Positions 1 through 64,000 of a stretch of DNA of 64,000 nt are shown one piece after another. This DNA comes from a virus (lineage: Duplodnaviria; Caudoviricetes): IMG/VR virus record IMGVR_UViG_2923088545_000001, positions 40 through 64,039 of that record. One strand, 5' to 3'. The translations under genes were made by a program, and so were the position numbers. The notes below the pieces were generated by a model. It saw only the letters and a list, made by a program, of their open reading frames with translations, did no database searches and had not been told where the DNA came from. How positions within the stretch are numbered: the first letter of the stretch is position 1; each line of letters opens with the position of its first letter.

Positions 1-1008
1 CGGACGTTACGTAAAACGTCGAGCAATCTCGATGTATTATTTATTCAATTTCGCGCGATAAAGAAATCGGAGGGGCGGGCTGAGGGTACGATAGAGCAAT
101 ACGAAAATAACTACGGATTCTTCATCGAATACCTCGATCGTCACAAAATAGCGCGGTCAATCAATGAAATAAACAGGGATGTAATTCGTAGATATATCGT
201 TTACATGAAGGATGAATGGGTGAAATTCGAGGACCACGCATTTAAGAAAGAGCGACATATGACAAAAGGGTTGGCGCCGTCTACTATTAATACCCGACTT
301 AAAACCTTGCGAGTGTTCTTTAAAACGCTCCACGACGAAGGGTTAATTGAGGCGAATCCTATGTACGGTATAAAGAACGTTAATGAGCCGGAAGAAGAGA
401 TCATTATATTAGATGAGGAAGAACTCCGGATATTATTTGCGGCTCCAAACCAACGTGATTACGCTGATTTTAGGGACTACGTGCTGATGAACGTATTATT
501 GGACGGAATGATGCGTATTTCTGAAGCGTTAGGTTTGCGTACAGAAAACTTCGATTTTAAAGGGTGTTCGTTGTATATACCGGCTCCTATCGCTAAAAAT
601 AGGAAAGCGCGCACAGTTCCCATCGAGTTTGGTACAGCGAAACTTTTAAACGAGTTAATTACCGAGAATAAAGCAGATTTTGATTCTGACTATTTATTTC
701 TCGCAAACTACGGAGAACCATTAACGCGTGATCATTTTAGAAAAAGGTTAGTAGAATACGCAAAGGAAGTCGGTATAAAGAAACGTGTACATCCGCACCT
801 TTTCCGTCACACAGCCGCAACAATGTACTTAGAGGCCGGAGGAGATATAAGACACCTTCAGATGTTACTAGGACATAGCGATTTGCGTATGGTTATGAGA
901 TATACACATCTATCGGGGAGATCATTAACGGAACAGCACGATAAATATTCCGCAATCAATGCCGTAAGAAAAAAACTGAATAAACAACGAAAACTTAAAA
1001 GAAGATGA
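1..1008 (+). CDS. int: Tyrosine integrase, 5' end outside window
   Basis: Frame 1 is open from base 1 (RTLRKTSSNLDVLF...) into the 205-1008 ORF; catalytic motifs MRISE, K(NRK), HLFRH, LGH, RY. Confidence 0.93.
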   Translation, partial: RTLRKTSSNLDVLFIQFRAIKKSEGRAEGTIEQYENNYGFFIEYLDRHKIARSINEINRDVIRRYIVYMKDEWVKFEDHAFKKERHMTKGLAPSTINTRLKTLRVFFKTLHDEGLIEANPMYGIKNVNEPEEEIIILDEEELRILFAAPNQRDYADFRDYVLMNVLLDGMMRISEALGLRTENFDFKGCSLYIPAPIAKNRKARTVPIEFGTAKLLNELITENKADFDSDYLFLANYGEPLTRDHFRKRLVEYAKEVGIKKRVHPHLFRHTAATMYLEAGGDIRHLQMLLGHSDLRMVMRYTHLSGRSLTEQHDKYSAINAVRKKLNKQRKLKRR

Positions 1009-1037
1009 CTCGGCCATTAGGTCGGGTTATTTTTTTT
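1008..1037 (+). terminator. Rho-independent terminator after integrase
   Basis: ACTCGGCC-ATTA-GGTCGGGT hairpin followed by a T tract. Confidence 0.85.
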
Positions 1038-1043
1038 GTTTCA

Positions 1044-1078
1044 AATGTCCCGATTTTGATCGATCACATGCGACTGTA
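1044..1078 (+). promoter_or_regulatory. Conserved bipartite motif, copy 1 (candidate phage sigma/activator promoter)
   Basis: AATGTCCCGATT-N9-CACATGCGACTGTA, identical arms at 12579 and 27181. Confidence 0.75.
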
Positions 1079-1153
1079 CTTATGAAAGCGAAAATGATTC
1101 GTAAATTAGACGCAACATTATCCAATAACAACGTAAAAATCGGAGGTGATCGA

Positions 1154-1597
1154 ATGTTACCTAAAATGAGAATAACCGGTGCGGCAGCGGAAATGTTTGT
1201 GGCTGGCGACCTAATAACGCAAGGGATGATTCCGGCGTTCCCGTCGATTGAAAATACAGCTTACGACCTTCTCGCAGAAAAAGACGGAGTAGCCTATCGC
1301 GTTCAGATTAAAAGTTCTTCGGGCGACGGCGAGAAGGTAAAGTTCGAGCTAACTAGACCGAGCGCTTCAAATCGATATTATGATAAGTCCGACTTCGACA
1401 TACTCGCACTTTACGACTTTAATAGTAAGCAGATCGCATATCTATCGTGGGTTACGTTGCCTCATAAAAGGAGCATTACGCTTAGATACGTAGATACGGT
1501 CACGAAGAATGCTTTCGTTGCGGGAAACGGTCGGCTGTTCTTTAACGACTTCCCAACGTTTCCTAACGAAGTAAAGACGGGCGAGGTGGTAGCGTGA
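1154..1597 (+). CDS. Free-standing PD-(D/E)XK endonuclease (group I intron-associated type)
   Basis: GAAAE helix, YDLLAE...RVQIKSS motif; GGAGGTG RBS favours ATG 1154. Confidence 0.7.
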   Translation: MLPKMRITGAAAEMFVAGDLITQGMIPAFPSIENTAYDLLAEKDGVAYRVQIKSSSGDGEKVKFELTRPSASNRYYDKSDFDILALYDFNSKQIAYLSWVTLPHKRSITLRYVDTVTKNAFVAGNGRLFFNDFPTFPNEVKTGEVVA

Positions 1598-2010
1598 CAA
1601 ACGAACACCAACGGCTCGTCTCCGTAGAAACTCAGTCGGAATATAACTTAACGTCCGGAAAGTCTGAAACGCGTATCTTCGTTAAGATGTACGTCGATGC
1701 CGTCAAGAAAGGCTTGATCGCGGATATCGGACCGGAACGTTGGCAGACGCTTTGCGTACTATCATCGTTTATGAACGCAAACGGCGAATGCTACCCGACG
1801 CAGGATCAAATCGGGGAAGCGCTAAATTTAAGCCGAGTTGCGGCAAATAAGCGGATACAATCGCTATGTGAATACCGATGGCAGGGGCGCCCTCTTGTCG
1901 TTAAGAAACAAGGTCGCGAAGGAAAGACTCAGCGGTGGGAGAACGCTCGCTATACGATACTTCCGATTAGTCAGCTCGCAATATTTGACGGAGATACGGA
2001 AGAGTTATAA
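1594..2010 (+). CDS. Winged-HTH replication initiator-like protein
   Basis: GECYPTQDQIGEALNLSR...ANKRIQSL HTH_36-like signature; followed by iteron-like repeats. Confidence 0.7.
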   Translation: MTNEHQRLVSVETQSEYNLTSGKSETRIFVKMYVDAVKKGLIADIGPERWQTLCVLSSFMNANGECYPTQDQIGEALNLSRVAANKRIQSLCEYRWQGRPLVVKKQGREGKTQRWENARYTILPISQLAIFDGDTEEL

Positions 2011-2066
2011 ACGCCGTGTATCGTCTACCCATATACGGCTGACCCGTACACGGCTCGGCTTTACAC

Positions 2067-2107
2067 TAACTAGAACCATCTTTTAACTAGAGCCATTAAT
2101 AACTAGA
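2067..2107 (+). repeat. Three TAACTAGA direct repeats (candidate origin iterons)
   Basis: Copies at 2067, 2084 and 2100, then AT-rich DNA, directly after the initiator gene. Confidence 0.55.
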
Positions 2108-2374
2108 TAAATAATAGCGCTCAATTAAAATCTTTCGCGCAAATAATTACTTTAAAAGATATATCTATCGCGATAAAAGGATATTTGCAAAGAGTGAGCG
2201 TAAGCGAACGAATTGCTACGTTTTTAAATAAAACGAAAGTAGGTGCGTTATGTTTACGAAATATGAACTCGCTATGATCTACGAAGCTTTGCTCGAATTA
2301 AAACCCGACGCACAGGATCTTATCGGTAAGATATGCCGACTTATACTGATTAACTAACGAAAAGGAGTGATCGT

Positions 2375-2599
2375 ATGAAATACGTAGTATTAAAGCAATC
2401 CGAAATAGACCTATACGCAACAGACGAACAAAAGCGTCATTTATACGACCTACAAGTCGAGATTATGCTTAACAGGACGATTCAAGGGAAACGGCCGGTA
2501 AATGATTACGTAGTTATTAATCGCGATGAGCCATATTTTCCGGACGTAATGCAAATAGTCGAAGCTAACGAAAAGGAGTCCGATAATCATGTCGATTAA
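2375..2599 (+). CDS. Phage hypothetical protein
   Basis: AAGGAG RBS; overlaps next gene. Confidence 0.7.
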   Translation: MKYVVLKQSEIDLYATDEQKRHLYDLQVEIMLNRTIQGKRPVNDYVVINRDEPYFPDVMQIVEANEKESDNHVD

Positions 2600-2924
2600 T
2601 ATTCCGATCTCACCCGACTACCTACTTACATCCGACGCCCACAACATCATCGTAAATGAACGCTATTTCACCGATCCGACTAAAGCGCCAGGCTGGGCGA
2701 AGAAATTGGCGGAGAACCCTGACGCCGACCCGACACCTGTCGAGCGCTGGCGAGAAGTTTCGTATCACCCTACGATTGATCGCGCCATCTGGGACGTCAT
2801 GAACCGGCAGATCAAAACATCGGATGCGACGTCTTTGGCGGAGATTGCGCAAATGGTACAGGAATTTCGCACGGAATTAGCGGCGGCACTGACGATCGAG
2901 GGCGCTAATACTGCCGACAAATAA
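2589..2924 (+). CDS. Phage hypothetical protein
   Basis: AAGGAG RBS; operon packing. Confidence 0.75.
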   Translation: MSINIPISPDYLLTSDAHNIIVNERYFTDPTKAPGWAKKLAENPDADPTPVERWREVSYHPTIDRAIWDVMNRQIKTSDATSLAEIAQMVQEFRTELAAALTIEGANTADK

Positions 2925-2947
2925 AACGGCTGGGAGGCGGTTAAATC

Positions 2948-3154
2948 GTGACTAAAACGAAGGATCACGAAATCGCAGAATTACGTCAGGCAATGGCGGC
3001 ACTTATTGCGGAGAATGAACGGATGGTGCGCGCCTTAAGAGTAATCGAAGAAAAGTCGGATTCACCCGTACGAAAAAACGTTGATGACGTTCCGATAACG
3101 GTTCTATACGAAATTAAGGGTATCCAAACTTCTCAGGGAAAACGCTGTAAATAA
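2948..3154 (+). CDS. Phage hypothetical protein (coiled coil)
   Basis: GGAGG RBS, GTG start. Confidence 0.65.
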   Translation: MTKTKDHEIAELRQAMAALIAENERMVRALRVIEEKSDSPVRKNVDDVPITVLYEIKGIQTSQGKRCK

Positions 3155-3292
3155 TTAACAAGTGAGATTAGTAGTTTCGTCAACTTTCATAGGGAATCTT
3201 CGGCAAGAGATTCTGTATGACACTGTATGAATATTCATGGTAGGCAGATGAATGTTTATACGAAAAATAATGTAAATATTCGGAGGTATTAG

Positions 3293-4132
3293 ATGGGAAA
3301 GGATTTATTAGGGAGTCTGGAGTTAGGCCGCATTTACCAAATGGACTGTTTAGATGGTATGAAGTTGCTACCTGACAACAGTGTAAATATGATTCTATGT
3401 GACTTACCATATGGAACAACTAAAAATGAATGGGACTCTATTATTCCTTTAGACCTACTATGGGAGCAGTACAAAAGGATTATAAAAGGGAATGGAGCTA
3501 TCATTCTTTTTGGAAGCCAACCTTTCACTACAGATTTAATAAATAGTAATCGAAATAATTTTAGGTATGAAATTGTGTGGGAGAAATCAATCGGATATAA
3601 TCCTTTACTCTGTAAGAAACAACCTCTTAAAACGCACGAAAACATTCTTGTATTTTATAAAGATTTAAGTGAAGTGAAACATTCCGTTATTAATTATAAA
3701 GAATTAAGGGATTATTTCAAAGAACTCCACAACCAAATAGGGCACACCAAGAAGACTATTATTGAGCGAGTAGGACAGTCCGCAGACCACTGTTTTAGAT
3801 ATAACAGCTCTCAATGGAGTTTACCGACCAAAGAAACTTATGAAAAGATACAGTCTGAATTTGGTCTTGCAATGATTTCATACGAAGAATTAAAACGCCA
3901 GTACGATTATGAAACAGAAGAATTAAATAAGTTCACATATAATCCTCAAATGTCAAAAGGAAAATTACGAGACAAGAAACCTGGTATGCGTGGTAATAAA
4001 GAAGATGATAACTGGGGCGGTGCTTTAAAAGAAATTAATGGCATAGAAAATATTAACGATGAGTATTACCCAAGAAGCGTAGTGTATTTTTCTAACGCTA
4101 ATCAGCGTGGCAGAGCAATATGGGGTGACTGA
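3293..4132 (+). pseudogene. C-terminally truncated beta-class N4/N6 DNA methyltransferase
   Basis: DCLDGM and ILCDLPYG (motif IV) present; HPTQKP and SAM-binding FxGxG half missing; ends RAIWGD*. Confidence 0.8.
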
Positions 4133-4232
4133 TACAACGGTTAAGAAAGCATTCTGGCAACATGTAGAAGGGCTTTATAGTGACAGAGTGTTAATCGCAC
4201 CGAGGGTTTTAGGAATAGACGAGGTTTACTTG
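4104..4232 (+). mobile_element. ISL3-family transposase fragment
   Basis: Alternate frame reads SVAEQYGVTDTTVKKAFWQHVEGLYSDRVLIAPRVLGIDEVYL (HTH plus PxVLGIDE motif). Confidence 0.7.
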
Positions 4233-4252
4233 CATGCAAAGGAGGCGCTAAA

Positions 4253-4435
4253 ATGAAGCCGGAAATCACGAAAGAGCAGGCGGAAATTTTGCGGGATTAT
4301 TACGAGCTTATTTGGGAGTCCATAGAAAGATCGGAGACGGATAGTCTAGGGAGAAGTTCTCTTGAGGGAGTCGTTTGGGGAATTCATTCGACCCTTAACC
4401 ATCTCGGCGTCAAAATCGAAGGGGTGAATGCGTAA
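4253..4435 (+). CDS. Phage hypothetical protein
   Basis: AAGGAGG RBS. Confidence 0.7.
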   Translation: MKPEITKEQAEILRDYYELIWESIERSETDSLGRSSLEGVVWGIHSTLNHLGVKIEGVNA

Positions 4436-4746
4436 TGACTAAAGACGAACTTGAAGCGATCCGTCAGCGTGCCGAAGCGGCTACGGAAGGAGAATGGTGC
4501 GAGGGGTATAATCACTACGTTCTAGTCGACAATTTCAAGGGGAGTTATCAAACATTCGGCGTTGCAAGATGCGCGCGAAAAGAAGATACGGAGTTCATCG
4601 CGCACGCTCGTCAAGATATCCCGGCTTTGCTCGGTCGCATTGCGGCGTTGCTAGAAAAAATTTCCCTCTACGAAGCCTATGCACAAGATTACGATTATTA
4701 CGCAATTCTTAACGAGATGGAGGGCGAAAATGTCGACGACAAATAA
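4435..4746 (+). CDS. Phage protein, Ead/Ea22-like (ELEAIRQRAEAATEGEW...EFIAHARQDIPALL)
   Basis: Recognisable motif; stop/start coupling. Confidence 0.65.
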   Translation: MTKDELEAIRQRAEAATEGEWCEGYNHYVLVDNFKGSYQTFGVARCARKEDTEFIAHARQDIPALLGRIAALLEKISLYEAYAQDYDYYAILNEMEGENVDDK

Positions 4747-5098
4747 ACCCATCGAAAAATGGACGGCACGCGACTTCATCGTCTATCTGCACGAACGCCA
4801 TCTCGAAGTCTACGGCATCAAATACGTCGCCAATAATCGCGGCATGGAAGCGCGGAACCTAAAGACGATGATCATTGAGCATGGGGCGGCTATCGTACGG
4901 AACTTTATCGACGCATGCTTTGCGGCTAAGAAGCCGACGGCTCAGTGGCCCGGCTGCAACTTCGGCTTTATGTTTTCGTATATGCGAGACCGACACCTGC
5001 CGCCGTTACTCGTAAAGCAAAAGACGGCTAAGCAGTCGGAAGAAGACGATAAAAGGGCGGCTGCACAGTCGCAAATAAACTACGGGGAGTTGTTTTAG
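4730..5098 (+). CDS. Phage hypothetical protein, possibly replication-associated
   Basis: GGAGGG RBS before ATG 4730. Confidence 0.65.
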   Translation: MSTTNKPIEKWTARDFIVYLHERHLEVYGIKYVANNRGMEARNLKTMIIEHGAAIVRNFIDACFAAKKPTAQWPGCNFGFMFSYMRDRHLPPLLVKQKTAKQSEEDDKRAAAQSQINYGELF

Positions 5099-5099
5099 T

Positions 5100-5486
5100 A
5101 TGACGTGCAGACTTTGCGAAGAACGCGGAAAGACGTGGATGGGCGATGATCCGGTATGTGCGTTTAAAAACGGGACTTTCTCGGAGGACAATTGGGCGTG
5201 CGCGACTATGAGTAAATTACGGGAGATAGCGCATGAGCATAGCGTCGTTACTCGTTGTGATATGTCGGCAGGAACATTCGGATATGTTCGAGTTGATAAC
5301 GATTATGCTCCGGAAACTTACGAAGGTACAGGCGGCTATATTGCGATGGCTTGGTATAAGCACCGTGGACGCGTCGGAAATGCCGTTTTCATGACCGACG
5401 AAGCAACGATGCCCCTTACGATTGAACACGCAGAAATCGCGATTAAAACATACGAAAAGGAGCTGGAACATTATGACGAAATATAA
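5100..5486 (+). CDS. Phage hypothetical protein (Cys-containing)
   Basis: GGGGAG RBS; tight packing. Confidence 0.7.
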   Translation: MTCRLCEERGKTWMGDDPVCAFKNGTFSEDNWACATMSKLREIAHEHSVVTRCDMSAGTFGYVRVDNDYAPETYEGTGGYIAMAWYKHRGRVGNAVFMTDEATMPLTIEHAEIAIKTYEKELEHYDEI

Positions 5487-6270
5487 GACGGAGAAACGTA
5501 ATGCAGAAGTAGGCGAGCGTATTTTGATTACAGAAGACGGATTCTCATTGGGATACTATAAGAACGGCGATGTGTTTACCGTAAGTAGTACAGCTAATAA
5601 AGGCGTCACAGGCGAAGATGATTGTTTTATTTTGCATCGCGAATACGAAGTCATCGTCGGAGAACATACGCCAGCCCCGAACCTAGACGAAATGGACTAC
5701 GACGAATTAGTTGCGCTAGTCGAGGACGCAATGAAGGCGCTGAGAACACGTTCATATAAACTAGGCTACGATCAAGGACGTTTTGATGCGGAAATCGAGG
5801 CGCCGAAGTCCGATCAGCAGAAACGGGATGAGATCGTTGAGAAGGCGAGGGAAGACGTAGAACATTTGGTCAGACGATACTTCACAGCTAGAACCGAGTT
5901 TATCGTCAATACAGACAAAAGAACCGTTGTTGCTTTACGAAAGTCGTATGGATTCGATCGCGTCCTTTATAAAGGAATCGCCAAATGCGCCCCGAACGAC
6001 TGCTTCAACGCACACATTGGAAAGGCTATTGCGGTAAGACGTGCGTTAGGACTAGAAGTGCCTGCGGAGTACCTTAACGTGCCGCAGCCGACAGAAGTAC
6101 GTGCGGGTGACGTTGTAAGAGGGCGAACGGCATATAGTATGCAAACGTACGAAGATGCGGTTAGAAAAATTGCAGGCGGTAAATACGAGTACGCTTCGGG
6201 AGGTTACGATTACGTAGATAAAGTTAACCTTGTAGTTATCGACGATTCAAGGACGGAGGTAAACGGATGA
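5473..6270 (+). CDS. Phage protein with SH3/KOW-like AEVGE domain
   Basis: AAGGAG RBS before ATG 5473; RNAEVGERI motif shared with 30031. Confidence 0.7.
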   Translation: MTKYKTEKRNAEVGERILITEDGFSLGYYKNGDVFTVSSTANKGVTGEDDCFILHREYEVIVGEHTPAPNLDEMDYDELVALVEDAMKALRTRSYKLGYDQGRFDAEIEAPKSDQQKRDEIVEKAREDVEHLVRRYFTARTEFIVNTDKRTVVALRKSYGFDRVLYKGIAKCAPNDCFNAHIGKAIAVRRALGLEVPAEYLNVPQPTEVRAGDVVRGRTAYSMQTYEDAVRKIAGGKYEYASGGYDYVDKVNLVVIDDSRTEVNG

Positions 6271-6437
6271 TTGACGCGGATAAGTGGGCTAACTCTGGGA
6301 AGTATGTCCGCGAGACTGTAAAAGTGCGATGTCCTCATTGCGGATTTAGCGAAAGATTTCCGAAAGAGTCCGTACCAAAGCAGATTAATTGCGAAGGTTG
6401 TTATCGGGAATTTAACGCAAAGGAGGCGCTTAGTTGA
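6267..6437 (+). CDS. Small Zn-ribbon protein (56 aa)
   Basis: GGAGG RBS; CPHC...CEGC; not in ORF track. Confidence 0.6.
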   Translation: MIDADKWANSGKYVRETVKVRCPHCGFSERFPKESVPKQINCEGCYREFNAKEALS

Positions 6438-6616
6438 CGCTTCATCGATTGCTTAAAACGCATACTTTCAAGAACTATAGCGGATACGATTTCACTCGAG
6501 ACGGAATGTTCCCTAAGCCTCGCGTTAAAGGCGAAGATAAAAAGATGCGCTCAAAACACGAACGAACTTTACGTAAACGAATTGACCGAAAGGAGGCGGC
6601 TATGAATGACGAATGA
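6434..6616 (+). CDS. Small basic phage protein
   Basis: AAGGAGG RBS, TTG start. Confidence 0.6.
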   Translation: MTLHRLLKTHTFKNYSGYDFTRDGMFPKPRVKGEDKKMRSKHERTLRKRIDRKEAAMNDE

Positions 6617-7367
6617 ATCGCGATGCCTACTCGCAAGCAAATGCGCCCAGGCCGGCGGCGTTAATTGTACGAAGCACTGCGAACTATACCTCGGCTTGCA
6701 CGGCTTAGATGGCGGAGGCGGTCGGTCGGGGGCGGCTGGATTGGCGGAAGACTATCGCCTAGTGACGCTTAAGAACTCGCCGGCGCGCGCCGATCAACCC
6801 GGAGCTTATAAGGCGGTCGATGCATATGCGCAGACATTCGATCGGCAATTTGACGCTGAAGCTGAACGATTTAAATCGGTTTATCTCTATAGTATGTCGC
6901 CAGGTACCGGGAAAACTACGACGGCATCGGCTCTTCTAAACGAATATCTAACGGTTCATTACATCGGCGCCTTGAAGCGCGGCATACAACCCGACCAGCG
7001 TCCGGCTTATTTTCTCGATGTTAATGCGTGGCAAAACGAATACAACGAGTTTAATAGACCGCGAGTTCCGGACGCAATCGCAGAGCCGGCAGCCAAACGA
7101 TATTATGCCGCGCTAGAAGCAGCAAAACGGGCGCCATTCGCTGTCCTAGATGATATAGGCGTACGAGACGCAACGGACGGATTTCGCGGCGATTTACACA
7201 CGATAATTAACCACCGAGTGACGAACCGGATGCCGACCGTTTATACGTCGAATATAAAAATGGCAGATCTGCCGGAAGTATTCGGAGAAGGACGACTGGC
7301 GGACCGTATTGCCGACCAGTGCAGAGAAATCGTCTTCACAGGCGGATCAAAAAGGAGGCGGCTGTAA
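6606..7367 (+). CDS. DnaC/IstB-like helicase loader ATPase
   Basis: Walker A PGTGKTT, Walker B VLDDIG, YTSN motif. Confidence 0.88.
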   Translation: MTNESRCLLASKCAQAGGVNCTKHCELYLGLHGLDGGGGRSGAAGLAEDYRLVTLKNSPARADQPGAYKAVDAYAQTFDRQFDAEAERFKSVYLYSMSPGTGKTTTASALLNEYLTVHYIGALKRGIQPDQRPAYFLDVNAWQNEYNEFNRPRVPDAIAEPAAKRYYAALEAAKRAPFAVLDDIGVRDATDGFRGDLHTIINHRVTNRMPTVYTSNIKMADLPEVFGEGRLADRIADQCREIVFTGGSKRRRL

Positions 7368-8018
7368 ATGAGCGGACTATCATTGACGGAAATTCAGTAC
7401 TTACGGGACCTACTCGTTGCGGATTCGTTGGCTAACGGAGAGGGCGCAGCCAAACTTGCCATTTTCGATAAACTTGATGCGCTTGAATTTGCGGACCATA
7501 CGCCGGCCTATAAAACTGGCGACCTAGTTTCGGTCGAAGGCTATAAAGGACGCGTCTTCTACATTGATTGCGCCCGATACATCGAGGAAACGTCGAAAGA
7601 GGCCGTCTTTAACTTTATTGAATATGACTTATACGACGCGATCAACGGCGAATGGCTGGAGGCGTTCGAGGCGGACATGACGTTATTAGCTAACGCGCTT
7701 GTAGCGGAGGATTACTTGGCAGACTTCAACCTCGAAGACTATCCGCCGGCTAGAAGTACCGTTTATCTAATAAACTACGAAACGGAGGCGGATGATATGG
7801 CGGCAAAAGAACAGCCGAAAACACCGAGACAGCTCAGCGCGATTGAGGCGGAAAAGCGTAAGCAAGAGCGTAAGGATGCGGCGGCACAAACCGATAACTT
7901 GCTCGATATTTACAACTGGAACAAGGCGCAGTATGTCAAGACGGGTGACTTAGCGTTTAAGGCGAAGATGGACGAAGTAATGACGCAATTGGCTGTCGAG
8001 GGAGCTGATCGCCGATGA
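7368..8018 (+). CDS. Hypothetical protein, YodN-like (N-terminal SH3-like, C-terminal LLDIYN)
   Basis: KTGDLVSV...; DNLLDIYN...KMDEVM. Confidence 0.5.
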   Translation: MSGLSLTEIQYLRDLLVADSLANGEGAAKLAIFDKLDALEFADHTPAYKTGDLVSVEGYKGRVFYIDCARYIEETSKEAVFNFIEYDLYDAINGEWLEAFEADMTLLANALVAEDYLADFNLEDYPPARSTVYLINYETEADDMAAKEQPKTPRQLSAIEAEKRKQERKDAAAQTDNLLDIYNWNKAQYVKTGDLAFKAKMDEVMTQLAVEGADRR

Positions 8019-9406
8019 GCTTCGGAACCAGCCTTTTATCGAAAGTAATCGAAACGAACGACCCGTCGGCTTTATTGCGCTACGGCTTGACTCGCAAGGA
8101 TTTCCAAACGGATGGCGAACGGGCAGCCTTCGAATATATCAGCGCCTACGCGGAAAAGAATGGAAACCAAGCGCCGACAGCCGAGATGGTAGCGACTGAA
8201 GTGCCGACATTCCAGCCGGAATTCAGCATCGAGGCAACGTTCGAGTACCTGGCGCAGAAGGCGAAAGAAACGGCTGCGTTAAACGACTTTACCGAAATAT
8301 TCAACGATAAGTACGGCGCCAACGGAGTCAAAAAAGCCGATTCGGAATTTATTCAGCGATTCAACCGAGCACAGGACGGAGGTAATCCACAGGAATTTTT
8401 TGATTGGTTGACCGAAGTCGCGGAACGGAGTAAAATAAGAACAAGCGTTCGTAAATCGGTGGGAACAAACGTCGTGACAGACGTCGATAAGTTCCGAGCC
8501 GAATACGAAAAACGCAAGGCTGGCGAGTCTTTCCGCATATGGAATAGCAAGTTTCCGGCGCTTAACAAAGCGATCGGCGGATACGTCAGCTCGAACATGT
8601 ATGTCGTGTACGGAAAGTCAGGGCGCGGCAAGTCAGCGATCACACTCGAAGAAGTCATTAATTGCGCAATTCAAGGCGCTAACGTACTTATATGGTCGAT
8701 GGAGATGGGATGGTTTGAGGTCCTCGTGCGTATCTACGTATCACTTTCCGGAGATCAAGGCGTTGCTTTAACCGAAATCGATGGCCAGCAAATGGAAGCC
8801 GGCTTTGATTCGAGGGACGTCCGCCAAGGCAAGTTATCGGAAGAGTTCGAGGCTGGCTTTATGGAATTCATCGCGACGTTAAATACGATTATTGCCGGGT
8901 CCATTACGGTTCGTGCCGTAGACGACAAAGACTTCGATTCTCGTTCTCTGCGCGATCTCAAAGCGGATATTGAACAAACGAAGGCAGACGTTGTTATGAT
9001 CGATCCGTTCTATTACCTCGATTACGAATCGAACTCGAATAAAACGACAGGCGGTGCTGCAGCCGATACGTCCAAAAAGATGCGCCGTTTAGCCGGAACA
9101 ATGGACGTTGTCATTTTCGCCATTACACAAGCCGGAGAAGATGACACGACTGAGGACGACTTAGGCAATCGCGAGATCAAGTTGCCGAAGCGTAAAGACG
9201 TCAAGAAAACATCGTCCTTACTAGAAGATGCTGCGGTATTAATTCCGGTTGATACGAACGCAAGAGAAGGACGCGGGTTAATTGGCGTAAATAAGGGGCG
9301 CGATGGGGGCGAAGATGAAGTCGTAGAGATCGTTTATTTGCCACAAGTCGGCTTAATTAAACAAGTAGCGGCTGAGGAAACGGATTTAGCGGCTTTCGGG
9401 TTCTAA
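8015..9406 (+). CDS. DnaB-like replicative helicase
   Basis: YGKSGRGKS, WSMEM, IDPFYY, AITQA, KGRDG. Confidence 0.92.
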   Translation: MSFGTSLLSKVIETNDPSALLRYGLTRKDFQTDGERAAFEYISAYAEKNGNQAPTAEMVATEVPTFQPEFSIEATFEYLAQKAKETAALNDFTEIFNDKYGANGVKKADSEFIQRFNRAQDGGNPQEFFDWLTEVAERSKIRTSVRKSVGTNVVTDVDKFRAEYEKRKAGESFRIWNSKFPALNKAIGGYVSSNMYVVYGKSGRGKSAITLEEVINCAIQGANVLIWSMEMGWFEVLVRIYVSLSGDQGVALTEIDGQQMEAGFDSRDVRQGKLSEEFEAGFMEFIATLNTIIAGSITVRAVDDKDFDSRSLRDLKADIEQTKADVVMIDPFYYLDYESNSNKTTGGAAADTSKKMRRLAGTMDVVIFAITQAGEDDTTEDDLGNREIKLPKRKDVKKTSSLLEDAAVLIPVDTNAREGRGLIGVNKGRDGGEDEVVEIVYLPQVGLIKQVAAEETDLAAFGF

Positions 9407-9518
9407 AAACTGGAATCCTTACCATGAATTACACTGCAAAATTCTGAATATTTTCGACAAATTACGACTACAATGTCGATTGGTTTAGTGTAATATAACG
9501 AAAGGGGCTCGTATACAC

Positions 9519-10520
9519 ATGTCGATCATTACGATCAATGGCGTTCCTACGGACGTCGACATACGCGAAGAATTAGAGCGATTCGAATGGGATAGGCCGA
9601 CTTGGCATTCTGACCGTTTAACGGCGGCAAGTCCTTTTCGCGACGATCGGACTCCTAGTTTTTACGTTTACTACGAAGACACTTCGACCGCAAAAGCCGG
9701 CTATTTCGGAGACAGCGGCACAGGCGAACGTGGCGGCTTTATTAAATTACTTGCGTTCCTACGAGAAGAAACCGAGGGAGAGACGTCTTATTACCTCGCC
9801 GAGACTTATGGTACTGGTGAAGGTGAAACGCGCTTGAAACTCCGTGTTCCACGTTTGAAAATCGTTGAGCCTAGACGTCCATTAGCCGAGACTTTACTGG
9901 ACGGCGTCAAGATCGGCCCTAATGCTTACTTAACTAATCGCGGCATAAGCGAAGAAATCCAGCGCAAAGCAGGCGTAGGCATGGTCGGACAAACGGTAGT
10001 GATACCGTGGCGGTTGCCTAATAAGCGACTGGCAAACATAAAATACCGATCGACCCGTAATAAAGCTTTTTGGTACGCTAAAGGAGGCTGGCCTATACGC
10101 GAGTTAATTTACGGCATAGAAACCGTTTATGCGGATCGCGCCAAAGTAGCGGTTCTAGCCGAGGCTGAAATCGATGCGCTTTCGTGGCGTACGGCAGGCT
10201 TTTGCGGCATTGCGACAGGCGGCAGTAAATTTTCCGACCAAAAGGCGGACATAATTGCGCAGTCACCGATCGAATATTTAATAGTAGTATCTGACAACGA
10301 TGAAGCCGGTGAGAAATTGCGGAAGGAGGTCGAGCTAAAGATGCGCGGCAAAGTCAGGCTTGCGCACGGTTATATAACGAAAGGGTACAAAGATGCGAAT
10401 GAATTATGGATAGCGGAAGGTGAGGACGCTCTTAAGCGAGTTGTTGATCGTGCGGAGGCGGTAAGTATTAATGTAAGGTTCGGGAATATCCGAACTTTCG
10501 GTCGGCGGAGGTTGTCTTAA
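9519..10520 (+). CDS. DNA primase (TOPRIM)
   Basis: SPFRDDRTPSF N-domain; AEAEIDALS, VSDNDEAG, KDANE. Confidence 0.9.
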   Translation: MSIITINGVPTDVDIREELERFEWDRPTWHSDRLTAASPFRDDRTPSFYVYYEDTSTAKAGYFGDSGTGERGGFIKLLAFLREETEGETSYYLAETYGTGEGETRLKLRVPRLKIVEPRRPLAETLLDGVKIGPNAYLTNRGISEEIQRKAGVGMVGQTVVIPWRLPNKRLANIKYRSTRNKAFWYAKGGWPIRELIYGIETVYADRAKVAVLAEAEIDALSWRTAGFCGIATGGSKFSDQKADIIAQSPIEYLIVVSDNDEAGEKLRKEVELKMRGKVRLAHGYITKGYKDANELWIAEGEDALKRVVDRAEAVSINVRFGNIRTFGRRRLS

Positions 10521-10750
10521 CCCTCCGTGTTGCTACCGGATAAAGGACGCCAATTATATAAGGCTTCGACCGGGCAGTCGAGGCAGCGCGCAATAGAATA
10601 CGCCATTTCAACGTTAGGGACGTTTCTAAGCGCTATATAATCGGAAAGCTGCGTTTTTGAGATTCCGACCATTTCTGCGAGTTGTATAAGCGTATAACCG
10701 CGTTTATAACACAGCTCCTTTATCCGGCAATCGACGACCGAATACTGCGA
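10517..10750 (-). CDS. XRE-family HTH regulator with atypical or mutated start codon
   Basis: TLIQLAEMVGISKTQLSDY...CPVEALY HTH; TGTGGTATAAT promoter and GGAGGTG RBS point to a TCG codon at 10750. Confidence 0.7.
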   Translation of the reverse strand, partial: SQYSVVDCRIKELCYKRGYTLIQLAEMVGISKTQLSDYIALRNVPNVEMAYSIARCLDCPVEALYNWRPLSGSNTEG

Positions 10751-10824
10751 GATAAACACCTCCGCAAAGCAAAATGCGTGCTTTACGAAGGAAATTATAC
10801 CACATAACCGCGCTGATTCCATCG

Positions 10825-11043
10825 TCATTCGGGCGGATTTGGAAGAATACGGACAACCTTTTCGATAGGCACGTCCAATTCGAGGCAAATACGTTCTATT
10901 ACACGGAACTCTAGGTTAGCGCCGTTCATCGCAGGCTCTTTCGTAATTTTAGCCTGAGTAGACGACGACATAAAATTACGCAAATAACTTTTGGATTTAC
11001 CTTGCTCTTTCAAAGTGTCAAAGAGCGGAGAGAAATCAACCAA
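10825..11043 (-). CDS. Cro/CI-type HTH regulator (candidate repressor), divergent from aimR
   Basis: DFSPLFDTL...IERICLELDVPIEKVV; GGAGGTG RBS before TTG 11043. Confidence 0.75.
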   Translation of the reverse strand: MVDFSPLFDTLKEQGKSKSYLRNFMSSSTQAKITKEPAMNGANLEFRVIERICLELDVPIEKVVRILPNPPE

Positions 11044-11080
11044 TTCAGACACCTCCAATAATTTATGGAAAATATTAAAA

Positions 11081-11115
11081 ATATATGTTTACGTACGCGA
11101 ACATATATAGTATAC
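11081..11115 (+). promoter_or_regulatory. sigma-A-like aimR promoter overlapped by an inverted repeat
   Basis: TTTACG-N17-TATACT; ATATATGTT-N10-AACATATAT. Confidence 0.55.
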
Positions 11116-11172
11116 TTCAATTATACTCAACTTATATAAAAAGACAAGGAACAATGAAGGGGGTCAGAGCTT

Positions 11173-12360
11173 TTGGAATCGATTAGACGAGAATTATGTA
11201 GTTTGATTGAAGATAGTGATTTGAAGTATAAAGAGATCGCAAAAATCATTCGAGCAGATAAATCAACCATGACACACTTCCGGAACAATGGGACAATTAG
11301 TTTTAGGTCACTTGTAATCCTCGCACATTTCCTATTTCCGAATAACTCCAATAAAAAAATTACCGAATGGTGTTTGTCGATTCAAAAGACTGATAATAAT
11401 GATTACTTAAAACAAATGATGGAGTACGCAGCAGTCACAAGGAATACAGATTTATTAACAGAACTAATCAATACTCATGCGAAGACTTTCGGTCTACAAG
11501 ATCATGTGCAGATTTACCGAACTATATTGAAGTATATCAATGCGGAAATTAGTATCGACAGTATGATAGAGGAAATGAGCTTCTTCTCAAAAAGTAGGCA
11601 TAAAGAATTGCGAATATTATCTTCTATTTATATGTGTTATGGTTATTATGGAAAAGGTGAAATTCATTCAATCCTAGACAAAGCACCTTCAATCGGCGAT
11701 AGCATCAAATCGCTAGGCGACAAAAAGAAACTTTTCATTAAAGAGTGCTACGTTCATCGCTATGCTGAGTTGATGTCGCCTGTATTCTTACGATTGAATA
11801 ATCTAAGTGCAGCAAAGCACTACGCAACCATAATAAAGAATGGAAACATCTCTAATAAATCAGTTTCTGACGCGAATTATATTTTAGGGATGATCGCGAT
11901 GTCGAAAGGTAAGCGGGACGCTATGTCTTTGTTCGAAGAGAGTTATAAATACGCTTATAAAACAGGTGTTGAATTCGTTATCACAAACGCAAAAAACAAC
12001 TTCCTTCTTGCCGAAGCGTATGTTAATAGGAAAGACTCGGATAAACTTTCGGCATTATTAGCTCAATTAAAGGAGGTGATATACGAAGAGAGAAAAGACG
12101 ACTTTTACATATACCTCGAAAAATATAAAACAGGTAGTGTCGAAGGGTTATTCGAATGCCATCGTCAATTCCTTTTCAATTCAGACTTTTTCTTTTCAGC
12201 GTTGGTAATGAGAGATTTCAAAGACGCTGGGGTACCTACGTACCTAATTGATACATTTTCAAACTACAACTACACGAAAAAGGGGATGCTTTATTTTGAA
12301 GAAGATTTTATTGAGTGTTTTATTGATTTCAGTAATCGCGGTGTCAACTGTACAGCTTAA
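11173..12360 (+). CDS. aimR: Arbitrium peptide receptor (HTH plus TPR, RRNPP family)
   Basis: 395 aa; N-terminal HTH, EWCL..., MEYA motif like SPbeta AimR; followed by a secreted pro-peptide gene. Confidence 0.85.
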   Translation: MESIRRELCSLIEDSDLKYKEIAKIIRADKSTMTHFRNNGTISFRSLVILAHFLFPNNSNKKITEWCLSIQKTDNNDYLKQMMEYAAVTRNTDLLTELINTHAKTFGLQDHVQIYRTILKYINAEISIDSMIEEMSFFSKSRHKELRILSSIYMCYGYYGKGEIHSILDKAPSIGDSIKSLGDKKKLFIKECYVHRYAELMSPVFLRLNNLSAAKHYATIIKNGNISNKSVSDANYILGMIAMSKGKRDAMSLFEESYKYAYKTGVEFVITNAKNNFLLAEAYVNRKDSDKLSALLAQLKEVIYEERKDDFYIYLEKYKTGSVEGLFECHRQFLFNSDFFFSALVMRDFKDAGVPTYLIDTFSNYNYTKKGMLYFEEDFIECFIDFSNRGVNCTA

Positions 12361-12430
12361 CAAAGGGACAGAAGGGGCGCTAGAAGCCGATCAACCTTAC
12401 AAAACAGCAGACATTCGACCAGGAGGATAA
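12296..12430 (+). CDS. aimP: Arbitrium pro-peptide, 44 aa, mature peptide probably (A)DIRPGG
   Basis: MKKILLSVLLISVIAVSTVQL signal peptide; acidic linker; ends KTADIRPGG*; AAGGGG RBS; overlaps aimR 3' end by 65 bp. Confidence 0.85.
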   Translation: MKKILLSVLLISVIAVSTVQLNKGTEGALEADQPYKTADIRPGG

Positions 12431-12431
12431 C

Positions 12432-12456
12432 GAGGCCATTAGGCTTCTTTTTTTTT
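12432..12456 (+). terminator. Terminator after aimP
   Basis: GAGGCC-ATTA-GGCTTC plus long T tract. Confidence 0.8.
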
Positions 12457-12578
12457 GTTTAAAAACGAACATAGTTTAAAATCAAAATGTTTATTTAGTT
12501 TTTCAACTTTCAAAAAATACATAGTTGTATTTGGTACTATATGGTCATGGAAGAAAAATTATAAAAAACTTTAAATCA

Positions 12579-12613
12579 AATGTCCCGATTCATACGGACC
12601 ACATGCGACTGTA
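12579..12613 (+). promoter_or_regulatory. Conserved bipartite motif, copy 2 (upstream of sigma-like gene)
   Basis: AATGTCCCGATT-CATACGGAC-CACATGCGACTGTA. Confidence 0.75.
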
Positions 12614-12642
12614 TAAGTGTAAGGGACGGGAGGAGAAAGAAC

Positions 12643-13173
12643 TTGGATAAACAAAAATTTAATAGGCTACAATTGGCCGCAGATTACGGAGCGATTCCGT
12701 ATGTACAAAGAGAATCGCAACGAATCGCACACTTAGTTCCCGACGAAACATCGTTCGAGCAGCGGACCTTACTTTCGATAGGCTACTGGCTGGAACGATA
12801 CGAAGGCAATGGTCGCGATAAGAAAGCGTTGATTCAGCGCATTATCGTAAGGGAACGGAATAAGTACTTGAAGCAAACGAAGAGAGAAGCGGCTTTATCT
12901 ATAGAAGGAATGCGAGACAACGGCAATGTCTCGTGGGAACCTCACGACAGTTTGGCGACTATCGATGACGGTTTGATGGCAAAAGAAAAGATCGCTCTGT
13001 TGGCGCAGAACGATCCAAGAAAAACAATGATCTTACAGTTTTGGAGCGAAGGATGTACGAATATGGACGAAATCTCCAAGTTGTTGGCGCAACATTTAGG
13101 AGGAAATTTCGAAGCACATCGCAAGTTCATCCGCCGTTTCCGTTTACACTGCCAGCGCGAACTAACAGCATAA
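12643..13173 (+). CDS. Sigma-factor-like transcription activator, 176 aa
   Basis: GGGAGG RBS, TTG start; helical N-domain (IQRIIVRERNKYLKQ) and region-4-like C-domain (RKTMILQFWSEG...MDEISKLL). Confidence 0.55.
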   Translation: MDKQKFNRLQLAADYGAIPYVQRESQRIAHLVPDETSFEQRTLLSIGYWLERYEGNGRDKKALIQRIIVRERNKYLKQTKREAALSIEGMRDNGNVSWEPHDSLATIDDGLMAKEKIALLAQNDPRKTMILQFWSEGCTNMDEISKLLAQHLGGNFEAHRKFIRRFRLHCQRELTA

Positions 13174-13307
13174 TCACGTATCTAGGCACGAGGGCTTCGC
13201 TACGTATTTTAATGATAATCGATTGAGAATCGAATTTCAAGCGAACACCATGCGAACAACCCTCCGTCTAGTACGTTATACCTAAAATTTAAGGAGGCTA
13301 ACGTACT

Positions 13308-13451
13308 ATGAAACAACCTACAAACGATTTCCCACCCGTAGTAAACATCCAAAAATTAACGGAATTACAATACGAAGGCGCACTAAACCACGAAGATGAT
13401 CCGGCTGACTTTTATCGTCCTGCGACCATTAAGGCGGTGCGCGTCGGATGA
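13308..13451 (+). CDS. Small hypothetical protein (47 aa)
   Basis: AAGGAGG RBS; ATGA coupling to next gene. Confidence 0.6.
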   Translation: MKQPTNDFPPVVNIQKLTELQYEGALNHEDDPADFYRPATIKAVRVG

Positions 13452-13987
13452 AACAATACCGAGTATCTAAGCACGCAGAAGATCGCGCCGTTGAACGATT
13501 AGGGTACGAGAGATTTAACGCTAAATCACGACTACAGCAACTTATGCAATCGGCTGTGTATGTCGGTACCCAGCAAAATGATCGAGGACAGACTTGTGAA
13601 GTACGCGATCATATTAAATCACGCACTCGTATGTTGCTGGCCGGCGACTTAATCGTGACCGTCTACCCGATGTCCGACCCGTTAGATGCGATTCCATCGG
13701 AGTCATTGCCGGAAGAGCTTAAAGACGCAATTAAACGTAAATCAAATACGATCGTCAAAAACAAAAACCGTTCATTGCGCGCGCTTAAGATCGCAATCGC
13801 GGAGAAGAACCTAGATATTGCGCATTTAAAAGTCAATCTCGCTAAGGCTAAGGCGCCGAAAACGATCGATGCGATTAACGAGAAGCTCAGCGCTGAAGAA
13901 GTTGAGTACACAGCACTTAAGTCACGCGAAGAAAAACTGGAATCCGATATCAAGGCGATTTCTAAATTCGGTGATCTCTATGTTTGA
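13448..13987 (+). CDS. Hypothetical protein (SKHAEDR...R RelE/DUF4258-like N-terminus plus coiled coil)
   Basis: Motif pattern; operon position. Confidence 0.55.
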   Translation: MKQYRVSKHAEDRAVERLGYERFNAKSRLQQLMQSAVYVGTQQNDRGQTCEVRDHIKSRTRMLLAGDLIVTVYPMSDPLDAIPSESLPEELKDAIKRKSNTIVKNKNRSLRALKIAIAEKNLDIAHLKVNLAKAKAPKTIDAINEKLSAEEVEYTALKSREEKLESDIKAISKFGDLYV

Positions 13988-14096
13988 CGACTTCCTAATG
14001 TATTTCGCATTCGTCGGCACCATCGCGACTATCATTATCGGCGGCATGTACTGGTCGCTTCTACGCGAAGAAAGACGGACTAAAGGCGGCGAGTGA
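13980..14096 (+). CDS. Small membrane protein (38 aa)
   Basis: One hydrophobic segment, basic tail. Confidence 0.55.
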   Translation: MFDDFLMYFAFVGTIATIIIGGMYWSLLREERRTKGGE

Positions 14097-14236
14097 CCGC
14101 CGACGCTCGGAGAATATCGGGGCGGTCGTTAAGTAAAACTGTCGCGTCGCTATGCCGTGCGCTGGCGGCGTCTCGGGCGCAGATACCGGTGTTTTGCGAG
14201 GGTCAAACCCTAAAACAAATTAACGGAGGTAATCGG

Positions 14237-15013
14237 ATGACAAAGTACACTAGCGGAGCTGACGCTCTAAACGCATTGAACGCAACAAATGAAGGAGGCA
14301 GCGGAGGTAATAGCGCCGAGTTTGCGAGCTTTAAGACGGGAACGGTTTATAAGGTACGCGTTATGAGTGCTTTCGATCTAATTCGCTTCTTTTCATACGG
14401 AATCTACAAGAAAGTAAATTCGTTCTCGGCGGCTAATCCGAGCACGCTAAACAAAAACGGCTTTCCTGAGTCGAATCTGACGTCATGGGATCGCGCGTGG
14501 AAGTATTATCAAGACCAAAAGAAAGCGGCAGCTGATCGAGGCGATGCCAAAGCGGAAGAAGCGGCTAAACAAGAAGCGGCTAAGTATCGCGTCAAAGAAC
14601 GATATGCGCTCGGTTTTATTAACCTTGAAACAGGCCAACCGATCATCGTCGACCTTTCTAAAACGCAGGCTACGACGGTTCACGCAGTTATTAAAAAGCA
14701 GGAAAAGAAACTCGGCCGCATCGCGTTTGAACTGGAGAAGTCCGGTTCAGGTACGAACACAGTCGTTTCATTAACGCCTCTTATCGATATGGAAGAAGAC
14801 TTGACGGAAGCGGAACGTAAGCATTTTGCGGACCAAGACGGTAAAGAATTCGATATGACTTTATTTGACGGCTTAATCTACGAAGCTGACGAAAAGGAAA
14901 TGCTCGAAAACCTTGTCGCGGCCGGCTTTAACTTATCGCTGATTGGTGAATCGCTTGACGGCAGCGCAGCAGACGACGACGAACTACCAACCGAAGAAGA
15001 CTTCGAATTTTAA
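14237..15013 (+). CDS. Phage single-stranded DNA-binding protein-like
   Basis: GGAGG RBS; acidic tail ending EEDFEF; lies in replication module. Confidence 0.65.
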   Translation: MTKYTSGADALNALNATNEGGSGGNSAEFASFKTGTVYKVRVMSAFDLIRFFSYGIYKKVNSFSAANPSTLNKNGFPESNLTSWDRAWKYYQDQKKAAADRGDAKAEEAAKQEAAKYRVKERYALGFINLETGQPIIVDLSKTQATTVHAVIKKQEKKLGRIAFELEKSGSGTNTVVSLTPLIDMEEDLTEAERKHFADQDGKEFDMTLFDGLIYEADEKEMLENLVAAGFNLSLIGESLDGSAADDDELPTEEDFEF

Positions 15014-15026
15014 GGAGGACTCGTAG

Positions 15027-15284
15027 ATGCGAGAAATTAAAACGGAAGCGCAGACGTTAGATTTATCGAAAAAGGTCACCGTAGAAGTTTCATTGGCGGA
15101 ATTGATCGTTATTTCCGCGGCACTTTTGGAGGCAGATAATGACGTAGTAAATGACAACGTCCAAACCTATTCCCCGTACGCACGGTACTCAAATCAAATT
15201 TTAGGGGAGCTTCCAAATACTCACGATCTAATGGCTAATGTAGACGATATTGCAGCCGATCACATCCCGAAGGAGGACGAATAG
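15027..15284 (+). CDS. Phage hypothetical protein
   Basis: AAGGAGG RBS. Confidence 0.7.
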   Translation: MREIKTEAQTLDLSKKVTVEVSLAELIVISAALLEADNDVVNDNVQTYSPYARYSNQILGELPNTHDLMANVDDIAADHIPKEDE

Positions 15285-15719
15285 ATGGCGCACAAGGAAG
15301 AAACGATCGGCAAATTCGCCGAACTGATCGCTCGCGCTGCCTTAATGGCGGCCGGCTGGTCAGGCGTTAGTAAGCCGGAAACCGAAGAACCGTACGATAT
15401 TCTCGCGGCCGAGCCGGTTACGGGCGCATTCAAACGCATCCAGGTCAAGACGATTCGAGACCGTCGGGACAGCCGCGGCTGTTTAACGGTTAGCGGACGC
15501 AAAAACACCGGTCAGGCTTATACGAAATCTGATACGGACTATTTTATCGGCGTGCTGATTGAAGACAACGAGACTAAAGCGTATATGTTCGAATGTCGCA
15601 ATATAACGGACTATTGGATGCCGCGTAAGAACGAAGGCGTCCGAGCATGGCACGAACTCAAACTTAACTTAGACCGCGGATTCTTGGCGGCATTAGAAAA
15701 CGAAGCGGAGGCGGTTTGA
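15285..15719 (+). CDS. Second PD-(D/E)XK endonuclease
   Basis: GKFAE...PYDILA...RIQVKT...DYFIGV. Confidence 0.7.
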   Translation: MAHKEETIGKFAELIARAALMAAGWSGVSKPETEEPYDILAAEPVTGAFKRIQVKTIRDRRDSRGCLTVSGRKNTGQAYTKSDTDYFIGVLIEDNETKAYMFECRNITDYWMPRKNEGVRAWHELKLNLDRGFLAALENEAEAV

Positions 15720-15759
15720 CCTTACCGGGACGGACGGCCAATCAAAGGAGGACGAAACG

Positions 15760-16479
15760 ATGGCGGCATTAAAAGGCGTAAAGACACTCGATATGGTGGG
15801 CGGCGAGATTACGAAAGTAGCGTATGAAGGTGCGGAGTATGAACGCGTTGAGGGAGACGCGAAGGGTGGCGATCTAGTGCGCCTATCGCATGACGCTTGG
15901 TTGGACGTAACGCCTGGCGGATTTTACATCGTAAATGGAGCAAAAAATATATGGGTTCATATATTAGACGACAATAATGATCCGCACAAATGGAGTAATA
16001 AGTATTACGATCTATTCCGCAAGAAGCACGTACGCCTAAAAGTCGGTGATTATGCGAAGGTGGTCGATAGTATCGATTATCAAGACCTTGCTAAGGACGA
16101 TATTGTTAAAGTCTTGGAAGATGACGGAACGCCTTGTCCGTTTTACTGCGAAGTTCTGAGAGGGGAGTGTGCGGGAGAGTACCGTTGGATGTGGGAACCC
16201 GAACTAGTTCTCGCAACCGAAGACGAAGTAGCAGCCGCCAAAGAAGCGGAAGCAAAACGCTCTATCGAAGCGAAATGGGCGAAGATCGGACGCAAAGTTG
16301 ACGAGTATATGAAAGGCGATGTTGTTCATTTTAAAGACGACTACGTAGCGATCGGAGTTGTCGAGGATGTCGGTGCCGATCTTCTAGGAGTACGCATGCC
16401 AGACGAAGCCTATCAGAGTCCGTACAAGAAAAACGTAACGCTAATCATTCCGGTCGAGGCACGTTTTGACCGCAGCTAA
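15760..16479 (+). CDS. Phage protein with repeated SH3/KOW-like domains
   Basis: AKGGDLV, LKVGDYAKV, MKGDVV repeats. Confidence 0.7.
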   Translation: MAALKGVKTLDMVGGEITKVAYEGAEYERVEGDAKGGDLVRLSHDAWLDVTPGGFYIVNGAKNIWVHILDDNNDPHKWSNKYYDLFRKKHVRLKVGDYAKVVDSIDYQDLAKDDIVKVLEDDGTPCPFYCEVLRGECAGEYRWMWEPELVLATEDEVAAAKEAEAKRSIEAKWAKIGRKVDEYMKGDVVHFKDDYVAIGVVEDVGADLLGVRMPDEAYQSPYKKNVTLIIPVEARFDRS

Positions 16480-16636
16480 ATGCGCCGCCTGCCAAGCGCC
16501 CATTAACGAAGGCCAGTCTGCCGTTTACGACTCACTGCACGAGGTTTACTGTTGCGACGGCGACTGCTGGTCGGAGTTTTATGCAGAAAATGAGACGGTT
16601 CATGGGCGGAAGTGGACGGAGGAGGTCGATATATGA
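16466..16636 (+). CDS. Small Zn-finger protein (56 aa)
   Basis: CAAC...YCCDGDC; TTG start; coupled to next ORF. Confidence 0.55.
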   Translation: MTAAKCAACQAPINEGQSAVYDSLHEVYCCDGDCWSEFYAENETVHGRKWTEEVDI

Positions 16637-16773
16637 AGACAGCTATTTATATTGTCGGAGTAATTAGCGGAGCAGGAGCCACATACGCGCTGACACAAGG
16701 CAATTACGGACTTGCGTTTCATAACGGAATCAACATCGTTTTGTTCGCTTTTATAAATCGATATTACAGATAA
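16633..16773 (+). CDS. Small membrane protein (46 aa)
   Basis: GGAGG RBS; hydrophobic. Confidence 0.55.
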   Translation: MKTAIYIVGVISGAGATYALTQGNYGLAFHNGINIVLFAFINRYYR

Positions 16774-16806
16774 CATCGACTTTTAACGAAGAAAGGAGGA
16801 CGCGAC

Positions 16807-19620
16807 GTGGAAATCAAGCCGTTAAAACTAAACGTAAATGCGGGTAAGTCGGCGCCGGCGACCGAAGTTGCTAAACGTAAGCAAGCGGCCAAGTCAGAGG
16901 AAACGTTAGACGAAGCATTCGATCGCTTGAAGAGAACGTGTAAATTCTCCGATAAAGAACGTCGCGAATTTGAAGCGGCATGGCGAGCCCAGAAAGACGG
17001 TGAGCTAGTACGTACTAAAAATACGAAGCTGACTAAAACTGAAGCATGCGCAATCGGACGCCGTCATCTTGAAAAAGAAAACGAATCTTTGCGACACGAG
17101 CGTATGCAGGAGACGCTAAGAACGAAGCCCGATAACTATTACGTTATTACTAAAGACGAAGAACTAGCGCCTATGATCGAGCGATTACGAGCCGAAGTTC
17201 GGGCGCAGCAACTAGATCCGTGGTTCCGAAAAGTATTCGATCTATTCAACAATACGCATATTCGCGGCAAATTAGCCGAGCGCGGTATCGAAATTCCCTT
17301 GGCCGTTTCATTTACGGAATGGGATACGGAGACATCCGGTACAGATACGTTTATGGATATGTCGGGCGGCTATTCGTTTTGGCTTCCGTGTTTAAACGAA
17401 GGCTACTACGTCGCGTACGGCCATTTAACCGAAGATGAACAATGTACACGGTCAGCCGCACTCGATATTTGCCGAGTATTTATCGAAGACGCGCGGCATA
17501 TCAAAGCGTTTCACAATACGCCCTTTGACTACGCGATGTTCTTGAATGACGGGCTGAAACCGAAAGGATTCCGATACGATTCGCTAGATGCCGCGCGATT
17601 AATGAACGAACATGAGCCGTCGTTTGGCCTTAAGGAATTAGATACGAAATACAAAGAACATACGGGGACGACGCACTTAGACGGATACACTTTCGAGGAC
17701 CTGTTCGGAAAAGGTTCTCCGATGATTTATTCGCCTGAGATTGTCGGCATTTATGCGATAAAGGACGTTGAAAAAGGTTGGTACCTAACGCGCTGGCAGA
17801 TCGACATGATGTTGAAAATAGACGATTTATACTATCCGTACTTTGAGATCCGTCAATATCTATACGAGGTTAACACGACGATCGAGCGAACTGGCTTCGT
17901 AATCGATGACGCTGAATTATTGCGCCTCAGATCGGAGTATGAACCGCAGTTACAGAAAGCGATAGATGATATTAACGAAGCATACGGAATCGATGCCGAG
18001 TTCTTACGTTCAATGTCAATGCACATAAAAGGAGATAAAATCCGAGCATGGCAAGAAAACCGCGAAAAGAAAATTGCGAAACAGAAAGATATGCTTGCGA
18101 AATGTGAGGCGGAACTACAGAAAGCGAACCCGTCAACTAAGAAATATACGCAGCTTAAGGAACGTATCCGGAAATATAAGACGGAGCCACTTGCGCCTGC
18201 TATTCCGGAGAATGCACCCGATTTCATACACGAATTCAACTTAGATTCCGACCAACACCTACAGTATTTAATCTACGATGTTCTCGGAATTGAAGATAGG
18301 ACGAAAATTATCGACAAAAAGAAAACGCGCGCCGTAAGTAAGGACGTTCTCGCGCTGTATTTTAAAGAAGACGAGAGGCTAAAACCACTTGCGACATTTT
18401 CGGAACTATCTACGTTATTAGGAACGTTCATCAATCGAATTCCTAACGTTAAGGACGTAGATGGGCGTCTTCATACGCAATTACAAACTGTATCAACAGG
18501 GCGCTACAGTTCGAAAAAGTACACCGGAAAAGATAACGAGATTTACAGAAACGATATCAACGATAAGAATTTTCTCGAATACATGCGTCTATTAGTAGAT
18601 GCGCCAAAGAAGACGGAAAAGGGGCGGAACATCCAAAACATCCCGTCGCGAACTGAAAGAGGCCAGCGCGTGCGAATGGCATTTAAGCCACCGGAAGGCT
18701 ATACGTTCATTGGCTCAGATTTATCGTCAATTGAGCCGAGAATCCAAGCGCATAGAATGGCGACCGAATTTAACGATGAGATATTTGCGGATATGTACCG
18801 CAGGGGGCTAGATCCTTACGTTGAGTTCGCTTCTATCTTATTCGATGTCCCACGTGAAATCTGTACGGAGGACTATTACAAATCCGTAAAAGGTACCAAC
18901 GATTCCGTACCGGCCTATCGTAAAGCTATGAAGCAAATGTTTCTCGCGATCGGATACGGTCAAGCATTCGATATGTTCTATAAGGGCGTTATACCGTTCG
19001 GGATCGGTAAGGATCAGGCCCGAGTTGCTTACGAGAAGTTTGACGAGATTCTACCGGGATTTAAAGGAATGGTCGAGTCTACTTTCGAGCACCTACGCAA
19101 GCATGGTTGGACTGCGACGATCTTCAAACAGAAACGACGCTTCCCAGGCTATGTCGAAAAGTACAAACGGCTTTGCCAACTGATGCGCAAATGCGGCATT
19201 ACGGATAAGAACGACCCGGATCTTGGCAAGAAAACGAATAAACTGCGATGGGAAGATCGATCGGAGTTTTGGGATTTAATGCGATTTACTGGCGGATGCG
19301 AACGCGCTGCATTTAACCACACGATTCAAGGATCGGGCGCGAACATATTACAGATGTGTATGATACGCGTTTATTACGAGTGTGTTTTAGAGCGCGGCTG
19401 GGAGTTCCCATTGACGCTTCACGACGAATTGAAGACGGCTACTCCAAACGATCAACTAACGGAAGAAGCAGTCGAGCTATTTGACGATATCATGACGAAT
19501 ACATTTACGCTCGTACTTCCGTTAGGTTGTGACACGGTAATTGAGCCGTGTTGGATGGACGAATACAGTCCGGATGATTGGGACTTCGAGAATTGTAAAC
19601 CTAAAAAAGGACGTGATTAA
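16807..19620 (+). CDS. polA: Family A DNA polymerase with 3'-5' exonuclease
   Basis: DTETSG exo I; motif A DLSSIEPR, motif B KQMFLAIGYG, motif C LHDE. Confidence 0.95.
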   Translation: MEIKPLKLNVNAGKSAPATEVAKRKQAAKSEETLDEAFDRLKRTCKFSDKERREFEAAWRAQKDGELVRTKNTKLTKTEACAIGRRHLEKENESLRHERMQETLRTKPDNYYVITKDEELAPMIERLRAEVRAQQLDPWFRKVFDLFNNTHIRGKLAERGIEIPLAVSFTEWDTETSGTDTFMDMSGGYSFWLPCLNEGYYVAYGHLTEDEQCTRSAALDICRVFIEDARHIKAFHNTPFDYAMFLNDGLKPKGFRYDSLDAARLMNEHEPSFGLKELDTKYKEHTGTTHLDGYTFEDLFGKGSPMIYSPEIVGIYAIKDVEKGWYLTRWQIDMMLKIDDLYYPYFEIRQYLYEVNTTIERTGFVIDDAELLRLRSEYEPQLQKAIDDINEAYGIDAEFLRSMSMHIKGDKIRAWQENREKKIAKQKDMLAKCEAELQKANPSTKKYTQLKERIRKYKTEPLAPAIPENAPDFIHEFNLDSDQHLQYLIYDVLGIEDRTKIIDKKKTRAVSKDVLALYFKEDERLKPLATFSELSTLLGTFINRIPNVKDVDGRLHTQLQTVSTGRYSSKKYTGKDNEIYRNDINDKNFLEYMRLLVDAPKKTEKGRNIQNIPSRTERGQRVRMAFKPPEGYTFIGSDLSSIEPRIQAHRMATEFNDEIFADMYRRGLDPYVEFASILFDVPREICTEDYYKSVKGTNDSVPAYRKAMKQMFLAIGYGQAFDMFYKGVIPFGIGKDQARVAYEKFDEILPGFKGMVESTFEHLRKHGWTATIFKQKRRFPGYVEKYKRLCQLMRKCGITDKNDPDLGKKTNKLRWEDRSEFWDLMRFTGGCERAAFNHTIQGSGANILQMCMIRVYYECVLERGWEFPLTLHDELKTATPNDQLTEEAVELFDDIMTNTFTLVLPLGCDTVIEPCWMDEYSPDDWDFENCKPKKGRD

Positions 19621-20670
19621 TTGACGGTAGACAAACGAAAATTAGCGGCTCAATTACTTAGTAACGACGGTTCTTCCGAGCCATCATTTGCGCAATCAAT
19701 CGCGGATGAACTCGTATCGTATCTTAACGAATGGCACTCGCTGCCTGAAACGTGGGATAACGACCTAACCGCAGATATTCACAGATGGTATTCGGAAGCG
19801 CCAAACGTATTTCCGAAGCGTCCGTATTTCTCGCCATCGGCAGCAAACGCATGCCCGAGAGAACTATACCACAAGGCACTAAACGCGAAAAAGGATGTCG
19901 AAGCCAAGCCGCCATATCAAGGACGATGGACGCGCCTGGGAACGGCAATCGGCGACATGATCCAGCGCGATATCTTATTTATGGCGAAACACTTCGGCAA
20001 GAAGACCGGCCGCGTGTGTCCGTTTGACTTCGAACGCAACGAAGACGGAACGCCGGTATTCGAGGACTTTGCCAAACGCAATCACAAGATCGAGCGCGGC
20101 GGGCAGACGTTCTACTTATACGGGACTTGCGACGGTATTCTGCGATACGTGACGGCAGATGGCGAAATCTTACGGGTCGGACTCGAAATCAAGTCGAAGC
20201 AAACAACCGCAGCAAAGACCTCGCTACATTCGATGCGAGAACCGGAGGCAAAGCACGTAGCACAATGCGTGACATACGGACCGATGTATGGCGTCGATTA
20301 TTACGTCATTCTCTACGTCAACGCGTCCAAGAAGTCGTGGATCTATCCGGAAGGCGAGTTCGATAAGTCGCCGGACATCCGAGCGTTTGGTATCGAAATT
20401 AAGGCGCACGACATCGACGCGATTCTTGATAGATTTGTAGACATCCGAAATGCGGTCGATGAGGGAACGCCGCCGGCGCTTGATCTCGGAGCATGGACGT
20501 TCAACAACTATAAAACTACGATTGCTAAGTCGCTGACGGACGAGGAACTACAAACCATCCGCGAAAAAGTAGCGCAGGTTCGCAGATCGGGAATGTACGC
20601 AAGCACCAAGCAGCAGTACGCGGAAGCACTTGCGTTTATCGAGAGGGTTAGAGAAGGGGAGGCGGTTTGA
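19621..20670 (+). CDS. PD-(D/E)XK exonuclease (Cas4/lambda-exo-like)
   Basis: SPSAANACPRELY; GTCDG...LEIKSK; AQCVTY. Confidence 0.75.
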   Translation: MTVDKRKLAAQLLSNDGSSEPSFAQSIADELVSYLNEWHSLPETWDNDLTADIHRWYSEAPNVFPKRPYFSPSAANACPRELYHKALNAKKDVEAKPPYQGRWTRLGTAIGDMIQRDILFMAKHFGKKTGRVCPFDFERNEDGTPVFEDFAKRNHKIERGGQTFYLYGTCDGILRYVTADGEILRVGLEIKSKQTTAAKTSLHSMREPEAKHVAQCVTYGPMYGVDYYVILYVNASKKSWIYPEGEFDKSPDIRAFGIEIKAHDIDAILDRFVDIRNAVDEGTPPALDLGAWTFNNYKTTIAKSLTDEELQTIREKVAQVRRSGMYASTKQQYAEALAFIERVREGEAV

Positions 20671-20924
20671 TGTCGTTTAAACTTATCAGAGTTCGGAGTA
20701 TAGGAAATAAAGAGGTGCCTGAGTGGAAGAAAAGCTTCACGGGTGAATTATGCCGTATCGGAAACGTTCGTTTGGGTAGGCGCCTAGTAGTCGATTTTCC
20801 AAACGTAGACATGCATCTTGTCACTACCGAAATAGACGCATACAACTCCGACTGGAGGGAGAGTAACAGTTTAATCGTGCAAACCCAAAATACAGTTTAC
20901 GTGTTCTCGAAGGAGGCGGTTTGA
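20667..20924 (+). CDS. Phage hypothetical protein
   Basis: GGAGG RBS; overlap coupling. Confidence 0.65.
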   Translation: MMSFKLIRVRSIGNKEVPEWKKSFTGELCRIGNVRLGRRLVVDFPNVDMHLVTTEIDAYNSDWRESNSLIVQTQNTVYVFSKEAV

Positions 20925-21121
20925 TGACGGTAGATGACGTTCAGAAACGCGTTGAGGCTATCCGACAAGCAGCCTTCGATGACGAGACGGCTCACGGCAT
21001 GGAAGACGAATTGTATACGGAGGTTTTAAAGGCAATCGCAAATGGTGCAGATAACCCGGAAAAACTTGCGGCAGAGGCGTTAAAGACGGAGAAAATCGAG
21101 TTCAGTCGGTGGTATTCGTGA
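20921..21121 (+). CDS. Phage hypothetical protein
   Basis: AAGGAGG RBS. Confidence 0.7.
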   Translation: MMTVDDVQKRVEAIRQAAFDDETAHGMEDELYTEVLKAIANGADNPEKLAAEALKTEKIEFSRWYS

Positions 21122-21654
21122 CCGCCGCCAAGTCTATCCGCATCCTTGCGCTAGACATATCAACGAATCCAGGCTTCGCAGTCCTCGAAGTTAAGCGCCT
21201 AAAGTCAGGACCGCGTATCAATCTCATTCACGTAACGTCTGTCAGCACGTCAAGCCAATCGCCGGATAGCCATCGTTACTCTTATATCGAAGCCGCAACG
21301 ACGATGGTTCTGCATGAATACGGACCGTTTGACGTAGTTGTCCGCGAACATTTCACGGGTGGTCGAAATAAGAGATCGACGCAAACAGTGTTCGGAGCAT
21401 GGGCGGTCATTGATACGGCGCTTGGTAAATACGGGTACAAGGTCGACGAAGAGATACAGCCGACCGCAGTTAAGCGGGATGTGACCGGAAAAGGCAGCGC
21501 AACAAAGGACGAAGTAGAGGCGGGTGTAAGGCGCATGCTTGCGTTACCGGATGACTTTACGTTTCGTACGGATGATGAATCGGATGCGGTGGCGGTTGGG
21601 CTTTCGTATCTAGTTCGTGAAGGTGTAATTGAGAAGCCGAAAGGGGCGGGTTAG
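21118..21654 (+). CDS. RuvC-like Holliday junction resolvase
   Basis: ILALDISTNPG, VVRE, PTAVKRDVTGKGSATKDEV, DDESDAVAVG. Confidence 0.88.
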   Translation: MTAAKSIRILALDISTNPGFAVLEVKRLKSGPRINLIHVTSVSTSSQSPDSHRYSYIEAATTMVLHEYGPFDVVVREHFTGGRNKRSTQTVFGAWAVIDTALGKYGYKVDEEIQPTAVKRDVTGKGSATKDEVEAGVRRMLALPDDFTFRTDDESDAVAVGLSYLVREGVIEKPKGAG

Positions 21655-21953
21655 ATGCGTGTAGAGATTAACGTTGCTAACGGAAGCGGTCGCAAGTGGA
21701 TTGACGAACAGCACTACGTTGATATGTCGAGCTACGCAACGAAATGGACGGTCACGCTAAACTTCTCCGCGTGGAAGAAAGGCGAGGCGGCTTCGATCGG
21801 TTTCTATGACCGTAAGTACTTTTCGTGGCAGCGTATCTTTCCGCATAGATCGCCTGGAAGATTGCGAAGATACAATTACGGAGTCATGTACGGAATTTGA
21901 ATCGAGAGTTAAAGAAACGCGGTCATGACCTTACTTTAGAAATGAAAATATAG
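21655..21953 (+). pseudogene. Hypothetical gene with probable 1-nt frameshift near 21847
   Basis: Annotated ORF stops at 21900, but another frame continues IAWKIAKIQLRSHVRNLNRELKKRGHDLTLEMKI* to a stop inside the next RBS. Confidence 0.45.
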
Positions 21954-21965
21954 GAGGCGGAATAG

Positions 21966-22475
21966 ATGGGGATTATTGCACTGTCACTACTGGTTGCTGC
22001 AATTGTCGCGATTGTAGTGATTAAGGACACGTACGGGTATGTTGAGTTTTTCGATGTTCTACTTGGTATTTTTATGGGAATTTTAATTGGCGCCGTTGTG
22101 TTTGTATTTGCAGCTATACCATCGTTTTTTATCGAAACGGAAACAGTTGATCCGAATAAAACGGAGATTTACTCGATTAAAGATAACGCTAAGACGAGTG
22201 GAAGTTTCGTACTGGGAACCGGAACAGTTGACGAGAATCAGTATTTTTATTTCGTAGAGGGAAAAGCCGGATTTAAAACGATCAGCAAAGCGTCAGTTGA
22301 AGATTCGAAGATGAAGGAAGGTTCTTACGAAAAGCCCTACGTTCTCACTTATGACGTCCAGTATAAATCGGCTATTGCACGATTCTTCTACGGCAAGAGC
22401 ACGGGTAAAAACGCGTACGAATTTTACTTACCGGAAGACACGATTACGACCGACTATAAAATCGATATGGAGTGA
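21966..22475 (+). CDS. Membrane protein (2 TM plus soluble domain)
   Basis: Two hydrophobic N-terminal segments; AGGAGG RBS. Confidence 0.75.
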   Translation: MGIIALSLLVAAIVAIVVIKDTYGYVEFFDVLLGIFMGILIGAVVFVFAAIPSFFIETETVDPNKTEIYSIKDNAKTSGSFVLGTGTVDENQYFYFVEGKAGFKTISKASVEDSKMKEGSYEKPYVLTYDVQYKSAIARFFYGKSTGKNAYEFYLPEDTITTDYKIDME

Positions 22476-22825
22476 TTCGGATGGATAAAGCGATGGCTTA
22501 CATCGACAAATTGGCCGCAAAGCTCGGAGTGGCGGCGGAGCATGTTTACGGGGTGCTCGTTAAGCAGGCGGTAGCGAACGGAGTCGCAAACATACTTGCC
22601 GGAATAGGCCTCATAGCAATTGCGATTACTTACGTCCTTATCGTACTGCACTTACGCGATAGGTTTGATGTAAGCGCGTGGGCGGTCGTAGGGATTGTAG
22701 CTGTCCTCACGGTTGTGACTCCGGTGTTTGCCGGATTCCCGATACTATCCGAAGGAATCAAAGCGGTTATCAACCCGGAATACTACGCAATCAAAGAAAT
22801 CCTCGACACGATCGGAGGTAAATGA
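22472..22825 (+). CDS. Membrane protein
   Basis: MDKAMAYIDKLAAKLGVAAEHVY plus 2 TM. Confidence 0.75.
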   Translation: MIRMDKAMAYIDKLAAKLGVAAEHVYGVLVKQAVANGVANILAGIGLIAIAITYVLIVLHLRDRFDVSAWAVVGIVAVLTVVTPVFAGFPILSEGIKAVINPEYYAIKEILDTIGGK

Positions 22826-23031
22826 CGATGGAATACGGAGATATTTTCGTAGCACCAATCGCAAATTTACTCGACATGAAGCGGCGCCTTGAATCGGATT
22901 TAGGCGACCATGAATACGCACTCATGCGACTAGAACTAAAGCGTACCGAAACGGAAATCGAGCGTGACCGGACGGCGGCTAGGATTGCGGAATTAGAAGC
23001 GGAAATTGAACGGAGAGGTGGGCGCGGATGA
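22822..23031 (+). CDS. Coiled-coil hypothetical protein
   Basis: GGAGG RBS; overlap coupling. Confidence 0.65.
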   Translation: MTMEYGDIFVAPIANLLDMKRRLESDLGDHEYALMRLELKRTETEIERDRTAARIAELEAEIERRGGRG

Positions 23032-23201
23032 GAAAATACGAAGATATTGAATCGGAACTTTTCGAATTATACGACTTGGTTGAGGTTACCGAAAATAAAA
23101 TCGACGACTTAGAAGGCGAGCTCAACTACCTGAACGAAAAAGTCGATGCTCTCGAATCTGAATTGGCGGCAATGGATGTTGAGGCGGGTGAGGACGAATG
23201 A
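23028..23201 (+). CDS. Acidic coiled-coil small protein (57 aa)
   Basis: GAGGTG RBS; ATGA overlaps at both ends. Confidence 0.6.
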   Translation: MRKYEDIESELFELYDLVEVTENKIDDLEGELNYLNEKVDALESELAAMDVEAGEDE

Positions 23202-23362
23202 TTACGTACGTTGCGCTTTTCAGTCTCGCAATCCTCATCATTTTTGTAGGCGGCACAAAGGCGAAGACGTTCGAAGAAATCACGACGAAAATCGCCGGCC
23301 TCGTCTTGTTGATTATTCCGACTGCGGTGCTTTTAGCGTACGCGACCGGGGTTCAGCCGTGA
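23198..23362 (+). CDS. Small membrane protein (54 aa)
   Basis: Two hydrophobic stretches; coupled to nrdI. Confidence 0.55.
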   Translation: MITYVALFSLAILIIFVGGTKAKTFEEITTKIAGLVLLIIPTAVLLAYATGVQP

Positions 23363-23715
23363 TCATATATTTCTATTCGCTGACGGGAAACGTACGGCGG
23401 TTCATCGCAAAGACCGGACTAGGCGGCCAGGCACGCGAAGTCAAGACGGGCGAGGTCGTTGAGGAACCGTTCGTGTTGGTAACACCGACTTACGACTTCG
23501 GCCAGCCGCCCGCAACGGTAAGCGAATGGCTTAAGGATAACGGCGATTGGATGGTCGGTGTAATGGCGTCGGGAAATCGTAATTGGGGAGACGGCTTTGG
23601 CGCGGCTGCTGACGTTATTGCGACGCTTTATGACGTGCCGGTGATCGGCAAATTCGAATTAGCAGGGACGGAAGAGGACGTAAAACAATTCACGGAAAGG
23701 GTGAAGGCGCTTTGA
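23359..23715 (+). CDS. nrdI: Flavodoxin-like class Ib RNR maturation protein
   Basis: YSLTGNVRRF, VTPTYDFG, ASGNRNWG, KFELAG. Confidence 0.92.
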   Translation: MIIYFYSLTGNVRRFIAKTGLGGQAREVKTGEVVEEPFVLVTPTYDFGQPPATVSEWLKDNGDWMVGVMASGNRNWGDGFGAAADVIATLYDVPVIGKFELAGTEEDVKQFTERVKAL

Positions 23716-25799
23716 AGCGACACATCGAGTTAAATAACGAAATTATGATTCAAAAAGACGGGCGGTTTCAATTCGAGAAAGACGAAGAGGCCGTCCGTGC
23801 TTATTTTATAGACTACGTAAATCAAAACACCGTATTTTTCCACGATTTAAAAGAAAAGCTCGACTATCTACGCGATAACGATTACTACGAGACGGAGTTC
23901 CTAGACGCTTATACATTCGAGGAAATCAAAGCGGTCTATAAAACGGCTTATGCCGCCAAGTTCCGATTCCCTTCGTTCATGAGCGCATTTAAGTTTTACA
24001 ATGACTACGCGCTGAAGACGAACGATCGCAAAAAGATTCTCGAACGCTACGAAGATCGTATCGCATGCTGTGCGCTGTACTTCGGAAAAGGTGACGGGGT
24101 CAAGGCGATCGAGTTTGCGCAGCTAATGATCCGCCAAGAGTACCAGCCGGCGACTCCTACGTTCTTAAATGCTGGACGTAAACGCAGAGGCGAAATGGTA
24201 TCGTGCTTCCTGCTCGAAGTAGGCGATTCTTTAAACGATATCAACATGATGAATTCGACGGTACGCCAGTTATCGAAAATCGGCGGAGGAATCTCCGTAA
24301 ATCTATCAAAGACTCGCGCAAAAGGTGAATCGCTTATGGATTATGAGGGCGTGACTAGCGGAGTAGTCCCGATCATGCGAAACCTCGATCAATCATTGCG
24401 CCACATCAACCAAGCCGGACAACGGAGCGGTGCAGGCGCAGCGTATCTAAACGTATTCCACGCGGATATAAACGATTTCCTAGATACGAAGAAAATCTCG
24501 GCAGATGAAGACGTCCGAGTCAAAACGTTATCGATCGGCGTCGTTGTGCCTGATAAATTCATCGAACTAGCGCGAGAAGATCGTCCAGCCTATGTATTCT
24601 ACCCGCACACGGTCTACAAAGCATACGGCGTGCATCTAGACGAAATGGATATCGGTAAAATGTACGATGAACTCGTAAATAATCCGGCAGTTCGTAAAGA
24701 ACGGGTTAACCCGCGCCAGCTACTCGAAAAGATGGCGGTGCTGCGCTCCGAGTCGGGGTATCCTTATCTAATGTTTCAAGACAACGTTAACCGAGAGCAT
24801 GCGCTTAATCATATCAGTCGCGTTAAATTCTCGAATCTCTGTTCAGAAATTTGTCAAGCGTCAACCGTCTCGGAATATACCGACTATGGAGAACCGGACG
24901 ACATCGGCTTAGACATTTCGTGTAATCTCGGCTCTCTTAATATCGCGAATGTAATGGCGGGTGGATCAATCGAGAACGCCGTCAAATTGGCCGTCGATGC
25001 GCTTACGGTTGTCTCAGAATCTACGAATATTAAAAACGCGCCGGCCGTCGCAAAGGCTAACCACGAGATGCGATCTATCGGACTTGGCGCAATGAACCTA
25101 CACGGTTATCTAGCGCAGAATGGCATCGCATACGAATCGGAAGAAGCGCGTGACTTTGCTAACGTATTCTTCGCGACGGTCAATTACTGGTCGTTGGTGC
25201 GCTCGAATGAATTGGCGCAGGAAACGGGATCAACATTTGAAGGATACGAAGGATCAACGTATGCAAGCGGGGAGTATTTCGAGAAGTATTTCGAAGGGGA
25301 TTACCGACCAAAAACGGATAAAGTACGGGCGCTGTTTAAAGACATCGTGATTCCGACGCCTCTCGAATGGGAAGTCTTACGTGACAACGTAAGTATGCAC
25401 GGCCTTTACCACGCCTATAGACTTGCGATTGCGCCTAACGGATCTATTTCGTACGTGCAGTCGGCTACGGCTTCAGTCATGCCGATTATGGAGCGTATTG
25501 AGGAACGGACTTACGGAAACTCGAAGACGTACTACCCAATGCCGGGATTATCGCCGCAAAACTGGTTCTTTTATAAGGAAGCGTACGACATGGATATGTT
25601 TAAGGTCGTCGATATGATCGCAACAATTCAGCAGCACGTCGATCAAGGCATCTCATTTACGCTGTTCTTAAAAGATACGATGACGACGCGTGATCTGAAT
25701 CAGATTGATCTATACGCGCACCACAAGGGAATCAAGACGCTTTATTATGCGCGCACTAAAGATACGGGGCAGGAAGGGTGCTTAAGTTGCGCTGTCTGA
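23712..25799 (+). CDS. nrdE: Class Ib ribonucleotide reductase alpha subunit
   Basis: PATPTFLNAG, VSCFLL, SNLCSEI, APNGSIS, C-terminal CLSC. Confidence 0.97.
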   Translation: MKRHIELNNEIMIQKDGRFQFEKDEEAVRAYFIDYVNQNTVFFHDLKEKLDYLRDNDYYETEFLDAYTFEEIKAVYKTAYAAKFRFPSFMSAFKFYNDYALKTNDRKKILERYEDRIACCALYFGKGDGVKAIEFAQLMIRQEYQPATPTFLNAGRKRRGEMVSCFLLEVGDSLNDINMMNSTVRQLSKIGGGISVNLSKTRAKGESLMDYEGVTSGVVPIMRNLDQSLRHINQAGQRSGAGAAYLNVFHADINDFLDTKKISADEDVRVKTLSIGVVVPDKFIELAREDRPAYVFYPHTVYKAYGVHLDEMDIGKMYDELVNNPAVRKERVNPRQLLEKMAVLRSESGYPYLMFQDNVNREHALNHISRVKFSNLCSEICQASTVSEYTDYGEPDDIGLDISCNLGSLNIANVMAGGSIENAVKLAVDALTVVSESTNIKNAPAVAKANHEMRSIGLGAMNLHGYLAQNGIAYESEEARDFANVFFATVNYWSLVRSNELAQETGSTFEGYEGSTYASGEYFEKYFEGDYRPKTDKVRALFKDIVIPTPLEWEVLRDNVSMHGLYHAYRLAIAPNGSISYVQSATASVMPIMERIEERTYGNSKTYYPMPGLSPQNWFFYKEAYDMDMFKVVDMIATIQQHVDQGISFTLFLKDTMTTRDLNQIDLYAHHKGIKTLYYARTKDTGQEGCLSCAV

Positions 25800-26111
25800 G
25801 AAGTAATTTACCATCTCGTTGTAAGAAGGCGCTTTTTTGTATGTGAATATCCCGTTGTCATTTGCAATCTCTACTTCTTCCCAAGGGATTTCGCCGAACT
25901 TCTGCGCAATTGTCATTGGGTCGCCGCTTACCGGAAACGTGAACCCGATCCCCTTCTCTTTTGTGATCGCAATGTACGCTTTGTTTGACAGCGGACTATA
26001 TATCATTGTGACCGCATGTTGGTTCTTTTGGATCGCGTCCGAACTAATAGCAGGCGGATATAAAAAAGTGTAATTACAGGGTGTAGTGGCTGGAAATGCA
26101 TTTGTAATCAT
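25782..26111 (-). CDS. Antisense accessory (moron-like) protein between nrdE and nrdF
   Basis: Own TG-TATAAT promoter (~26153-26161); GGAG RBS before ATG 26111. Confidence 0.6.
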   Translation of the reverse strand: MITNAFPATTPCNYTFLYPPAISSDAIQKNQHAVTMIYSPLSNKAYIAITKEKGIGFTFPVSGDPMTIAQKFGEIPWEEVEIANDNGIFTYKKAPSYNEMVNYFSDSAT

Positions 26112-26207
26112 CAATACCAACTCCAATTCCAAGATTAGTTAATACCTGAGAACATTATACAACTTTGTTTATTTTGTTTAAACCAAAAAAAAAGGGAGGA
26201 CGAATAA

Positions 26208-27182
26208 TTGACGACATTCACAGCGGCCAACTGGTCGCAATCAGACGATAATTTCACGGCCATGTTCTACGATCAGAACGTCAAGCAGTTTTGGCTACCG
26301 GAGGAGATTTCGCTAAATGGCGACCTCCTCGCGTGGCACGAACTGAAGCCAGCCGAACGCGATACGTATATGAAAGTGCTCGCCGGCCTCACGCTGCTAG
26401 ATACGGAGCAAGGCAATACCGGCATGCCTGCGATCATGGCGCACGTAGACGGTCACCAACGCAAGGCCGTCCTTAATTTCATGGCGATGATGGAGAACGC
26501 GGTGCACGCGAAGTCCTATTCGAATATCTTTTTAACGCTTGCGCCTTCGGAAACTATTACGGCCGTTTTCGAATGGGTTAAAGAAAACCGTTATTTGCAG
26601 CGCAAAGCGAAGCTGATCACCGACCTTTATCGCGGTATTAAGGAAGGCGACGACATTTCGTTGTACAAAGCGATGGTGGCTTCGGTGTACCTCGAAAGTT
26701 TCCTATTCTACAGCGGCTTTTACTATCCGTTGTATTTCTACGGGCAGGGGCGCATGATGCAGAGCGGCGAGATTATCGGGCTTATCATTCGCGATGAAGC
26801 GATCCACGGCGTCTATGTCGGCTTGCTTGCGCAGGAAATTTATAATCGTCAAACGGACGACGTGAAGGCGGATGTTCACGAATGGGCGGTCGGGTTACTA
26901 GCGGAGCTTTACGAGAACGAAGTCGCATATACGGACGATGTGTATGGCGCGGTCGGCTTGGCGCATGACGTTAAGTCGTTTGTTCGATACAACGCGAATA
27001 AGGCACTTATGAACCTCGGCTTTGAGGCGTATTTTCCGGATGAACCGGTCAATCCGATCGTGATTAACGGGCTAAGTACGAAGACGAAATCGCATGACTT
27101 CTTCTCAATGCAAGGGAACGGATATAAAAAGGCGACGGTCGAGGCACTTAAAGACGAAGATTTTTATTTTCCTGCCGATTAA
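26208..27182 (+). CDS. nrdF: Class Ib ribonucleotide reductase beta subunit
   Basis: [34 protein letters not shown]. Confidence 0.97.
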
Positions 27183-27215
27183 TGTCCCGATTTCCGGCGC
27201 CCACATGCGACTGTA
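27181..27215 (+). promoter_or_regulatory. Conserved bipartite motif, copy 3
   Basis: AATGTCCCGATT-TCCGGCGCC-CACATGCGACTGTA(TAAGTG). Confidence 0.75.
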
Positions 27216-27246
27216 TAAGTGAAAGCAAAACGAAGGAGCTGATCTT

Positions 27247-27417
27247 ATGCGACAGACGATTAACCGAGGCGCTTTAATTGCAGCGTCAATCGTTCCGGCC
27301 TTTTGGTACGCACATGCAGCGGGCTTTTGGTGGTTCGTGGCGGCGGGTGTGCCGTTCTTACTATACGTAATGACGCTGCCGTTTGAGGACGGTAAGAAGG
27401 CGGAGGAGGGCGAGTAA
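27247..27417 (+). CDS. Small membrane protein (56 aa)
   Basis: AAGGAG RBS; hydrophobic. Confidence 0.6.
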   Translation: MRQTINRGALIAASIVPAFWYAHAAGFWWFVAAGVPFLLYVMTLPFEDGKKAEEGE

Positions 27418-27567
27418 ATGAAGTACTTTTACGCTACCGCATCAATACTCGGTTTTGCGTCGTGGTTAGGCTGTTTTAGACCTTCTGTCATCGAGGCGGC
27501 TCTTGTAGCACATACACTTATCGGCGGAATATTGTCCGTTGGAATTACTAAAAAGGAGGACGCGTAA
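27418..27567 (+). CDS. Small membrane protein (49 aa)
   Basis: GGAGG RBS; hydrophobic. Confidence 0.55.
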   Translation: MKYFYATASILGFASWLGCFRPSVIEAALVAHTLIGGILSVGITKKEDA

Positions 27568-27777
27568 ATGAATAAGTTAATTATCGAAACTAAAAACGGG
27601 GAAATGTACTGGGCACACGTAACTGATTCCGAATTAGATGACTTTGATTCCGCAGTAATGTTCGGTGGCTATGAGTACGTGAGAGTTGAATGCGCCAAAA
27701 CAAAGCAGACCGTCGTTTTTAATAGAAGCGAAATTTCTACGTACTCATTCGGAGAGCTGAAGGAGGCATCGCAATGA
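27568..27777 (+). CDS. Phage hypothetical protein
   Basis: AAGGAGG RBS. Confidence 0.7.
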   Translation: MNKLIIETKNGEMYWAHVTDSELDDFDSAVMFGGYEYVRVECAKTKQTVVFNRSEISTYSFGELKEASQ

Positions 27778-28295
27778 ACGTAAAAATTAAACAGCTATCA
27801 GCCGATGCAACAACGCCAACATACGCACATTCGACGGACGCCTGCTTCGATCTATATGCGGCCGCTGACGTCCTTATCGAGCCGGGCGAGACGGCGCTTG
27901 TGCCTACGGGCCTCGCGTTCGAGATTCCGCCGGGCTACGAAATGCAAATCCGGCCGCGTTCAGGCATTACGCTGAAGACGCACCTACGCGTTCAACTAGG
28001 TACGGTAGATAGCGGCTATGTGGGCGAGGTTGGTGTGATCGTGGATAATATCGCAAAGAAGGACGAATCTGTTCCGAATGATTACGGACCTCTTACGGTA
28101 AGTAGAGAAATCGATCGCATGATCGGTCATCATCCGAAATGGACATATAAACTCCGCAAAGGAGATCGCATTGCCCAAGCGGTCATCAAACCGGTAGAGC
28201 AAGCGACCTTTACGGTTGTGGATGCGTTGGAAGAAACGGAACGAGGTTCGGGCGGCTTCGGGAGTAGCGGCGTTACTTCTTATAAGGAAAGCTAA
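27774..28295 (+). CDS. dut: Trimeric dUTPase
   Basis: CFDL, IRPRSG, GTVDSGYVGE, RIAQ, RGSGGFGSSG. Confidence 0.95.
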   Translation: MNVKIKQLSADATTPTYAHSTDACFDLYAAADVLIEPGETALVPTGLAFEIPPGYEMQIRPRSGITLKTHLRVQLGTVDSGYVGEVGVIVDNIAKKDESVPNDYGPLTVSREIDRMIGHHPKWTYKLRKGDRIAQAVIKPVEQATFTVVDALEETERGSGGFGSSGVTSYKES

Positions 28296-28668
28296 AGGTC
28301 AAGGCTAAGGCGTCCTTAAATGGCCCGGGATTGAGTTCTAATCTTGTTTTTGAATTTTTGTCAATATGGACTTTCACGGCATTTTTAGCGTACGTTTTTA
28401 TACTCTTAAAGTGCCCACTATCATCCAATGCTTGGTTAATTCTATATCCCAGCTCCGTTTTATTCTTTCGATATACATTAACAAAGGCATCTGGGAGGCG
28501 TTCGTGTAAATATTCAGCGAATTCAGGGGAGTCAATATTGATATAAAATCCACTAACTACTATATTTCCGTTGCCCGTATCATCAAAGTATATAACACGT
28601 TCTGGTGAGTCTTTAATCTCACCGATTACAAAATCCATAATTTCTTTATCTGTTTTATCAGTTAACAT
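28273..28668 (-). CDS. Antisense accessory (moron-like) protein, 131 aa
   Basis: TGTGGTATAAT promoter and AAAGGAGG RBS before ATG 28668; AT-rich. Confidence 0.7.
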   Translation of the reverse strand: MLTDKTDKEIMDFVIGEIKDSPERVIYFDDTGNGNIVVSGFYINIDSPEFAEYLHERLPDAFVNVYRKNKTELGYRINQALDDSGHFKSIKTYAKNAVKVHIDKNSKTRLELNPGPFKDALALTFSFPYKK

Positions 28669-28715
28669 CTGACTACCTCCTTTTTCTAAATTATACCACA
28701 AGGAAGGGTGTTTTA

Positions 28716-29519
28716 ATGAAAATGAACGTAAAGCTACTCGCACATACGCAATTAAGCGATAAATTCTATCAATCTCTTCTCCATGAAACCTCGGACGTAT
28801 TTCACTTCGACGATTACGAAGCAACCGACGGCCAAGCGGTCGCCCTATCCGCGATCAGAACTTGTTATAGCGCAAACAAGCCGTCAGAAATCGTATCCAG
28901 AGAAGGCGCTAAGTATTTCGGCAACAGCGCATCTGATGGCGGCTCGGGCACGGATGCCGATCGGCTATTCCGACAGATCGTCGCATCGAAACACACGTCG
29001 ACCTTGGAGCACCTGACGTTCACCTTTGCGATCGAAGACGTAAGCCGCGCCTTATTAGCGCAGTTAACACGACACCGCGCCGGCTTTAGCTTCAGCGTCC
29101 AATCACAGCGATATGTAAAGATGGGCAGCGGAAATAAATCGGGTGGATTCGATTACGTCGTGCCGGAAAAGGTTGCGTCGAGTACTAAAACGGTAGACTT
29201 ATTCGGAGGCGGCGACGCACCATTCACCGCACGAGAGATCTTCGTAGACGCACTACGTGAATTACAAGACGCATACGATTTATTGCGCGAACTAGGCGTA
29301 CCAGCAGAAGATGCCCGCGCCGTCTTACCGCAAGCAGCGGCTACTAATCTTGTAATGACCGTTAACCTGCGTGCTTTACTAGACTTCTATGCTAAGAGAC
29401 GGAAGGGCAACGGAGCACAGGCGGAAATCGCCGACCTAGCCGAAGCCTTGCGTCGTGCGGTAACCGAAGTCGAGCCGTGGACTGCGCAATTCTTCGAGGG
29501 GGTGTCTGCATCGGTATAA
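28716..29519 (+). CDS. thyX: FAD-dependent thymidylate synthase
   Basis: HTSTLEH, QLTRHR, SVQSQRY, EDARAVLP, NLRALL. Confidence 0.93.
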   Translation: MKMNVKLLAHTQLSDKFYQSLLHETSDVFHFDDYEATDGQAVALSAIRTCYSANKPSEIVSREGAKYFGNSASDGGSGTDADRLFRQIVASKHTSTLEHLTFTFAIEDVSRALLAQLTRHRAGFSFSVQSQRYVKMGSGNKSGGFDYVVPEKVASSTKTVDLFGGGDAPFTAREIFVDALRELQDAYDLLRELGVPAEDARAVLPQAAATNLVMTVNLRALLDFYAKRRKGNGAQAEIADLAEALRRAVTEVEPWTAQFFEGVSASV

Positions 29520-30016
29520 TGACGACCATGACGCTTGCGTGCGGCTTATTATGTACGCAGCAACCAGCGGAAGAGAAACCGGCGCCCATTTTAACGGCTA
29601 ATCAAGCGGCTTTACAGCGAGCCAATCAACGCATCAAGACGTTAGAGGGCGAAGTGAAGGCGCTTAAAAAGACGTCAAAGCACGTAGTCAAGCGTAAGCA
29701 GAAAGCGCCAAAACTAGCGCAAACTTACGAAGTGACTGCGTACACAAACGGCGCCGAGTCTACGGGCAAGTCAGTCGGCGATCCCGACTACGGCATCACG
29801 GCAAGCGGCACACGCACTAAAACGGGCCATACGATTGCCTGTCCGCCGTCATTGGCGTTTGGGACTCGGCTGAGCATCGAGGGCATCGGCGTCAGGACTT
29901 GTGAGGATCGAGGCGGCGCAATTACGGAAGGACATATCGACCTGTACGTTGCGGGCGTGGCTGAGGCGCAGGCATTCGGACGACAGCGTCTAAAGGCGGA
30001 AATCATAACGAAATAG
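29519..30016 (+). CDS. 3D-domain cell-wall protein with N-terminal anchor
   Basis: VTAY...GITASG...CEDRGGAITEGHIDLYV. Confidence 0.85.
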   Translation: MTTMTLACGLLCTQQPAEEKPAPILTANQAALQRANQRIKTLEGEVKALKKTSKHVVKRKQKAPKLAQTYEVTAYTNGAESTGKSVGDPDYGITASGTRTKTGHTIACPPSLAFGTRLSIEGIGVRTCEDRGGAITEGHIDLYVAGVAEAQAFGRQRLKAEIITK

Positions 30017-30030
30017 GGAGGCGGTTGTAA

Positions 30031-30777
30031 ATGATGCACGTATTTAAGGACGAAAAGCTCGGCGTTGATCGCGAATATGTTGCGGTGGATAGAAACGCAG
30101 AGGTTGGCGAAACGATCGTTGTAACTAAAGCTGAATACGTCGAAGGAGAAATTTACGAAATAGGTCATTACGGAAAAGTCAATATTACGGTTGGAGACGG
30201 TGGAGTCAACGCCGATTTCAACGGGTTTGATAACAGTTTCGTCGATGACGACGGTAAATGGTTTATCGGGGATGGGGATTGCAGTGAATACCGCGTCCTC
30301 GAACCGACCGACATCGTCCACATTGACGGTGAGCGCTATCGTTTAGAAGATCGTAAGGCGGAAGTAGGTGAGCGTGTAATTTACGTAAATAAAGAAAACG
30401 GGAAATCTGACGGAATTGACACCGTAGTTACGTCGGTAGGTGCCGGTATGGTGGATGTGCTTGAGTATAAAGACGATAGCGGTGAGGATGTTTGTTCGAT
30501 TTGTCACGGCTATTACTACGTCCTCACTCCGGTTCAAGACGCTGCCGAGGCGCAAGAATCCGATATTATAACCGTCCTTGCCAATCTAGGCGCAGAGGTG
30601 GCGGAATTAAAACGTACCGTAGCCCGCCATCAAGCGGAAATCGACGCCCTCCACGAAGATAAAGTCCGTCTAGGCGAACAGATCGCAAAGGTGGCGGCAG
30701 ATATCGGTGGTAAAACGGAGTTATCCGGTGCCTTTATCGCGGAAGTCATCATCGCCTTAAAGAAGGCCGACCTATGA
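30031..30777 (+). CDS. Phage protein with tandem AEVGE (SH3-like) domains plus coiled coil
   Basis: DRNAEVGET and DRKAEVGER. Confidence 0.7.
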   Translation: MMHVFKDEKLGVDREYVAVDRNAEVGETIVVTKAEYVEGEIYEIGHYGKVNITVGDGGVNADFNGFDNSFVDDDGKWFIGDGDCSEYRVLEPTDIVHIDGERYRLEDRKAEVGERVIYVNKENGKSDGIDTVVTSVGAGMVDVLEYKDDSGEDVCSICHGYYYVLTPVQDAAEAQESDIITVLANLGAEVAELKRTVARHQAEIDALHEDKVRLGEQIAKVAADIGGKTELSGAFIAEVIIALKKADL

Positions 30778-31334
30778 AACTCGCAATCACGGGTAAGTTA
30801 GGCGCCGGTAAAGACGTAGCCGTCGATTATCTCGTATCCATGTACGAATTCTTTCCGTTCACGTTTTCCGCAAAAGGTAAGTCGGTGTTTGGCGAGTTGT
30901 TTCCGGAATTAGACGGCGACGCAAAACAGCGCCAGCCTATGCGCGATTTCATTGAGGGAATTAAAAAGCTGCCGATTCCTGGCGCTGAGTACGTGTGGAT
31001 CAATGTTGTATTCCGGCGCATTCAGGAACACGAAAAGTTGCGTTGTTGCCGACCTAGCAACCTACTAATTACGGATATGCGAATGCCGGCTGAATACGAA
31101 CGAGCCAAGGCGGAGGGTTTTAAGATACTCCGCATTACTGCACCGTACGAAACACGCTTTGACCGCGCCAAAAGACGAGGCGACAAATTCAAGGCGGACG
31201 ACTTAAACCATCCGACAGAAACAGCACTCGACGGATTCGAAGTCGCTTATGAGATCGTAAATGACGGAACACTCGACGACTTATATGCGCGACTGGACGA
31301 AATTATGGCCGATCAACTCAAAGAGAACGCGTAA
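30774..31334 (+). CDS. Deoxynucleoside monophosphate kinase-like
   Basis: ITGKLGAGKD P-loop; ITDMRMPAE; HPTE. Confidence 0.8.
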   Translation: MKLAITGKLGAGKDVAVDYLVSMYEFFPFTFSAKGKSVFGELFPELDGDAKQRQPMRDFIEGIKKLPIPGAEYVWINVVFRRIQEHEKLRCCRPSNLLITDMRMPAEYERAKAEGFKILRITAPYETRFDRAKRRGDKFKADDLNHPTETALDGFEVAYEIVNDGTLDDLYARLDEIMADQLKENA

Positions 31335-31687
31335 GTACCTTTCGGGTAGGCTAAGTGCGGCTGTTTAGACGCCTCGCCATCTCCAATCAAAAAGAAACGC
31401 AGTGGGAGTTCTTGATCGTCTAGGCCGGCGTGCTGTAAAACACGGGATGCCGACCAACTATATGCGTCTTTACTAAATTTGAACGGCTTCACGTCGGCCC
31501 TTACCATTTCCGGCTTGGCCGCGACTAGGCACTTAGCTTCTGCGTCGTAGCCAATCGTTAGTTGGAAGGGGCTATTCGGCGGGATACCAATTAGCTCTTT
31601 CGCGCCTTTATTGACGAAGATTCGCTTCTGACTATCCAACGTTATGTAGGCGGTATTATTTACCGCGGAAATCCATTCTAAGGCCAT
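31313..31687 (-). CDS. Antisense accessory protein, possibly AbrB-like fold
   Basis: GAGGTG RBS and TATAAT upstream; ITLDSQKRIFV. Confidence 0.6.
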   Translation of the reverse strand: MALEWISAVNNTAYITLDSQKRIFVNKGAKELIGIPPNSPFQLTIGYDAEAKCLVAAKPEMVRADVKPFKFSKDAYSWSASRVLQHAGLDDQELPLRFFLIGDGEASKQPHLAYPKGTYAFSLS

Positions 31688-31764
31688 GCGGATACACCTC
31701 GCTTATTTTATAAGACGATTATAGACGATATACCAACGGAAAGCAAACGAAGGAGGCGGTTTTA

Positions 31765-32148
31765 TTGGGCGCATCGACGAACAAGCCCGACCAGCATCTA
31801 CGCTATGAAACGCAATATAAACTCGACGGACCAGACGGCGTCAAGGCGCTTTTGGCCGATTATACAACGCTCAGACAGCGGCGATTCTTAGGCGACATGG
31901 CTGCTTGCGATATTCTGATCGACCTGAACCGCGCCATCGAATTGGCGTCGCTGACCGGAAAGCAATACGAAGCCCTGCGCCTAGTATATTTCGATGACCT
32001 ATCGCAAACACAGGCGGGTGCGGCACTCGGCATTACGCAACAAGCCGTTGATTATGCGATTAACGCTGCGATAAATAAGATCGTCGACATCTACTACTAT
32101 TGGGCGTCACATGGCGAAGGTTACGGTTCAAAGAAAGGGGCGGTTTGA
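31765..32148 (+). CDS. Sigma-70 region-4-like HTH protein (candidate late regulator)
   Basis: LTGKQYEALRLVYFDDLSQTQAGAALGITQQAV. Confidence 0.8.
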   Translation: MGASTNKPDQHLRYETQYKLDGPDGVKALLADYTTLRQRRFLGDMAACDILIDLNRAIELASLTGKQYEALRLVYFDDLSQTQAGAALGITQQAVDYAINAAINKIVDIYYYWASHGEGYGSKKGAV

Positions 32149-32291
32149 TGGCGTACAAATTATCGACTGAAGAAATCAAGGAATTGCGCAAATATGAACG
32201 TTGGTGCTATGACACCATGAACCACCCGAGAATCACGCCGCGTGTATTATCGATTTTATTGAACGCATATACGAAGGAGGCAACGGAATGA
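32148..32291 (+). CDS. Small hypothetical protein
   Basis: AAAGGGG RBS before ATG 32148. Confidence 0.5.
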   Translation: MAYKLSTEEIKELRKYERWCYDTMNHPRITPRVLSILLNAYTKEATE

Positions 32292-32530
32292 AACACGAGT
32301 CTAAGTCGGAATGCTTAGAGGGTCATCCTCTTATTACAACAATTCTCTACCTTATTGGTAGTATAAAACTGACTAAAGACCACCATCCATTTCGAGAGAA
32401 GATGCGCTATGACGTTAAATTACGCGCTCTACATCCGGCTGCTTGGCCTATCATTTTATTGATGTTCATTATCGGAGGATTTAACAGAGATACAGTAGAT
32501 ATCATCAAAAGCGAATTAGTTTTATGGTAG
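32288..32530 (+). CDS. Small membrane protein
   Basis: AAGGAGG RBS; hydrophobic C-terminus. Confidence 0.55.
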   Translation: MKHESKSECLEGHPLITTILYLIGSIKLTKDHHPFREKMRYDVKLRALHPAAWPIILLMFIIGGFNRDTVDIIKSELVLW

Positions 32531-32544
32531 AGGAGGGCGCCTAA

Positions 32545-33033
32545 TTGACGAAGGAAGAACTACACGAAGACATTACGGCTCTATACGAACGCACAAAAGC
32601 CGGCGCTTTAGAGCGCGAAGAACGCATCACAGAAATAGACGCTTTACTTGCGTCATATGACGGCACACCGCCGGCTAACGCACTGGAACGTCTATCCGAC
32701 TTAATCTTATACGAAGAGCTCTCGGATACGCGGCGCAATAAAATGTCGGCCGAAGAATATCCGATCATGTCCGAACGCATGGAAAAGACACGCAAGACCG
32801 GCGAAGCGTCCGACAAGATGGCCGAAGAATACGATATCACCGGCACCAATCACGGCGTACCTAAGCGACGCACTCGGTCACCATACGATAATCTATTCAC
32901 GGACCGTCTCGCAAAAGCGCGTAATAAGACGGCTCGCAAACGATACAACGATTTCGTCAACGGAAAGTCTAGCGGTCAGTTCACCGTAAATATAGCAACC
33001 GGCATCAAAACGGTAAGGTCAGACGCTCAATAG
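32545..33033 (+). CDS. Phage hypothetical protein
   Basis: GGAGG RBS; followed by terminator-like hairpin. Confidence 0.75.
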   Translation: MTKEELHEDITALYERTKAGALEREERITEIDALLASYDGTPPANALERLSDLILYEELSDTRRNKMSAEEYPIMSERMEKTRKTGEASDKMAEEYDITGTNHGVPKRRTRSPYDNLFTDRLAKARNKTARKRYNDFVNGKSSGQFTVNIATGIKTVRSDAQ

Positions 33034-33071
33034 GCGTCTTTTGTTTTGCGATAAATACGAAAAGGGGCGGT

Positions 33072-33911
33072 ATGATGAAGTATGATCGCGTAGTAAATGA
33101 GGACGGAGAACTCGGCGTATTTGTACCGGACGCCATAAAAGCCGTCATTAGAACTCCGGAAGAGCTCGAAAAGGCACGCTTGCGAGCGACCTTAGCGCCA
33201 AAGAAGCGGTTTCATCATGGGCGCAATTACATCGTATCTTACAACGACACGCTCAGCGCTATTATCCGCGACCTATCACTTACGGAAGCGGGCGCAATGG
33301 TTAAAATCATGCTTCAGCTACGTATCAAAAGCGACGGCAAGCTCGTAAAAGGGGCGGCTGGAGACCCGATGAATAAGTCGGACATAGCGCGCTTGCTTGA
33401 CCGTAGCCGCTCGAATGCTAATGCATTGGTCGTTCGCTTGGCTGAACTCGGCTTGATCAAGCTAAAAGACGATGGTATTTACGTTAGTAGCCGATTTCAT
33501 ACGATGGGCGGCCGCATCAAAAACGAAGTATTTACAAAAGTATATACGGTTAAAGCGCGGCAGACGATCGCCAATCTACGCCTGAACGAAATCGGTATGC
33601 TATATAAGATCATTCCGTTCTTTCATTACAGCGAGTATTACCTTTGCGCCGATCCTAACGCAGAAAAGGCGGACATTGACTACATCGGCCGCGAAACGTT
33701 GGCTGACCTAATCGGACACGACGCATCGACGGTCTCGAAGATCATGGGTCGTCTGCAAGGCGTAGGCGCCGTATTAGTCACCGGAACACGCAACGAGGTA
33801 CGCTACTTAGTGCATCCGGATTTACTGTTCCGCCAGCCCGAAGGCTTTAAAACGGAATGGACGGTAGCCGTGCGAAAGTTATTCGATGACCACGCCAAGA
33901 AGGCGCGTTAA
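33072..33911 (+). CDS. Tandem winged-HTH DNA-binding (Rep-like) protein
   Basis: Two repeats: LSLTEAGAMVKI...KSDIARLL and LRLNEIGMLYKI...RETLADLIG. Confidence 0.65.
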   Translation: MMKYDRVVNEDGELGVFVPDAIKAVIRTPEELEKARLRATLAPKKRFHHGRNYIVSYNDTLSAIIRDLSLTEAGAMVKIMLQLRIKSDGKLVKGAAGDPMNKSDIARLLDRSRSNANALVVRLAELGLIKLKDDGIYVSSRFHTMGGRIKNEVFTKVYTVKARQTIANLRLNEIGMLYKIIPFFHYSEYYLCADPNAEKADIDYIGRETLADLIGHDASTVSKIMGRLQGVGAVLVTGTRNEVRYLVHPDLLFRQPEGFKTEWTVAVRKLFDDHAKKAR

Positions 33912-33945
33912 TATGGTATGATTTTACTGCGGGGAGGTGAGACGG

Positions 33946-34002
33946 ATGATCAAAGCGATTACTAAGGCGGATCCAAAGCCGGGCAGTTCTGCGTCTAAAT
34001 AA
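33946..34002 (+). CDS. 18-aa micro-ORF MIKAITKADPKPGSSASK
   Basis: Extended -10 TGgTATGAT, GGGGAGGTGA RBS, own terminator. Confidence 0.5.
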   Translation: MIKAITKADPKPGSSASK

Positions 34003-34004
34003 AC

Positions 34005-34038
34005 GAAAAAGGACGCCTTAGGGGGCGTCTTTATTTTT
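34005..34038. terminator. Bidirectional terminator
   Basis: AAAAA-GGACGCC-TTAG-GGGGCGTCT-TTATTTTT between convergent genes. Confidence 0.8.
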
Positions 34039-34042
34039 GCGT

Positions 34043-34228
34043 CTATATTCGCTTAGTCATTCCGCACTTCGAACACTTACGGAGAAATATCCCGTCTTTA
34101 ATCGAACTGTTAAACTTCGACGTATCGCAATTGTCGCACCGGCCGCTCTTAACGTCCGGCATCTCGCGAACATCATAAACGACAGATACGTCATAATCAC
34201 CTGGCTGCGGTCTATTCACGTCTTTCAC
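34043..34228 (-). CDS. Small Zn-ribbon protein
   Basis: CDNC...CSKC; GAGGTG RBS. Confidence 0.7.
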   Translation of the reverse strand: MKDVNRPQPGDYDVSVVYDVREMPDVKSGRCDNCDTSKFNSSIKDGIFLRKCSKCGMTKRI

Positions 34229-34262
34229 CTCACAACCTTCGTATTATAACGTATCTCCACGC

Positions 34263-34394
34263 TTATTTAAACAATCTTCCGAAAGCCCTTCCGACGCTGC
34301 GTCGCATGATACGGCCGCCAACATCGTTCTTTTTCACCGCGTTAACGTCTCCTAAAAACCTAGCCCATCCGTACAAGAATCTGCGGAATTTCAT
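34263..34394 (-). CDS. Small basic protein (43 aa, MKFRRFLYGWARFLGDVNAVKK...)
   Basis: AAGGAGG RBS; not in ORF track. Confidence 0.65.
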   Translation of the reverse strand: MKFRRFLYGWARFLGDVNAVKKNDVGGRIMRRSVGRAFGRLFK

Positions 34395-34423
34395 ATCGTC
34401 GTCCTCCTTCGTATTTTAGGCGC

Positions 34424-34807
34424 CTACCATCTCGTCACTGCGAAGTCTTTCGATAGGTAAGTACCGACTTTCTTCGTCTTGGCTGCGTTGCTATAAGCCG
34501 TTAATTTGATTCGGTATTGCCCGTTCGTCATAGTCGAAGTGTAGAAGCGTTTGGTCGGTGTGTTTTTAACGAAATCGCCGCTCAACGATTGCTTCGACTT
34601 CCATCCGTCGGTGTACTGTTGCTGAAGGGTCATCGTGTAATATACGCGGCTACCGCTGCTTTTCGATGCCACAACGTCCACTGACGTCGCTTTAGGCGTG
34701 TAGTATGGAGCGTCAACCTTAACCGTAATGGATGCTGCGCTGGCGGGCGCTGTCAGGCCGAGCGTCATAAGTGCCACCGCGATTGTTATCGTAATAAAAC
34801 GTTTCAT
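34424..34807 (-). CDS. Secreted protein (Sec signal, beta-rich)
   Basis: MKRFITITIAVALMTLGLTAPASA signal peptide. Confidence 0.8.
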   Translation of the reverse strand: MKRFITITIAVALMTLGLTAPASAASITVKVDAPYYTPKATSVDVVASKSSGSRVYYTMTLQQQYTDGWKSKQSLSGDFVKNTPTKRFYTSTMTNGQYRIKLTAYSNAAKTKKVGTYLSKDFAVTRW

Positions 34808-34983
34808 TATTCAACATCTCCTTCTAGTTTTATATCGTATCCGAACGCGATCAGAGCGAGTCTAAAGCCGAAGTCAAAGCCGGCAGGCGCGTCGTCGCGT
34901 TCTCTTTTAAATAGCTCGGCGGCTCGCTGTAGCGGATCGGCTGCCGCTTGGGTTCCGTCTAAGGCCGTTAGTTTTACGTCCAC
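34807..34983 (-). CDS. Small hypothetical protein (58 aa)
   Basis: GGAGGAG RBS before GTG 34983. Confidence 0.55.
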   Translation of the reverse strand: MDVKLTALDGTQAAADPLQRAAELFKRERDDAPAGFDFGFRLALIAFGYDIKLEGDVE

Positions 34984-35099
34984 TAAGCGATCTCCTCCTC
35001 GATGTTCAGAAGGCCGCCGCAGTTCGGACATTTAGCGGCCGTTTCGATTTCTACGTCTAGCCGAGCGAATGAACAGTCCGGACAGTTATACTCGATCAT
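34983..35099 (-). CDS. Small Zn-ribbon protein (38 aa)
   Basis: CPDC...CPNC; GGAGG RBS. Confidence 0.55.
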   Translation of the reverse strand: MIEYNCPDCSFARLDVEIETAAKCPNCGGLLNIEEEIA

Positions 35100-35185
35100 A
35101 TTAGGCGATTCCTCCACGATTTTAGTACGTCAGCGCCGTCTAATTAGCGTCTTAAGGTCGTAGGTAGGGACGGCTGCTCGACGTC

Positions 35186-35344
35186 TTATTTTGTTATCGA
35201 TTTTAACGCGACCGTAAAGCCGAAAATCAGCAGCGTTGCAATGGCTACGCAGTCTATCGGCTGCACTGAGCCGTAGTCCAAAAACGCTATCCAGGCGACT
35301 AAAACGATAATGAGCAACGTATCAAGCGTATTAATTTTGCGCAT
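35186..35344 (-). CDS. Small 2-TM membrane protein (52 aa)
   Basis: MRKINTLDTLLIIVLVAWIAFLDY...; weak RBS. Confidence 0.5.
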   Translation of the reverse strand: MRKINTLDTLLIIVLVAWIAFLDYGSVQPIDCVAIATLLIFGFTVALKSITK

Positions 35345-35345
35345 G

Positions 35346-35356
35346 TGTGGTATAAT
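35346..35356 (+). promoter_or_regulatory. Extended -10 promoter reading antisense into the 41-aa ORF
   Basis: TGTGGTATAAT. Confidence 0.55.
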
Positions 35357-35387
35357 TGATTGAACCGGGGCTCTAAGCCCCGTCCGT

Positions 35388-35513
35388 TTACTTGCGACGT
35401 TTCTTCTTGGAGGGAGACCGTCGCTTTTTCATTGCCTTGATTTCCATCGCGGTTTTGATGATCGCCAACCACGACGCAAGCAAGACGGATATTTTAGTAG
35501 CTAGTTCAATCAA
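35388..35513 (-). CDS. Putative type I toxin-like peptide (41 aa, TM plus K/R-rich tail)
   Basis: MIELATKISVLLASWLAIIKTAMEIKAMKKRRSPSKKKRRK; AAAGGAGGTG RBS; consensus promoter. Confidence 0.6.
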   Translation of the reverse strand: MIELATKISVLLASWLAIIKTAMEIKAMKKRRSPSKKKRRK

Positions 35514-35540
35514 TCGTGTGCACCTCCTTTCTGTACCTTT

Positions 35541-35606
35541 ATTATAACGTATAAGCGTTATAACGTCAATGCGTTATTTACAAAAATATCGTATTTGCGT
35601 TATAAT
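35541..35606. promoter_or_regulatory. Divergent sigma-A promoters with operator repeats
   Basis: Minus TTGACG-N17-TATAAT; plus TTTACA-N18-TATAAT; TTATAACG-N6-CGTTATAA; GCGTTAT x3. Confidence 0.75.
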
Positions 35607-35627
35607 TTTCGTAGGAGGTGTCGGTAA

Positions 35628-35840
35628 ATGAACGTCAAGCTTAAGGTCGGCGAACTAATAGAGCGACGGAACATGACGCAATCAACCCTTGCTGAACTGA
35701 CCGGTATAAGACCTAGCGCAATAAGCGACCTGTGTCGCAATAGAAGAGATCGGGTGCAGCTCGACCATTTGGCGAAGATAGCAGCGGCACTGGACGTAAA
35801 AGATATACGGGAACTGATCGATATAGAGAACGAAAAGTAG
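35628..35840 (+). CDS. XRE/Cro-CI HTH regulator (YozG-like)
   Basis: MTQSTLAELTGIRPSAISDL. Confidence 0.88.
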   Translation: MNVKLKVGELIERRNMTQSTLAELTGIRPSAISDLCRNRRDRVQLDHLAKIAAALDVKDIRELIDIENEK

Positions 35841-35893
35841 GGACGTTCAGGACGAGCGTCTCTTTTTTTGCGCTTAAAAACGGGGAGCCGACG

Positions 35894-35949
35894 TTTCAGT
35901 GTGGCGAAAACAGAACAAAACGGCCTTTCAGTGTGGCGAAAACAGAACA
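35894..35949 (+). repeat. Two exact 24-bp direct repeats, period 32
   Basis: TTTCAGTGTGGCGAAAACAGAACA at 35894 and 35926. Confidence 0.9.
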
Positions 35950-36885
35950 CGCTAAAACCGCCTTGACGCTTAGAGCCACGTGGGATACAGCCGTTTTTAG
36001 GTGTTAACGTTGTCTTATTCTTAGGGAAGACCTAGCGTCACTCCGTTCCGCAGATAACGCAATAGAATACATATAGAAGGACGGCGGCTTATTATTTGCG
36101 GTCGAGGCGGAGCCGAGGGCGCTGTACTTAAATACATACGGAAAGGATACCGTTAATAGGACGGAGATATAAACGTTAAGGACTGCGTAGATATACTTGT
36201 GTAACATACGGATATGCTGTCTTACGTTATAGAGAGACGTAACGCAACGTAACATACTAACGGCATGGTAACGATAATCAGACGGCGAGCAGCGTTTAGG
36301 GTACCGACATACAGGCGCTATGTAACGGCAGGCACAGACGGTCTATATAATATAGTACGAAGGCGGACGGTAGGGTGACGTGGATATACCGGAAAGGAAC
36401 TCCGCAATCAAGCAAGCGCCGCCCGCAGACGAGGCCACCGAAAACTCAGGGGGTTGAAAGCCGAAGCCAATCCGTTTATGCACGATCCTATACATGACGG
36501 CCGGCATAGGTAGCCCGCATGAATGGCGGCACGGCGGGGCTGGTACGATGCATAAAGTTCATTCGTTTAGTTGCGTAGGTCGAACGGCTACCAACCGCGA
36601 CACACCAACGTTTGTGATCAACGCGAATGTAACAGAAAGTCTTTTTGTTACTTTCGTTATGCAACGTTATGAGTGCGTTATTCAATAATGATCGCGAAAA
36701 ATAAACGAAAGCCGCCCGCCCCCAAGCGCCCCAGCCAAAACCGCCGGATCTGGTGAACAAAACTTGTGCACAATTTTTTAAACTCGGGGTGTTGATCGTC
36801 TGGTCCTACGTAGACGTACGTTAATCATCCGAAGTTTCTCGGAAGGGCTAGAGGGCTAATACGCTAATTAAACGGAGGGTCTGAC

Positions 36886-37059
36886 GTGAAAAGAATCGAA
36901 CCAGTACGGCTGAATTTCGAAACTGACGCAGAAGTAGAGGCGTTCTTTCAATGGGTACGTAAAGACCGTCCGTTAACGGAGGCGGAGAAAAGAGTACGTA
37001 ATTTACTTGCGAATCACAAAAGAGCGGAGAGGAGACGTTTGCGTGACGCTAATTACTGA
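36886..37059 (+). CDS. Small hypothetical protein (57 aa)
   Basis: GGAGG RBS, GTG start. Confidence 0.55.
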   Translation: MKRIEPVRLNFETDAEVEAFFQWVRKDRPLTEAEKRVRNLLANHKRAERRRLRDANY

Positions 37060-37324
37060 CGGATGTATTCAAATCGCGGCCAACGCTTATCTTACGGAAG
37101 GTGCAAGCGAAAAGCTACGAGAATATCTAGGCGAGGCATTGCCGCACTCGTTCGAAATGTACGAACTTAGACGCGATCTACCCGAAGTCCCACTAAGATG
37201 GGTCATCGACTACGGATCCTGGCGTCTTGTTGCGCTCTCCTCGGATATATTCCCGGAAGAGATTCCGCTATTTCCTGACGAAGACGGAAACGTATTTTTT
37301 GTTATACGAAAAGGAGGGCGCTAA
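37043..37324 (+). CDS. Hypothetical protein, paralog A
   Basis: GAGGAG RBS; similar to 37326 ORF. Confidence 0.65.
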   Translation: MTLITDGCIQIAANAYLTEGASEKLREYLGEALPHSFEMYELRRDLPEVPLRWVIDYGSWRLVALSSDIFPEEIPLFPDEDGNVFFVIRKGGR

Positions 37325-37325
37325 T

Positions 37326-37634
37326 ATGAGCGAAGAAATCAACGGCTGTATTAAGTTTATTGAAGACGGATATTTGACGAAAGAGACGAGCGATAGAGTT
37401 CGAGAACTACTCGGTATTGAAAATCCGGACGATCTAACGGAGCTGACTGGCTACATACTTGTAAGAGATCCGTACACTACTCCTTTCGGGAATATTCCGT
37501 TCGGTGCGACGTCATCTCTTGCTAATTATCGCCTAGTCGCGAAAAGCACCGACAGTACTCCGCAAGAAATACCGTTGCTGCCGGATGAAGAAGGCGTCTT
37601 CTTTTTCAGATACGTTAGAGGCGACCGGCCATGA
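37326..37634 (+). CDS. Hypothetical protein, paralog B
   Basis: AAAGGAGG RBS. Confidence 0.7.
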   Translation: MSEEINGCIKFIEDGYLTKETSDRVRELLGIENPDDLTELTGYILVRDPYTTPFGNIPFGATSSLANYRLVAKSTDSTPQEIPLLPDEEGVFFFRYVRGDRP

Positions 37635-37918
37635 CCACGCTACCTACTTTCGCCACCTGCGACGCCTGCAATCAGCGCACCGCCGTCGTACTAAAAGAAC
37701 GGTCCGTACGAAAAGGCGTCGTCGAAACGTACTTTGACTGCATCGTCTGCGGCGTTCACTACCCGACCGCGATCACGAACAGCGCGCTACGAACGAAAAT
37801 TGATGCGCTGAAGCAACTACGGCTTACGGACGGCTCGGCACCGACTGCAATCGACGCACTCAAAGCGGAAATAACCGCCGATATGGAAGCATTGCGGGAA
37901 CGATACGGACTAGCGTAA
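37631..37918 (+). CDS. Zn-ribbon protein
   Basis: CDAC...YFDCIVCG. Confidence 0.7.
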   Translation: MTTLPTFATCDACNQRTAVVLKERSVRKGVVETYFDCIVCGVHYPTAITNSALRTKIDALKQLRLTDGSAPTAIDALKAEITADMEALRERYGLA

Positions 37919-38114
37919 CGATTTTAACACGTAAAATGCACGAAATTAGACGTTTTGGTAGCCGTCTAGGGTATTCGTAAGGGTGGGTGGTGAAAAGCGC
38001 TGATTTCGTGTGATTTTTAACGCAATTAGAACGAGGCTTCCGGTCAGCGCCGGAGGTCTTTTTGTGCTTGCGTTAAACGCGCAGCAATAAAACGGACAGA
38101 GGGGGACGACGTGA

Positions 38115-38663
38115 ATGGCGGAAAACAAACGCGAATCAGTCGGCGGATTAAACGTAAAGGTAGACGTAGATGTTTCGGAGGCTATCAAAGGACTCAAAGC
38201 GGTTCAGCGCGAGGTAAAAGAGACGGTGAGGTCCTTGGCAGAACTACGTAGTCAAGACGGCGGAAATATAGATACTAACGACAAGTACGCCGAGTATATT
38301 AAACACATCGAGGCTGAAGTCGGTGAAAGATCCGGCGAAAGAGCGATGACAAACGATATTATCTATCGCGCATATGAAACAAGATACGCGGGTCCATTGT
38401 TGTTCAGGCGGGCTGCTGGGGTTACTACTTCACTACGGGCTTTAGCCGAAACATTCGATGACGTTGTGTACCTAGAGTATCAAGGAGATGAGTATCATTC
38501 AAAAGACATAAACGGAAAAATCGTTTTTAAAGATCCGGGCGTTACGCTGCCGAATTATGCGACGCCGTTACGACTAATCGAACTAGAGTCGGTAGATGAG
38601 ATATGGGGAACAACGAAGGCGATTCACGAAGTAACAAGTACAAGTGCGTATATAGTCAGATAA
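38115..38663 (+). CDS. Phage hypothetical protein
   Basis: GAGGGGG RBS; LNVKVDVDVSEAIKGLKAVQRE. Confidence 0.65.
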   Translation: MAENKRESVGGLNVKVDVDVSEAIKGLKAVQREVKETVRSLAELRSQDGGNIDTNDKYAEYIKHIEAEVGERSGERAMTNDIIYRAYETRYAGPLLFRRAAGVTTSLRALAETFDDVVYLEYQGDEYHSKDINGKIVFKDPGVTLPNYATPLRLIELESVDEIWGTTKAIHEVTSTSAYIVR

Positions 38664-38676
38664 AAAGCACCACGAC

Positions 38677-39222
38677 CTAAATCGTGATGCTCTCGTATGC
38701 GACCGAAATCTCGTCGGCTGTGATTCCGATATATTTCAGCGTATCTTTTTCGGATGAATGACCGAGAATCGCCATGATCCGGTCGACTGCGATATTCATT
38801 TCGTACAGGCGATAGCCAAACGTTTTTCTAAGCGTGTGAGTACCGATGTTGCCGATCTTTTGAGCGATTTCGGCGCGTTCGGCGGCTTCGTTTAGAATGC
38901 GATAGGCTTGGACGCGGCTGATCGGCTTAGCGCCCTTTCGGCTGGCAAATACGTAGTCATCGTCAGCACCTTCGAGTTCATTGACGAGCTTTTTAACGGA
39001 CGCTGAGAACGTAATGACACGCGTTTTCTTGCGCTTGGCCTCGGTTATTTTAAGAGACGTTTGGCCGCGAAGATCGCCGACCTTAAGCGAAAGTAAATCG
39101 GAAATACGAAGTCCAAAAGCCGTCCCAAGTTGCAATAACAGACGGTCGCGCCCCGGTTTGAGGGCGTTTTTTAGTTTATTGAAATCGCGTTTACTTTTAA
39201 TCGGAAATACTTCGTTAGCCAT
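38677..39222 (-). CDS. Minimal tyrosine recombinase (catalytic domain only, 181 aa)
   Basis: GLRISD, K, HTLRK, LGH, KY catalytic set intact. Confidence 0.92.
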   Translation of the reverse strand: MANEVFPIKSKRDFNKLKNALKPGRDRLLLQLGTAFGLRISDLLSLKVGDLRGQTSLKITEAKRKKTRVITFSASVKKLVNELEGADDDYVFASRKGAKPISRVQAYRILNEAAERAEIAQKIGNIGTHTLRKTFGYRLYEMNIAVDRIMAILGHSSEKDTLKYIGITADEISVAYESITI

Positions 39223-39235
39223 ACGTCTTCACTCC

Positions 39236-39265
39236 AATGTACTTTAATTATTTTTAAGTTACATT
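39236..39265. promoter_or_regulatory. dif/lox-like 12-6-12 inverted repeat (candidate recombination site)
   Basis: AATGTACTTTAA-TTATTT-TTAAGTTACATT between the recombinase promoter and start codon. Confidence 0.6.
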
Positions 39266-39266
39266 C

Positions 39267-39295
39267 ATTATACGATATCGAATTCGGCAAGTCAA
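39267..39295 (-). promoter_or_regulatory. sigma-A promoter of small recombinase
   Basis: TTGACT-N17-TATAAT. Confidence 0.8.
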
Positions 39296-39324
39296 CGGAA
39301 AATAGACGGGAAGGAGGCGGTAGT

Positions 39325-41091
39325 TTGGCGTTTATTAACGGCAAGTTTTTGGAACGTGAAGAAAGGCAGGCGCGGATAGAGGCCGTAACGGAACGGCTGA
39401 AGAAACTGCGCGACATTATTCAAGCGGGGAAACATACCGAATATCACGTCGATCTTATGCGGAAAGATCGCGATGAATTAATCAAGCTGAAACGGGTCCA
39501 TCGCGCCGAGACCGATATGCTTTATTTCTTCTACGAATACTTTTCGGAGGCGAGAAACCCGGGTAATCCGGATAATCTCGTACCGACGACCGCGGTAGAT
39601 ATAGACGACGCGCCGGACTTTCACCGGAAATTATCGTCCATCCTCGATTCGGTATCTAACCGTAATAAAACGGCTCGTATCGCATGGGCGGCTTCGAGGG
39701 GACACGCAAAGTCAGCGTACCTATCGAATGGATTTCCGGTACATGAAATCGTCTATAAAAAGCGCCGTATGATCTTGATTATTTCGGAAACGAATGCCGG
39801 ATCGATCAAGTTCATTAAATGGGTCGCGGGCCAACTAAAGTATAACCAAAAGCTACGGGAAGACTTCGGAGAAGTTCTGTACGAGCAGAAAACACGCAAC
39901 GAAAAAGATTCCGAAACGGCTTTTATTACAACGACCGGAATCAAAATGGAAGCGACGTCTCTCGGAACACAGATCCGTGGTTTCCGTAATGGCTCGCAGC
40001 GACCGGATTTAATTCTATTAGACGACCTGGAGTCTCTCGACTCGAACAATACTCCTGAATTGCGCCAAAAGGCGAAGGATTGGCTTAACCAAGACCTTAT
40101 GCCAGCGGGTGATCCCACGAAAACAGCGTTTATTTTCATGGGGACACTTGTACACTTCGACTCTTTGCTGAACTACGTACTGAACGAACGTCGCGATTTT
40201 ATTAAGAACAGTTTCCCAGCGATTATCAAACCGCCGAAACGAACAGACTTGTGGGCGGAGTTCGAACGTATTTACAAAGAGTACGTACCAAGCGACGAAG
40301 AAGTCGAAGAAATGATGCAGGCGGAATCAGAAGACACAATGTCTACACCGAATGCGCGCGCTGCAATGCGATTCTACGAAGAGCATAAATCAGAAATGGA
40401 CGAAGGCGCCGAAGTTTTGTGGCCTGGCCGCTTTCCTTTGCCAGCGTTGATCATCGAAAAGGCCAACATCACCACAAAGGCATTCAATACCGAATTTATG
40501 AATAACCCAATCGATGAGGATTCGCAACTATTCAAGCCGGAGTCCTTTTCGTATTGGACGGATTTTAGACTGAACTACAAAGAGTACGCCATTTACATGG
40601 GAATTGACTTCGCGATGGGTAAAGAACGAGGAGACTTTTCGGCTATTGTCACGATAGCCAAGCATAAAAAGACCGGAAAAATTTACGTAATAGATGCGTA
40701 TGGAGAGCGGATAAAGCCCGATCAGTTCATGCGAAAAATCGTCGAGAAGGTCATTCAGTATTTGCCGGATCGTATCGCGGCTGAGTCGCAGATGGCGCAA
40801 GAGTTTTTCATCGACGAACTGAAAAAAGAACTTACGATGCAAGGTTATCCGGCAGGCTCACGCGTTACTAAAATCAATCAGCGTTCGCGTAAAGAACTTC
40901 GTATAGAAGCACTCATGCCGCAGATTGAGAAAGGTGAGATCGAATTTCACCGCAGCCAAGCGCTTTTACTCGAACAGTTTGAGCGCTACGGATCGAACTG
41001 GCATGATGATTTACCTGATGCGTTAGAAATGGCGGTGAGTGTCAGTAAACGAGCCAAAACGGTGATTAAAGCGAAGCCAAAGTGTATGTAA
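39325..41091 (+). CDS. terL: Terminase large subunit
   Basis: ASRGHAKS Walker A, ILLDDLE Walker B, GIDFAMG, HDDLPDALE. Confidence 0.92.
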   Translation: MAFINGKFLEREERQARIEAVTERLKKLRDIIQAGKHTEYHVDLMRKDRDELIKLKRVHRAETDMLYFFYEYFSEARNPGNPDNLVPTTAVDIDDAPDFHRKLSSILDSVSNRNKTARIAWAASRGHAKSAYLSNGFPVHEIVYKKRRMILIISETNAGSIKFIKWVAGQLKYNQKLREDFGEVLYEQKTRNEKDSETAFITTTGIKMEATSLGTQIRGFRNGSQRPDLILLDDLESLDSNNTPELRQKAKDWLNQDLMPAGDPTKTAFIFMGTLVHFDSLLNYVLNERRDFIKNSFPAIIKPPKRTDLWAEFERIYKEYVPSDEEVEEMMQAESEDTMSTPNARAAMRFYEEHKSEMDEGAEVLWPGRFPLPALIIEKANITTKAFNTEFMNNPIDEDSQLFKPESFSYWTDFRLNYKEYAIYMGIDFAMGKERGDFSAIVTIAKHKKTGKIYVIDAYGERIKPDQFMRKIVEKVIQYLPDRIAAESQMAQEFFIDELKKELTMQGYPAGSRVTKINQRSRKELRIEALMPQIEKGEIEFHRSQALLLEQFERYGSNWHDDLPDALEMAVSVSKRAKTVIKAKPKCM

Positions 41092-41108
41092 CGAAAGGAG
41101 GACATTAA

Positions 41109-41534
41109 ATGTCGAGAATTAAGCAGCTAGAGGCGCAGTTGTCGTTTGAAAAGCGAAAAGCCGCCCAGGCCTGCGCTTTGAATGAGATTATGCCGGAAGG
41201 CGGCGAGAAGAAAACGCAGGAGCAACTCGCAGAAGAACTAGGAATGTCGCGGATGGGGTTGTATCGTTGGCGGACGCAAGATCCTGCGTTCATTGAGTAC
41301 ATGAACCTACTTGCGGATGACATGCTATCTAGTCACAGATCGGAAGTATACGGTCAATTAATGAGATTGATTAAAGGACAACAGCCGTCCGTTAAGGCGA
41401 TTGACTTATTTATGAAGCGATTCGGCCTATTAACCGAAAAGCAAATTATTACAGACAATACTACAGCCGACGAATCAAGCGCGGATATCCAAAAAGAAGC
41501 CGAGGCTTTAGACGATCTTTTGAAGGAGGAATAA
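41109..41534 (+). CDS. phBC6A51-type HTH protein (probable terminase small subunit)
   Basis: KTQEQLAEELGMSRMGLYRWR...PSVKAIDLF. Confidence 0.75.
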   Translation: MSRIKQLEAQLSFEKRKAAQACALNEIMPEGGEKKTQEQLAEELGMSRMGLYRWRTQDPAFIEYMNLLADDMLSSHRSEVYGQLMRLIKGQQPSVKAIDLFMKRFGLLTEKQIITDNTTADESSADIQKEAEALDDLLKEE

Positions 41535-41537
41535 GCA

Positions 41538-43139
41538 ATGGGTTTTACGGACTTTTTTAAGCACCGCAACCACGAACCCGACGACGGATCGCATACTAAG
41601 ACGTACAGTATCATCCGACCCGGTGCACAGTTTCCTCCCGCTGACTCAATAGAACGTCTAGCGAAATATAGGCGCATGAAAAAGCTGTTTGAAGGCCGCC
41701 ACCGAGACGTCTATGAACGTGCGACCGACGTTCTCAAAGATTCGCCGCAAGCCGAGCAATTAAAAAAGCTGTATATCGCGGCCAATCTAGCCGACATTCT
41801 CGTCACGAAGCCGGCAGACCTTCTCGTAGGCGAACCTGTTCAATTCGAAAGCGGCCTACCCGATGACAGCGAAGAACAAAAAGCGCTCAATCGCTACGTA
41901 GAAGAAAACGATATTAATCAACTTCTTCACGAAAGCGCAACAGCTAACGGATTCCGCGGCGATTCGTGGTTTAAGGTTCGTTACGGATACCGCCAAGACT
42001 TTTCGGAAGTTGAAAAACTCGGATTACCGGTGCCGGCAGACGCCGAGATGGAGGCGATTATTGAACACGTTAGCGCGGGCGCAGTCTTTCCGGATTTTAG
42101 CGTCGGAAACGTCAAGAAGCTAAAAGCAGTCAACATTGCGCAGGTGGAGTGGGTCGAAACGGAGAAGACGGAGATTCCGTTTTTAAACGTCGAACGTCAT
42201 GTGCCGGGTTATATCCTTTATTCGAGATACCGATTATACGAAAACGGGGTTGATACCTCAACTGGCATGTCTTTATCCGTATATACCATTGGCGAACAAC
42301 TGCCGACGGGGCGCGAAGAAGACATCGAAGAAACGCATCTGCCGCATATCCCGGTCTTTCATGTACCGTACAAGTCAATAGACGACGAGTTCTTTGGGAT
42401 CGGTGGCTTAGAGAAGTTAGAGACGGTATTTGCTGCGATTAACGACCGTTTAGTGCAGATCGACTACATTCTATGGAAACATAGCGACCCTACTGCGTAT
42501 GGTCCAGAGATTCAAGACGACGGAGATACCGTTCGCTTCGGTGGAGCTTATATTCCGGTAACAAAAGACGATCCGACGCCTGGTTATATGGTATGGCAAG
42601 CGCAACTAGACGCAGCCTTTAAAGAATTAGACGTTCTTTTGAGTACCGTATTCATGATGTCTGAAACGCCTCAGTGGCTTTTCGGAACTACGATGTCGGG
42701 CGATAACTCCGGCGGTACCGGAACGTCTCATACCGACGGTGCCGCGATTAAAGCGCGGTTCATGCCGATTTTATCAAAAGTTAAGCGAATACGCGCGCAC
42801 TATGATAAAGCGGTCCGAGATGCGCTTTGGACGTGCATGCTTTTAGAGAAGGCGGTCAAACGAATCAAGATTGACGAAGCCGTTTACCCGCGGGCTATTT
42901 GGAACGATGGTATTCCGCGGAATGAAAAAGAGCTTGCTGAGATCATGGAGATTAGAACGGCGGGCAAGCCGACACTTGACGTTCGGGACGCAATTAAAGC
43001 GATGGATGACGTCGATGATGAAAAGGCGGACGAAATCATGCGCCGCATTGAAGAAGACGAAACATCCGCGAATGGCTTCGTAGATGCGTCGATCTTTAAT
43101 GAGCAGGAAGCGCCACCGGAACCTGAGGACGATGAGTAA
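41538..43139 (+). CDS. Portal protein (SPP1 gp6-like)
   Basis: Size, position after terminase, acidic tail. Confidence 0.88.
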   Translation: MGFTDFFKHRNHEPDDGSHTKTYSIIRPGAQFPPADSIERLAKYRRMKKLFEGRHRDVYERATDVLKDSPQAEQLKKLYIAANLADILVTKPADLLVGEPVQFESGLPDDSEEQKALNRYVEENDINQLLHESATANGFRGDSWFKVRYGYRQDFSEVEKLGLPVPADAEMEAIIEHVSAGAVFPDFSVGNVKKLKAVNIAQVEWVETEKTEIPFLNVERHVPGYILYSRYRLYENGVDTSTGMSLSVYTIGEQLPTGREEDIEETHLPHIPVFHVPYKSIDDEFFGIGGLEKLETVFAAINDRLVQIDYILWKHSDPTAYGPEIQDDGDTVRFGGAYIPVTKDDPTPGYMVWQAQLDAAFKELDVLLSTVFMMSETPQWLFGTTMSGDNSGGTGTSHTDGAAIKARFMPILSKVKRIRAHYDKAVRDALWTCMLLEKAVKRIKIDEAVYPRAIWNDGIPRNEKELAEIMEIRTAGKPTLDVRDAIKAMDDVDDEKADEIMRRIEEDETSANGFVDASIFNEQEAPPEPEDDE

Positions 43140-43969
43140 TGGCGAAAGTACCGGCACCTAACTACTATTATCAGACGAAGCAACTTGCCGGCTATTATCG
43201 TTCCGCCATCAAAGACATTCTCGCCGAGCTTGATCGCGTTGATATTTCGGATTTCCGACGAGCTAATGCACTTGCGACGCTTCAATCAATCAGCCGTATT
43301 TTAGCCGACCTTGATACGAAGTCAGCGCGGTGGGTTAGTGAAAACGTACCCATAGCCGCAAACGATGGCGTAATAAATACGCTTGTGGCGCTTAAGATAG
43401 CCGAGACAGTTGAACAAGCGGCGCTTATCGTAAAGTTCAACGAGTTAAACGAAGCAATGGTCGCGGCTGCTATTGCGGATACGCAAGCCGATCTCCTAGC
43501 CGTCACGCAGAACGTAGATCGGAAAACGAAAGCCGCGGTTCGCCGAGCCGTTTCCGATTCCATAAAGTACAACATGGCGGCGGGTACAAACGGACGACGG
43601 ACGATACGAGACGATATCAAAAAGCGGCTCAAAGAATCGGTCGTGACCGGAATCGTCGACGCAAAAGGACGTCGCTGGAAGCCGGAAGTATACGCCGACA
43701 TGGTGACCCGGACGAAAATGATGCAGACATACCGCGAAGCAACGACTAACGAAGCCGTTGATCGCGGCGTTTTGTATGCGCAAATATCGTCACACGGGGC
43801 AAAAGACGCCTGTCGGGGCCATGAAGGCGAGATCATAAAGTTGACACCGGATGCGCCTGGCGATTTTAAAACCTACGAAGAACTACAGGCGACGGGCGAG
43901 ATATTTCATCCGCGTTGTAAGCACGTATATTCACCGATTAGAGATGTCGGTTTATTGTCCGAACGTTAA
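43139..43969 (+). CDS. Minor capsid / head morphogenesis protein
   Basis: GRRWKPEVYADMVTRT, ISSHGAKDAC, FHPRCKH. Confidence 0.85.
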   Translation: MAKVPAPNYYYQTKQLAGYYRSAIKDILAELDRVDISDFRRANALATLQSISRILADLDTKSARWVSENVPIAANDGVINTLVALKIAETVEQAALIVKFNELNEAMVAAAIADTQADLLAVTQNVDRKTKAAVRRAVSDSIKYNMAAGTNGRRTIRDDIKKRLKESVVTGIVDAKGRRWKPEVYADMVTRTKMMQTYREATTNEAVDRGVLYAQISSHGAKDACRGHEGEIIKLTPDAPGDFKTYEELQATGEIFHPRCKHVYSPIRDVGLLSER

Positions 43970-44032
43970 GACGTTAAACTAAACGGCTGTTTTATCTAAT
44001 AGGCGACGGCCTTAAAACGGTTGGAGGACGAT

Positions 44033-44716
44033 ATGTTTGTAAAACGATTTATGCCGTTATTTGACGCAGATGATCAAGCAGGCGGAGGTCAAGTCGATGA
44101 GCAAGTGACGGAGCAACCGAACGAAGATCAGCCGAAGAAAATCGAGCTTACGCAAGAAGAACTAGACGCGATGATTACCAAACGCATTAGTCGTACGGAA
44201 TCTAAATACGCAGATTACGGCGAGCTAAAAGAGAAGCTAAGTGCGTACGAAAAAGCGGAGCAAGAAAAGGCAGACACAGAGCTAACGGAACTCGATCGCA
44301 TCAAAAAGGAACTCGAAGCAAAGTCGGAAGTTGAGCAATCACTTACGCAGCAGATCGAGGACCTCAAAAAAGCGGGCGAACAAGAAAAGATTACGAACGC
44401 ATTCATCAAGGCGGCAACGTCGGAAAATATCGCTTACCTTGACGATGCATTGCGCTTGGCTGATTTAAGCGGCGTTTCGGTAGAAGACGGAAAAGTAGTC
44501 GGCGTCGAGGACGTAGTAAAGGCGTTGGTCGAAGAAAAGCCATTCCTTATTGCGCAGAAGCCGAAACCTATCGGTCAGAGTACGAATTCAGGGACGGATA
44601 AGATCGATAAGACGCCGGATCAGCTTATTAAAGAAGCCGAGGAAAAAGCACGTAAAAGCGGTCGTACAGAAGATCGCGCTGCGGTTGCTCAATTAAAAAG
44701 ACAGTTAAGAAAATGA
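44033..44716 (+). CDS. Capsid scaffolding protein
   Basis: Charged coiled coil; TQEELDAMI; KPFL; GGAGG RBS. Confidence 0.85.
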   Translation: MFVKRFMPLFDADDQAGGGQVDEQVTEQPNEDQPKKIELTQEELDAMITKRISRTESKYADYGELKEKLSAYEKAEQEKADTELTELDRIKKELEAKSEVEQSLTQQIEDLKKAGEQEKITNAFIKAATSENIAYLDDALRLADLSGVSVEDGKVVGVEDVVKALVEEKPFLIAQKPKPIGQSTNSGTDKIDKTPDQLIKEAEEKARKSGRTEDRAAVAQLKRQLRK

Positions 44717-44743
44717 GACTCCTTTAATTAGGGGTCTTTTTTA
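44717..44743 (+). terminator. Terminator-like hairpin after scaffold gene
   Basis: GACTCC-TTTAATTA-GGGGTC plus T tract. Confidence 0.6.
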
Positions 44744-44772
44744 ATACAAACAAAAAAGGGGGACATATTTTT

Positions 44773-45864
44773 ATGTCACAGATTTTCTCTAATGATTTGA
44801 TTGGTAAAACAGAATCGGTACAAGACGAATTACTACTTTTAAATCCGCACCAAACTCCGTTGCTTGCGATGCTTGGTTTTTCTAATCCAGTAACACAAAC
44901 CGAGCACCAATGGTTCGAGGACGAAATGTTTGCGTATGAAGGCAACGTTACTGACGCGGTTGCTGCCGACGCAACTGTTCTTAAAGTATCTTCTGCAGAA
45001 CCTTTCCGTAACGGGCATGTCATTAAACTTGGCGAAGAACTAGCGCTTGTCACTGCGGTTAATAAGTCAGCGAAGGAACTAACAGTAGTCCGCGGATACG
45101 CTAACACTACTGCGGCGGCAATTACTGCGAATGAGAAAGTTGAGGTTCAGTTCGTAGAAGGGTCGGAGGGTGCTGACGCTAGACAAGGTCGCTACAAGCC
45201 ACGTAAACGCGTATCAAACATTACGCAAATCTTTGACGAAACTGTTGAAATTTCCGGTACTGCTGCGGCTGTCGCCAATTACGGCATCACGGATATGTAC
45301 GAGTACGAAAAGCAAAAGAAACAGCTTGAACTAGCGCTTCAAATGGAAAAAGCATTTATCGGCGGTATTCGCTATGAGAACGGCTTGGTGCGTCAGATGG
45401 ACGGAGTTCGCAGCTTCATTAAAACTAACGTGACTGATCTTGCCGGTCAAGAGCTTTCGCTAGAAGCTATCAACGACGCTGTTCAGTCAATCTACACTAA
45501 AGGCGGATTCAAGTCCGGCGGTCAGTACGAAATCATCGTACCTGCGAAACAAAAGCGTATCGTATCTAAGTTTGATAAGACGTTAGTACGAGTGAACCAA
45601 GGTGAAGAAAGCCGCGGAACGGTTGTTAACTTCTTGACGACTGACTTCGGAGAGTTTCCGGTATCTATTAACGATAACTTGGCAGCGGACGAAGTACTTA
45701 TCGTTGATAAAAACCGTATCAAAATCCGTCCTTTACAGACTCGCGACATGAGCCATGAATACCTCGGCAAAAAAGGCGACTACTTCCAAGGCATGATTGT
45801 TGGTGAGTACACGCTAGAGTTTCAACAAGAACCGGCTCACGCACGTATTAAAGGCGCTAAGTAA
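44773..45864 (+). CDS. Major capsid protein (SU10/DUF5309-like)
   Basis: TPLLAML, HQWFED, SNITQIF, ELALQMEKAFI, VGEYTLE. Confidence 0.88.
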   Translation: MSQIFSNDLIGKTESVQDELLLLNPHQTPLLAMLGFSNPVTQTEHQWFEDEMFAYEGNVTDAVAADATVLKVSSAEPFRNGHVIKLGEELALVTAVNKSAKELTVVRGYANTTAAAITANEKVEVQFVEGSEGADARQGRYKPRKRVSNITQIFDETVEISGTAAAVANYGITDMYEYEKQKKQLELALQMEKAFIGGIRYENGLVRQMDGVRSFIKTNVTDLAGQELSLEAINDAVQSIYTKGGFKSGGQYEIIVPAKQKRIVSKFDKTLVRVNQGEESRGTVVNFLTTDFGEFPVSINDNLAADEVLIVDKNRIKIRPLQTRDMSHEYLGKKGDYFQGMIVGEYTLEFQQEPAHARIKGAK

Positions 45865-45919
45865 TACAGGCCCGCACTCGCGGGCTTTACTTTTTTGATA
45901 GAACGGAGGTAATGCGGAC

Positions 45920-46141
45920 TTGGCAACGTTTGAGTCACGATATAAAGAATTAACGTTTTATGTAGGCGGTGCGCCTCGTAAGTTTTCGGACGGAATCTAC
46001 ACGACTACAGATCCGGAAGAGATCGAGGTACTAACCGCACTCGTCGACGCTGTTTGCACGGCTGAAGACGAACCAAAAACGGAGGATAAACCGAAGCCGG
46101 CGCCAGCTAAAAAGCCCGCCAAGAAATCCTCCGCAAAATAA
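45920..46141 (+). CDS. Small head-associated protein
   Basis: GGAGG RBS; K/P-rich tail. Confidence 0.65.
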   Translation: MATFESRYKELTFYVGGAPRKFSDGIYTTTDPEEIEVLTALVDAVCTAEDEPKTEDKPKPAPAKKPAKKSSAK

Positions 46142-46156
46142 CAGGAGGTGAGGCGT

Positions 46157-46543
46157 TTGGCGGCTACGGTCGAAGGTGCAAACGAATATATCAATACGTT
46201 TTTAGTAGATACCGAGGATTGGGTCGACGCAGATGAATCGAAGAAGAGCCGGCTAATAAACCGAGCTTCTTCGACTTTGACGCGTGTTTTCCCTACGTAC
46301 GTCATACCCGACAAAGCGGTTTACGAGTTCGTTAACGTACTAGCAATCGCGTACAACGACACCAACCGTCTGAACAAACACGGAATTTCTTCGTACTCAA
46401 TCACGGGCGTCGCTGCGTTTAATTACAAAGACACGCTACGGAGTGAAGACGAAGACCTTATCCCGCGCGAGTCAATCAGCGCGATCGAAGAAGAAAACGG
46501 CGTTCAAATCGGAGGCAAACGCATCAGAAGGACGGTGCTATAG
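46157..46543 (+). CDS. Head-tail connector/adaptor
   Basis: ANEYI...W...KSRLINRAS; position. Confidence 0.7.
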   Translation: MAATVEGANEYINTFLVDTEDWVDADESKKSRLINRASSTLTRVFPTYVIPDKAVYEFVNVLAIAYNDTNRLNKHGISSYSITGVAAFNYKDTLRSEDEDLIPRESISAIEEENGVQIGGKRIRRTVL

Positions 46544-46882
46544 ATGGCTATCTTTCCGATGCGCCAAACTATTACTGTGAAGCGCCTATCTTCTGAACGA
46601 GACGTTTGGGGAAACCCGATCGCGGAAGCCGAAGAGTTAATGCTAAAATGCCGCATCGACGAAGGCTCTGCCGCAGTCAAGTCACGAAACAATGGCGTCA
46701 CTAAGTCCGAAGAAACAGTCGCATCGGCTCGTATTCTATTAGATCGCCTGGCTGACGTACGTTATACCGACGTTATCTCTTACACGAATGAACTCGGAGA
46801 AACTATGGAAAAGAGACCGAAGGAAATCAACGTTAAGAGACATATCGGCGGTAAAGCGATTCTGACGGAGGTGCTTCTATGA
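46544..46882 (+). CDS. Head closure protein
   Basis: DVWGNP; position. Confidence 0.7.
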   Translation: MAIFPMRQTITVKRLSSERDVWGNPIAEAEELMLKCRIDEGSAAVKSRNNGVTKSEETVASARILLDRLADVRYTDVISYTNELGETMEKRPKEINVKRHIGGKAILTEVLL

Positions 46883-47289
46883 GTTTTACGTTTGATGCGA
46901 GTAACTTTATCAGCGGAATAAGCGCCGCTAGCCGTGGAGCACTCGAAGGCGCGGCACAAGCGCTTGGTGATTCGGGAGACGACCTCGCTAGGGTTGCGCA
47001 GAACATCGCGCCGATTGACAAAGGTACGTTACGAGGCAGCGTCACGAAGAAGTTTAAATTGACGCCAGGAAAAGCGTCGGTTGACGTTTCATTCAGAGCG
47101 GTCGAGGACGGCTTTAACTACGCAATTTGGACGCACGAAATGGACTACAAACTCGGACCTACGTCGGCGGGTGCTGGCGGAATTGACGGCTACGAGGTCG
47201 GAAACAAATACCTCGAAAGGCCTCTAAAAGGAAACGCCGAGAAATACGTCCGTTGGATTGCCGATGGTGCACGCGGAGGGCTGACCTAA
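46879..47289 (+). CDS. HK97 gp10-like neck protein
   Basis: APIDKGTLRGS, YAIWTHE, KYLERPL. Confidence 0.8.
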   Translation: MSFTFDASNFISGISAASRGALEGAAQALGDSGDDLARVAQNIAPIDKGTLRGSVTKKFKLTPGKASVDVSFRAVEDGFNYAIWTHEMDYKLGPTSAGAGGIDGYEVGNKYLERPLKGNAEKYVRWIADGARGGLT

Positions 47290-47663
47290 TGCGTATAGTC
47301 GAATTAATTAACTTCATCAAAGCGCGAGTCGACGGTGATTACTACGCAAATAAGTTTTCAATAGACGGCGAGGGAGCGGAAATATCCGTTAAATTAACGG
47401 GCGGCTTCCCTACGTCTAAATACACCGGACTAAAGCGGCCGTCTTTTCAAATACTCGTCCGAGGCGAATCAAGAGACGGCGCAGGGGCGGAAGATAAGGC
47501 GTTTGAGCTATACGATGCGCTTACGAATCTATCCGAGGTTCAGATCGGCGGGAGCTCAATCGTACAAATACGCTGCAATAACTCGGCGCCGTTGTATTTA
47601 GGAGACGACGAATCCGATCGTCCAATATATTCATTAAATTTCGATTGCGTAGAGCGTCCTTAG
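47289..47663 (+). CDS. Tail terminator / minor structural protein
   Basis: FQILVRG; R...SLNF; position before tail tube. Confidence 0.75.
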   Translation: MRIVELINFIKARVDGDYYANKFSIDGEGAEISVKLTGGFPTSKYTGLKRPSFQILVRGESRDGAGAEDKAFELYDALTNLSEVQIGGSSIVQIRCNNSAPLYLGDDESDRPIYSLNFDCVERP

Positions 47664-47705
47664 GGGCGCTTTTTATTTTGCGCAAATATAAAAGGAGGAA
47701 AATAG

Positions 47706-48248
47706 ATGGCGGCAGGAATTAGAGGAATTAACGTTCCTATCGGTCCGGCAATCGTCGAATTTGGCGAAGGTTCCGAGCTAGTTACGTTTGATATCACGAA
47801 AGGCGGCATCGTCTTCAAGGCGGAGACGTCAATTCAAGATACGACGGTTGATCAGTACGGAGACACACCCGTTAAGTCAACGATGAAAGGTCGGAATGCG
47901 GAAGTGACAGTGCCATTTGCGCTTCACGATTTAGAAAGATTAGCCGCAGCAATGCCGAATAGCCGACTCGTGAAAGATAGCACGGACCCGGTGAAGATGA
48001 AATTAGTCGTTTCCGGTAAAGCAGGCTTCGATATGTTAGCAGCGGCTAAAAAGCTCGTTATCAAACCGACGGCTACAGGCACAACACCAAACGACTATAT
48101 TACGATCCCACTTGCGGGCGCTATGTCAGATCCGGAATACACGTACAACTCAGACGATGAGCGTATCGCGAATCTAACGTTCAAAGCATATCCGGATACG
48201 GACAACGACGGCGACCTATTTATCATGGGCGACGAAACAGCGGAATAA
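47706..48248 (+). CDS. Major tail (tube) protein
   Basis: IGPAIVEFG...TKGG...VDQYG. Confidence 0.8.
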   Translation: MAAGIRGINVPIGPAIVEFGEGSELVTFDITKGGIVFKAETSIQDTTVDQYGDTPVKSTMKGRNAEVTVPFALHDLERLAAAMPNSRLVKDSTDPVKMKLVVSGKAGFDMLAAAKKLVIKPTATGTTPNDYITIPLAGAMSDPEYTYNSDDERIANLTFKAYPDTDNDGDLFIMGDETAE

Positions 48249-48304
48249 TAACAAAAGGCATCGCTTAGCGGCGGTGTCTTTTTATTTTGAAAGGAGGTTA
48301 CGCA

Positions 48305-48688
48305 ATGAGCTTATTTGGTATCGGAGGTACGAAAAAGGTATCAAACGAACTTACACTCGGCGACAAAACGGTTCAAGTACCGAAGCTAACGCCGGTCAAA
48401 TGGAAGGAACTATTCGAAGTAGTCGATCGCTTGCCGCATTTATTCTTTACGGTTTTAAGCACAAACGGTCAGGACGATTTTGCAGCTACCTTAGTTGCGG
48501 CTATTAATCTAGCGATGGATGAAGTCGTAAAGATTGTCGCAGTCCTTTCCGGCCTGGACAAAGACTACGTGCATGAAAACGTCGGTACTGACGAGATTGT
48601 CGAGTTTTTAATCGCGGTCGTTGAAAAGAATCGTCTGCAATCCGTAGCAAAAAACCTGAAAAGCCTTCTTCCGAAAGTAGCGGAGTAA
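48305..48688 (+). CDS. Tail assembly chaperone (G)
   Basis: Between tail tube and tape measure; slippery site near the end. Confidence 0.8.
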   Translation: MSLFGIGGTKKVSNELTLGDKTVQVPKLTPVKWKELFEVVDRLPHLFFTVLSTNGQDDFAATLVAAINLAMDEVVKIVAVLSGLDKDYVHENVGTDEIVEFLIAVVEKNRLQSVAKNLKSLLPKVAE

Positions 48689-49002
48689 GACGAACGGATG
48701 AAGGCGAGTACACAATCGATGACTACTTAATAGATGCGGCGGTTCTGCTCGGCGTCACGCAGCGGCAGATAGAAAACGATTATTACATGGTTGATATTCC
48801 GAAAATCTTACGCTCCAAAACGAAGGCTAATGCGATAGATCGTCTGTCGATGATTTCGTTGCTTGTCGGTTCTGAGGGACGCGTCATGGACGACCGCGAA
48901 TACCAACGTCTCGTAAAAGACTTACGGAAACAGGCCGGCTATGTTGAGCGCGAAGAATTTGACCGTGAAAAGTTCGAGCAATTGCGGAACTTCTTTAAAT
49001 AA
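48305..49002 (+). CDS. Tail assembly chaperone GT via -1 frameshift at A-AAA-AAC (48649-48655)
   Basis: -1 frame is open from the heptamer into the 48787-49002 ORF. Confidence 0.75.
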
Positions 49003-49023
49003 CGGAGGAAAGGAGGAAATCTA

Positions 49024-51846
49024 TTGGCGGGTGTATCAGTAGGCGAAATCACAGCGACGCTGACGCTACAATCGAATCAATTTACGGCCGGCGTAGCGCA
49101 AGCCCAGGCGCAGATGCAGCAGATGGGCAATTCGGCCAAGTCGCTAAGCTCGCAAATGGGCCTCGTACAGAAAGCGGCCTTGGCGGTCGGCGGCGCAGTC
49201 GTAGTCGGCATCGGAGCCTCAGCGAAAGCGGCGGCGAACTTCGAGCAGCAAATGAGCGCCGTCAAAGCGGTATCAGGCGCCACGGCGGGCGAGATGAAAA
49301 CGTTGACCGATCTCGCAATCAAGCTAGGTGAATCGACGTCGTTCAGTGCGACCGAAACGGCGCAGGCGACCGAAGAACTTGTAAAGGCCGGCGTAACGAC
49401 TAAGGATATCATAAACGGCGGCTTAGCAGGCGCGCTCGATCTAGCAGCGGCGGGCAATTTAAATCTTGCGGATGCGGCCGAGATTGCCAGTACGGCACTT
49501 AACGCTTTCAAGGCCGACAGCTTATCGGTATCTGAAGCGGCCGACATACTCGCAGGCGCAGCCAACGCCTCAGCGACGGACGTAGGCGAAATGAAGTTCG
49601 GCTTGGCGCAGGTATCAGCAGTCGCGTCTGGAATCGGAATGTCGTTTAAAGACACTGCGACGGCACTTGCGGTTTTCGCGCAGAACGGAATTAAAGGTTC
49701 AGACGCCGGTACGTCTCTTAAAACGATGCTATCGCGGCTAGAACCGCAGACGAAGCAGCAACACGAAGAAATGATGGAACTCGGTCTCATAACGGCAGAC
49801 GGGACTAATAAGTTCTTCGACCAAGCCGGCTCTTTAAAAGACCTGGCGACTATCTCCGGCATTCTACAGAACGCGTTCAAAGGCCTATCGGATCAGCAGC
49901 GGCAGTCTTCGCTTCAGACGTTATTCGGTTCGGATGCGGTCCGTGCTGGAACGGTGTTTTATAAAGAAGGCGCAAAAGGCGTTGAGGATATGGCGGCGGC
50001 CATGTCGAAGGTAACGGCGGCTGAAGTAGCGAAAGTAAAGCTCGATAACTTCCTCGGATCAGTCGAAGAATTCAGCGGCGCAGTCGAGACGCTGGGTATT
50101 AAGCTCGGAAACGAGTTCTTACCGCACCTACGGAAGATAGTCGACATTGGAGCCGATTTAGTTCGGGCGTTCAGTTCGCTTAACCCTAGCGTAGTAGCGA
50201 CGGGCGTCGCAATGGTCGGTACGTCGGCCGGAATCGCCCTTACGGCTTCTTCTGCGATAAAGCTTGGCTTTGCGTTGCGCGGTCTATTCGCCGCAATGGG
50301 ACCGGCTGGCTGGATCATAACGGGACTATCGATACTCGGCGGCTTGTTAGTCGGCGTTTCCGCGGGCTACAAGGCGCTAAATACCGTTAACTTAGAAGCG
50401 GCGACCGCGAAACAAAAAGAAGTCGAAGGCATTAACAAAACGATTAAAGGCTACGACGACCTCAAAGCGCGCATCCAACTAAGTAATGACGAACTATTGC
50501 GATATCTCGACATTACAGACGAATTAGCCAACGAAAAAGACTCGAAAGCGATCAAGAAGCTAAACGCGGAACAAGAAGAACTTCGTAAAAAGTCCGGTCT
50601 GACGAACGCCGAGTTCGACGAGTTCTTGCGGCTAAACGATCAGATCATAAAGAAATCACCGGAAACAGAAGCGGCTTTTTCCGCGCAGGGTAACGCAATC
50701 GCAAAGAATACCGAAGCAATGAAACGGTTGAGTGCGGAAAAAGCGGAAGAGCTACGTTTGGAACTCGAAAAGCAAAAGACGATTGCCGAACGGAACATGG
50801 AAGGCAATCTAGCGAAAGAGGCGCAGTTAAAGAAAGATATTAATGAAGCGGCGGCTCAGCGCGTCGAGAAAGAAAAGGCCGTTACTGAACAACTAGCGAG
50901 AGTTAGAGATATTGAATCGAGAATTGCGGAGGCAAAAAGAAACGGGAACGAGGCTCAAGCGCAGTCGCACGAAGTCACCCTGAATACGGAGAAGCTGCGC
51001 CTGGAGCAGATGCGTAATGAATTGATTAAAAGTACGGAGCTTCTACAGAGTAAAAAAGCGAATCTTGCGGAGGTCCAAAAAGAACTAGCTAAACTCGGTC
51101 AGGTTAATCAAAAACTAATCGACCTAGAACTCCGCCAAGTCGGGTTAAAAGCAAAACGCGAGCAAGCGGTTAGCGTTATCGATAAAGAAATCGCAAAACA
51201 AGAAGCGGCGAAGCAGAAGCTAATAAGTACGACTTCAGCAGGGCAGAAGAAAAGCGAAGAGTATAAACGAGCCGTTAATAATATCAACGAAGAAATCGCA
51301 AAGCTTGAAGCTGCTCGTGCTAAAGTCGCTGAAATCACCGGCGAAGCTCGTAATATGAACGAAGAACTTGCGAAAGACATCTCGAAGCAGATCACGCTAA
51401 ATAAAACTGAATTTGTTACGGTTCAAAACAGAAGCGGCGGCAAAGACGTCGGCGTTCATAGTGGAGGCGGCCACGCAGTCGGCGAATATCACGTCGGAGG
51501 CATCGTTGGTAAACCGGCAGGCAAGCTACATTCCGGCGGTCTAGCGTCTAAGTTCGGCAATCCCATGAGCCGCGAAGTTGATATCCGCGCGTTAAGAAAC
51601 GAAATGGTCTTGACGGAAGCGCAGCAAGCGAATTTATTCCGCATGATCGACGCCGGACATACGGCTCGTGTTGCGTCAGCAGGCGGCTATAGTCCGCAAA
51701 TGCAATCGGATCTATTAGCGATCAGAACTGCGATCGAAGCGAGCAAAGGTGCGACTGTCATCATGGATTCGGAAGTAGTCGGGCGCCTAGTCGAACCGCA
51801 CGTAAGCAGACGGCAGATGGACGAAATAGATCGAAGCAGCTATTAG
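49024..51846 (+). CDS. Tape measure protein (TP901-type)
   Basis: FEQQMSAVKAVSGAT, FSATETAQA, GSDAGTSLKTML. Confidence 0.95.
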   Translation: MAGVSVGEITATLTLQSNQFTAGVAQAQAQMQQMGNSAKSLSSQMGLVQKAALAVGGAVVVGIGASAKAAANFEQQMSAVKAVSGATAGEMKTLTDLAIKLGESTSFSATETAQATEELVKAGVTTKDIINGGLAGALDLAAAGNLNLADAAEIASTALNAFKADSLSVSEAADILAGAANASATDVGEMKFGLAQVSAVASGIGMSFKDTATALAVFAQNGIKGSDAGTSLKTMLSRLEPQTKQQHEEMMELGLITADGTNKFFDQAGSLKDLATISGILQNAFKGLSDQQRQSSLQTLFGSDAVRAGTVFYKEGAKGVEDMAAAMSKVTAAEVAKVKLDNFLGSVEEFSGAVETLGIKLGNEFLPHLRKIVDIGADLVRAFSSLNPSVVATGVAMVGTSAGIALTASSAIKLGFALRGLFAAMGPAGWIITGLSILGGLLVGVSAGYKALNTVNLEAATAKQKEVEGINKTIKGYDDLKARIQLSNDELLRYLDITDELANEKDSKAIKKLNAEQEELRKKSGLTNAEFDEFLRLNDQIIKKSPETEAAFSAQGNAIAKNTEAMKRLSAEKAEELRLELEKQKTIAERNMEGNLAKEAQLKKDINEAAAQRVEKEKAVTEQLARVRDIESRIAEAKRNGNEAQAQSHEVTLNTEKLRLEQMRNELIKSTELLQSKKANLAEVQKELAKLGQVNQKLIDLELRQVGLKAKREQAVSVIDKEIAKQEAAKQKLISTTSAGQKKSEEYKRAVNNINEEIAKLEAARAKVAEITGEARNMNEELAKDISKQITLNKTEFVTVQNRSGGKDVGVHSGGGHAVGEYHVGGIVGKPAGKLHSGGLASKFGNPMSREVDIRALRNEMVLTEAQQANLFRMIDAGHTARVASAGGYSPQMQSDLLAIRTAIEASKGATVIMDSEVVGRLVEPHVSRRQMDEIDRSSY

Positions 51847-51861
51847 GGAGGAGGTGAGCGG

Positions 51862-53289
51862 TTGAGCAACGCTAGTTTTATCAAAGCGATAGCGCCGGAT
51901 GCGCAGAAAATATACCGGAATTACAACATACTCGCGTCGCTTATCATTGCGCAGGGGTGCTTGGAGTCCGGCTACGGTAATTCAGGCCTGGCAACGAAAG
52001 GGAAGAACCTATTCGGCGTCAAAGGGTCGTACAAAGGCGAGTCAATTCGGATGCTTACGTGGGAGGTATATAACGGCCGTAACGTTCAGGTCTACGCCGA
52101 CTTTCGTAAATATCCGTCATGGTACGAGTCGATGCAAGACCTCGCGAAGTTATATATTAACGGAACGAGTTGGGACCCGAATCACTACAAAGCAGTCGTC
52201 GGTCAAACGAACTATAGAAAAGCAACGAAGGCGCTCGTAAATGCCGGATATGCAACGGACCCAGCGTATGCGACGAAACTGAACAACATCATCGCGACGC
52301 ATAACCTGACGAAATACGACACGAAGAAGACTACGGATACTAGTACCGACGTTGATAAGCCAGCGCAGCCAAAGCCGGAACCGTCCGTTGTTGATATGGA
52401 CGAAAACTTTAATGAAGATGCGTTCTCGCCGGATATTGTTTTCGGGCGATCTTCAGCGATTCCACGTTCGGACGCAAACTTCCGAATACAGTATCGCAAT
52501 GGAACGATTATTGATATGGCGAGGGATCTGTCGGTTCTAGTTCGAAGCTTGGTCGTTTCGGCGCCGTCCCCGAATATCACTTACGAAAACATACCGGGTA
52601 AAAACGGTTCTTATCGCACGGGCAAAGATTTCGGAAATCGCCGGATCACAGCCGAATGTACAATGTACGCCGAAGACGCGGCCGACTTCTACTTGCTACG
52701 CGACGAAATATATAACGCTCTCTACCAAGAATCCGAGTTTTATCTAGTCGCGGAAGGCAACCCGAAAAAACGTTGGCGAGTGGAGCTGAGCGATTCTTTT
52801 GATCCGGAAAGAAGCGGAAGCGTGGCCGATTTTTCGCTAACGTTCGAAAGTGCATCTCCTTATTGCGAATCGGTCGGAACGACGCAGGACCCGTTCACAT
52901 TTGACGCGAGTCTTTGGCAGTTCGGAGAAAGCTTAGAAGATACTATTCCGGTCTATAAACACACGTCAAAAAGCTTCCGTATTTACAACGCGGGGGCTAT
53001 TCGTATTGATCCGTTAGAGCTACCATTTGTCATTTCGTACAAGGGGGCTTCGTCTAAGTTAAAGATCACGAACAAAACGACAGGCGACGAGTGGCAGTAT
53101 GTAGGAGATTCGACGGCTAAAGAGACGATCATACTAGACGGCGTCAAAGCTCGCAAAGAAGGCGTGAGTATTTTCGGAGACACAAACCGACAGACGATTC
53201 GGCTCGAGTCGGGATGGAACGAATTTATAATATCGGGAACGAGCGGGTCCTTCGAAATCAAATTCGATTTCCGATTCTATTATTTCTAG
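51862..53289 (+). CDS. GH73 N-acetylglucosaminidase fused to distal tail protein (Dit)
   Basis: IIAQGCLESGYG, NLFGVKG, GYATDP..YA; C-half siphophage Dit ending FRFYYF. Confidence 0.82.
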   Translation: MSNASFIKAIAPDAQKIYRNYNILASLIIAQGCLESGYGNSGLATKGKNLFGVKGSYKGESIRMLTWEVYNGRNVQVYADFRKYPSWYESMQDLAKLYINGTSWDPNHYKAVVGQTNYRKATKALVNAGYATDPAYATKLNNIIATHNLTKYDTKKTTDTSTDVDKPAQPKPEPSVVDMDENFNEDAFSPDIVFGRSSAIPRSDANFRIQYRNGTIIDMARDLSVLVRSLVVSAPSPNITYENIPGKNGSYRTGKDFGNRRITAECTMYAEDAADFYLLRDEIYNALYQESEFYLVAEGNPKKRWRVELSDSFDPERSGSVADFSLTFESASPYCESVGTTQDPFTFDASLWQFGESLEDTIPVYKHTSKSFRIYNAGAIRIDPLELPFVISYKGASSKLKITNKTTGDEWQYVGDSTAKETIILDGVKARKEGVSIFGDTNRQTIRLESGWNEFIISGTSGSFEIKFDFRFYYF

Positions 53290-53300
53290 GAGGTGGCGCG

Positions 53301-54692
53301 ATGGAGCTACTTATAAAAACGGTAAGAGGCGAATTCGAGGCGCTTACCGACTACGATTGTACGGTTCGGGAAACGGTCGAGAATGAAAAGTCGCTCGATG
53401 TGTCGGTTTTAAGTACGAGAAACAACGACCACTCATTCGGGTTGATCGAGAACGAAAATATACTCATTTGCGACGGAGAAGAATACGTCATCAAAAAGAC
53501 GCGTCCAGTCACGGTAAATGAAACGATAAGGGTCGAGGCATCCGGCGTCTATAAGCCGTTAATCGACCTCGCAGACAACTACGTTTATAGCAAAAGCGGA
53601 AAGAAGCGGAAAATGACCATTGACGACATGGTTGCGATCGCACTCGAAGGATCGGGCTACACATTCGACATATCACCGGAAGGACTGGACGCTACGTTCG
53701 AACTCGAAGATTTCGGCGACGGTTTCTCTAACGATTTACTGCGAGATATTCTCGATAAGTACAAAGCGGAATACACCTTCGACGGCAAAACGGTTGTCAT
53801 TGCGAAGGAGTTGGCTCGCGATACCGATTATCAGATTCGTTATAAATTCAATTCCCGAGACGAATCGGTTGAGATCGATACGAGTTCGCTTAAGACGTAT
53901 ATCCGCGGCTATGGAAAACAGAACGACAAAACGAAAGCGTACGCTGTAGAGCTCGAATACACGAGCCCATTGGCGGAAATTTACGGGATAAAGCACGCGG
54001 CACCTATTCGTGACGATGCGTATACTTCGGCTAATGCTGACGAGTTAGAAATCCGTTTGCAAGAGGAACTGACAGATACGATCGAGCTATCACTAACGTT
54101 GACATATACAGAGCTTCGTCATTTCGGAGTCCAAGATATACGTAAAGGCGACTACGTATGGTGCATGATCGATCCATTCGGAATCAACAAACGGATTAAA
54201 GTTGTCGGAGTCGAGCGGTATTCCGATCCGACTAAGTCGCCGGTTTATACTTTCGGAAAGCTGAAGCGTGATATTAAAACGGATATGAAAGGTTTCCGTA
54301 AGACGGAGAAACGCGTATCTAAACTGTTCGATGCAGCCGGAAAGGTAAAAGGAACGACTATCGGAGCCGGAATACGTATCGGAAGCGACGCCAACTTTGA
54401 CGACGGCTATGACCCGACAACTATTCCGAAGTACGGGCCGGCGACTGCGGTTTCTGACGGCTTAATGACGTCGGGCGATTTTCAGAAGCTACAAAGCATC
54501 GTCGTTGGTCCGGATGGTAAGCCGCAAGTAGACATGGCAAGCGCATCAAAAGCCGGCCTAATGTCGTCAGCAGATTTCATAAAACTATCGAAGGTCATCG
54601 TCAGTTCTTCGGGGGCCAACGTTGACCTAAACAAACTCGTAACGGACCTAACGGCGCTAACTGCGAGAGTGGCCGCGTTAGAATCAAAATAA
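53301..54692 (+). CDS. Tail-associated lysin/baseplate hub (prophage endopeptidase tail family)
   Basis: IDTSSLKTYIRGYG; GLMS repeats. Confidence 0.8.
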   Translation: MELLIKTVRGEFEALTDYDCTVRETVENEKSLDVSVLSTRNNDHSFGLIENENILICDGEEYVIKKTRPVTVNETIRVEASGVYKPLIDLADNYVYSKSGKKRKMTIDDMVAIALEGSGYTFDISPEGLDATFELEDFGDGFSNDLLRDILDKYKAEYTFDGKTVVIAKELARDTDYQIRYKFNSRDESVEIDTSSLKTYIRGYGKQNDKTKAYAVELEYTSPLAEIYGIKHAAPIRDDAYTSANADELEIRLQEELTDTIELSLTLTYTELRHFGVQDIRKGDYVWCMIDPFGINKRIKVVGVERYSDPTKSPVYTFGKLKRDIKTDMKGFRKTEKRVSKLFDAAGKVKGTTIGAGIRIGSDANFDDGYDPTTIPKYGPATAVSDGLMTSGDFQKLQSIVVGPDGKPQVDMASASKAGLMSSADFIKLSKVIVSSSGANVDLNKLVTDLTALTARVAALESK

Positions 54693-54704
54693 AGGAGGCA
54701 CTAA

Positions 54705-56585
54705 ATGGCTAACGTATTTTTAAAGCGAATAGCGTCGGCGTGGGATCGTATTGCGCGTAATAACCTAAACGATAACTTTTCGAACATCGAGCAAGGTTTT
54801 ACGAAGGTCACGGCTGAGCTAAACGCCCACAAAAACGCATCGCCCGCACACAAGTCCGAGCAAATTCAGCACGGGCTTTTTACTGCTGCCAATCGCCTAG
54901 ATAACTTGAACGCACGCTTTGCGAACCTCGTCGTTAATCACGATGGCGAAGACGTCAAAGAAGTCGTTGACTTGCGGGTAGCTCTCGACGCATCTACGCA
55001 TCCGACGGCGAAAGATCGTTTCGATTACGACTTCGCTAAGCTAATGAAGAAAATCGAAGACATGGCCGTATTTGTTTCGCTGCGTCCGTACTTAGAGAAA
55101 TACGGAAACTTTGACGACGCAATGCAAGCGGCACTGGACCTGTCGAAATCAACGCCTATTACACTTGTCGTTCCGCCTGGAAACTATACGCAGACTCGAA
55201 CGCTTCGTATTTTCAGAAACACTCGGCTGATCGTTCAAGGAGGCGCAGTTATCAAACGGAATTTCGTTGGCTCAATGCTGGTCAACGGACTTGAAACGGA
55301 TAATTTTAGCGGCTACAACGGACATGGAAATATCGTGATTGAGGGCGACGGGACCTTCGATAGCAACGGAACCGTCATCAAGCAGCAATGCTCCGTCTTC
55401 GGGTTCGCACATGCGGACGGAATCATCATTCGCGATATTACCGTATTGGACGTCGTAGGTGGGCATGCATTTGACTGCGCAGGCAACCAAAACGTCTTGA
55501 TAGAAAACGTTAAATTTAAAGGATACGCTGACTACGTAGGCGACCGTTGGTTCTCGGCAGCCATTCAGATCGACTTAATGCGTTCTTCTGCAAACTTCGG
55601 CGCTTTCGGTTCGTACGATCAAACCGTCACAAGAAACATCGTCATTCGCGGAAACTATTTCGGAAAATCAAACAACCTCGGTGGTTGGGCGCGTGCGGTC
55701 GATTCACATACGAGTACGGACGGCGTTTGGTATTCGGTCATCCGCATCTTAGACAACGTCATCGAAGACACGACTGAATACGCGATCAGCGGGAACAAAT
55801 GGTACGATACGCGAATCAGCGGAAACAAAATAAATAACTGCGCTTCGGGAATCCGTATTCTTTTGCCGTCTGTGTCGTCTCAATATACGCAAGATGCAAA
55901 CGGAAATCCGACGGGGCGCGTCAATAAAACGAAGCATCACATTATCACCGAAAATACGATTACGAACATCACGAAGAACCACGCGATTCAAGTATACGGA
56001 CGGAAAGATTATCAGACGATCGACGACGTAGTTATCTCCGGAAACATAATTGACGGGGTTGTTGAGCGACATGGCATCCACATCTCCGACGTCTACAACT
56101 ATACGATCGGAAATAACGTAGTCGATAACGTAGGACACCATGGTATTTTGATAACACGTAGCACATACGGCTCAGCTACTGCAAATACGCTACGAGGCAT
56201 TAAAGGTAACGGAATCCGTATCGAAGAGGGCTTGTGTAATAACGTAACGGTCGCAAATAACATTCTGAAAGACGTTGGCTTTTCCGGTATCTCCGTATCA
56301 GGGGAATCGCGAAGAGTACGCGTCTTTTTTAATACGCTCGTAGATGTCGGAACGAGGGCGACTGAAAGCGACGGTTATGACGGAATCATTTTCTTATCCG
56401 GCGTAGCTCGGTCCATGTGCGCGTTTAACGATATTACTGGACTTGGTATGCGTCACGGTATTTATCTAACGAATACTTGCTCGCAGATATCCACGTACGG
56501 AAACTATGTAAAAGGTGCGGGCTTTGACGACAGTTACAACGACAACAGTATCGACCCGATCACTTCGACTGCGAACGTTATTTAA
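54705..56585 (+). CDS. Tail spike with right-handed beta-helix (putative depolymerase/RBP)
   Basis: EVVDLR N-domain; VPPGNY; many GN.I..N parallel beta-helix repeats. Confidence 0.8.
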   Translation: MANVFLKRIASAWDRIARNNLNDNFSNIEQGFTKVTAELNAHKNASPAHKSEQIQHGLFTAANRLDNLNARFANLVVNHDGEDVKEVVDLRVALDASTHPTAKDRFDYDFAKLMKKIEDMAVFVSLRPYLEKYGNFDDAMQAALDLSKSTPITLVVPPGNYTQTRTLRIFRNTRLIVQGGAVIKRNFVGSMLVNGLETDNFSGYNGHGNIVIEGDGTFDSNGTVIKQQCSVFGFAHADGIIIRDITVLDVVGGHAFDCAGNQNVLIENVKFKGYADYVGDRWFSAAIQIDLMRSSANFGAFGSYDQTVTRNIVIRGNYFGKSNNLGGWARAVDSHTSTDGVWYSVIRILDNVIEDTTEYAISGNKWYDTRISGNKINNCASGIRILLPSVSSQYTQDANGNPTGRVNKTKHHIITENTITNITKNHAIQVYGRKDYQTIDDVVISGNIIDGVVERHGIHISDVYNYTIGNNVVDNVGHHGILITRSTYGSATANTLRGIKGNGIRIEEGLCNNVTVANNILKDVGFSGISVSGESRRVRVFFNTLVDVGTRATESDGYDGIIFLSGVARSMCAFNDITGLGMRHGIYLTNTCSQISTYGNYVKGAGFDDSYNDNSIDPITSTANVI

Positions 56586-56599
56586 AGGGAGGAAAACGG

Positions 56600-58033
56600 A
56601 TGTTAGCAAAAGATGGCGCTTTGTCTTTCGACGTCAATGCGCAAACAAAGCGGCCTATCAATGCCGCCATACAATTCAGCACGCAGGATATAAACACGGC
56701 GCGCCTGTCCTTTAAACTCACGAAAGACGGCGTACCGTTGCCGTTGTCTGCGGTCGTAGGTAAATTAGTCCTTTCGATGGCGGATGGGAGCCGTTTTATT
56801 CGAGCAATTACACTAGTTAATAAGCCGGAAGGTCTCGCCGAATACGTTTTAGGTGCGGACGAAATTCGTCATTACGGCACAGTAAAAGCCGAGCTTATTT
56901 TGTATTACACGAACGGTCAGGCTCTTTCTATTCATAAATTCGGCTTCAGCATCGAGCAGTCACTTATCGACCAAGACATCGTCCCTGTAGCGGAATATTA
57001 CATCGACGACTTTGAAACGCTGCGCGGTCAAATTAATGATCTTTACGACGACGTTGTTGCAACCGTTGCGGAAATCGAAGCGAAGTTCGAAGACCTGGAT
57101 AACGTTGAAACGAAGGCTGGCGCGCAGGAAAAGGTCGATGCGCATGCAGAAAACACAGATGTACACGTAACGCCTCAGAAGAAAGCGGAGTGGGACGCCA
57201 AGGAGACGACGGCCGGCGCCCAAGCGAAAGTAACCGCACACGCAAATGATGCAGTAAAGCACGTAACTAGCGAAGAGCGGTCGACATGGAACTCGAAGGA
57301 GACTACGTCAGGTGCGCAGCAGAAGGTCGATCTTCACGCGAACAATCTAGATTTGCACGTTACCGCGGACGATAAGACGAAGTGGAATGCGGGGCAGCTC
57401 CGGAAGCTAACGGCTGATACGGGTTCTTTCAAACTTAACCTAGCTGGCAAGGACTTATATACGGATTTACTAACGGCCCGTACGGCAACTTTCTACGGAA
57501 ATAGTACGTCAGCAAACGGACCTAGCTCGGCTTCGCTACGTGGATTTCAGATTGCGGAGGATAATGTTGGCGAAGTACTGGCGATGGGTAACGACGGATC
57601 TACTTGGCGCAATACCTTCGGTTCAGGCACTTTCCGTGGATGGAGACGGCTTTTAGATACGAAAGACACCGTCGTTGTTTGGGAAACGCCGTCGTTAGGC
57701 AATGGGTGGAAGCAATACGTATCACCGGACGGATTTCCGCACACGTTGCGCTACACAAAAGACGCATTCGGAATCGTTGAGATTATCGGCTCAATCGCAG
57801 GTGGGGCGCTGGGTAATAACGTCGCGGCGTTCACATTGTTGCCGGATTATTTCCCGATCCAATCAATGCATTTTATCGGAGTAGCTTCGAGTGTAGGAAC
57901 GACAAACGTACCGCAGTACCACCGTACGTACATCGGAACAGACGGTAAGGTTTGTATTCAATCGTGTTCTAACACGGCTAATCCGAACGAGTTTATAACG
58001 TTTGGCTTCCGTTTTAGGGCGGCGAAAGTATAG
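56600..58033 (+). CDS. BppU-family upper baseplate / fibre protein
   Basis: FSTQDINTARLSFKL; three 32-aa ETxxGAQxKVxxH repeats; gp53-like C-terminus. Confidence 0.82.
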   Translation: MLAKDGALSFDVNAQTKRPINAAIQFSTQDINTARLSFKLTKDGVPLPLSAVVGKLVLSMADGSRFIRAITLVNKPEGLAEYVLGADEIRHYGTVKAELILYYTNGQALSIHKFGFSIEQSLIDQDIVPVAEYYIDDFETLRGQINDLYDDVVATVAEIEAKFEDLDNVETKAGAQEKVDAHAENTDVHVTPQKKAEWDAKETTAGAQAKVTAHANDAVKHVTSEERSTWNSKETTSGAQQKVDLHANNLDLHVTADDKTKWNAGQLRKLTADTGSFKLNLAGKDLYTDLLTARTATFYGNSTSANGPSSASLRGFQIAEDNVGEVLAMGNDGSTWRNTFGSGTFRGWRRLLDTKDTVVVWETPSLGNGWKQYVSPDGFPHTLRYTKDAFGIVEIIGSIAGGALGNNVAAFTLLPDYFPIQSMHFIGVASSVGTTNVPQYHRTYIGTDGKVCIQSCSNTANPNEFITFGFRFRAAKV

Positions 58034-58044
58034 GAGGTGCTTTA

Positions 58045-58332
58045 ATGATCCGCGTATATAAATACGATGAAAATTATGTATGGCAAGCAGCCGGAGAAAT
58101 ACTCGTTGATACAGAGAATGGTGAAGAAATTCCGGAAGGATACACGCCAGTCAAACCACAAGACGGTCTGTTTATCGCGACATTCGATCCGGAGAAAGAA
58201 GAGTGGTTCGAGGGTGCAACGCAAGAGTACATCGACAGTCTGTTTCCGGAAGCTGCGCCTACTGAACTCGAACTCGTTCGCCAGCAACAAGCGGAATTGG
58301 TTTTCACGTTAATGATGAAGGGAGTGATTTAA
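58045..58332 (+). CDS. Tail fibre assembly-like small protein
   Basis: YKYDENY...YTPVKPQDGLF...FDPEKEEW. Confidence 0.7.
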   Translation: MIRVYKYDENYVWQAAGEILVDTENGEEIPEGYTPVKPQDGLFIATFDPEKEEWFEGATQEYIDSLFPEAAPTELELVRQQQAELVFTLMMKGVI

Positions 58333-58472
58333 TGAACTGGTTCGCGATCATCAAGAAGTTTTATGCAGACGGAGATTGGACGAAGGAACAAGTCGCGGCG
58401 GCGGTCGTCATGAAGAAAATTACGTCGGAACAATACGAAGAAATTACGGGCGAGCCTTACGTAGAAGCGTAG
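58332..58472 (+). CDS. XkdX-family protein (46 aa)
   Basis: IKKFYADGDWTKEQV...KITSEQYEEITG. Confidence 0.85.
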   Translation: MNWFAIIKKFYADGDWTKEQVAAAVVMKKITSEQYEEITGEPYVEA

Positions 58473-58504
58473 GCTTTTTATTTTGCACTTAAGGAGGATT
58501 TGCG

Positions 58505-58816
58505 GTGACTCAACCGACTACGCACGAACTTAATGAAAAGATCGCGAAGATACAGGTCGACATCGCCACCATCATCGCAACACAACAACATCAGACGCGC
58601 ATCTTCGAGGAGTTCCGAGAAATGGCGGCAACGGCGCTATCTAGGGCGGACACGGCTGACGACAAGGCGAACGAAGCCCTGCGTATTGCTCAAACGGCCC
58701 GAGACGATCTACGAGAATACCGCGACCAGGTTAAAGGTGACCGACGTTGGCTTATCGGGATTGCGGTTCCGGTAATGCTGGCGTTGGTGCCGGTCCTGTT
58801 CCGTTATTACTTCTAA
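58505..58816 (+). CDS. Holin-like/XhlA-like membrane protein
   Basis: Coiled coil plus C-terminal TM; upstream of endolysin. Confidence 0.65.
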   Translation: MTQPTTHELNEKIAKIQVDIATIIATQQHQTRIFEEFREMAATALSRADTADDKANEALRIAQTARDDLREYRDQVKGDRRWLIGIAVPVMLALVPVLFRYYF

Positions 58817-58841
58817 ATAAAACGAAAAGGGAGACGATTAT

Positions 58842-59693
58842 ATGACGATTAAAGTGACACAGGATCTAGTATCTCCGAGTAAATACGGTATTAAATGTCC
58901 GAATACAATGGATGCAAAGTATATCACGTTCCACAATACTGCGAATGATGCATCGGCCAAAAATGAGATTTCGTATATGAACGGTAACAGCAATCAGGTC
59001 TCGTTCCACTTCGCAGTAGATGACGTAGAAGTGCGTCAAGGAATTCCGGTTAATAGAAACGCTTGGCACTGCGGAGATGGGGGCGGCGCTAATAGTGGAA
59101 ACAGAACGTCAATTGGCGTCGAGGTTTGTTATTCAGAGTCCGGCGGCGAGCGGTACAAAAAAGCGGAAGCACTAGCGATTAAGTTCATTGCGCAGCTTCT
59201 AAAAGAACGCGGCTGGGGCGTCGATCGCGTTAAAAAGCATGAAGATTGGAGCGGAAAGCATTGCCCACACCGTGTACTCGATGAAGGTCGTTGGGGCGCA
59301 GTTAAAGCGGCAATTGCGAAGGAACTCGCTGCTCTAAACGGAAGTAAGGCGCCTGCTAAAACGGGGACAGCGACTAAGCCGGTGAAAACGTCTAAACCAA
59401 AGGCGCCTAGTAAAACGACGTCTAAAAAACTAAAGGTACCGACTGGCGTTATCCGACAAGGTGCTCGCGGAACGGCCGTCACGCAACTTCAGAACGCACT
59501 AGCATCCGTTTATTTCTATCCGGACAAAGGGGCGAAGAATAACGGCATCGACGGTATTTACGGTCCGAAAACGGCAAGCGCAGTCAAGCGATTCCAATCG
59601 ACGCAGTCCGGCATTGCAAACGACGGCATCTACGGACCAGCAACACGTACCAAATTAGTGGCGGCACTAAAGAAAGCGGGGTATAGCATATGA
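58842..59693 (+). CDS. Endolysin, N-acetylmuramoyl-L-alanine amidase with PG-binding domain (XlyA-like)
   Basis: ITFHNTAN, SFHFAVD, AWHCGDG, WSGKHCP; DGIYGPKT x2. Confidence 0.93.
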   Translation: MTIKVTQDLVSPSKYGIKCPNTMDAKYITFHNTANDASAKNEISYMNGNSNQVSFHFAVDDVEVRQGIPVNRNAWHCGDGGGANSGNRTSIGVEVCYSESGGERYKKAEALAIKFIAQLLKERGWGVDRVKKHEDWSGKHCPHRVLDEGRWGAVKAAIAKELAALNGSKAPAKTGTATKPVKTSKPKAPSKTTSKKLKVPTGVIRQGARGTAVTQLQNALASVYFYPDKGAKNNGIDGIYGPKTASAVKRFQSTQSGIANDGIYGPATRTKLVAALKKAGYSI

Positions 59694-59929
59694 AGACGAA
59701 TATTAGCGCAGGAACGGTGAGTCGATTTATTTTGCTTGCGTTGGCACTCGTAAACAGCGGGCTGACGATGTTTGGCATACAGACGATTCCGGTAGACGAA
59801 GCGGCAGTGTCCGATTTTATTGCGTTGCTGTTTCTCGGGGCAACTTCGCTATTAGCGTACTGGAAGGATAATGACGTGTCTAAGAAGGCGCGCGAAAGAA
59901 AAGCTTTGGATGAAGTCGGCAAGAAATAA
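59690..59929 (+). CDS. SPP1-family holin
   Basis: GTVSRFILLALALVN...AYWKDNDV. Confidence 0.88.
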   Translation: MKTNISAGTVSRFILLALALVNSGLTMFGIQTIPVDEAAVSDFIALLFLGATSLLAYWKDNDVSKKARERKALDEVGKK

Positions 59930-60019
59930 GCGGAACTTTCGGCGGTTGCTTACGTATAAAAACGTAGGTAGCCGTCTTACATAACAATAACGTATAATTG
60001 AACGGAGGGAGGAGATCGG

Positions 60020-60343
60020 ATGGTAAACGTATTAACATATAGAATAATGATGATTCTCGGAATTTTAATCGCAGTCGGAGGTTGTATCGGGGCTTTCGTT
60101 TTATACGACCAAGCTATCGTTGATGGGGCGGCTGTGGGTAAGAAACTTATTTCGACGATGGATGACACTACATTGGCTGACTTCGCAAAAGAAACGTATG
60201 AGACTTCGAAGGCTAAAGCCGATCAAATGTGGTTGAGCGTAATTGTGAGCGGAGTTGGCGGCTTATTTTTAGGTGCTATTTTATTCGCCATTGCGGTCAT
60301 CCTCCGAGTGATTGTACGTAGAGATATAGCGGTAAGTAAATAA
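60020..60343 (+). CDS. Accessory 2-TM membrane protein with own promoter
   Basis: TATAAT and GGAGG upstream; terminator downstream. Confidence 0.7.
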   Translation: MVNVLTYRIMMILGILIAVGGCIGAFVLYDQAIVDGAAVGKKLISTMDDTTLADFAKETYETSKAKADQMWLSVIVSGVGGLFLGAILFAIAVILRVIVRRDIAVSK

Positions 60344-60361
60344 TATCGGAAAGCCCCGTCC

Positions 60362-60715
60362 CTAGCCGGATGGGGCGTTTTTTACGTTTAGTATATCCGC
60401 AAACTTAACGAAATTAGTATCGCCTCGATTATCCTTCACACGAAATTCCTTCCGTAGATGGTCTACGTATGTAACGCGTCCACTTACTTCGCGAACAAAG
60501 CCGTCATCGTATAGCTCGAAAAACAGCGGCAAATCTTCGCTCATTGCCGAAGAAATAACGAACTCAAATTCGGCGAATTGTTCTTCGCTTAATACCGGCC
60601 GTTCTATCTTCTGCTTCGCGAGGCGTAATTGACGCAAAGCTTCGTTGTGCTCCGGCAAAATGAACTTCATCTTCCAGCGGTTCTGATCCTTCCGTTCGTC
60701 CCACATCGGCGACAC
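60362..60715 (-). CDS. YolD-like protein
   Basis: WKMKFILPEHNEAL...ERPVLSEEQ...GRVTYVD. Confidence 0.9.
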   Translation of the reverse strand: MSPMWDERKDQNRWKMKFILPEHNEALRQLRLAKQKIERPVLSEEQFAEFEFVISSAMSEDLPLFFELYDDGFVREVSGRVTYVDHLRKEFRVKDNRGDTNFVKFADILNVKNAPSG

Positions 60716-60733
60716 CTCCGGTTAAATTATAAC

Positions 60734-60747
60734 CGAATGTGTGTTCG
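60734..60747. promoter_or_regulatory. LexA (SOS/Cheo) box inside the yolD-like promoter
   Basis: CGAATGTGTGTTCG between TTGATA and TATAAT (minus strand). Confidence 0.75.
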
Positions 60748-60751
60748 TTTA

Positions 60752-61000
60752 TCAATCGTTACTTTTATAAGCATTATTCATAGCTTCTCGCAATTCTTCA
60801 TCGACGGAAGGAGCCTCGTTATCAATTTTGAAGAACAGCTTCTCTAGTAGATTTTCTAATTGTTCTATATTCGTGCGTAAATAGCCGTCATTTCTGTTTT
60901 TGGTTAATTCGTAAATTCGTTCACTCTTCAAGTCGTTGAGTTTATTTTTGATTTCAGTTAGTTCCCTAGAATAACGTTTACTTACAGTCTTTCCATCCAT
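60752..61000 (-). CDS. Hypothetical protein
   Basis: AAGGAGG RBS. Confidence 0.65.
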   Translation of the reverse strand: MDGKTVSKRYSRELTEIKNKLNDLKSERIYELTKNRNDGYLRTNIEQLENLLEKLFFKIDNEAPSVDEELREAMNNAYKSND

Positions 61001-61024
61001 GCGTTTTCCTCCTTAGATTTACGT

Positions 61025-61228
61025 TCATCTTACCTCAAACAATTTATTCATATCACGTATTTCTAACACCTCGCATATCTTTCCGATGTGTGTTCGATTA
61101 ACTGTTGTTCTTTGTTGTTGCGATATCTCACTGATAACATTCGGGCGCAATCCTGCTCTTTCTGCGAGTTCTTTTTTAGTCATGCCGATTTCTGCAAGAA
61201 GATCGTCTAACTTTACGTATAACTCCAT
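61025..61228 (-). CDS. XRE HTH regulator (paralog of 35628 gene)
   Basis: MTKKELAERAGLRPNVISEI. Confidence 0.85.
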   Translation of the reverse strand: MELYVKLDDLLAEIGMTKKELAERAGLRPNVISEISQQQRTTVNRTHIGKICEVLEIRDMNKLFEVR

Positions 61229-61257
61229 CGAATTACCTCCGTTTCTATAGATTTAGT

Positions 61258-61357
61258 ATATCGGAATATCGCTATCATGTAAATAAAAATATTGACATAT
61301 CGATATTTATATCGTTAATATTAAAATAACGATATAGCGATATGGAGGTATCGATAT
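61258..61357. repeat. Array of about 8 ATATCG/CGATAT half-sites over a divergent promoter
   Basis: Copies at 61258, 61266, 61297, 61301, 61309, 61330, 61338, 61352; TTGACA at 61292. Confidence 0.75.
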
Positions 61358-62144
61358 GCATTACTTAGCGGAACACCAAACGTTCTCATCAACGCAGGCT
61401 CTAAATACGGCCGTCTACGAACACATCAAACGAAATTCATACGACCTATCCGACACAGCGCGGACCGCACTTAAACAGATCGCACGCTATGCGGTTAAGT
61501 TCGCAGGCGCAGCGCATCTCAAAGCGGAGACCTTAGCGGACCTGATCGGTAAATCCGTCAAGACGGCGCGCCGTGTTCTTAATCAATTGGCTGCGCTGAA
61601 CATCGTCAAAAAGATCGCAACGACTCGTAAAATCAACGGGGGCAAGGGCGCCAACATAATCGTCATCTTGCCGTTAGCTGCGAATGACCAGTCGACAATG
61701 TCCACTCGACCAGCGACGGAAAACGCCGATGTGCCAACGGTTGAGACGGTCAAAATCGAAAATGAACCATCGGATTCTATTAATCACTTAAATCAAAAGC
61801 ACGTTAAAGATACGGCTGCGGTGCCGGCTGAAGCGCTGAAAAACTCGTTGCCAACGGAAATCTACAACGCTATGAGTCGATACTTTGACGCAGCAGAAAT
61901 CTATAAATATTACGGCTTGTTATTGCGTGCTAAGGCTTCCGTAGATCCTTCGCTAATGATCGAGCATGATCCGGAGCCTTTCGTAGATGCGTGGCATAAG
62001 ACGATACTCAAAGCGAAATTGAACGAAATTAGCCGTTTTGATGACTACGTGTATATTTCGTTCCAACGTGCAGCAAGCGAGGCAAAACGTAGGAAAATGC
62101 GTGGTAAATTAGAGGCGTTCGAAGCGTTTCTTGAAGCGGAATAA
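61356..62144 (+). CDS. Winged-HTH protein (Rep-like N-terminus)
   Basis: HLKAETLADLIGKSVKTARRVLNQL; GGAGG RBS. Confidence 0.75.
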   Translation: MHYLAEHQTFSSTQALNTAVYEHIKRNSYDLSDTARTALKQIARYAVKFAGAAHLKAETLADLIGKSVKTARRVLNQLAALNIVKKIATTRKINGGKGANIIVILPLAANDQSTMSTRPATENADVPTVETVKIENEPSDSINHLNQKHVKDTAAVPAEALKNSLPTEIYNAMSRYFDAAEIYKYYGLLLRAKASVDPSLMIEHDPEPFVDAWHKTILKAKLNEISRFDDYVYISFQRAASEAKRRKMRGKLEAFEAFLEAE

Positions 62145-62219
62145 TTCGGGTGGGTATCGCATGAAATACTTGCAGAATAGCGCTCCTATCGTCTATAATA
62201 CGAAGTATCGAAGTGAAAC

Positions 62220-62291
62220 CGTTTGACTTACCGACTGACTTAACGTCTATATACCAACGTTTGACTTACCGACTGACTTACCGGAGACTTA
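62220..62291 (+). repeat. Integrase arm-type repeats
   Basis: 23-bp CGTTTGACTTACCGACTGACTTA x2 (62220, 62258); GACTTA x5. Confidence 0.8.
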
Positions 62292-62296
62292 TCGTA

Positions 62297-62342
62297 TACC
62301 TTGACAGGGTAGAGGTCGCTGGTTCGAGCCCAGTCGGAATCA
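62297..62342 (+). tRNA. attR core: 3' half of tRNA-Val(GAC), not a complete tRNA
   Basis: TACC-TTGACAG-GGTAG-AGGTC-GCTGG-TTCGAGC-CCAGT-CGGAATCA; acceptor 5' strand and D-arm absent. Confidence 0.9.
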
Positions 62343-62345
62343 TCG

Positions 62346-62375
62346 TTGAAACCCTTGCGTAGCAAGGGTTTTTTG
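62346..62375 (+). terminator. Terminator after tRNA remnant
   Basis: AAACCCTTG-CGTAG-CAAGGGTTT plus T tract. Confidence 0.8.
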
Positions 62376-62478
62376 TTTTTTGGGCTACGAATATTTGTTC
62401 TGTTTCTTTTGATTGGGGGACGAACTTTATTCACCAGATGGTTGATTTGAACGAAATTGAAAATGGTTTTTTAAAAAG

Positions 62479-62691
62479 ATGCAATATCACATTGAAAAAA
62501 CAAGAGATGAAGATGATCTTTATGAAGTAGCTTCTACGATTAACAACGTTCTCTTATTGAATCCCAATATGCCAATCAACGATAAAATTAATGGAAATCT
62601 AAATCAAATTGCTAAATTTTTAGAAAAAAATAAAGATCCACTTATAGTAAATCTCGGAGAACATATTGCTATGAAAACAAGTTTCCTTTAG
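62479..62691 (+). CDS. Small hypothetical ORF or gene remnant (host side)
   Basis: AT-rich ORF, weak RBS. Confidence 0.3.
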   Translation: MQYHIEKTRDEDDLYEVASTINNVLLLNPNMPINDKINGNLNQIAKFLEKNKDPLIVNLGEHIAMKTSFL

Positions 62692-62893
62692 TAAGCTTGG
62701 GCACAAAAAACAGGCCATACTAGTGGAAGATTTATTTGGAGTATCATCAAATAATAAAAGGCATACCAGAGAGGCGAATTCGTCTCTCTTTTTTTGTTCT
62801 TTTTTGCGGTTTCTTTTCGGTGTGGAATATTCAAACGGATGATAATATATGTAATTATAGGGAAAATAAAGGAATGGATAGGGGGAGGTTTGT

Positions 62894-64000
62894 TTGGGAG
62901 AAAAAGTAGCAAGCCCATTTGTTGCTAAAATGATCGGTGATTGGTACGGATATATCAAGAAACAGGACATTCTAAAGGCTGAAAATAAGAGAAAAGAGAT
63001 CGTAATAGCCTTTGAAAATATGGAAGAAGATCAAAATGTCTTATTATACTTTAACTTGATTGATTCCAGATACAAAATGTTGGCACAGGAGTTTGAGGGA
63101 TCAAAAGATATATTGAAGCAAATAGACATTGAAGAGAAGCAGAAAACGGATGACATGATTCAGTATTATTATTTCTTCTTCAATGGCATGTATGAGTTTT
63201 ATAAAAAGCGCTTTTCAGACGCTATCAACTATTATCATATTGCAGAGACCCGACTTCGAAACGTTCCTGACGATTTAGAACGTGCTGAATTTAATTATCA
63301 GCTTTCGATTGCATACTACGAAATCGCACAAAATCATTTCTCCATTAACCACGCCAAAAAAGCTTTAGAAAGCTTTAAATCAGCAGATTTACAAGAGAGT
63401 CGGGTTGCTACTACTCTAATGGTAATCGCATCAAATAAGATGGATTTAAACCAATTTGTACAAGCTGAATCCACCTTTAAGGATGCTATTAATTTAGCAG
63501 CAGAATCTAAAGTTGATTTGCCACAAGCGCTAGGGTATTTCAATCTTGGGATATGTTATGAGCGTCAAGGAAAGCTTCAGCAAGCTTTAGAATGTTTACA
63601 AAATGTCTTTTCGGTTGAATTAAAAAAGCCACACAAACCACTGTATATGAGAACAAATTACATGTTAGCGCGTGTACTCTTCCAGTTAGATAAAAAAGCT
63701 GAAGGGCTGGATGCACACAACGAGTCACTCATGTTAGCGAATGAATTAGCTGACAATGCGTATATTGCTAAGTTAAATATCATACATTTAATATATGTAA
63801 CAGATGATGAAATTCAGCTCGACGCAGCTCTTGATGTACTGAAAAATCAAAAACTTTGGACAGATGCCGCAGAATTGTCAATTATGGCAGCAAGATTTTA
63901 TAAAAAGCAGGATAATTACAAACTGGCATCAAAATACTTTGATGAAGGTTTGGAATCACAGGCCAAAAAATTGACATGGATGGAGGAGGAAGCTGAATGA
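62894..64000 (+). CDS. Rap-family TPR response-regulator phosphatase
   Basis: VAKMIGDWYGYIK...MEEDQNVLLYFNL; YYYFFFNGMYEF; ERAEFNY; GGGGGAGG RBS. Confidence 0.9.
   Translation: MGEKVASPFVAKMIGDWYGYIKKQDILKAENKRKEIVIAFENMEEDQNVLLYFNLIDSRYKMLAQEFEGSKDILKQIDIEEKQKTDDMIQYYYFFFNGMYEFYKKRFSDAINYYHIAETRLRNVPDDLERAEFNYQLSIAYYEIAQNHFSINHAKKALESFKSADLQESRVATTLMVIASNKMDLNQFVQAESTFKDAINLAAESKVDLPQALGYFNLGICYERQGKLQQALECLQNVFSVELKKPHKPLYMRTNYMLARVLFQLDKKAEGLDAHNESLMLANELADNAYIAKLNIIHLIYVTDDEIQLDAALDVLKNQKLWTDAAELSIMAARFYKKQDNYKLASKYFDEGLESQAKKLTWMEEEAE

Follow-up and report, generated by a model that had tools for sequence, protein, structure and literature searches.

Three copies of a bipartite motif in an arbitrium-carrying provirus as probable promoters of a phage-encoded sigma-like protein

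The bipartite sequence AATGTCCCGATT-N9-CACATGCGACTGTA occurs three times in the window (the whole 64-kb stretch of DNA analysed here, an IMG/VR provirus), each time upstream of a rightward run of early or middle genes. The three sites are very probably phage-specific promoters for some phage-encoded factor. Under the reading favoured here, which is quite probably correct, they are the cognate promoters (P1–P3) of a self-activating, phage-encoded ECF-like sigma factor, the product of the gene at 12643-13173 (sigma1). The sites and the features around them are as follows.

1001-1038, plus strand: intrinsic terminator of the integrase gene (hairpin 1001-1034 plus U run; RNA fold -19.1 kcal/mol, z = -5.8)
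1044-1078, plus strand: motif copy 1 (P1), exact match; operon from 1154 to about 10520
11173-12360, plus strand: aimR, arbitrium receptor (Pfam AimR, E = 1e-17)
12296-12430, plus strand: aimP pro-peptide, 44 aa, ending DIRPGG (from the translation)
12432-12457, plus strand: aimP terminator (terminator scan; RNA fold -9.1 kcal/mol, z = -2.65)
12532-12540, plus strand: extended -10-like element TGGTACTAT, a candidate sigma-A promoter read from the sequence
12579-12613, plus strand: motif copy 2 (P2), exact match; 29 nt 5' of the sigma-like gene
12643-13173, plus strand: sigma1, a 176-aa sigma-like protein (P0001) and proposed reader of the motif
27181-27215, plus strand: motif copy 3 (P3), exact match; block from 27247 to about 33911
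31765-32148, plus strand: sigma2, 127 aa, sigma region 4 (Pfam Sigma70_r4, E = 2.5e-6; phrog_3512 “sigma factor”, E = 4e-24)

Three copies with identical arms around a free 9-bp spacer had been described in the initial annotation, and the pattern does have exactly three matches in the window (at 1044, 12579 and 27181), all without mismatches and on the plus strand. No fourth match appears in the whole window at up to three mismatches, and at up to nine mismatches with a spacer of 8–10 nt the window yields noise alone; 100 dinucleotide shuffles gave no matches. The TAAGTG extension reported for copies 2 and 3 is present, but the similarity among copies is longer than was claimed, spanning about 51 nt (1041-1091, 12576-12626 and 27178-27228). 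Copy 1 is followed by CTTATG at the same place, and copies 1 and 3 have the leader sequence TGAAAGCGAAAAT in common. The spacer can be of any sequence and is always 9 nt long, both in the three copies and in 22 distinct sites from related proviruses. Across these 22 sites (about 12 pumilus-group proviruses) ATGTCCCGA-N14-ATGCGACTGTA is invariant while spacers and flanks drift, and the cores of the arms in this group are TGTCCCGA upstream and ATGCGACTGTA downstream.

The window resembles Bacillus phage vB_BauS_KLEB27-1 (87.6% identity across 63% of the first 20 kb, the part compared), which carries all three copies at matching places; the P1 site is kept in IMG/VR relatives as well, and the P3 site is likewise kept in relatives. 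The window carries, in order, the integrase gene, P1 with the replication genes, a leftward pair of small genes (one or both encoding an HTH regulator), aimR and aimP, a terminator, and then P2 and the 176-aa gene. Every copy is on the coding strand, with a ribosome binding site (RBS) 29–76 nt downstream. Copy 1 is followed by GGAGGTG and an ATG at 1154, at the head of a block extending to the genes for DnaB (8015) and primase (9519). Downstream of copy 2 are the RBS GGGAGGAG and the TTG start codon of the sigma-like gene at 12643, then genes for DNA polymerase, RuvC and NrdIEF. Copy 3, which overlaps the nrdF stop codon, precedes AAGGAG and an ATG at 27247, in a block including dut, thyX, a methyltransferase gene, sigma2 (31765) and a MarR-like gene. 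The RBS and rightward gene run earlier noted after each copy are thus present, but the first gene after copy 1 encodes a PD-(D/E)XK protein, not the replication initiator that had been proposed there.

Copy 1 starts 6–10 nt past the integrase terminator, and in relatives with short leaders there is nothing but the motif between terminator and RBS. With a strong terminator directly 5' and the motif alone before the RBS in these relatives, the promoter of the replication operon must fall inside the motif. Copy 2 is 130 nt past the aimP terminator. The motif had been described as unlike sigma-A promoters, and a consensus scan agrees: no sigma-70-type promoter was found on the plus strand in 900-1200 or 27000-27300 and no sigma-A-type promoter on the same strand over copy 2, so that TTGACA-like and TATAAT-like hexamers 16–18 nt apart are missing at all three copies. 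The sites do have the general form of a promoter class, with two blocks at fixed spacing around a free spacer, in a single orientation and upstream of genes. The blocks are 9–12 bp and 11–14 bp, with their centres 22 bp apart as in -35/-10 elements, and in every lineage A/T-rich tracts of the AAAAAGTTT type lie immediately 5' of the first arm. Direction, terminators, RBS positions, the lack of sigma-A sites, absence from the hosts and the concerted change of the arms all agree with the earlier proposal that these are early or middle promoters for a phage-encoded factor, which the sequence comparisons thus support.

The spacing within the sites can be read in more than one register. TGTCCC in the upstream arm is separated from CGAC by 19 nt and from TATAAG by 25 nt, and a more distant Bacillales genome (G380) has TGCAAC-N17-CCTAC. 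With TGTCCC as -35 and CGAC as an ECF-type -10 element, the transcription start would fall near the invariant TG(A/T)AAG, although the 19-nt gap is 2–3 nt longer than in classical ECF promoters, which counts against a sigma factor as the reader. With TATAAG as the -10 element, the upstream arm comes to lie near -41, the geometry of an activator-assisted sigma-A promoter, which is considered below.

Comparison across phages is the main reason for assigning the reader to the phage. The sites, their positions and the concerted change of their arms between lineages are direct observations: four lineages were found, each with private arms that are identical at its own two or three syntenic sites. 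The pumilus group has ATGTCCCGATT-N9-CACATGCGACTGTA at three sites. In the velezensis group (prophages of B. velezensis and B. amyloliquefaciens, with sigma1 57% identical) the sequence is TGTCGCAAAA-N10-CCTACCCGTTATA, with three site classes: one follows the terminator of the integrase gene, one precedes sigma1 and one precedes the small gene whose counterpart in the window comes after nrdF. The Sporosarcina phage Lietuvens, a myovirus whose sigma1 homologue is 36% identical and whose record has no annotated AimR gene, has TGTCCCAAAA-N10-AGTCCGCATATATAAT at exactly three sites (none expected by chance), one ahead of the sigma1 homologue, one ahead of the replication operon and one ahead of the genes that follow DNA polymerase; its structural half has none. 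The Bacillales genome G380 has GGTGCAAC-N9-sCTTGTATCCTACrTAA at two sites, before sigma1 and before a DnaB/primase operon. All four lineages, then, have a site ahead of the sigma1 homologue and another at the start of a helicase/primase operon, and a copy before sigma1 whose arms change with the phage lineage is what would be expected of autoregulation. Since the hosts share their sigma factors, yet the arms change in concert, the reader should be encoded by the phage.

Within the pumilus group, five further proviruses carry sigma1 and three copies each, except that one, possibly cut short, has two. All of these copies are on the sigma1 strand, and there are no extra ones even in a 140-kb record. 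In a genus-wide scan of 49 species-representative genomes, a check suggested in the initial annotation, the pumilus-type motif was found in four. Three of them have exactly three copies, on one strand and within about 26 kb, and these are exactly the genomes with a sigma1 of at least 81% identity; the fourth is a draft with a single copy. The motif is absent outside such prophages from every chromosome among the 49 genomes. This restriction to prophage, and with it the co-occurrence of motif and sigma1, would be expected of any two things linked on the same mobile element, and does not in itself show recognition.

Sigma1 is assigned as the reader from its position and its predicted fold. It has no Pfam match, and thus neither Sigma70_r2 nor Sigma70_r4; Sigma70_r2 has no match anywhere in the window at E values up to 10. 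It matches phrog_24888 (function unknown), and the authors of KLEB27-1 annotated its homologue as a sigma factor. The AF2 model, with a pLDDT of 77 from 29 sequences and 90 from 98, has two helical domains, and the linker between them is of low confidence. Residues 8-83 align structurally with sigma-70 domain 2, the domain for the beta-prime clamp helices and the -10 element (1sig; Z 7.5, rmsd 2.2 Å over 70 aa), and this domain also matches 3ugo, 4x8k, the SigE N-domain and pro-sigmaK, with middling Z values that indicate likeness at the level of the fold only. Residues 105-176 align with region 4, the helix-turn-helix domain for the -35 element, of SigH (3mzy), SigD (3vep), SigA (6ono), SigK (4nqw) and SigL (3hug), with Z values of 5.5–6.1. 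Whole-chain matches include sigma-28, SigB, sigma-32, AlgU and SigL. The best Foldseek matches are nearly all sigma factors, mainly of the ECF type (SigH, SigL, SigE, AlgU, BldN), with E values of just 0.04–1 because the relative placement of the two domains differs. As the VIA Z scores of 6–7.5 are in a range common among helical proteins according to the tool itself, the structural weight lies in the pattern: both domains are matched, in the right order, and the whole-chain matches are to two-domain sigma factors.

Profile comparisons point the same way. A 98-member profile of the sigma1 family matches SigF, SigW and AlgU colinearly (E 0.02–0.04), and in a genome search the family profile matched a host sporulation sigma factor at E = 8e-9. 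When the 98 members were compared with Pfam, one matched Sigma70_ECF (3e-4), one Sigma70_r2 (1e-3) and five HTH_16, all below threshold; a profile from a shallow alignment gave spurious matches only against the PDB. The model and profiles suggest that sigma1 is probably a very divergent two-domain, ECF-like protein (group 4 of the sigma-70 family) with a putative sigma function. Its family comprises about 174 clusters at 50% identity. The family and its promoter code are uncharacterised, while the kind of system, a self-activating phage sigma factor with private promoters, is known.

In the proposed mechanism, P1–P3 would serve three rightward early/middle operons and would be read not by host sigma-A but by RNA polymerase carrying sigma1. 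The C-terminal domain of sigma1 would contact the core of the upstream arm, TGTCCCGA, and the N-terminal domain that of the downstream arm, ATGCGACTGTA, with transcription presumably starting a few bases beyond the downstream arm. P1 would drive the replication genes, P2 sigma1 together with DNA polymerase and ribonucleotide reductase, and P3 nucleotide metabolism and the second sigma factor. Because P2 precedes its own gene, sigma1 would reinforce its own synthesis. To start the loop, a sigma-A-type promoter of the extended -10 kind, located between the aimP terminator and P2, would supply the first sigma1 molecules; AimR presumably controls this promoter, and the whole early programme would then fire when there is no arbitrium peptide. 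A cascade from sigma1 to sigma2, encoded in the P3 operon, would follow.

Several comparisons bear on the starting point of this circuit. The order aimR then sigma1 is kept in the B. velezensis, B. atrophaeus, B. licheniformis and B. swezeyi lineages. The extended -10-like element is kept as TGGTACGAT in velezensis and TGGTATGAT in atrophaeus while its flanks diverge, and Lietuvens has a promoter (TTGCAA-17-TATACT) before its equivalent of P2. From these sequences the sigma1 gene seems to have a host-type promoter for first transcripts and its own promoter for feedback. It is inferred that TGGTACTAT is the sigma-A promoter supplying the former and that AimR is linked to sigma1 transcription. 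No paper linking arbitrium to a sigma-like gene was found in the literature searched. AimR itself was ruled out as the motif reader, given the three copies in Lietuvens beside the missing AimR annotation, and the motif does not have the placement of an AimR operator, two of the three copies being 11–15 kb from aimR.

The sites could instead be sigma-A promoters without a -35 element, at which a phage activator (sigma1 as a sigma-derived activator, or another phage protein) on the arms, near -41 and in the spacer, recruits the holoenzyme to TATAAG or TATAAT. In most lineages TATAAG, TATAAT, TATATA or TATAAA is indeed found 23–25 nt past TGTC[CG]C, and the three Lietuvens sites all have TATAAT itself, without a mismatch; the spacing places the upstream arm at the position of a class-II activator, and the scores behind the assignment of sigma1 as a sigma factor are weak. 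This is nonetheless considered unlikely. In the two Bacillus lineages the hexamer past the second arm is TATAAG, TACTTA or TAGAAG and the T at -7 is never present; at sites of the copy 1 type it is TACTTA, TAGAAG or TAAAAG, and the consensus scan is empty there. The lineage-specific block would also occupy the spacer from -23 to -13, which is unusual for an activator, and the two-domain fold predicted for sigma1 suits a sigma factor better than an activator.

An operator for an immunity repressor holding lysogeny, in the manner of SPBRE and MrpR, would account for a lineage-specific sequence, which is typical of immunity regions. The SPbeta element is repeated in about ten promoter regions and bound by a repressor with an integrase fold (PMC10516654), and both the window phage and Lietuvens keep small HTH genes beside sigma1 and a short integrase-like gene, so that the candidates here would be the small HTH proteins of 10517-11058 or the 181-aa integrase-like protein of 38677-39222. 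However, an operator must have a promoter to block, and at copies 1 and 3 there is no overlapping sigma-A promoter. There is no dyad symmetry across lineages, the GTCCC/GCGAC pair of the pumilus group being lost in velezensis and Lietuvens, and the single orientation and fixed position relative to the RBS at all sites are not needed by a symmetric operator. This explanation seems improbable, though it could coexist with a promoter function.

That sigma2 rather than sigma1 reads the promoters is decidedly improbable. Among the proteins of the window, sigma2 alone has a sigma domain recognised by Pfam, and factors of its type are also encoded by Lietuvens, KLEB27-1 and the Paenibacillus phage Tripp. 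Its gene, on the other hand, lies distally in the P3 operon, which would make P1–P3 dependent on the product of P3, and neither an independent promoter nor a motif copy is seen 5' of it, whereas sigma1 has a copy of its own. Its location just before the packaging and structural genes would presumably fit a late-gene factor of the RinA/ArpU type; a late-gene promoter motif tying sigma2 to late genes was not found. Finally, an RNA-level element in the three leaders, such as a nut-like antitermination or processing site, is very improbable: the copies are at operon starts and conservation reaches into the leader, where copies 1 and 3 have TGAAAGCGAAAAT, but they share no fold, do not exceed shuffled sequences in stability (z = +1.24, -0.14 and +0.96), have arms that are not mutually complementary, and include copy 1 directly after a terminator, where no upstream promoter could transcribe it, and the nut-like element is rejected on the lack of a shared fold and this terminator position.

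Returning to sigma1 as the reader, Bacillus phage sigma factors with promoter classes of their own include gp28 and gp33/34 of SPO1 and Xpf of PBSX. Phage sigma subunits of this kind redirect the host core polymerase to bipartite, non-sigma-A promoters in a temporal cascade. SPO1 is lytic, with consensus sequences not known to resemble the motif, and Xpf controls the late genes of a defective prophage. Unlike these factors, sigma1 comes from a temperate phage, in which it would act on early replication genes and occupies the aimX position of an arbitrium system. Phage sigma factors with promoters of their own are a classic idea, but few are known to have been studied in any detail, and the known examples belong to lytic phages, defective prophages or a plasmid.

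The plasmid example, SigN (ZpdN) of B. subtilis pBS32, is a biochemically proven sigma factor triggered by DNA damage through LexA (PMC6751061). Two promoters lie before its gene, a regulated one for sigma-A and one that depends on SigN and gives positive feedback, and the SigN regulon is confined to pBS32 and includes genes for DNA replication and metabolism (PMC6751061). It resembles what is predicted for sigma1 in being a mobile-element sigma factor with weak similarity to known ones, a dual-promoter layout and targets confined to the element. The arms are unrelated when compared by eye (TTTACG(TTT)-N12-14-(A)GATATAA for SigN, Table 2 of PMC6751061, against TGTCCCGA-N14-ATGCGACTGTA), and in place of the LexA trigger there is an arbitrium module beside sigma1. 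A tblastn search with sigma1 against plasmids (cut-off E = 10), in a collection that may lack pBS32, gave one unrelated match (Photobacterium, E = 2), so that to the extent of this search sigma1 is not closely related to SigN.

SPBRE is also similar to the motif in being a short repeat in the promoter regions of one Bacillus prophage, absent from the host. It is a single 15-bp block at about ten sites that overlap sigma-A promoters and are bound by MrpR (PMC10516654), whereas the motif is bipartite, with three sites only and no sigma-A promoter at them, and so is not of the SPBRE type.

As in the window, arbitrium systems have aimR and aimP, then a terminator, then a lysis-promoting gene. “Extended” systems have aimX, a convergent aimC, and aimL after aimP (bioRxiv 10.1101/2025.11.23.689978). 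In the systems described, the effector is either an RNA or a small antirepressor peptide, and a convergent repressor gene comes next, whereas the downstream gene in the window encodes a sigma-like protein of 176 aa that has its own class of promoter. With small HTH genes upstream of aimR, the architecture is neither SPbeta-like (AimR-AimP-AimX) nor “extended”.

A broader and more tentative suggestion, possible but rather less than probable, is that in widespread 60–65-kb temperate phages of Bacillales the lysis-lysogeny decision is made by one self-amplifying phage sigma factor. AimR, or in phages lacking it the neighbouring small repressor, would gate only the first transcripts, after which the sigma factor would lock on through P2 and fire P1 and P3. 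If so, arbitrium signalling would have one more output, not described before, and the family would be a new one of sigma factors, with about 170 clusters and lineage-specific promoter codes that may confer something like immunity specificity among related phages. Three promoters and one unannotated family appear to carry the whole early programme of a temperate phage with peptide signalling, which gives a testable wiring diagram for arbitrium phages that match neither published architecture. About 170 protein clusters that are currently annotated as hypothetical could also be given a better description, and the lineages could provide a small orthogonal set of sigma factors and promoters, with at least four to five natural specificities, as possible genetic parts in Bacillus.

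Some sign of direct recognition comes from a comparison across eight lineages, in which the downstream arm tracks residues 41-46 in a helix of the sigma1 N-domain:

residues 41-46 RTLLSI: downstream arm CACATGCGACTGTA
residues 41-46 ECYQ[AE]I: downstream arm CCTACCC..TATA
residues 41-46 ECYHYI: a different downstream arm
residues 41-46 ECYWRI: a different downstream arm
residues 41-46 RCYEKI: a different downstream arm

The ECYQ[AE]I group includes four lineages whose N-domains are just 57–75% identical. Because relatedness confounds it, the covariation of helix and arm is suggestive only, if in the direction expected of direct recognition. A similar correspondence between the upstream (-35) arm, TGTCCC or TGTCGC, and the last helix, IRRF or IQRF, does not hold.

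Beyond the four lineages with well-defined sets of sites, a lineage-specific version of the motif is found at the P2 position in 10 of the 13 lineages of sigma1 that were compared; it is missing upstream of sigma1 in the other three, a defective B. altitudinis element and two others. The B. altitudinis element (L064), with AimR and sigma1 and without a replication module, has neither the motif nor any repeated promoter-like sequence. In a B. paralicheniformis prophage (L023/L033), which may be a remnant, there is a copy before sigma1 only; copy 3 is lacking, and the contig ends before the position of copy 1. Tripp, with a sigma1 homologue of 28–30% identity, has one motif-like site (AATGTTAC...GGTATATAAAT) before the gene, which is not repeated among 21 gene-upstream regions. 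When the regions 5' of sigma1 from ten lineages are aligned, the common pattern is TGT[CT][CGA]C, about 24 nt, and TATA[TA]AGTGTA. In the wider family the upstream arm is TGCAAC, TGAACC or TGTTAC, and resembles ECF -35 elements.

The second of the three copies of the 35-bp two-arm motif lies directly upstream of the gene for sigma1, the 176-aa sigma-like protein proposed to read the motif. Two features precede it in the window:

11173-12457, arbitrium module: aimR and aimP, then a terminator
12532-12540, extended -10-like element TGGTA[CT][TG]AT, also found in two loci of other lineages (L025, at about 9990, and L059)

The start of aimP falls within the 3' end of aimR, and the 44-aa aimP product has a signal-peptide-like N-terminus and a C-terminus ending in KTADIRPGG. 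Small HTH genes are located upstream of aimR and divergent from it, an arrangement that differs from the published SPbeta-like and extended arbitrium architectures. The -10-like element, which precedes motif copy 2 by roughly 45 nt, has been kept in the three lineages while the flanking sequence has diverged; it may serve the sigma-like gene as a sigma-A promoter under AimR control. On the opposite strand there is also a sigma-70-like site, GGGACA-17-TATAAT (12586-12558, minus strand), with a -35 that is the reverse complement of TGTCCC. It would face antisense into aimP. Copy 2 is the only motif copy that has such a site, which may be a chance occurrence.

Directly 3' of the motif come four bases with one of two sequences that are reverse complements of each other, TAAG or CTTA, in the window (1079-1082, 12614-12617, and 27216-27219) as in relatives, where the two forms swap between site positions: copy 3 has TAAG in the window and CTTA in Bacillus phage KLEB27-1. 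In a related provirus (IMGVR_UViG_2728369406_000002), the copy-3 site carries a near-copy of the copy 2 spacer (CATACGGTC versus CATACGGAC), which points to recombination or gene conversion among promoters within a single phage.

The early-gene module (helicase, primase, small HTH genes, sigma1, DNA polymerase, Nrd, dut, and a second sigma) is common to siphovirus-type Bacillus prophages and to Sporosarcina phage Lietuvens (L029/L065), a myovirus with an actin-like protein. This regulatory and replication module apparently moves independently of virion type. One further gene has counterparts in Lietuvens (ORF2) and KLEB27-1 (gp114):

38677-39222, minus strand, 181-aa integrase-like gene, catalytic domain only

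In all three phages it is immediately upstream of, and divergent from, the large terminase gene.

In B. altitudinis, a small, defective-looking element adjoining spoIVB (VTEM01000014.1) encodes a sigma1 homologue (65% identical) along with an integrase, AimR, and tail genes, but has neither a replication module nor a motif copy. A lone copy-3-type motif is present in one genome of the genus (G437:C60:13047), in which sigma1 was not detected; the prophage there may have decayed, or may be broken up in the draft assembly. In KLEB27-1, the annotated start codon of gp32 (24655) is probably wrong, because it falls within motif copy 1.

Follow-up and report, generated by a model that had tools for sequence, protein, structure and literature searches.

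A divergent sigma-like protein encoded behind an arbitrium cassette as the proposed early activator of a temperate Bacillus phage

The first gene 3' of the arbitrium peptide gene aimP in the phage DNA analysed here encodes a 176-aa protein that is a divergent two-domain member of the sigma-70 family, and a promoter-like motif stands in front of this gene and of two other operons. We propose, with a probability of roughly 60% for the explanation as a whole, that this protein is an ECF-like sigma factor and early master activator that amplifies its own synthesis and is primed by arbitrium. A preliminary description of the locus had put forward arbitrium wired to a self-activating sigma-like factor; this central reading was contradicted by none of the tests that were run and backed by several, and is thus supported. 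A literature search, in which the coverage of arbitrium surveys was incomplete, found no description of arbitrium feeding a phage sigma factor.

Results

Organisation of the arbitrium cassette

Coordinates refer to the window, i.e. the whole stretch of DNA that was analysed (64,000 nucleotides). The phage is a 64-kb temperate Bacillus siphovirus. The cassette and its flanking genes comprise the following features.

10517..10888, minus strand: HTH-A, XRE-family HTH gene divergent from aimR (Pfam HTH_3, E 1.5e-10)
10825..11058, minus strand: HTH-B, small HTH gene, 77 aa
11173..12360, plus strand: aimR, 395 aa (Pfam AimR PF22871; phrog_1728)
12296..12430, plus strand: aimP, 44 aa; translation with a hydrophobic N-terminus and the C-terminus KTADIRPGG
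12432..12459, plus strand: intrinsic terminator of aimP, GAGGCC-ATTA-GGCTTC followed by T9 (6-pair stem, 4-nt loop)
12460-12579: post-terminator gap, exactly 120 bp, 20% GC

The AimR receptor (HTH and TPR) was recognised by PF22871 at 64.7 bits (cut-off 26.7) and by phrog_1728 at E 1.7e-50. It is followed directly by a small pro-peptide gene, aimP, which overlaps the 3' end of aimR by 65 nt and stops at 12430; secretion and processing of its product are inferred. The aimP-equivalent ORFs of 20 arbitrium-type relatives end in xxxxGG. The cassette is low in GC (35.5% for aimR and 20% for the gap, vs 47.1% for the window). HTH-A, a candidate lysogeny regulator, was kept 5' of aimR in every arbitrium-type relative, and distant relatives that lack arbitrium have a counterpart of HTH-B (PF13443 HTH_26), which there is the divergent neighbour of the sigma gene.

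The AT-rich gap of 120 bp reported in the preliminary description was present, as were the repeats noted within it, namely ACATAGTT at 12469 and 12519 and the palindrome AAATAC-N6-GTATTT at 12515-12532. As AimR sites, however, these repeats did not hold up, since neither was conserved in L010, L011 and KLEB27-1, the AimR proteins of which are 92% identical to that of the window, and they are probably not the functional sites. A search for aimX between aimP and the sigma gene found no conserved ORF. Two frames in the gap were rejected as AimX: a 39-aa frame at 12455-12574, which lacks an RBS and the start codon of which is absent in L010, and a 41-aa frame with neither an RBS nor conservation. 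No convergent HTH gene was found downstream of aimP at this locus, and an Rfam search of the whole window returned zero known RNA families.

Sigma-factor identity of the 176-aa protein

The gene at issue and the ORFs behind it were as follows.

12643..13173, plus strand: 176-aa divergent ECF-like sigma factor, TTG start, RBS GGGAGGAG at 12628-12635
13308..13987, plus strand: two ORFs 3' of the sigma gene, of 47 aa (phrog_30530) and 179 aa (phrog_5083)

The TTG start is supported by close homologues, which are mostly 175-176 aa long and begin at the corresponding TTG/GTG position, and the 47-aa and 179-aa ORFs invariably follow the sigma gene in relatives. A 197-aa frame from the ATG at 12580 was rejected as the gene because that ATG belongs to a copy of the motif described below.

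The preliminary description had seen halves resembling sigma regions 2 and 4, and structure prediction together with fold, profile, genome-profile and language-model searches agreed on sigma. Two AF2 models (pLDDT 77 and 89) showed two helical domains joined by a flexible linker, with a sigma-2-like domain at residues 1-85, the linker at 86-111 and a sigma-4-like domain at 112-176. In a VIA-align search of 48,161 PDB chains, the fold of sigma domain 2 was found by superposition of model residues 12-81 on Taq sigma-A domain 2 (3ugo; Z 8.4, rmsd 2.2 Å over 67 residues), and this domain also superposed on 4x8k, 1sig and pro-sigK 8vjl, with agreement from the first AF2 model. Whole sigma factors matched across both domains, for example sigB (8x6g; Z 8.2, 165 residues aligned). 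The best 8 matches were sigma factors except for one epitope scaffold, aligned over the residues that the Taq sigma-A domain 2 entry also covers; Z values of 7-8.4 can arise between helical proteins that are not related. The sigma domain 4 fold was found in residues 108-176, which aligned with sigE region 4 on -35 DNA (2h27, Z 5.7) and further with SigA region 4 (6ono) and SigK (4nqw). The best 11 Foldseek matches were all sigma factors, but every E-value was above 0.1.

Alignment by hhalign of 112 family members with 8 Bacillus ECF sigmas gave 79% and E 1.6e-5 over 158 collinear columns. Searched against the PDB, a wide profile found SigW and AlgU at E 0.04-0.07, and a profile built from 26 close homologues found weak unrelated matches only. 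The window protein itself matched no Pfam sigma family at E up to 1 and thus falls short of membership at curated cut-offs; among its 112 relatives there was one weak match to Sigma70_r2 and one to Sigma70_ECF. Run over 91 Bacillaceae genomes, the family profile recovered its own members first and then weaker matches, and four of the five of these that were checked carry Pfam Sigma70_r2/r4 and resemble sigK, sigH or ECF sigmas. The language-model neighbours were viral 'sigma factor' clusters with PF04542 (score 0.96), and gp51, the homologue in KLEB27-1, is annotated in GenBank as an RNA polymerase sigma factor. Binding to core RNA polymerase and promoter-specific initiation are inferred from this relationship. 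No recognisable anti-sigma gene was found.

A bipartite promoter-like motif in three copies

A 34-nt motif with the architecture 11 + N9 + 14 occurred in exactly three copies, all on the plus strand and one of them before the 176-aa ORF, where the preliminary description had placed its second copy. With up to 3 mismatches allowed, 100 shuffles gave 0 matches (expected 0).

1045..1078, plus strand: motif copy 1 (P1), exact match, directly 3' of the integrase terminator
12580..12613, plus strand: motif copy 2 (P2), with TAAGTG to 12619; block 1 ATGTCCCGATT, free N9 spacer, block 2 CACATGCGACTGTA
27182..27221, plus strand: motif copy 3 (P3), starting at the TAA stop of the ORF at 26208-27182

Each copy lies 30-75 nt 5' of the first gene of a rightward operon. 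The P1 operon begins at 1154 and encodes a DNA-binding protein, a methyltransferase, a DnaC-like loader, the DnaB helicase and a primase (PHROGs); P2 precedes the sigma gene, by 30 nt, and its DNA-polymerase/RNR operon; and the P3 operon encodes a small membrane protein, a dUTPase and ThyX. The position homologous to P1 was filled in G001, G002, G003, G004, G005 and KLEB27-1. Relatives with identities as low as 35% keep the motif 5' of the sigma gene. An ECF-like sigma factor with a cognate bipartite promoter, including a copy before its own gene, is therefore matched by this arrangement. No copy was found at the late structural genes, such that the sigma factor alone cannot drive the entire lytic programme.

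The copies agree within one phage, and block 2 varies between phages. The blocks are unrelated to each other, being neither direct nor inverted repeats, and the spacer between them is free; the motif was rejected as an RNA structure as the blocks do not pair. The -10 register is unsettled. Counted from the first base of block 1, a TATAAG found family-wide lies at a distance of 31 nt, more than standard sigma-70 geometry allows, and the inferred start site may therefore fall on either side of this element. A leftward GGGACA-N17-TATAAT on the minus strand over block 1 was also rejected; P1 and P3 do not have it, and the A/T-rich tract upstream probably gave rise to it by chance.

Covariation of the protein with the motif

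The claim that the protein recognises the motif was examined at 37 related loci by comparing the residue aligned with K161 to base 4 of TGT[C/T]nCA in block 1. Both K161 and H169 lie within the last helix. Lysine or arginine accompanied C at 27/27 loci, and isoleucine or valine accompanied T at 10/10, with isoleucine paired with TGTTGCA and valine with TGTTACA; a residue of the C-terminal helix thus covaries with block 1 in all 37. Eight of these cases were chosen by residue and their DNA was fetched afterwards. On the tree, at least five label changes were needed, of which at least four, forced by well-supported branches, were independent.

The identity of the N-terminal domain tracked block 2 across mosaic phages with shuffled C-terminal domains and across differing input modules, including at promoter copies 11-14 kb distant. 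The motif did not track the HTH repressor genes. P2 adjoins the region coding for the N-terminal domain, and part of this co-variation could therefore be linkage; the distal copies argue against this, but only six whole phages were compared. Residue-to-base covariation and N-terminal tracking together indicate, from sequence comparison, that the motif is probably read by the protein itself, also where it precedes the sigma gene.

An extended -10 promoter and a candidate AimR operator

Two further elements were located in the gap.

12473..12508, plus strand: candidate AimR operator AGTTTAAA-N20-TTTCAACT, a long-spaced inverted repeat with the core AGTT-N28-AACT
12532..12540, plus strand: extended -10 promoter TGGTACTAT lacking a -35 hexamer, start predicted near 12547

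The extended -10 is probably the arbitrium output promoter. It was present 5' of the sigma gene in 20/20 arbitrium-bearing relatives vs 0/12 relatives without arbitrium. Of the 20 arbitrium loci, 19 have exactly one TGnTAnnAT between -110 and -123 relative to the sigma start; in the twentieth, L017, the extended -10 lies at -50 and is the sole promoter before the sigma gene. None occurred within 230 nt of the sigma start in the 12 non-arbitrium loci.

The centre of the candidate operator lies 44 bp 5' of the -10 hexamer, and the element was conserved in L010 and KLEB27-1. The best inverted repeat was centred 44-45 bp before the -10 hexamer at 9 of 10 loci examined, representing five of six AimR types; four other types shared the geometry with different half-sites, and the AimR type of L023 breaks the rule. 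The element ranks as no more than a candidate: it was picked post hoc in AT-rich DNA where inverted repeats are plentiful, and AimR binding to it is inferred.

At 20 of 32 close loci, and in 4/6 species-representative Bacillus genomes, the next ORF behind aimP was the sigma gene, with AimR proteins 25 to 92% identical and differing peptide types. In relatives with cI/ImmA in place of arbitrium, a TTGACA-N17-TAtACT promoter reads into the same sigma gene. The order, with a primer promoter ahead of the sigma factor's own promoter, is thus conserved, and it is the input module that changes.

Discussion

Proposed mechanism

In the explanation that we favour, the C-terminal sigma-4-like helix would read block 1 (TGTCCCGA) and the N-terminal sigma-2-like domain block 2 of a phage-specific bipartite promoter, such that the sigma factor would switch on replication from P1, its own gene with DNA polymerase and RNR from P2, and the nucleotide-metabolism operon from P3. 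The position of P2 before the sigma gene means that the factor would amplify its own synthesis, a feedback loop that is inferred. The arbitrium cassette, seen as a low-GC insert with the small HTH repressor genes on one side and the sigma gene on the other, would supply the first sigma transcripts. Peptide-free AimR is presumed to bind the inverted repeat at 12473-12508, just 3' of the aimP terminator, and to turn on the extended -10 sigma-A promoter at 12532-12540 or permit read-through to it, with the resulting transcript crossing P2 into the sigma gene. As the DIRPGG-type peptide accumulated, AimR would be released, the sigma gene would remain unprimed and the lysogenic route would follow. 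The binding of AimR, its mode as activator or antiterminator, and the effect on lysis versus lysogeny are all inferences.

A more detailed joint reading, on which our confidence is evenly divided, specifies AimR as a promoter-proximal activator acting ~56 bp before the start, not as an antiterminator, with a sigma factor that then locks itself on and opens two further early operons. Under this joint reading the sigma core and the small divergent HTH gene would be the ancestral switch of the whole phage lineage, before which arbitrium cassettes of differing peptide specificity, or cI/ImmA, could plug in, and the recognition code would pair K/R161 with C, I with TG, V with TA and His169 with C.

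Alternative explanations

The protein could instead bind the motif as a sigma-like activator that recruits host sigma-A polymerase, with the conserved TATAAG as the -10, without being a sigma factor itself. This mode has been proposed for sigma-4-like late activators of Gram-positive phages. It would account for the missing Pfam sigma match and the weak matches of six family members (of 112) to HTH_16, and the conserved TATAAG/TATATA resembles a sigma-A -10 located 23 nt after block 1, which would place block 1 near -40, a typical activator position. However, the N-terminal domain superposes at 2.2 Å on the sigma domain that binds core and reads the -10, the profile is collinear with whole ECF sigmas, and the phage-specific part of block 2 tracks the N-terminal domain, which a binder with an HTH alone would not explain; we consider this account rather improbable. 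Still harder to sustain, and in our judgement very improbable, is the idea that the motif is a phage repressor operator or a host alternative-sigma promoter and that the 176-aa protein merely lies behind one copy. The motif does differ between phages, as immunity regions do, and the SPbeta early-promoter repeats (SPBRE) are reported to be repressor sites (PMC10516654). Two unrelated blocks with a free spacer are nonetheless unlike an operator built of direct or inverted repeats, L035 and L025 share block 2 despite unrelated repressor systems, L024 and L035 differ in block 2 despite having the same HTH genes, and the residue that covaries with block 1 belongs to the 176-aa protein itself. Phage-specific -10 blocks would likewise not arise from a host sigma factor.

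The sigma regulon might also be real without being the arbitrium output, if the extended -10 were constitutive or repressor-controlled, AimR acted elsewhere and the adjacency reflected insertion at a permissive site. AimR binding at this locus has not been demonstrated, and its targets could be the divergent HTH genes or host sites; HTH-B varies together with AimR type, and SPbeta AimR binds additional sites in its own genome (PMC6458997). The 12 close relatives without arbitrium and all distant ones also run the sigma switch without the cassette. Against this stand the action of AimR at a site directly 3' of aimP in every studied system (PMC10769878, PMC6458997), the fact that the extended -10 travels with the cassette (20/20 vs 0/12), and the constant spacing of 44-45 bp that five of six AimR types show between their type-specific repeat and the promoter. 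In addition, the interval from aimP to the sigma gene has no further ORF or conserved element, and in L017 the sigma gene is preceded by no promoter except the extended -10. On balance we find it unlikely that arbitrium is uncoupled from the sigma gene, though this cannot be set aside.

Significance

Two arbitrium read-outs are known, AimX acting on MazEF in phi3T and an antirepressor AimX acting on AimC in extended systems, and the latest survey leaves arbitrium loci without either neighbour set as an unexplained 'generic' class (bioRxiv 10.1101/2025.11.23.689978). A receptor followed by a sigma factor and the sigma factor's own promoter would add a third design, a simple one, for some members of this class, and it would make the lysis/lysogeny decision bistable. 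The design is directly testable, since peptide, candidate operator, promoters and sigma gene are all shared by a cultured phage, vB_BauS_KLEB27-1 of Bacillus australimaris. The sigma annotation of the KLEB27-1 homologue in GenBank was already on record. Beyond this locus, phage sigma-like proteins missed by Pfam form one family of ~177 clusters, for each member of which the residue-to-base covariation predicts the promoter read, providing rare material for studies of sigma specificity and for orthogonal expression parts.

Comparison with known systems

The locus shares with SPbeta and phi3T a Pfam-grade AimR, an overlapping small AimP, and a terminator followed by a long-spaced inverted repeat and then the output element. 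The SPbeta/phi3T operators consist of two short inverted boxes with a ~25-bp spacer 3' of aimP (PMC6458997), an architecture that the candidate operator resembles. The AimR proteins of both phages are antiterminators without a promoter of their own (PMC10769878), so activation by AimR at the present locus would depart from both. Their output is a 51-aa AimX/sRNA that acts on MazEF, whereas here it is a 176-aa sigma-family protein with its own promoter, and their peptides end in RGA, whereas the present one ends in PGG. Unlike in those phages, a conserved extended -10 is separated by a constant interval from the candidate operator, while the distance from operator to terminator varies from 5 to 17 nt, which suggests activation rather than antitermination of the phi3T/SPbeta type.

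Extended arbitrium systems, with aimR-aimP-aimX, a convergent aimC and aimL, have been described for phi106, Wbeta and Waukesha92 (bioRxiv 10.1101/2025.11.23.689978). As in these, short HTH proteins without a cleavage domain adjoin the cassette and early replication genes lie 3' of the switch. In contrast to these, there is no aimX ORF and no convergent aimC/aimL 3' of aimP, and the small HTH genes are located 5' of aimR and divergent from it. The locus would belong to the unexplained 'generic RP architecture' class of that survey, the main text of which does not contain the word 'sigma' (bioRxiv 10.1101/2025.11.23.689978).

At ~175 aa, with sigma-2 and sigma-4 domains and a promoter copy before its own gene, the protein resembles SigW, SigM and SigX. 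These Bacillus proteins are ECF (group 4) sigmas with positive autoregulation. The bipartite promoter, with a CG-containing block 2 (here CGAC) ~23 nt after block 1, is also ECF-like. Differences are the similarity below Pfam thresholds, the lack of a recognisable anti-sigma gene, a -35 block of TGTCnCA in place of the AAC type, and, compared to the Bacillus ECF sigmas, its phage origin and an inferred priming by a peptide receptor or a cI-type switch.

In lytic phages, the sigma cascades of SPO1 (gp28 and gp33/34) and T4 (gp55) are timing devices. Other phage sigma factors are reported to alter sporulation (PMC9429907, PMC2716549), acting in lysogens on host genes. The 176-aa protein has in common with both groups that a phage-encoded sigma factor redirects host polymerase to phage-specific promoters; it differs from them in being placed at a temperate lysis-lysogeny switch, where it is proposed to be self-amplifying and peptide-gated.

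Organization of the switch region

The window is nearly the entire 64,039-bp IMG/VR provirus, and its region of interest shares 88% DNA identity with vB_BauS_KLEB27-1 (KLEB27-1), an isolated Bacillus australimaris phage. A tyrosine integrase is the first gene of the genome, after which the rightward operons run in the order replication, switch region, DNA polymerase and ribonucleotide reductase, nucleotide metabolism, and structural genes. Every element that the preliminary description had listed for the switch region was recovered in place, including the gap after the aimP terminator (exactly 120 bp, 20% GC vs 47% phage-wide):

11173-12360, aimR (Pfam AimR well over cut-off; phrog_1728, E = 1.7e-50)
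12296-12430, aimP, encoding a 44-aa pre-peptide with C-terminal KTADIRPGG and overlapping the end of aimR
12432-12459, terminator 3' of aimP
12580-12613 (+), motif copy P2
12643-13173 (+), 176-aa ORF (hereafter sigma gene), TTG start with a strong ribosome-binding site ahead

No conserved ORF was found from aimP to the sigma gene in the window or its relatives, in agreement with the earlier claim that there is no classical AimX. The two ORFs after the sigma gene, of ~47–56 aa (13308-13451, +; phrog_30530) and ~160–196 aa (13448-13987, +; phrog_5083), have unknown functions; they were present in most relatives with readable downstream DNA, to ~30% identity, and could encode a sigma cofactor or an anti-sigma.

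Probable sigma identity of the 176-aa protein

The 176-aa protein had no match in a Pfam scan and falls into a PHROGs family of unknown function. Five independent lines (structure models, structural search, profile alignment, genome profile and language model) point to a divergent sigma factor. Both AlphaFold models (pLDDT 77 with 26 sequences, 89 with 112) comprised two helical domains with a flexible stretch of ~25 residues linking them. In the structural search (all vs representatives) the best matches were to sigma domain 2 (3ugo, Z 8.4, rmsd 2.2 Å over 67 residues, followed by 4x8k, 1sig and pro-sigK), whole sigma factors aligned over both domains, and sigma region 4 matched the C-domain, in line with the halves earlier described as sigma-region-2/4-like. 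The top 11 Foldseek matches were sigma factors throughout, but with weak E-values. With hhalign, a 112-member family profile was collinear with eight Bacillus ECF sigmas over 158 columns (79%, E = 1.6e-5), and against the PDB it aligned weakly to SigW and AlgU. Run over 91 Bacillaceae genomes, this profile retrieved its own members first and then weaker matches; four of five checked carried Pfam Sigma70_r2/r4 and resembled sigK, sigH and ECF sigmas. Language-model neighbours were viral 'sigma factor' clusters, and the KLEB27-1 homologue, gp51, is already named sigma factor in GenBank. The family comprises ~177 clusters at 50% identity, nearly all members being 170–200 aa long. Overall, we consider it probable that the protein is a true sigma.

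The motif and the operons behind it

The motif, ATGTCCCGATT-N9-CACATGCGACTGTA (block 1, a 9-nt spacer, block 2), occurs in three exact copies on the + strand (P1, 1045; P2, 12580; P3, 27182), where none is expected by chance. Each lies 30–75 nt upstream of the gene that opens a rightward operon:

P1: DNA-binding protein, methyltransferase, DnaC-like loader, DnaB helicase, primase
P2: sigma, two conserved unknown ORFs, DNA polymerase I, ribonucleotide reductase
P3: small membrane protein, dUTPase, ThyX

The preliminary description had three motif promoters committing the phage to lysis. The three copies ahead of rightward operons stand, but no copy was found in the late genes of the window (~37 kb onward); thus, the sigma would be expected to start replication, not to drive the lytic programme in full. 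No motif copy is present at 36760-36880, where the late block (packaging and structural) begins; this stretch has TGTTGATCGTC...CGTACGTTAAT.

A CGAC core is known from some Bacillus ECF promoters. If block 1 is read as a -35 with standard geometry, we infer that the -10 falls on TGCGAC, which includes this core, and the start inside the family-wide TATAAGTG. On the minus strand at 12558-12586, GGGACA (the reverse complement of block 1) and TATAAT 17 nt on form a sigma-A-like promoter facing aimP; it is probably due to chance, because it is absent at P1 and P3, although an antisense transcript is not excluded. The P1 motif comes straight after the integrase-gene terminator (1001-1037), without the 120-bp gap, and this terminator is 70% identical over 37 nt to that of aimP (12423-12459), with a common GGCCATTAGG core.

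Matching of protein and motif across phages

In related phages the motif occupied the same three places, and KLEB27-1 carried the window's version three times. Copies agreed inside one phage, while block 2 differed between phages (CACATGCGACTGTA in the window; CCTACCCGTTATA, ACTACGTGTTATA or GGGGTTrTA elsewhere), a pattern that requires the specificity factor to be encoded by the phage. Across relatives the motif did not track the small HTH repressor genes. Two tests point to the 176-aa protein itself as the predicted reader of the motif, including the copy before its own gene, as had been proposed.

The last helix of a sigma-4 HTH is the recognition helix. We observed that the residue aligned with K161 in this helix covaried with the fourth base of TGT[C/T]nCA (within block 1) upstream of the sigma gene: Lys/Arg accompanied C in 27/27 loci and Ile/Val accompanied T in 10/10, Ile with TGTTGCA and Val with TGTTACA. 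Eight cases were chosen by residue alone from the protein alignment and their DNA was fetched afterwards. A maximum-likelihood tree required at least five changes of residue/base label, and well-supported branches force four of these, indicating repeated co-change rather than a single inherited state. His169 likewise accompanied TGTCCC.

Sigma genes were mosaic, the C-domains of L025 and L022 being 96% identical and their N-domains 65% (L035 and L007, 90% and 63%); the halves have been shuffled between these phages and L031 by recombination within the linker region. Block 2 tracked the N-domain: it was identical in L035 and L025 (74% N-domain identity; one has arbitrium, the other cI/ImmA) and in L031 and L007 (85%), and distal P1 copies behaved likewise. 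In our assessment it is very likely that the protein is a sigma-family member and that it binds the element upstream of the sigma gene.

The arbitrium cassette and its promoter

The ORF immediately following aimR-aimP was the sigma gene at 20 of 32 close loci and in four of six species-representative Bacillus genomes carrying the family. Across arbitrium loci AimR identity ranged from 25 to 92%, with peptides DIRPGG, ELRPGG, EIKVGG, AIKVGG, GIKVGG and VPKPGG. In one locus (L009) the sigma was 97% identical and P2 identical with AimR only 27% identical, indicating that the cassette is exchanged as a unit, which its low GC (aimR 35.5%) fits.

From the aimP terminator to ~12535 the DNA was AimR-type-specific, and beyond this point common to all. 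At the junction every arbitrium locus had one extended -10 promoter, TGnTAnnAT (TGGTACTAT at 12532-12540 in the window), without a -35 hexamer and 110–123 nt before the sigma start (50 nt in L017); it was found in 0/12 loci without arbitrium. Among inverted repeats with long spacers, the best one was centred 44–45 bp before the -10 hexamer for five of six AimR types:

Window AimR type: AGTTTAAA-N20-TTTCAACT
Further type: AAGTTG-N26-CAACTT
Further type: TTTTCGGA-N22-TCCAAAAA
Further type: AATTGGGT-N22-ACCCAATT
Further type: TTTACA-N24-TGTAAA

The distance from repeat to terminator varied across types (5 to 17 nt). AimR might act by antitermination or by activation; a geometry fixed to the promoter and not the terminator suggests classical activation, AimR binding itself being inferred. 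In both cases transcription would continue into the sigma gene, and we judge AimR control to be probable.

In L017 (4828-4937; sigma 65% identical, peptide VPKPGG) no sigma-type promoter precedes the sigma gene, and the arbitrium-linked extended -10 is the sole promoter ahead of it; this locus represents a naturally occurring form that lacks the proposed feedback promoter. Upstream of aimR and divergent from it, the small HTH gene HTH-B (10825-11058, -; homologous place in L009, L012, L024 and L035) has variants that follow AimR/AimP type ('VDFSPL...' with RPGG peptides, 'MISYEPLR...' with IKVGG peptides), unlike its neighbour HTH-A, which follows the phage backbone. HTH-B may thus be a functional part of the arbitrium cassette, in the role of an AimC-like repressor.

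Relatives with other inputs

Non-arbitrium relatives carried a cI-like repressor and an ImmA-type protease divergent from the sigma gene, with a consensus sigma-A promoter ~250 nt upstream directed at it, or, in distant relatives (35–38% identity, and metagenomic), only a small divergent HTH_26 gene. All kept TGT(C/T)nCA before the sigma gene, the co-occurrence of motif and gene that had been named as a check. At the conserved core, a small repressor gene thus stands opposite a self-promoted sigma gene; of the several input modules sited between the two, arbitrium is one. The cI/ImmA promoter (TTGACA-N17-TAtACT/TAAACT; L031:7700-7760, L097:1150-1200, L025:7690-7740) is overlapped by short palindromes (e.g. 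ATCTTAC...GTAAGAT-like), and a ~200-nt structured leader lies ahead of the sigma promoter.

Comparison with known arbitrium systems

In the full proposed chain, AimR would prime the sigma gene, and the sigma would activate its own gene via P2 and open three early operons; we give this a probability of about 0.6. The observation in the preliminary description is confirmed and, within the limits of what computation can show, its overall interpretation is supported. A literature search turned up no paper that connects arbitrium with a sigma factor. A 2025 survey of ~9,300 AimR loci, whose main text makes no mention of sigma, describes SPbeta-like (~4%) and extended aimX-aimC-aimL (~75%) systems and an unexplained 'generic RP' class (bioRxiv 10.1101/2025.11.23.689978). 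In SPbeta and phi3T, the AimR operators have inverted 6-bp boxes with 25 bp between them (PMC6458997), and AimR is an antiterminator for which distance to the terminator matters (PMC10769878), whereas in five of the six AimR types compared for the window and its relatives the repeat keeps its position relative to the promoter.
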